Source: Stylophora pistillata
Taxonomy: Eukaryota
Direction of reading: 5' to 3'
NCBI RefSeq assembly: GCF_002571385.2
Contig: NW_019218126.1
Location: forward strand, 124,869 to 178,733
Length of the DNA stretch: 53,865 nucleotides
Shown here: positions 1 to 53,865 of the stretch, piece by piece
How the letters are laid out: every line of letters begins with the position of its first letter
How positions within the stretch are numbered: position 1 is the first letter of the stretch
Program-made: the position numbers and the translations under genes
Notes under the pieces: generated by a model
The model's database searches: none
Told to the model about the DNA's origin: nothing
What the model saw: only the letters and a program-made list of their open reading frames with translations

Positions 1-11109: not shown

Positions 11110-14100
11110 TTAAGGTGTGTAAAACGGGCAGCATTTTGGTTCTGGAATCAGGACATTAATTCCATACAGATCCACCAAGTCCGACAGAAAACGGCGATCT
11201 CCCTTTGGATCAAGCCCTATGTTTCGGATCATGTCTGGTGTTAAAACTCTGTCTTGAGTAGAAGCTACCTCGAAAAGCGTCTGGAAAAGTGAATTGTTTA
11301 AATTCACAAAGAACCTAAGTGCAAAGACACAGGCAGTTAAATTATTCAGTAGAAGAATTAATTTTTCCTATTTAAAGGGAACTAAGAATCCATTTAAATT
11401 GAAATTGGTGTGGCACCCAACATACGTCTTCATAATGAGAGGGCATGGGTTCTATTATCGTGAAAGCCTGATGTATTTTCAAGGCTTCAGTTTGTTAATC
11501 GTAATTATCTACGGGTCAGCCTTTAATCTATTCGTCAAATGGCCCTTACAACCCCGCTCAAGTCATTCTGTTGGTGGAAACCCATAAAAGCTGACGCATA
11601 TGGGGCCTGACGAGTAGGCCTGTCTCGATTGTGCTGGGCAACTACTGAGCAAATCTTTGTAGTTCTAGAAACCTCGAGCAATTTTTGCCCTTCTGAGCAA
11701 TTTTTGAACAACATTTAGGTTTAGACCACACATCAAGCACGATAAAGTCAATGATTTCATAAAAAAAAAACTTCGCCTTAGGCAAATTTCTTGAATGTTT
11801 ACATAAAAATATCAAGAAACTTAGGAAGCAACCTTTAGGTGGCAATTTTTGGGAAATTTTTAGCAATTTCTAACATTCCAGGATTTTACGAGCACAATCG
11901 GGACAGGCCCTTTTTACGGTTTAATATCAACGAAATTAGCTTTTTGCAAGAAGAACCATCGTTAACTCGTATTGCAAACGTCTGTCGTCCACACTTACTA
12001 AAAAAATCATTTTCGCTTGCAAAGCGCGACAGGAAGCTGTCAGTCATAACTATAATCTGTTGTGAAATATTAAATCAACTTTGTTGTCCGCTGGTGTTTT
12101 ATGTGTTATCCGCCTTTTAAACCTCTAGTAAACTAGGGTAAAAAGTTTGTATTTTTTTCGAGAATATTTTGCATCCGTATACTGGCAGTATGGTTAATTG
12201 ATACTCCACACTCGTATTTTAAGAGGGGGGGGGGTCAAATCGCCGAGAGAGGTCTAAATCTGTTAGCAGGCCATATCTTAAAAAGCCTGCTGGCCCCTTC
12301 ACTCGCATAGCTCTGTAGCAAAACGTAAAACACTCATGAAAAATCAAGTCGCGTTTTTCGATTAATTGTGGGTTTCCTTCCAAAAACAAAAGCATTTAAC
12401 AGAACTTTCATTTCAGCTGATTTCAGGCTCTGATCATCAAGTACACTGTCACCAATCACCAAAATACAAACAAGGGAGAACCTTCTAGTACAACAAGGTA
12501 CAATTTTACTTACCTGGTATACATTTTTTCATCATCTGTTACTTCACCTCCCGTGTACAGCTGCTGTTGCCTTGACATGTACAAGTAGAAAAAAAAAAAA
12601 GACTTTTAGTTCCTCTTGAACTTCTCTAAGTTCAAAATAAAACAGACTGGCCATTAATGCCTTGCATAAAAAATAAATAAATCAGTAAAAAAGGCCACTG
12701 CTATTCCATCACAACGGAGCTAAAACTGGTTAAACAGAAGAGAAACCAGAAGTAGTCCGAATGGGTAAATAAGCAAGTCACTTAGAATTACTAGAAAACA
12801 TTTCCAAGTAAATAATGTTTCTCTTTTAGTACAGAAACATAATTAAATATTTGTCTATGGACGTTATTAAATGTGAGAAGCAAACAGTTTTCCGAGAGTG
12901 AAGCTTAAGAAAAACTGTAAGCTTCCACCTTTACTGCGTGAGATATTGAGCGTTCGGCGTCCTTTCGGCTCTTCGTACAACCACACGAATAGCCACGTTC
13001 GTGTGTTAATCGAGTTCAGCTGCATAACCCTTTCCCTTATTGAACTAACTTTAAACAAAAATTTGAACACAGCATTTTCAGTTCGTGGAGTATCATTCGA
13101 TTTTCCCCAGTTTAAGCCATGGCATAATTTTTTATACGGACAGGTGACGCGTTTACACCAATTATGCGCATGCAAAAAATTTCGCTTAAGGCAAAGTGCA
13201 AGATTCAATTGAACCACATATCAGCTTGTTTATGCATGGTCACATACAGCACTCACCTGAAGGAGTCCAGTTCTTCTAACCTGTCTCTGTCTGCATTATT
13301 AAAGTTTGCAATCCAACTCAAGTGTGGTTTACACTTGATATTCTGGTTATCAACATACACATCATACACTTGTAACTTGCTCTCAAATATCTTTTCTGTA
13401 GTACCTGACAAGCAACAAAAGATTGATTTTAAGGTGACTAAATTTAGCAATATCAAACTAGCCTAACCAAGCAATAAGTGGTGTGGTGGCTCACTTGTTC
13501 AATCTTTCAAACATCTAAAGATAGCTTTCCTAAAGATTATTCTCAACTTGTAATACTGCTACCCTGAAAAACCTACCCAACTCAGGCAAAAATTCACTGT
13601 TCAATAAAGGCAGTATAAACCAGCCTGAAGGGCCCAGTTGCTCGAAGGCCAATCAGTGCTAACCCAGGGTTAAATTTCAGTCTGAGTTTCTTTAATACTT
13701 TGTTCAAAAACCTTATTGGGATAATAATAAGCATTCAATCATCAAATTGTTTACAAAAAGAATTATACTAACTTTTCTTTTAAAGCTTTCAGAATCTAAA
13801 TCAGATTTCACACCAACCCAGGGTTAGCTTAACCAGCTTTGAACAACCCGGCCCAGTGGTTATGGGTCTTTGATTATAAATCAAGAGATCCCAGGTTCAA
13901 ATCTTCACCTCTGCGTCTCAACAGGATTCATTTCTCAGTAATTCTGAGTTCAATTTCACCATTGGTCTTTGTAAGCAGCAAGCTGGCTTATACCAACCAG
14001 TTGTGCTGTTCAAAAATTTATGTTCTACTTAATTAGTGTATGCATCAATAGCGTTCTCATTGAAAACAGGTATGCACAATATATGGAAGACCTAGATAAC

Positions 14101-14996
14101 ATCTCCATTTAGACCACTATTACTTTATAGGATGTATCCCATTCCCGATGTAAAACTAAGTAGAACTGAAATAGTATTCCGAAGTCTTGTACCGATAATT
14201 AAAATTCTATGAGAGTACACAGGTGTATTAGGAAGAGAAAAAAAAATATTAATTAGGTTTATGATTTCTGACAAAATGAAACTTACATGCAATGTATTTG
14301 TGTTCTTCATGCAGTGCACTCAAGTCACAAACATTTGTAAAAAACAGTGGGTTGCTTCCAGTTTCAAAACCAAATGGAATCCCATGGCTTGCCAACAAAC
14401 AAGCACAGTAAACTGTCAGGTAAAGAATTTTGTTTATCAAATGATTTGAATGTAACAATGGGTAATAATTGTTAGGCCCGTTTAAAATCCCTGCAAGTAT
14501 GCTGTAATATAAGCAGCTACTATGAATATCACATTGCAAAGTGCCAGTAACAATAGCAATAAGTTTCTGGTAGATGATGGACTGGCTCTTGTCATATAAT
14601 GAACCAGGGCAGTGCTGATGTGATTGAGAGATTCCAGTATGACATTGAATCATCTCAAGAGTGGAAAGCATTTTTCCTGCAAGAAACAGTGTGGTCTAAC
14701 AATGAATCTCTCCGTCCTCTTGCCATCCTCAACTCCAGTTGGTCACCTTTATCAGTCCATCACCCTACTGAGAATCTTATAGCCTTGATATCTTGGATCA
14801 AGGCTTCCAGCTGGTTTAAGATCATTATATACAATTGTATTTAACTGTAATTTACCACAGCCAAAGGGAATAATTTATTTCTGAATAATCCCTGAGGAAG
14901 TGGAGGGGATTACTTTCTACTAATTCATATGTTGAATAGGATACACTCTTTTTGTTAGGCACATTGAGATTAGAAATGCGCCCTATAAGCATCTAT

Positions 14997-15027
<31 letters not shown>

Positions 15028-18000
15028 TATTATTATTATTATTATTATTACCTCTGTAGCAAGCCACCCCAACAGGAGGAGGTGAAAAGAATAAAATACG
15101 TTTCTGCAGTAAAACAAATTTCCAGAGAACAAAAATTTGCTCCCCAAAGAACTTGATAAACTGAGGGAAACACCCAGCTGGATGTGTGATCTGTTGACAA
15201 AAACAAAGCATAAAAGGATTCATTAAATTCAGACAACAATCTAAAGTTGATGTTGAAGATGATGTAGTTGGGTATGTTGCAATATAAGTTACTGCATATG
15301 GTACTGTGCAAAATTATTAAGCTCAAAATTTAGCAAAATTGCTGAACTTCTGGGCTTTTCATCATAAAAGGATGAAATTTAGTTCACCTCAACAATTTAA
15401 AGAAAATCTGGCAAACTTCCAAGATGCCAATTGTTTCAGCTGACCTAAAACTCTTTAGAAGACAATTTAATGCCTCAAAAATTTCCACAAGAAATTAGTT
15501 TGAAGAAAGTTTTTTCCTTCAAATTTTCAAGCAAATATTCTCTCTGACAGTTTGCTCGATGAAAGTAAATTCTTCTTTGTCATGTGTTCAGCAAGAAAAT
15601 AAATTATTACACGACTCGGGCAGTCAGAGGGCCAATAACTAAAGTCAACCAATCAAAATGCTCTATTGCCGGTCAATATTCTCTCAGTATTGGGCCGGGC
15701 ACTGTCCCACATGGTCCCGAATGATACCGCACTTGTGTCCCTTTGAACTTCAGTCGTATAATTAATCTCTTATCAACCAAGCTTGCTTGGGACCATACTT
15801 GAAGAATATCGGCCCTCGTTTTTTTTTGTACGGACCTCAGGCCGATATTCTCCCAGTACGACCCTCGCGCTTGGTTAATAAGATATATATATTGCATGAT
15901 CTTGATTTTTTTCATGGAAAAATTTTAGAATCTTGATATCCACCTTGGTCTTTGTTTTCTCAGATGAGGAATTATTTCAAGGTTTTAAGCCATTCCAGGG
16001 GTAATTTGCTAAGTTCATTATATCAAAATATAGTGACACAACTCCTTCACAAAATTAAAATTTGGAAAAATTGTTTTAGGAATACCTGTAACACTGGTAT
16101 CTCCTCCAGTCCAGGAACCCTCTCAAGAGTTGGAGATGGAAAGTAATTATTTCTAAGCACACAGTTCTTATACCTATTGTAATAATTTTCAAGATCCTCA
16201 TAATGTCCAGGGTTTTCAAGCTGCCTCCTGGAAAATATTACATTTAATGAATACCATGAAAAGTGCTTTGATACATTTAAAATGAAAATTACAGTGGTGT
16301 AAAAATTAAAAATTTAAGGTATTCCTTCTTTAAACCAGTTAAATTTTGATTTCCCATTAACTAACAATCTTCAACAACAAGCTGAAACAAAGGAAAATCA
16401 AAATTAAATAAGGATAGGATTAAAAAGGATAAGGATTAAAAAAGGATAAAAAGGATAAGGATTAAAAAAGGATAAAATTTGAAGCACAACATTTTACAAT
16501 ATCTCTTAAAAAGAAAAATCTAATAAATTTATAATGAAAGATATTTCATTAATTTAAACATAGAAACAATCTACAGTACATAAAAATGCAGCTTTAGATA
16601 AAATAAATGATAACTAGAAACAAGCACGTCGCAAGGTTTTCAATTTTGCAAATGCATTTAATCCCATCTCCTATCTCTAAACCCACTTGCAGTTTTGTTA
16701 ACACACTAATTCCCAAGATCTCATCAGTAATTCTCCATACTGACTATCCCATATAATAATAATAATAATAATAAAGGTCTTTATTAAGAATTATTGTGCA
16801 AACAGACATGCAACAATTAACATGAATAGAATGAGTAAAGAAAAGGAAAAGGTATTAATTACTATTGAAAAGACATCTATTAATATAAAACTGATTTAAA
16901 ACAGCTTGTCTGAACCTTAGGTAAAATGTAATTATGCGACCTCCTTCTCAACTGCCGTGTTCTCTGGGGTGGTAAGAGATCGCTAAACACAGTGTTGATG
17001 GAAGAGATCCTTTGCCATAATTTCTTATCTCTATTACGATGGATATCTAAGATACTGTGCTGCTTTAAGCAGTAACCCAGCTTATAACACCTGGAAAAGA
17101 GCTTATCAATTCTACTTAAATATCTACAGTAACTATAAAAAGCGCACCCCCAGACCTCAATAGCATAATTAGGTAAAAACTGAAAGAATCAAACTTTTAA
17201 AAAGTAAGTCCAAATTCTCAATAGAGTAGCCATAATATTTACATATTCTTAAAATATACAACCTACTGCTAGCCTTACTAAGTAAATAATCAAATATGAG
17301 TGTCCCAATTAACTGGCACTTGCTCAAAGGTAACACCCAATAGTTTCAGTTATTCTCTCCTCCCTATGATCTTGAGTGGTTCAGGAGGCATCTTGGAAGT
17401 CTTCCTCATAAAAGAAGTTCTCATGTTTTCGTCAAGTTGACTTTCATGCAGTTCTTCTCAGACCATTCAATAAAGGATAGGACTTCCATTTCGGATTCAT
17501 CTAAGCCTACATTTGCCTCGATTGGTATAAACTAATAGTTATATCATCAGCAAATTTAACAAGAAGATTTTCTTATTAGTGTTAACAGCTTTGATATCAT
17601 TAATAAAAATAGAAAATAAAACCAGCCCCAGGACTGTAACTTGAGGAACACCCTATTTATAGAATATAATTCTTATGATGTAAGTTTGAAGAATTTGAAT
17701 TGGATTGACTAATAATCCCTTTATTCTCATCAATTGCTCGCTTGATTTTGTATTGATATTGTAAGGAGAAATTCTGTCCTGGTCACTCGTGGGAATGAAA
17801 GAGTTGAAAAAGAGACAAAAAAAAAAAAACAAGGTTACCTTACTTCCTCTTCAAGGAATGACATGTGTTCATGAAGAGATGTGTACTTGGAACAAAGAAT
17901 CCCTACTGATTTCATTCTAGCTCCTCTCTCGGCCACATTATCAACAGCCATACGCTCAAAACAACTCAACCCATAAAGACCATCTTTGGTTTTGAAGTAT

Positions 18001-20848
18001 CTGGTAGAGGAAAAAGATAGTTTGCCTTAAAAAGTTAAAAAAAAATGTTGGCATGTGGACCTAAGTATAAGGACTAGCTGATAAAATGATATTTTGATGA
18101 GTCCAAACCAAGAGATTCTCTATTGAGTCACGTTCAACAGCAGAATCTCTATGTTAGTGTTCCTGCATAGAAACAGTAAGTTAAAGTCAAGACTAAAATA
18201 TTAAAAAGAAGATCAATTAAACATCCACGGGTAATTCTATATTTTGATTTTTGAGACTTAAGTGTCTTCACAAGATTATTGTTTTGAAGAGATTGGAGGA
18301 TTCCCTTAGATTAACAAACTATTTGACCTACCGTATTTATTTGCCTATAAGCCAATCATGGCCATAAGCCGAGACCCTAAAAGTTTAAAAGCCATTGGAT
18401 TCGAATGAAAAATAAACCAAAAACACTCCGCTATAAGGTGAGACCAAAACTTTTGTTGAAATGTTGTAAAGCAGTTCACCACCCTTGTTAAGTGAGACAA
18501 ATAAACATAACCGTAGATTGTAATCAAACAAAAGTTAGAATTGTCTCTCTCCTGCGAAACACTTGCACCCAGCTGTAAAGGAGTTTATGAATAGAGGTAT
18601 TGGTTAAATCCCATTTAGATTTCAAAGGTAATCTATCATCACGCCAAAAGCTCATTATTCTTTGTACAACTTAGCCTTTAAATTAAAAGTTTTTGCTGAG
18701 GCAGAGGCCGTTGAGAAAAACTCTGAGATCGCCAAAGAATACTCAGCGATCCACAGTGAAATGGACTTGGGCAGAACTTCCAGAGGAGGTGGTGGAGAAA
18801 TCATTTAAAACATGCAGGATATGGAACACACTCAACGGTACAGAAGATGAAAGCATCTACACGGATGAAATGCCTGAACTTAAGCCACCGATGAGATGGC
18901 CTTGAGACCAACAGCAAAAAAGAAGACAACTAAACACTTCATTCTTGAAGTTATAATTAAACAAAACGGCCCTTTTAGGACCCACTACCTAAATAAAAGT
19001 AATTGACCAAAAAGAATTTTGCAGAAGACTAGTAATTTGTGTTTGTTGATGATAGTGTGGCTTGTAGCAGAATATACATTTGATTTATGGTTATTCTCCC
19101 ATAGGATTTTTTTTTTGTAGAAATACTCAGCTATAAGCCAAGCCCCCTGTCTTGTTAAAGTTTAACTAGTTCGCAGTTTCTTTTTCAGCAAAAATTGTTT
19201 GGCTAAGTAAACCCATTCTGAACACCACCTACTGATCAAACTCTGATAACTCTAATTCGAAACTACTCACTGACCCAGACGGACTGCCTGAACACTTGTC
19301 CAACTGAATGACTTACAAGCACATTTTCATCTTTTACGCAATGAAGCAAGAAATATTGCAAGTTGTGTCGTATGCTTACCAGTATTTCTCTTCAGATGAA
19401 AGCAAGGGAAGGAGGCACATGATGTTGGAACATACAGAGAATACTATGGATCTTTCTCTCTTGTACTTACATGAAGTCTTTTGTGATTGTATGTGAGCCA
19501 CTGGCCAAAGCTTTAAATTCCACACCAGTTAAATCCACTGATCTAGGATGCTTCCATTCAATTTCATTTCCTGAGTAAAATATGTATGTTTTATCTGACT
19601 CCAGTAACAAACTCAACATACTTTTAATTGTGGATTAAAATTTCAAATACAACCATGCACCACAAGGAAAGGGGGGCACCTATGGTTCTAACTGTTGAGA
19701 ATTCCAATTTTTTTGATGAAGGTAGGAAATTAAATGTAAACATTTTTCAAAGTCTTAGAGGTTCACGCTATGTTTTGGCCAGCTTTTTTTGCAGTATAAA
19801 ATGAAATTACAAGTGTTTTGAACCATGAAATAAGAACAGAGATGAAGGCTGTTAGAAAGAACAAGGCTTTGGAATAAAATGCTCTCAAATATCATTTCAA
19901 AAATTTAATGGAGAAATAGTGAAAAACTCAATAGCAGAGGAGAAAAGAACTAGCCTCAGTTGTTCCAAGGGTGGATAATACTACCTATTCACTGGATAAA
20001 TTGCTACCTGGTGTATAGAGCAGTACTGTTTAGTAATTCTTATCTGCTGTAGAGCGATTTCTCCATTCGATAGCGTTACCTGCCCCTGAAGAACTGGGCC
20101 AGAGCTCTCGTGTCATTCTTAATTACTTACATGTCGAAGTATACCCGTGCTAAAAGAAGTGAAAACCAAATTGAAATGGCAACCACTTTACACCTAAAGC
20201 TCTTAAGCAAAATAAAGTGTAAAAACCTTTTGATTGGATATTACTCTTGGTCATGGAAAGGGGAAAAGAAATGTGAACTCATCAAAAAAGTAACTGCTTG
20301 GAATTTACCCCAGGTTTAAAATAAAAAAAAAATGTGAAAATAATATATACTGTGTCAAGGGGCTTAAACCAGATCACGTATAAATGTAGTTGAGATGCTT
20401 CCTTGATAATTCAACAGGAAGGGTGAAAATTGAAAAAAGAAAGTGAAATGTGAATTGACTGGAAAATAAATAGATGTGTGTTTTCCCCACCAACCAACAT
20501 TAAAGATAATATGCAATTACAGGTTACAGTGTTATGTTCAACGTCTGCCTTATCATTTTGGAGATCCCACAAATAGAAAAGTTATGAATACTGAAAGAAA
20601 ACAACAAACTCGAGAGTGTTACCTCGTCTTGTATCAAAGTGCACGACGTAAACAGCGATTATCAACTCTGGAACAGTTCTTTCCTGTTCGTTTGAGGCCC
20701 TTTCAGAGGAAAGAAGGAAGGAAAAATTCCCACCAGACGTTGTGTGTTCATCTCCTGGGGGGAAAGATGAAAGTTCGCTTCTTGGGTCGTACGAAACATC
20801 GGGCACTTCCTCAAAATCAACAAGTACTCCTTCGTCTCCATCCGCCAT
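11110..20848 (-). CDS. DENND11: DENN domain protein 11 (LCHN/KIAA1147); exons 20623-20848, 19471-19570, 17839-18000, 16086-16227, 15052-15190, 14287-14412, 13257-13404, 12514-12570, 11110-11314
   Basis: Motifs [84 protein letters not shown]; all introns GT-AG with consistent phases. Confidence 0.92.
11615..11911. mobile_element. MITE
   Basis: TIRs AGGCCTGTCTCGATTGTGCT / AGCACAATCGGGACAGGCCC; no clear TSD. Confidence 0.7.
13631..13853. mobile_element. MITE, followed by a degenerate tRNA-derived SINE (~13853-14040)
   Basis: Ends GGGCCCAGTTGCTCGAAGG / GCTTTGAACAACCCGGCCC with internal AACCCAGGGTT palindromes; B-box-like GGTTCAAATCT follows. Confidence 0.6.
14995..15050. repeat. (ATT)n microsatellite abutting the DENND11 exon 5 donor
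   Basis: Direct reading. Confidence 0.9.
16751..17665 (-). mobile_element. Degenerate LINE reverse transcriptase fragment nested inside a MITE
   Basis: Minus-strand GVPQx[13 protein letters not shown] and VKFADDIT motifs with frameshifts; (TAA)n tail at left end; ATATAAT at both junctions. Confidence 0.75.
18329..19145 (+). mobile_element. Degenerate pogo/Tigger-like DNA transposon remnant
   Basis: TA-CCGTATTT terminus, repeated ATAAGCC motifs; ORF remnant [31 protein letters not shown] resembles a pogo transposase C-terminus. Confidence 0.55.
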
Positions 20849-21111
20849 AACTGAACATCTCCTTACTAGAGTAGGGTAAGTAGATGATGGCTCATGACGT
20901 GACTTCTGCTCTCACCGGAGCCTGTGGACTAGTTTCGGATGAATTCGATTTTAAAAATTTCATGATTTCTTCGTTCAGTCAGTTTTAAGAATTCTAGTCC
21001 ATTCCGTTCAGTAACCATTCAGTGTACATTAAACGCTTGTTTTATATATCAATTCACCGTCGAAAGAAAAGCAAAGGTATTTCGACTGTTATCAGGATCA
21101 AGATTATTGAA
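20849..21111. promoter_or_regulatory. Putative bidirectional promoter DENND11/SCLY
   Basis: Only 263 bp between divergent ATGs; contains a TGACGTG (CRE/UPRE-like) motif at ~20895. Confidence 0.65.
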
Positions 21112-24100
21112 ATGGACGTGAATGAGGAAAATGGAGTCGAGGAAAGCTCGTCTAAAATATATTTGGACTACAATGCCACAACTCCACTGGAACCATCTGT
21201 CCTGACAGCAATCCATAATGCTTTACGAGATGCTTGGGGAAATCCCAGTAGCTCTTATGCAGCAGGAAAGAAAGCAAGTCACGTGATCAAAGAAGCCCGT
21301 CTCTCAGTGGCTAACATGATTGGTGCATTGGAAAGTGACGTCATTTTCACATCAGGAGGTACTGAGGCCAACAACATGGTGATCCATTCAACACTGGAAT
21401 ACTTCTATGAGTTTCATAAAGAAAGGGGAAACCATATTTCTGATTTGAAACCCCATGTGATTACATCAAATCTTGAACATGATTCTATCCAGCTCCCTCT
21501 CCAGAATCTTGTAAAGCAAGGCAAGATAGAAGTGACATTTGTCCCAGCCTCTCAAGACTCTGGTGTAGTGACAGCAGAGGCAATATTGAACGAAGTTAGA
21601 CCAAGCACCTGTTTGGTGACTGTCATGATGGCAAATAATGAAACAGGGGTAATTCAGGTAACATTATCAATTTTATTTAGGATCTTTAAGTCATTGGAAG
21701 ATCCTGATTCAAGAAGTCAATAAAAGAAGCCTTGAGGCCAGAAGACCAACAATAACCAACAAAAATATTTTTCCACCGCAGCCTACAGGTTTATATGGCC
21801 ATGAAAAATGGAAAACAAACAAACAACTGAATACTTAATTGACCACTCCTTTAATTAATGGGGCTCTTAAGGGCCAAGGTGAAAATTATTTAACAATTAT
21901 TCCTATTTTTTTCTTTATTCTCACCACTTGTCTGCTATATATTGTATTGATATTGTAAGGAGAAATTCTGTCTGATACTCATGTTAGTTAAATGGTTAAG
22001 GTTCCTTTGAGCAGGAACTACCAGGGGTCAAAGTAATTCGCACAAATGTATCTGATTTAGGAATGACATCTTTTATTTTTCAGCCAATTGAAAACATTTC
22101 CAAGGCTATAAAGGGGTTAATGAAGAGTCGTCTATCTCAGGAAATGCCTAGGGTTCTTGTCCATACTGATGCAGCACAAGCCATTGGTAAAATTAAAGTG
22201 GATGTGAATGACCTGGGAGTGGAGTTCCTCACGGTAGTGGGACACAAGTTCTATGGACCTCGAATTGGTACAAAATTAGAAGTAATGGGATGAATAGATT
22301 AAAGCCCTTAAGTGACTTTTGCTACAGTACCATCAAATTCTCCTTTTATTCCACAAGGGGGGGATATGACAAACTTTTAAGGGAGAACCTTACAGTCTAT
22401 CAGAGTCACATAGGGCTTTTCAGCTGTTTTGAGCAAGATCATCTGAAAAATGTGCATGTGACAATCTCAAAAGGTAATCTGGGTATCTGGTAATTATGGA
22501 AATAAATTTCTTAAATCTGCAACACTTTGTCCTCATAGTGAAGAGTTCTCAGATTTCCTTGAAATCATGAGGTCAAGGAACTGCAACCCAAAAGACTACC
22601 CACAATACCTTTCAGGGTTGTTACATGCAATTGTTTATGCTTTTTTCTCCAACAGCCTTTCTCAAAACAGCTATATACCAGTTAGTATATTAGTTTTTTT
22701 GTAAAGAAATTTAAAATTGTTGAGGTTATGTACTACATACTGTGCTCTTAAAAACAGGGCATGACTAGTTAAATTGACTAAAACGCCTCCACAGGCATTG
22801 TTTGGTTTATTACAGTATCTCTCTCCCTTACTGGTGAGAGAGCATGTGACTAAACGATGGCTGCCAAGGGTACTACACAGTGCTATATTGACAGAAAATT
22901 TCCCTATTTTTCTACCTGAAAAGTTCAGTTGATATTCTCTATCCTCCATCTAGTGACTTTTGTAAAACGTTACTTAAATGAAATATTAAATTTCATGTGA
23001 AATAATATCTTATTGTAGTTAATTGGGAAAAAAAAACCTTCCTGAAAAAACCTGTTGGCAACAGTTGCCTGACTCTTAGGTGACAGCCAGTAGTCAGTCG
23101 CCCTATTTCAAAAAATAGCTCTGCATAGCAAAATTAAAAACTTGTTATTTTTTCCAATCAGGAGCCCTTTATGTTAGAAATCCAGTGAGAGACACCCCTA
23201 TACACCCCATGTTTTTCGGTGGAGGACAAGAAAGGAATTTTAGACCAGGAACAGAAAACACGGGCATGATTGCTGGATTAGGGCAGGCCTCTCAGCTGGT
23301 GGTGGAAAACCTGGACCAGTATCACGAAAACATGAAATTGGTTGGTATTACTACGTGTATGAAGTGTAATCTAGTACTACATTATCCAAAAACATCAAGG
23401 CTACTGAAACATTTTGGTATTCACAGGGTGGGCATTTAACCAAATAATGAGTAGCTGTGGGCCAGGCTCCTTTACTTGATAAGTCCGTAGTCATCATATC
23501 TCTACAACCAAATGGATTTTTTCAACTGTGAACCATTCAGTAAATTCATTGGCATGAAAATCAGAACACCTACAACATTTGCACCCCTGCTAACACATTT
23601 TGCAAAATTAATATAGATACTTTTTTTTTCATCGGTGAGAGTGAATGGTGCCAACTGATTGTTGTGTCAAAGTTGAGTTAAACCCTTTCACTCCTGAGAT
23701 CTAATTAGTAATTTTCCCTACTGTCTGCTATACAATTCTTATGATGTTAGTTTAGAGAATTTGGTATTGGGTCAACTAATAATCCCCTATTTGATATTTC
23801 TCTTTATTCTCATATTTTGTCTGCTTGATATCATGATGATAATGTAAGGAGAAATTCTGTCTTGGTCACTCATGGGAGGCAAAGGGTTTTAAGCAATTTT
23901 AAGGGCCATGAGAGAAAATAACACAAAAACATTAAACCTGCTTCATATACCAATTTTGATCTGGTGCCCTAACCAAAATGGGTATCATTTTCCCCAGATT
24001 TTTTATGACTGTGTGTCTTGTTTACATTTTGTGAGTGGCTGTTTGATTTGCACAGTTCACGTAGTTCACCACCCCCNNNNNNNNNNNNNNNNNNNNNNNN

Positions 24101-25064
24101 NNNNNNNNNNNNNNNNNNNNNNNNNNNNNNNNNNNNNNNNNNNNNNNNNNNNNNNNNNNNNNNNNNNNNNNNNNNNNNNNNNNNNNNNNNNNNNNNNNNN
24201 NNNNNNNNNNNNNNNNNNNNNNNNNNNNNNNNNNNNNNNNNNNNNNNNNNNNNNNNNNNNNNNNNNNNNNNNNNNNNNNNNNNNNNNNNNNNNNNNNNNN
24301 NNNNNNNNNNNNNNNNNNNNNNNNNNNNNNNNNNNNNNNNNNNNNNNNNNNNNNNNNNNNNNNNNNNNNNNNNNNNNNNNNNNNNNNNNNNNNNNNNNNN
24401 NNNNNNNNNNNNNNNNNNNNNNNNNNNNNNNNNNNNNNNNNNNNNNNNNNNNNNNNNNNNNNNNNNNNNNNNNNNNNNNNNNNNNNNNNNNNNNNNNNNN
24501 NNNNNNNNNNNNNNNNNNNNNNNNNNNNNNNNNNNNNNNNNNNNNNNNNNNNNNNNNNNNNNNNNNNNGGGTTGGGTGGGTATTTAGGGTGTAGAAACCT
24601 AGTAGGGGACTTAGAGTCCTATTGTTTCTACACCTACCTTACGGTAAATCTCTAAATCAATTCAAATCAAAGTTCACAGGGATATCTTCGTTACTCTTTT
24701 GTTTCAGATAAGAGATTATCTAGAGGTCAGACTGGAGGAGATCTTTGAGGACAAAATTCAGTTCAATGGAAAATTTGAGACAAGTGACCGAATACCCAAC
24801 ACATGCAATGTATCATTTATTGGTGTTGGACTAGAAGGAAGAAAAATCTTGGCTACTGTTAAAAGATTCCAAGCAAGTGTGGGTGCTGCATGTCACTCAG
24901 ATGTAGGTTCACGACCTTCTCCAATCTTAATTGCCATTGGAGTTCCTCCCAACATTGCTATGAATGCTCTGCGGCTGAGTGTAGGACGAGACACAACCAA
25001 GGAAGATATTGATGTGGTGGTGGAAGACCTGAAGGTCGCTATTGAATGTCTAAGGCACAAATAG
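21112..25064 (+). CDS. SCLY: Selenocysteine lyase; exons 21112-21657, 22084-22267, 23162-23340, 24708-25064
   Basis: [24 protein letters not shown] (SCLY-type Asp), HTDAAQ, PLP lysine [27 protein letters not shown], catalytic SVGAACHS. Confidence 0.93.
24077..24568. other. Assembly gap (N) in SCLY intron 3
   Basis: N run flanked by C/G tracts. Confidence 1.
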
Positions 25065-25310
25065 ATTATAAAAAAACTACCTGTGTCATTTATAAACTCC
25101 ATTCTGAAAATGGCTGGTAATATTCTCAAATGGCTACACCTGTGTGCCATTATCATTTTAACAAATAGATTCCATTTTGTTTTCCATCTGTTCAATGATT
25201 GATCTCAGAGGAGGTCCAAAACGTGAAAATCAAAATGTGGCACAGTGGTGCAGCCACTTGTATCACTGATGTGTGTTGCTAACTATTTAATTAGTTCTTA
25301 GTAATCAAGA

Positions 25311-25630
25311 GGGAGGCATGGTGGCCTCATGGTTAGTGCACTTGACTCCAGTGAGAGCAGTCTGGGTATGAGCCCCAGCCAAGGACATTGTGTTGTGTTC
25401 TTGAGCAAGACACTTTACTCTCACAGTGCCTCTCTTCACCCTCACAGTGCCTCTCTTCACCCAGGCGTTTAAATGGATACCAGTGAATTTGATGCTGGGG
25501 GGTAACCCTGCAATGGACTAGTATTCCATCCAGGAGGGAGTAGAAATACTCCTAGTTGCTTCATGCTATGGAAACTGGAGTTAAGTGAAGGCCTGATGGG
25601 CCACTTGGCTTGTAAACAGACTCTACCTTG
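25311..25630 (+). mobile_element. tRNA-derived SINE with an internal 21-bp tandem duplication
   Basis: A-box-like GTGGCCTCATGG head; body TGTGTTCTTGAGCAAGACACTTTACTCTCAC...GGGGGTAACCCTG; CTCACAGTGCCTCTCTTCACC twice; deleted copy at ~45010-45070. Confidence 0.8.
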
Positions 25631-26694
25631 TACTTAGTACTTGATGAAACTCGTTCTTCAAGTCTAAAGCCACAGCTTTTATTTTGGCAACTCTGTTTTG
25701 AAACTGCATGATCACAAAATCAGTAACTAAGGTTTTTTTAAGTAGAACTTCCCGCTCTCAAGCAGGTTGAAAACTGACTTGAATATTAAAAAGGTCATTG
25801 TAAAGAACTTTTGTATAATCATGAAATATCAGGTATCAAAAATCAACAATTTGTACTTTCTTCAAACATCAGTCTAACACCTGAACTTAGAAATAATAAA
25901 AGTAAGAATCGATAAAAGTATACAGATATACATGGTACCGATCGTAGAAGTAGTATCTTGAAATCCCTAAACGAATTCCGAATCTTTTAACACTGTTCAC
26001 TAACTATGAAAAAAAAATTTGCAACACGAAAAAGTGATGCAGGAGCTTAGCTTCTTTAATTCCTAAACTGCTGATTTAATTTTACGCGAGAACTTATGAC
26101 TGTTTTAATTGATAGAAAATATATGCAAGTGTCTATAATTATAGTATTCCATCGGTATGGTTCGACCAAAACTGCAAATAAGAGTAATTTCCTGAAAAAG
26201 AAAGTTTCTAGATGCGAAATATATCAATATAACTATACTGTTTGTCTTTTGAATCACCTCATTTGAGTTTACTCATACATCTACACATCTATTTATACAT
26301 TTAGAGTTCTTCTGGCCATTTTCCGTTTGGATCATTCTTGTTCTTTCAATTTTCGAGGTCTTCTTTCCTGGTACAAAAGAAAATAACAACATGTAAAAAC
26401 CCGACAGAATTTTGCTAAGTCTAAGCAAAACAGCTATGCCAAGCACTATACGCTGGAAAACAAAATGGTTCCTGCTTGCATCAAGATTGTTTGAGAAACT
26501 CATCTGACATTCTATTTTTAACGCGTTACCGAGATCTTTAATTATTGTTCTGCGAAATCAAATAGTTATAAAGTTGCTTGTTATATTCAGGATCATAATT
26601 TACATGATAAATGGACATGATCATCAGCGAGAAGACAGAGCCAGCTGCCTATATTTAGTATAAACAAATGTCAAACACCTTGTCTGACTGATTC

Positions 26695-29600
26695 TTACCT
26701 CTGTTTGCCAAACTCCAACTTCACGTCATCTCCAATCAGCATAAATGAGGCCCAGTCACGCACCCTGGTGAAGCCGTTATTCCTCATCCACTTCATGGCC
26801 TGGTGAAGGGATTCACTGGCACTTTCTCCATCAACAAGGTGTTCGTAGAACTGACGCATGACCTGTTCTGTGGCTGCGTCTGGTATGGCCCACAGGGCAA
26901 CCAACACCGACCGAGCACAGGATCCTAAGAACGCTCGGGCGATTCCTATAACTCCCTCGGCCTTGATCTGTCCATTTGCACTGTGGCAACAACTGAGAAC
27001 TACCAGTTTAGCTCTGATTTTTACTCGTGAAATGTCTCCCATTGTCAACATATAGGTATGCTGGGGTGGAATGATGTCTGGAGTGTCGGGGGTAGGAATA
27101 GGAGAGAGAGCAATTTCTCCTCTTTCGGCGTCACCATGGGCTGCAAAATGTATCAGACTCGCTGAAGTTATCTGTTCAAGTACAGCTTGCTTCGTTGCTT
27201 TCTCCCCTACCAGAGGGGAAACGCCCACCAGTCTTCCAACCATCTATACTTCCTTTTCAGCACACGGTAATGGCAGCAGCCAGTTAACCTTGGGATTTCC
27301 CACCACCAGTGCACCAGTGTTGCTGTGATAGTCCAGTGGACTGTCTTGTATGAGCTTAAGTATCGTTAAAGAAGGAACAACGCGGATCCTATGACTCTCC
27401 GAGAAGTATGGGGCTCCTTTTTCTTGAAGAGCTGCAAATGGAACTTTGTACAAGCTTCTGTGTGGAACAATAATGACTTCAGGCTCTTCAAGAAAATCAT
27501 AGATTGGGGCAATAAAGATTTCGTAACACCGGGATAGACTTGAAATTTCCTCCTCGTTGTTGTCTTCCTCTATAAGTCGTGATGTTGCAGAGGTCCTCTC
27601 CTTTGATGAAATAGCTTGTGGTTCACGCATTTGCAAAGACCGATCTTCACACTCTTCCGTGGGCAAGCAACCAAAACTACGGAAACTGTCCGCCAAAACC
27701 TCAACCACAGAAGAATCTTTGGTGAATTTAGCCTTAACGACATTTTCCTCCACTGATATTTGTTTAAAATGGAGGGCTCCGCTTGTTTTCAAGATCCACA
27801 AATTCACCTTGCTATAAAAATAAGAAACATACAGGAAAGTACATCTGTTTTCCTTTCTCACAATGTTTTCAATGCCAAACCAAGAATGTTTCTTAGCACA
27901 AATGTGCGTTTCAATTGAGTACTTCTCTGCCATCAGGTCTGATAGGCCTGCAGCTCGCCCCAATTCTTCTACATATAGAGCATCATGCGGACTTCCGGTG
28001 ACACAAAGCGACCAGCTTAGCAACTGGATGGAAATTTCACCCCTCTCCTCCAAAAATGATGTCTTAAACTGATCATTAATCCCAAGAAAATTTCTCAGTT
28101 CTTCGAATTTAGTAATGTTCTGGTGTAGATACCAAAGGGCATCTTTAAGTTTGTTTTGATGTAAAAATAATATCGAGTAACCAAACAGGACTTGCAACTC
28201 AAGGTTACGTCCTTTAATAATCTTGGATATGTAAAGTGCCTTCTCTAAACATGCTTCCGCAACTTGGTAATCACCAAGCACCGTAAACAAATTTCCCAAG
28301 TTTGCGTAATCTGCTGCTTCTCCTTCTCTGTCGCCAATTTCAGTTCTAATGTGGAGCGCTTTTCTAAGATACTCTTTGGCCTCGACGTATTGACCAAGTG
28401 AAGAAAAGACAGTTGCTAAGACTCCGTAACATTCGGCTTCTTTCCTCCTGTTGCCACTATCGATCCTGATGACTAGCGCTTGTTTGAAATAGTCTTTAGC
28501 CTCAACGTTTTGCCCAAGCGACTTAAACACCTTTCCTAAGTCAGTGTAAGCTTCTGCTTCTCCGTCTCTGTCGCCAATATCAATACTGATGGCAAGGGCT
28601 CTCTGATTGTGCTCTTTCGCTTTGATGTACTCCCCAAGCCATTCGAAAACTGCTCCTAAGCTGCCGTAACATGATGCTTCTCCTTTTCTGTCCCCAACTT
28701 CAATACTGAAGGTAAGGGCTCTCTCCACATACTCTTTGGCCTTGACGCAGTCCCCAAGAAAGATAAAAACAGTTCCTAATTTTATGTAAGATGCTACCAC
28801 TCCCTTTCTGCAGCCAATTTTAGTTGTAAAGGCAAGAGATCTTTCAAGATACTCTTGAGCTTTGTCGTATTCCCCAAGCGACATAAACAGTGTTGCTAAG
28901 TTTATGTCGTCTGTTGCATCACCACTTCTGTCGCCGATCTCAGTTCTGATCACAAGCGCTTTTTCGAGATACTCTCTGGCTTTGACATACTCGCAAAGCG
29001 ACAGAGACATCTGTCCCATGTTTCCGTAACATGTTGCTTCTCCTTTTCTGTCGCCAATTTCAGTTGTAATGGCAAGAGCTTCTTCGAAACACCTTTTAGC
29101 CTCAACGTTTTGCCCGAGCGTGCTAAACACAGTTCCTAAGTTGATCAAATATAATGATTCCCCGTTTCTGTCGCCAATTTCTCTCTCTACGACTAAAGCT
29201 TTTTTGAAATACTCTTTAGCCTTGTCGTTTTTCCCGACCAAGTAAAAAACGGTTCCTAAGTTTCCATAATCTGCTGCTTTTCCTAGTCTGTCGCCAATTT
29301 CAGTTCTAATGGCAAGGGCTTTTTCGAGATACTTTTCAGCATCGACGTAATTCCCGAGCGATTTAAATACAACTCCTAAGTTTCCGTAACATGTCGCTTG
29401 CTCTTGTAGGTCGCCAATTTCGATTCTAATAGAAAGGGCTCTCTCGATATGCTCTTTCGCTCTGACATATTCCCCAAGTGACTCAAACACAGCTCCTAAG
29501 TTTACGTAAGATAACGCTTCTCCGTCTCTGTCGCAAATTTCAATTGCGATGGCAAGGGCTCTCTCGAAATACTTTTTCGCCTTGATGTATTCACCAAGTT

Positions 29601-30042
29601 TATAAAACATGGTTCCACATTTTCCACAGGCGTTTATCTCTCCTATTTTATCCCCCGTTTGTGCCCTTATGTTAACCGCTGATTTGTAAAGTTGTTTGGC
29701 TTCTTTAAACTTACGCTGAATCTCGCATATCTGCGCCAGAATCATAGTTACGACTCCCTTCATTAATAAGTCATCAGACTCGTGTCCGAGGACTAGGAAT
29801 ATGCGACAGCATCTCTCGCAATTTATGTAGTCAGAGATATGATGGTAAACGCAGCAAAGAACAGCGAAGATGTCATTGAGACGAAGTTTGACAGATTGCA
29901 AGTCGTTATCTTCTGAGTTGTAACTCATCTTAAACAAACATTCATAGCACAATTTGATGGCCTTTTCAACGCGGTCCGTGTTCAGCAAGAACAGGGCAAC
30001 AGAAAAAGCTATAAAGATTATTTCCACTCTTTTCTTTTCCAT
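26695..30042 (-). pseudogene. TPR-array plus CHAT (caspase-like) protease, TTC28-like, with one in-frame TAG at 27244-27246 (pseudogene, null allele or split gene)
   Basis: About 12 40-aa TPR repeats; CHAT motifs IIVPHRSLYKVPFAAL, LVVGNP, LPCAEKE*, IHFAAHG (His), VVLSCC (Cys), ARAFL, WASFMLIG; both ORFs in the same frame. Confidence 0.85.
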
Positions 30043-32932
30043 CGCTATCCGTGTTTCCTAAACCAAATGATGTAAACAAGATATTTAGTAAAACAAAATG
30101 CAACACAAATGATTAAATCATCTGGATCATTCTCACTCTCTGAGAACAGGACGCTATATGTGAAAAGTATAAAAATAAAGGTTGTGACAATCAGAGATAG
30201 GAAACTTTTGTACAAAGCTGCTGGTGTTACAATCAGCATTGAATGGCGACTAGAAATTGAAGAGCCAAAAAGGAGCACTCAGATCAATTACCCAAGGTCG
30301 TTTTGAAAAAATTCCATGGTGTTTGTCGATTTGTATCAGGATTTTATGGTCGAACTAGAATTTCGTAGGACCTTGCATTTTGGTCTTTTCATCGCGTGAG
30401 GAAAGTCAGAAACTTCTCTTCCCAGCCCCCTATTTTCTAACTAGCCCGCCTTTTTTTCGCTTTCATGCGAAAAAGAAAAGAAAATTCGAGCAAAATAAAC
30501 AAATACAGCCATAAGGAAATCAACGATGCTGCATCGCGAGTATCCATAGGAATCAGCAAGAAATAGTCCACAGTAAATATAAACACTGCGTAAGCCTTCA
30601 ATTCTTTGTACCAGCCTTCACAACTTATTTTTGATGAAGCCCCTTAAGATCAAGCTTCTTTATTTCCTGTCTATGAGTAATACAACACGTATAATAACTG
30701 ACAATTTTTTTTATTTTTGCCTCAGTACTCTTTGACATTTCGTGCCCAGTTAGGGACAGTCCGAACATTAACTTAATCTTTAGTTTTATTTATTCATCTA
30801 CTCATGGATTTAACTAACATACTGGAGATTCTTTTCCGTGATTTTATCGAGAACATAATTTTTTTCGGTTTTATATACCGTGCTATGTAGCTCATCATTG
30901 ACCTAATAAAGATTTAACAGTGTAGTTTAACGAGTTTAGGTGTGTTCATTGTTGACCCAACGAGAAGGATGAACTTCGATAAAAAAATTCCATGAAGTTT
31001 CCTGATATTTCTCCAAGAATGGCAACATTTGAAAACATCGTACCAGCGGTCCATTTGACAAGTGACGAGCTCACTTAACTGGGATTGAAAACTGTTTTCA
31101 AAAAAGGCGTAGTCTTATCCTAGCAGACGAGGATAAATCGTAAGATGCAAAGCCACAAAGGCTTGACAATGCGGCTCTGGGACAAATCCATTTCATTGGA
31201 GGTGATTTGTGTACAATGCGACATCTCTTGCTAGTCCCACGACAAAGATTAATGAAACAGTACTTTAAAACTTAGGCTTTGCGGTAAGAACATTACCTTT
31301 TCAAAGTAACTATATATGTATTTTCTGTGTACATGAAGCTAAGAAATATACCTAAGTATTGTATCATATAAAACCTGGGTTCCCATGTAACATTATCAAT
31401 CGTAATTTGTAAGATGTTGACTTCGTGGCTGCAGCATTTGAAACCGAAAGGACAAAATAAATACTGAATTTCCCCCACAGTTAAAAACGTCCGCCATTTA
31501 ACAAACCCTACCCTTGCTTTTTTATAATTCCGATGACAACACCCTCACTCAGTTTTATAACACCGTTTTCCAGTTATATGTATTGAAGTAAAAACCATCC
31601 AATCATGACATTTTAAAGTGGTTCTGAACTTTAGAGTCGAAATTTGAATAGTATCTACTTACATAGGAGTTGGATCATTTTATTTCACTCACACAACATC
31701 TATTGTCGGGTTTTCTTTCAAATCAGCTCCAAAGTCGCTTTGAAACACTTAATGAACACTTACTGAAAATTTTACTCCAGGATCGTGGCCTAATAAGTCT
31801 GTCTGGAACTACAGGGAAGTGTACATTTTTGGTTTCTTTGATGACGTGAGGGAGGAAGTTACTATTGCCAGTTGCTCGCTAGTACCAGTCTCCCTTATTC
31901 TTGTAGGTAACGAATAATCGTCACATTTTAAACGAATGTCTCGCATGTGTGGCGTAACAAATCAGTCATACCAGCTGACCGATGGGGGCCGGAATGAAGC
32001 TTACTTTACACTAAAAATAAATAAAGCGAGTTCTTTAACTTCCAGTCACTTATTACTATGATTGGAGCGAAATCAGACACGTTGTATCTGCTTCTCGCGC
32101 GTGCGTGTCATCGACTCAAGTATCTTCTTTCACGTGATCGTGGCATGGCTTTCACAAGAAAAAACAAAAACACCAGAAAAACAGTAAACTAACTCACGCA
32201 AAGAAGCCGAATATTCAGAGAAATTAACGAGGAAAAGATGCAGGCAGGTTCTAGGTGCTTATTTTCCTCGATCATTTGCATTGCAGCTAAAGATTAAACG
32301 ACTTAAGGATAAACAACCATCTTAAAAACATTTTTCTCGTGTTATTCATGAATGACACAGGGGAAGTGTAAATTAACACCGTTTTCAGTTCCTTTGAGTA
32401 TGAATTGGAAGGATTGTGTACGAAATCGAATTCATTTCACTTTGGTAATGATTTTCGTACAACACAACAAAATAACTTGATAGCCCTCGAAGACATGATC
32501 GACAACACAATATCCATGCTTTGCCATACGACCTTCTTTATGCGAAGTTACTAAATGATCATAAAATTTTTTGATTAAGTCCAAACAAAAAAAATAAGAA
32601 AAGAAACCCTGGGTACCGATGCAACACTGATAATCGTACTTAATGAGAAGTTTACTTCGCGTCTGATGCTTTTGAAACCGAAAGATCAGAATAATGAAAG
32701 ACATTCGAAAAGTTTTCCATCACTCCAAAACGTCCGCCCATCGACCAACCTTTACCGTGATTGTTCATCATTCACATAGGAACACAAAATTTCAAACGCC
32801 TTGAAGAAAGTTAATGTATAAGAACCATACATTACTTTCATGTTCATTTTCACATTCTAAATTATTACTGAGAGATTTGATAAGTGTAATAGAGAGGTAG
32901 GTTTACAATTTATTTGATCGTAGTGAAATTTA

Positions 32933-33117
32933 ATAGACCACTTTCATAAATGGCTGCCGAATTAATATTCTTTTGTTTAAATTTAAATTAGCCCTACTGG
33001 CCTCGTTCTCCAGTGCAAAATTCAAAAGAATACATTATCTCAAGCAAGGCCAGTAGGGCTAATTTAAATTTAAACAAAAGAATATTTATACGGCAGCCAT
33101 TTATGAAAGTGGTCTAT
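32933..33117. mobile_element. Foldback MITE with ~70-bp inverted arms
   Basis: ATAGACCACTTTCATAAATGGCTGCCG...CCTACTGGCC / GGCCAGTAGGG...CGGCAGCCATTTATGAAAGTGGTCTAT. Confidence 0.85.
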
Positions 33118-34498
33118 GGCTTTCATCGATGGAAGCTAAACCGCGCATGTAACTGTCTCACCAAACTTAAACATCGTAGCGTGAGGTGTAATCAAAGGAA
33201 CAGTCTACTAATAGAATTTACGCTGCTTAGTTTCTGGTTTGTCTGTTCGCGGGGAAAAATGAAACAAAACATGACGTGAATCAAAGGCAAAAATATTGAT
33301 AAATTAAATCCATGCATAGAGCAGTTACGAGAATCACCTTCTCCGGTGAACCTCAAGGCCCTTTGTCAACACAGACACAGTGTCTCTGGTTTACCGCCCT
33401 CAAGACCCAACCAATAATATGTGTAACTAGCGACAAGCCTAAGTCATTGGGAGTACCAACGAGAACAGCAGAGAGAATTACAAGAAGAATAGCTTTCATA
33501 AAAAGTGTATAGATCGACTCAAATAGTGAATGTTATACGTACCCTTTGAATGAAATAATTGTCAGTCCACGATGGGTTAGTAAGTCACACCAGTGTAAAA
33601 CGGTTGTTCAAAACAAAACGAGTCCCTCGAGCAACACCAAATAAAGGTTTCTTCAACTTCACTAAAAATAGAATCCAATCAGAACACAGGATTCGCCCAC
33701 GGCATGTTCGATGGCATGTTCAGTGAGCTTTGAGAGACATGGGATGCACCGATTAAATTTTTTTGATGGCTTTGGGCATCGTCAGCAAATTATCGGGGCA
33801 TTTTCTGAAAACGCACAAAGTCTAGCGAATCTGACGTAGTACACAAGGTATAGCATATCTTTTATAGTTCTTCTGCTTTTGTAAACTAGTTGTTATCGAT
33901 CTTCAATCAGATTCTTCCCAACACGAAATTCTTATAAAATTAGACCATAGATACCTGTTCCGAATTTCATTCCCACATAAGGTAATCTAATCACTACCAT
34001 CTTCTTTAGATTTTGCCATCCGCTCAAGATTTACAACAAACTTCTTTCCTTAACTATTCACAATGACAGCTTGAAGTCAGTTTAACTATAAAATATATCA
34101 TTTCAGAGATAAAAGCATTTTCTCCAGCTTCTTATACATGGTAACAAATTTTCCTGTGCTGTTATCAAATGAAATAATGATACAACGTGACCTGATTGGT
34201 TGAGTGATACCGCACAGGTGGTGATGACGTCACAGTACATAAGTTTTACAAAAATATAAAACTACCCCTTTCCAGTCCCTATGTTCAATTCAATCAATCA
34301 TATTTGCATTGACCTTCCAAATATGATTGGTTATATTTTCATATGCTATAGTTTCTTTTAAATCTTGTTTTCCTTGTTACTATGATGATCAAACCTATAA
34401 CAAAATTCTTGGACGTGATTGGTTATTACCAGCCCAGTTTCAACCCGTATTGGACTCCACTCAAACCTATCACTATTACTGACTGTGTGGTACGTTGT

Positions 34499-34709
34499 CA
34501 ACCTCGCTCCCCGGGCTTTTCCCTTTTTGAATTTTGGCGGGCGGGAAACCTACCGCCATATTTGTTTAGGTATACTGATCGCGCTACGAAAATTAGCATA
34601 AATTATCAGATTTCGTAAGCCAATCAAAAACAAGAACTCATCAGCCAATGCCAGAGCCTTTTCCCGCCCGCCAAAATTCAAAAAGGGAAAAGCCCTGGGA
34701 ACGAGGTTG
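34499..34709. mobile_element. MITE with 9-bp TSD (Mutator-like)
   Basis: ~50-bp TIRs CAACCTCG...GGCGGGAAA / TTTCCCGCC...CGAGGTTG; TSD GTACGTTGT at 34490-34498 and 34710-34718. Confidence 0.9.
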
Positions 34710-34745
34710 GTACGTTGTTCGATAACGACATCCTTGCCATACAAA

Positions 34746-34815
34746 ATTCTATGTTGTCTTTGTTGTCTTTGTTCTATGTTGTCTTTGTTGTCTTTGTTCT
34801 ATGTTGTCTTTGTTT
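34746..34815. repeat. Minisatellite (TTCTATGTTGTCTTTGTTGTCTTTG)x~3
   Basis: Direct reading. Confidence 0.8.
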
Positions 34816-34928
34816 ACATGATGAGCCAGTTGATAACTCCGGCGACGCTGCTTTTGGGAGACAAAGTCTCTTCGTTCTTCACTGAAAACATTAATTCTCT
34901 GCTGATGTAGTTAAAACTGCAAGAGTTG

Positions 34929-36910
34929 TCAACCAGGTGCCTGCATAGAAGCAGCGGTCATCAGTACTTGAGCATGTTCTTGAGGCAGTTCTGCAAGAAT
35001 GTTCTGGAATCTTTGTGGAGATTGTTGATGAATTTTTTGTATCACACTGACAAGTCCTGAACGAATACCTAAAAATACATATATAATCAGACAAATTTTC
35101 TTGGATCGAAGTTTCTTACAAGACTTTCATTGTTTATTTTAGAGAGGCTACTAAGAAAGAAGAATGAAAACTTCTTGTTTCTTTGATTTAACAATAAAAA
35201 TAGCGAATAATAAAAGAAAAGAAGTCAAAAGCAACTCAGAATATTCAACCATGCCCGTCAAATACATGTCATCATTGGAAAACACAAAGCTACTGGTCGC
35301 CCTAGCGACGGGGAGTAGATAAGTAAAATTGACTACGAAATCCATTAACATTTTTACATTACTAGTTTCTCCTGTGACCTAATATAACTGCACCCAGTAA
35401 ATCTTATGTAACTCACCGTCTTGTAGAGTGTCAGAGGGAAGAACTTGAGAAAAAACTGCGAGAAGTTGTGGTAAATATTGCCTTATGAGAGGATGCTGAT
35501 CACTAAACAGTTCTATAATGCATGAATAAACGGGATTGTTTTCTTCAAAATCTTCTTTCAAGGGAAGACACTGTAATAATCCTGGAAAAACCTGCAAAAG
35601 CAGAGGAAGACGATGTAGTCGGATGATCCTGCAGAGGCGGAATGCTGAGTGCATCTTACTGCTTAAGGCTCTTACCCTAGGTCATCCCCTTCCCCTCCCC
35701 CTGTTGGTTTTCCCTGTCATTGTGAGGCAATGCGAGAGTGAAAGGTCTTGCCCGTGAACACAACACAAAGACCCGTCCAGGGTGACAGGTATTGCCTCCC
35801 CATTCCTCTCTACAGAGGAAAATAAACTGAATGCAAGAAAAGTGAAGCAAATGATAACATTAACTCTGACCTTTTCCAGAGGAATAAAATTCCTATTTGC
35901 CATAACCATCCTACTCACAGCTCCACAAATGTTGTCCACCACTCGAGGAGGTTGATTTTGGGACAGGATCACAAACAGAGCCTCTAAAATGGTTGGATAA
36001 TGACTTGAAACTTGTTAAGAAAACACACAAAAATGCCGGATCCCCACAAATGATCTCCAGAAAAACAGTACAGAAACTTTATCGCTACGAGTCGTCTTTG
36101 AGAGGCCGCGAAATACCGGACTTCCAGTACCTCTTCAGGGCGAAAGTTAAATTTAAATGTATTCATATTACGCCTTGAAAAAAAAGGTGAGCATTGTGAC
36201 TGAATAATTCAACACGGAAGGATACGGTGTGATCAGGTCTCCTCCATAGAAAGCCATAATACCAAGGCCATAGATTGCGTTACTTCTCACTTCATCATCC
36301 TCGTCTTTGAGTGACGTCATAAAAACAGGGAAGAGATGCTGTACAAAGGGAACTATGGCGTGGCCCATGGCAAGCATTACCTATCAAACAACATGTATGG
36401 CGTTACATTAGCCGCATGTGTACCACAAAATGTTGCTCTCTCTCCTTGTCTAACACTTCTGGAAGTATTACAGTCTATGATTTGACATTACAAGTAACAT
36501 TCGACTGTGAAAACTGATCGCCCTGAAAAGGACTGCCTTTAGTTGTAGTGACTGACGTTTCGACAACCTTGGCGGAAGTCATCATCAGAGCCGAGAGAAC
36601 TGTCGTTAGACGAGTGTTATAAATCCAGTTTGTAAAACTGTTGGTCCGTTTTTCCGTGATGTTATTGGCTGTAAGATTTAAGTAAGTGGGTAGTGATTGG
36701 TCAACCAAAGGCTTTCTGTGGGCGGTAGCAAACATTTGTCCCCCTAACAGAACAAATCAAACAGGTGAATAAATAAACGAAATCCACAGAAACTTACCTC
36801 TGAGATTGTTCCAATGGCAAATGATTTATCGGATACCGGGCAAGATTTTCTCTGCGAGAAGGAATACACTAAGTTGTTTGATGCTTCAAAATAATAATAA
36901 TAATAATAAC

Positions 36911-36946
<36 letters not shown>

Positions 36947-53865: not shown

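What the first reader, a model, noticed from the sequence alone, without database searches (positions are those of the whole stretch)
28210..29655. 120-nt-period TPR array with conserved scaffold and hypervariable positions linked to a caspase-like effector
Seen: about 12 exact 40-aa units with DNA-level similarity (recurring CTGTCGCCAATTTC on + strand). The scaffold GDRxGEAxxYxNLGxVFxxLG is fixed while x positions differ in nearly every unit (LS/V/A/ES, TC/G/V/KS, AD/G/T/YL, LY/I/T/ST, SC/G/A/EW, EA/T/K/KS). Known: TPR-CHAT proteases act in bacterial defence (Csx29 in type III-E CRISPR), and fungal NLRs diversify through similar repeat arrays. Inference: a repeat-shuffling innate immune sensor-protease family in this animal, with unknown substrate.
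Basis: partly seen in the sequence, partly recalled or inferred. Interest (0 to 1): 0.7.

Follow-up and report, generated by a model that had tools for sequence, protein, structure and literature searches.

The report
Coral repeat-sensor protease under diversifying selection
This is one transcribed copy of a known, hugely multiplied coral gene family that joins a spiral of twelve 40-residue repeats to a predicted caspase-like protease; across sister genes the repeat positions predicted to form the binding groove change faster than neutral, which likely reflects an immune-sensor role whose trigger and target are untested.

Summary
Observation confirmed: twelve gap-free 40-aa TPR units (28216-29655, minus strand, 55-75% alike in DNA) precede a CHAT domain with its His/Cys pair. 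The gene belongs to the published coral 'TTC28-like' TPR-CHAT expansion (150 matches scored in this genome); this scan has noted the family before on other DNA. It is probably an assembly error: contigs of 7 of 8 runs read a sense codon there, and one RNA run holds a spliced transcript. Family-wide, the idea gains support: in 146 close repeat pairs from 60 paralogs, unit positions 8, 15 and 18 (TPR 2, 9, 12, the concave face) show dN/dS about 2-3, the CHAT half 0.25; the catalytic pair is kept in 59 of 61 loci; close paralogs differ up to 2-3-fold in repeat number. This copy is a slow member: no recent unit duplication, no repeat-number variant seen, and none of its units is in those pairs. 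Protease activity, ligand, substrate and immune role are untested. Nine paper searches showed no site-wise selection test of the family.

The parts
26695..30042 (-). Main coding stretch of a TTC28-like TPR-CHAT gene (about 1115 codons, no intron between the first Met and codon 1115)
   Evidence: RNA contigs of X8, X10, X12 cover parts of it
29656..30042 (-). N-terminal 129 residues, degenerate helical repeats shared with paralogs
   Evidence: tblastn hits in paralog loci; weak TPR-like Pfam hits
28216..29655 (-). Array of 12 exact 40-aa TPR units; helix A = unit positions 3-20, helix B = 23-40; predicted superhelix like LGN
28576..28935 (-). Units 7-9: polymorphism hotspot in this species (18 of 24 listed TPR variants) and within the part not collinear with the probable orthologs
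27535..28215 (-). Capping helices and linker between repeats and protease domain
   Evidence: fold of the same region of paralog L033; matches Csx29 and separase
26728..27534 (-). CHAT (caspase-like) domain
   Evidence: Pfam PF12770 on both halves, E 1e-6 and 2e-37
27244..27246 (-). In-frame TAG in the window sequence; probably a mis-written heterozygous site, not a real stop
   Evidence: 7 of 8 runs read Glu or Lys codons, 1 undetermined; no stop and mostly Glu in 120 of 120 homologs
27136..27138 (-). Predicted catalytic His (HFAAHG motif)
26986..26988 (-). Predicted catalytic Cys (second C of LSCCHS)
   Evidence: aligned with a solved CHAT protein
26368..26698 (-). 331-nt GT-AG intron removed in RNA run X8
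   Evidence: loose end of an X8 contig matches 26331-26360; zero X8 depth over 26400-26667 where the DNA-type runs have cover
26346..26367 (-). Last coding exon (7 codons and stop) of the spliced form

Best explanation
This is a transcribed member of the coral-expanded TPR-CHAT (TTC28-like) family that likely works as a one-chain sensor-protease: a predicted TPR superhelix would bind a foreign or altered protein in its concave groove and thereby switch on a predicted, normally silent caspase-like CHAT domain, which would cut a shared host target in an immune or non-self response. Shown: architecture, family size, a spliced transcript, kept His/Cys pair, purifying selection on CHAT, dN/dS above 1 at helix-A positions 8, 15, 18 (less firmly 4, 19, 37) across paralogs, and gain, loss and reordering of central units between close paralogs while the end units stay in register. 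Inferred: unequal crossing-over as the cause of that turnover, ligand binding in the groove, autoinhibition and activation (by analogy with Csx29, separase and the fungal TPR-CHAT Q2L-6), the immune role and any substrate. This copy is an older, slowly turning-over member, and the stop in the window is most likely an assembly error.
For: 150 of 281 candidates scored, all at E < 1e-48. In 146 disjoint close pairs (292 of 694 clean units): the six positions taken beforehand from PMC1261162 have dN/dS 1.56 (95% 1.32-1.89), 1.89 with ts/tv correction; TPR signature positions 0.43-0.52. Against a neutral expectation from 4-fold sites with CpG context, positions 4, 8, 15, 18, 37 show 1.7-2.1 times the expected amino-acid changes (p <= 2e-5). 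A pairwise codon-likelihood model gives 2.6, 2.3, 2.9 at 8, 15, 18. CHAT dN/dS 0.25 in 27 pairs; His and Cys both kept in 59 of 61 loci. Repeat dS is not below CHAT dS in 11 of 15 paralog pairs, and hot-site dN exceeds repeat dS in 13 of 15. L036/L038 have 8 and 17 units at CHAT dS 0.23; L050/L059 9 and 25 at 0.21; 30 of 55 loci hold units at least 90% alike. Probable Pocillopora orthologs are intact, have 11 or 13 units, and 29 of 77 variable TPR sites fall on the six groove positions against 11.6 expected. Fold matches: LGN; Csx29 and separase.
Against: No unit of this copy entered the 146 pairs (best match elsewhere 78%), so the selection result is about the family. Among this copy's listed variants TPR pN/pS is about 1.06 (19 N, 5 S) and 0.77 outside (11 N, 4 S), only 5 of 19 replacements hit positions 4, 8, 9, 11, 15, 18, 19, and one DNA contig carries a nonsense allele in unit 3: relaxed constraint fits as well. 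In 25 pairs from intact loci, position 8 is not significant (p 0.11) and 37 is not above 1. One ortholog cluster shows no groove enrichment (3 of 22). Groove variability is general to TPRs (PMC1261162). No repeat-number variant at this locus in 8 runs. The only gasdermin match in the genome lies on another contig, unlike the fungal clusters. The assembly has gaps and letter errors, so unit counts and orders in paralogs may be wrong in places. No induction or activity data.
Confidence: 0.6

Rival explanations
1. Relaxed birth-and-death: a repeat-rich gene family that multiplies by recombination with little function per copy; groove positions vary because solvent-exposed TPR positions always do.
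For: 32 of 735 units carry stops and many loci have frameshifts; PMC12314368 discusses neutral hitchhiking of duplications; overall repeat dN/dS 0.73-0.89; this copy's polymorphism pN/pS is near 1.
Against: dN/dS clearly above 1, not equal to 1, at three to six positions by three methods; helix B as a whole is at 0.60-0.73; CHAT at 0.25 with the catalytic pair kept in 59 of 61.
Confidence: 0.15
2. Diversified substrate-targeting proteases or scaffolds for host-internal roles (cell division as for human TTC28, development, symbiont control or colony allorecognition), the repeats choosing the substrate rather than sensing a pathogen.
For: The closest solved repeat folds are LGN-type polarity scaffolds and the protease fold also matches separase; PMC9145168 suggests a cell-cycle role; no link to a death effector gene in the window.
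Against: Recurrent replacement at the predicted groove with an unchanged protease, in at least 150 copies, is hard to explain by conserved host partners; allorecognition or symbiont control would still be non-self sensing.
Confidence: 0.15
3. This particular copy is a decaying pseudogene: the stop is real or null alleles are common, and its repeats are frozen remnants.
For: TAG in the window; a nonsense allele in unit 3 in run X3; pN/pS near 1; contigs cannot show that the stop allele is absent.
Against: 7 of 8 runs read sense codons at the TAG; 6 of 7 sites where the window shows a third letter fit one character-conversion rule; spliced RNA; intact probable orthologs in Pocillopora.
Confidence: 0.1

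Closest known systems
Coral TPR-CHAT domain-containing proteins / 'TTC28-like' expansion (PMC12314368, PMC9145168, PMC6208414)
   Same: Same architecture; hundreds of copies per coral genome, variable TPR length, tandem duplication; database homologs carry this name.
   Different: The passages read report counts, lengths and copy-number variation, not site-wise selection, unit turnover or catalytic residues. This copy is alone in its 54-kb window, among housekeeping-type genes.
Human TTC28 / TPRBK
   Same: TPR array followed by one CHAT domain (PMC12314368).
   Different: 1-2 copies in most animals, role in cytokinesis (PMC12314368). Its sequence was not retrieved here (one search did not return it), so orthology and its catalytic residues were not tested.
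Csx29 (TPR-CHAT of type III-E CRISPR, Craspase)
   Same: TPR plus CHAT with His/Cys pair; best fold match of the linker-CHAT model (E 8e-11, TM 0.59); autoinhibited until activated through its TPR-linker side (PMC9729208).
   Different: 10-14% identity; Csx29 is switched by Cas7-11 and RNA and cuts Csx30; no such partner is expected in a coral; here the repeat array is long and diversified.
Fungal TPR-CHAT Q2L-6 with gasdermin Q1-6 (PMC8851545)
   Same: N-terminal TPRs and C-terminal CHAT in a eukaryote, shown there to process a gasdermin.
   Different: The fungal genes cluster with their gasdermin; here one gasdermin match lies on another contig against at least 150 proteases.
Fungal NLRs with high-internal-conservation repeats (HET-E type; PMC13449251)
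   Same: A few hypervariable positions per repeat under diversifying selection; gain, loss and exchange of repeats.
   Different: No NACHT/NB-ARC domain here; this copy's units are 55-75% alike, below the 80-100% given for those repeats, though some paralogs come closer (means up to 84%).
LGN/GPSM2/Pins TPR domain
   Same: Best structural match of the repeat array (E 5e-14, up to 29% identity).
   Different: Conserved polarity scaffold without a protease domain (established knowledge).

Membership tests
Coral TPR-CHAT (TTC28-like) family | N-terminal TPR array (PF13424/PF13176) followed by one CHAT domain (PF12770) | tested here: met
Coral TPR-CHAT (TTC28-like) family | Close homology to annotated coral members; many paralogs in the genome | tested here: met
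Coral TPR-CHAT (TTC28-like) family | Intact reading frame through CHAT | tested here: inconclusive
   TAG in the window; sense codons in contigs of 7 of 8 runs, 1 undetermined
CHAT / caspase-hemoglobinase proteases (clan CD) | His-Gly and Cys catalytic pair in the expected motifs and a caspase-like fold | tested here: met
   (fold from paralog L033)
CHAT / caspase-hemoglobinase proteases (clan CD) | Proteolytic activity | not testable with these tools
   needs an assay
Csx29 / type III-E CRISPR | Encoded with and bound to Cas7-11, substrate Csx30 | tested here: not met
   neighbours are intron-containing eukaryotic genes; 10-14% identity
NLR (STAND) immune receptors with shuffling repeats | Central NACHT or NB-ARC NTPase | tested here: not met
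   no such Pfam match in either half
NLR (STAND) immune receptors with shuffling repeats | High internal conservation of repeats (80-100%) | tested here: not met
   this copy 55-75%; 30 of 55 loci have some units at 90% or more
NLR (STAND) immune receptors with shuffling repeats | A few positions per repeat under diversifying selection | tested here: met
   family level only
NLR (STAND) immune receptors with shuffling repeats | Repeat-number polymorphism between individuals at one locus | tested here: inconclusive
   none seen in contigs of 8 runs; probable orthologs have 11 or 13 units, two 11-unit singletons nearly identical to a 13-unit form
Canonical TTC28 orthologs | One-to-one orthology with human TTC28 | not tested
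   no canonical TTC28 returned; PMC9145168 places the expanded family apart from the conserved canonical gene

The most novel reading that the evidence does not exclude
Corals carry an NTPase-free receptor arsenal of hundreds of one-chain sensor-proteases whose specificity is rewritten by repeat shuffling plus positive selection on three to five groove residues per repeat, all feeding one conserved caspase-like output such as gasdermin cleavage: an animal counterpart of fungal and bacterial TPR-CHAT death pathways.
Probability: 0.35. Interest if true: 0.8.

Novelty: new member of a known kind. Interest (0 to 1): 0.45.

Why it matters
The coral TPR-CHAT expansion is one of the largest and most haplotype-variable gene families in reef corals and has no assigned function. 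Evidence that the same few groove positions are repeatedly replaced while the protease stays conserved turns a catalogue entry into a testable immune-receptor hypothesis with named residues to swap. If true it would add a receptor class to animal innate immunity and bear on coral disease resistance and symbiont tolerance. Separately, the false stop warns that pseudogene calls in this assembly can be artefacts of heterozygous sites.

Tried and rejected
Gene-conversion donors for the clustered variants in units 7-11: none among 735 units matched both the alternative letters and the flanks. Apparent repeat-skipping joints (X12, 'goes back 600', 'skips 496') are artefacts of my cut at 29100: the letters between match the next unit; the joints have short sides and unknown inserts and were not counted. 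CpG hypermutation as the cause of hot sites: only 38 of 395 changed bases. Constrained synonymous sites in repeats inflating dN/dS: not seen in 11 of 15 pairs. Spanning-tree pairs (the script stopped early) gave the same direction (1.65, 1.47) but used positions partly chosen from the data, so the disjoint-pair test with positions from the literature replaced it. Whether paralog stops are also letter errors: unresolved (36 stop codons, 14 multi-base, mixed spectrum). Bacterial origin: the prokaryote scan gave 7 loci of 19 stretches; the five closest (36-54%) are on short contigs of binned metagenomes and are likely coral contamination (not tested), the two others 40% over 116 and 25% over 260 residues; origin not resolved. 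Canonical TTC28 was not retrieved. Runs X21-X24 hold next to none of the words and were not used. The careful tree did not finish; the quick tree is cited. Paper searches with no hit. No complex was predicted: no candidate partner is known.

Full report
Observation. The stretch lies in a minus-strand reading frame from 30042 to 26695. Pfam gives TPR_12 at E 7e-84 and CHAT in both parts of the C-terminus. A single-sequence model of the array (mean pLDDT 83.5) shows two helices per unit, at unit positions about 3-20 and 23-40, and matches LGN/Pins best. Pfam TPR_1 position 1 falls on unit position 7 (residue 216), so unit position minus 6 is the TPR number. The concave-face assignment below rests on that register and on PMC1261162 (passages read: TPR positions 2, 5, 6, 9, 12, 13 contact ligand and are the most variable in TPRs generally); it was not measured on the model, whose coordinates I could not access.

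The stop codon. Codon 933 (27246-27244) is TAG, upstream of both catalytic residues. Contigs of five runs read a Glu codon there (X1, X8, X10, X12, X13) and two a Lys codon (X3, X7); the eighth (X16) covers the site 15 letters from a contig end and is undetermined. These are 8 of the 20 runs that hold the stretch; contigs show presence, not absence. All 120 homologs have a residue there, 108 of them Glu. At 7 of the 39 variable sites that I listed, the runs show two alleles and the window a third letter; 6 of the 7 equal what a simple two-bit conversion of the IUPAC ambiguity letter gives (that some assembly programs convert letters this way is recalled, not checked). The stop is therefore most likely a mis-written heterozygous site. 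An X8 (polyA RNA) contig leaves the stretch near 26699 and continues with 26331-26360, across a 331-nt GT-AG intron that has no X8 cover but is covered in the three other runs: a spliced transcript exists. One X3 contig carries a nonsense allele in unit 3 (29400).

Family. The C-terminal CHAT half finds 281 candidates in the genome, of which 150 were scored, all at E below 1e-48. A paralog protein is recorded as 'tetratricopeptide repeat protein 28' of Stylophora pistillata, and 4440 of 7990 scored candidates match, the named top ones from corals. The family is published: PMC12314368 (passages and part 1 of 2 of section 15) counts 276 and 304 genes in two Acropora, 6-362 across corals, with variable TPR length and haplotype copy-number differences; PMC9145168 and PMC6208414 (passages) note the expansion and guess at cell-cycle or apoptotic roles. 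I fetched 60 of the other 149 scored loci: nearly all of the top 40 and 20 more from lower ranks, favouring longer contigs and longer open frames, so the sample leans to this clade and to intact genes. They and the window gave 735 units; 41 with a stop or N were dropped, leaving 694.

Selection. In 146 disjoint pairs of units differing by at most 15% (292 of 694 units; 101 pairs within a locus), the six literature positions (unit 8, 11, 12, 15, 18, 19) have dN/dS 1.56 (bootstrap 1.32-1.89), or 1.89 with kappa 2.5; TPR signature positions 0.43-0.52; helix B 0.60-0.73. Site by site, 4, 8, 15, 18 and 37 exceed 1 in counts and against a neutral expectation from 4-fold sites with CpG context (1.7-2.1 times, p at most 2e-5). 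A pairwise codon-likelihood model gives 8: 2.6, 15: 2.3, 18: 2.9, 19: 2.3, 37: 1.8, 30: 1.8, 4: 1.6, with 30 of 40 positions below 1; in the 25 pairs from 19 intact loci 4, 15 and 18 stay above 1 at p < 0.05, 8 has p 0.11 and 37 is not above 1. The CHAT half has dN/dS 0.25 in 27 paralog pairs, and His and Cys are both kept in 59 of 61 loci (loci chosen by likeness to this CHAT). Repeat dS is not lower than CHAT dS in 11 of 15 paralog pairs, so low repeat dS does not explain the result. These are home-made pairwise tests that ignore recombination within units, on an assembly with gaps and letter errors.

Shuffling. 30 of 55 loci with two or more units hold a pair at 90% identity or more. Close paralogs differ widely in unit number (L036/L038 8 and 17, both without N, CHAT dS 0.23; L050/L059 9 and 25; L033/L039 10 and 20), and best matches are usually in register at the ends but scattered in the middle, as unequal crossing-over would leave them (inference). 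Exchange between genes is only hinted at: 30 of 1711 locus pairs share a unit at 90% or more, one pair identical at CHAT dS 0.14.

This copy. Its units have no twin above 75% inside the gene or 78% in the 60 loci, so none entered the 146 pairs. Over all 66 of its own unit pairs pN is 0.63 at the five hot positions, pS 0.47, core pN 0.16 (near saturation, pairs not independent). Contigs of 8 runs tile the array without a length change. Its listed variants cluster in units 7-9 (18 of 24, p 4e-7; the first table hid 18 rows, of which the second recovered some), without clear groove enrichment and with pN/pS about 1. A quick tree groups it (99% SH-aLRT) with six proteins whose clusters include Pocillopora meandrina and P. 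damicornis records; synteny was not checked. They are intact, have 11 or 13 units, keep units 1-4 and the last two roughly in register with this gene and differ in the middle. Among 17 full-length 1076-aa sequences, 29 of 77 variable TPR sites fall on the six groove positions (11.6 expected); among 9 sequences of 1155 aa, 3 of 22 (3.3 expected).

Mechanism. A model of the linker-CHAT part of intact paralog L033 (pLDDT 82, pTM 0.87) matches Csx29 and separase. Csx29 is autoinhibited and opened by a signal passed through its TPR-linker side (PMC9729208, passages); a fungal TPR-CHAT processes a gasdermin (PMC8851545, passages); fungal NLR repeats combine shuffling with a few hypervariable positions (PMC13449251, passages). 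A conserved protease behind a groove under repeated replacement, in 150 or more copies, is best read as a sensor-protease arsenal responding to changing non-self proteins (0.6). Binding, activation, substrate and immune role are inferred. One gasdermin match exists in the genome, on another contig; that coral gasdermin is cut by caspase-3 is recalled, not read (one search gave only listings).

Novelty. The family and its expansion are known. Searches found no site-wise selection or unit-turnover analysis of it, but the library is partial and supplements were not read. Earlier notes of this scan describe the same family on other DNA, one with the same groove idea. Verdict: a real feature, a new member of a known kind, with useful new evidence at family level; interest 0.45.

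Noticed in passing
window 26862, 27246, 27886, 28465, 28710, 29916, 30034: Sites where public runs show two alleles and the window a third letter; 6 of 7 fit one conversion rule for ambiguity letters. Probably genome-wide, so stops and odd residues in this assembly need checking against reads.
   Followed up: partly
window 7466-9250 (+): Single long ORF (594 aa) with a helical N-terminal part and a C-terminal NHL-like propeller region (one weak Pfam NHL hit); looks like another intron-free coral family.
   Followed up: partly
window 20998-25064 (+): Multi-exon aminotransferase class V gene, by recall selenocysteine lyase-like, tail to tail with the TPR-CHAT gene.
   Followed up: partly
window 14993-20911 (-): Exons of a DENND11-like gene (Pfam hit on one exon).
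   Followed up: partly
window 35379-46347 (-): Exons of an importin-beta-family gene (importin-4-like by recall; only a sub-threshold Pfam hit).
   Followed up: partly
window 48664-49437 (+): hAT transposase C-terminal remnant next to an assembly gap.
   Followed up: partly
window 3912-4643 (-): An exon with a cysteine-rich secreted-type motif recalling phospholipase A2-like proteins of cnidarians (recalled; no Pfam hit).
   Followed up: no
window 52831-53181 (-): Exon resembling the C-terminus of MCM4 (recalled; no Pfam hit).
   Followed up: no
window 27416 and 29400: A 3-base insertion allele in CHAT (runs X7, X8, X16) and a nonsense allele in TPR unit 3 (run X3).
   Followed up: partly
L092-L096: Coral-type TPR-CHAT sequences (36-54% identity) inside bacterial metagenome bins; likely host contamination of those bins.
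   Followed up: no
L056 and L057: Two paralogs with almost identical CHAT halves (dS 0.016) but repeat units only 75-88% alike, as if the protease half was copied between them or the repeats were replaced very fast.
   Followed up: partly
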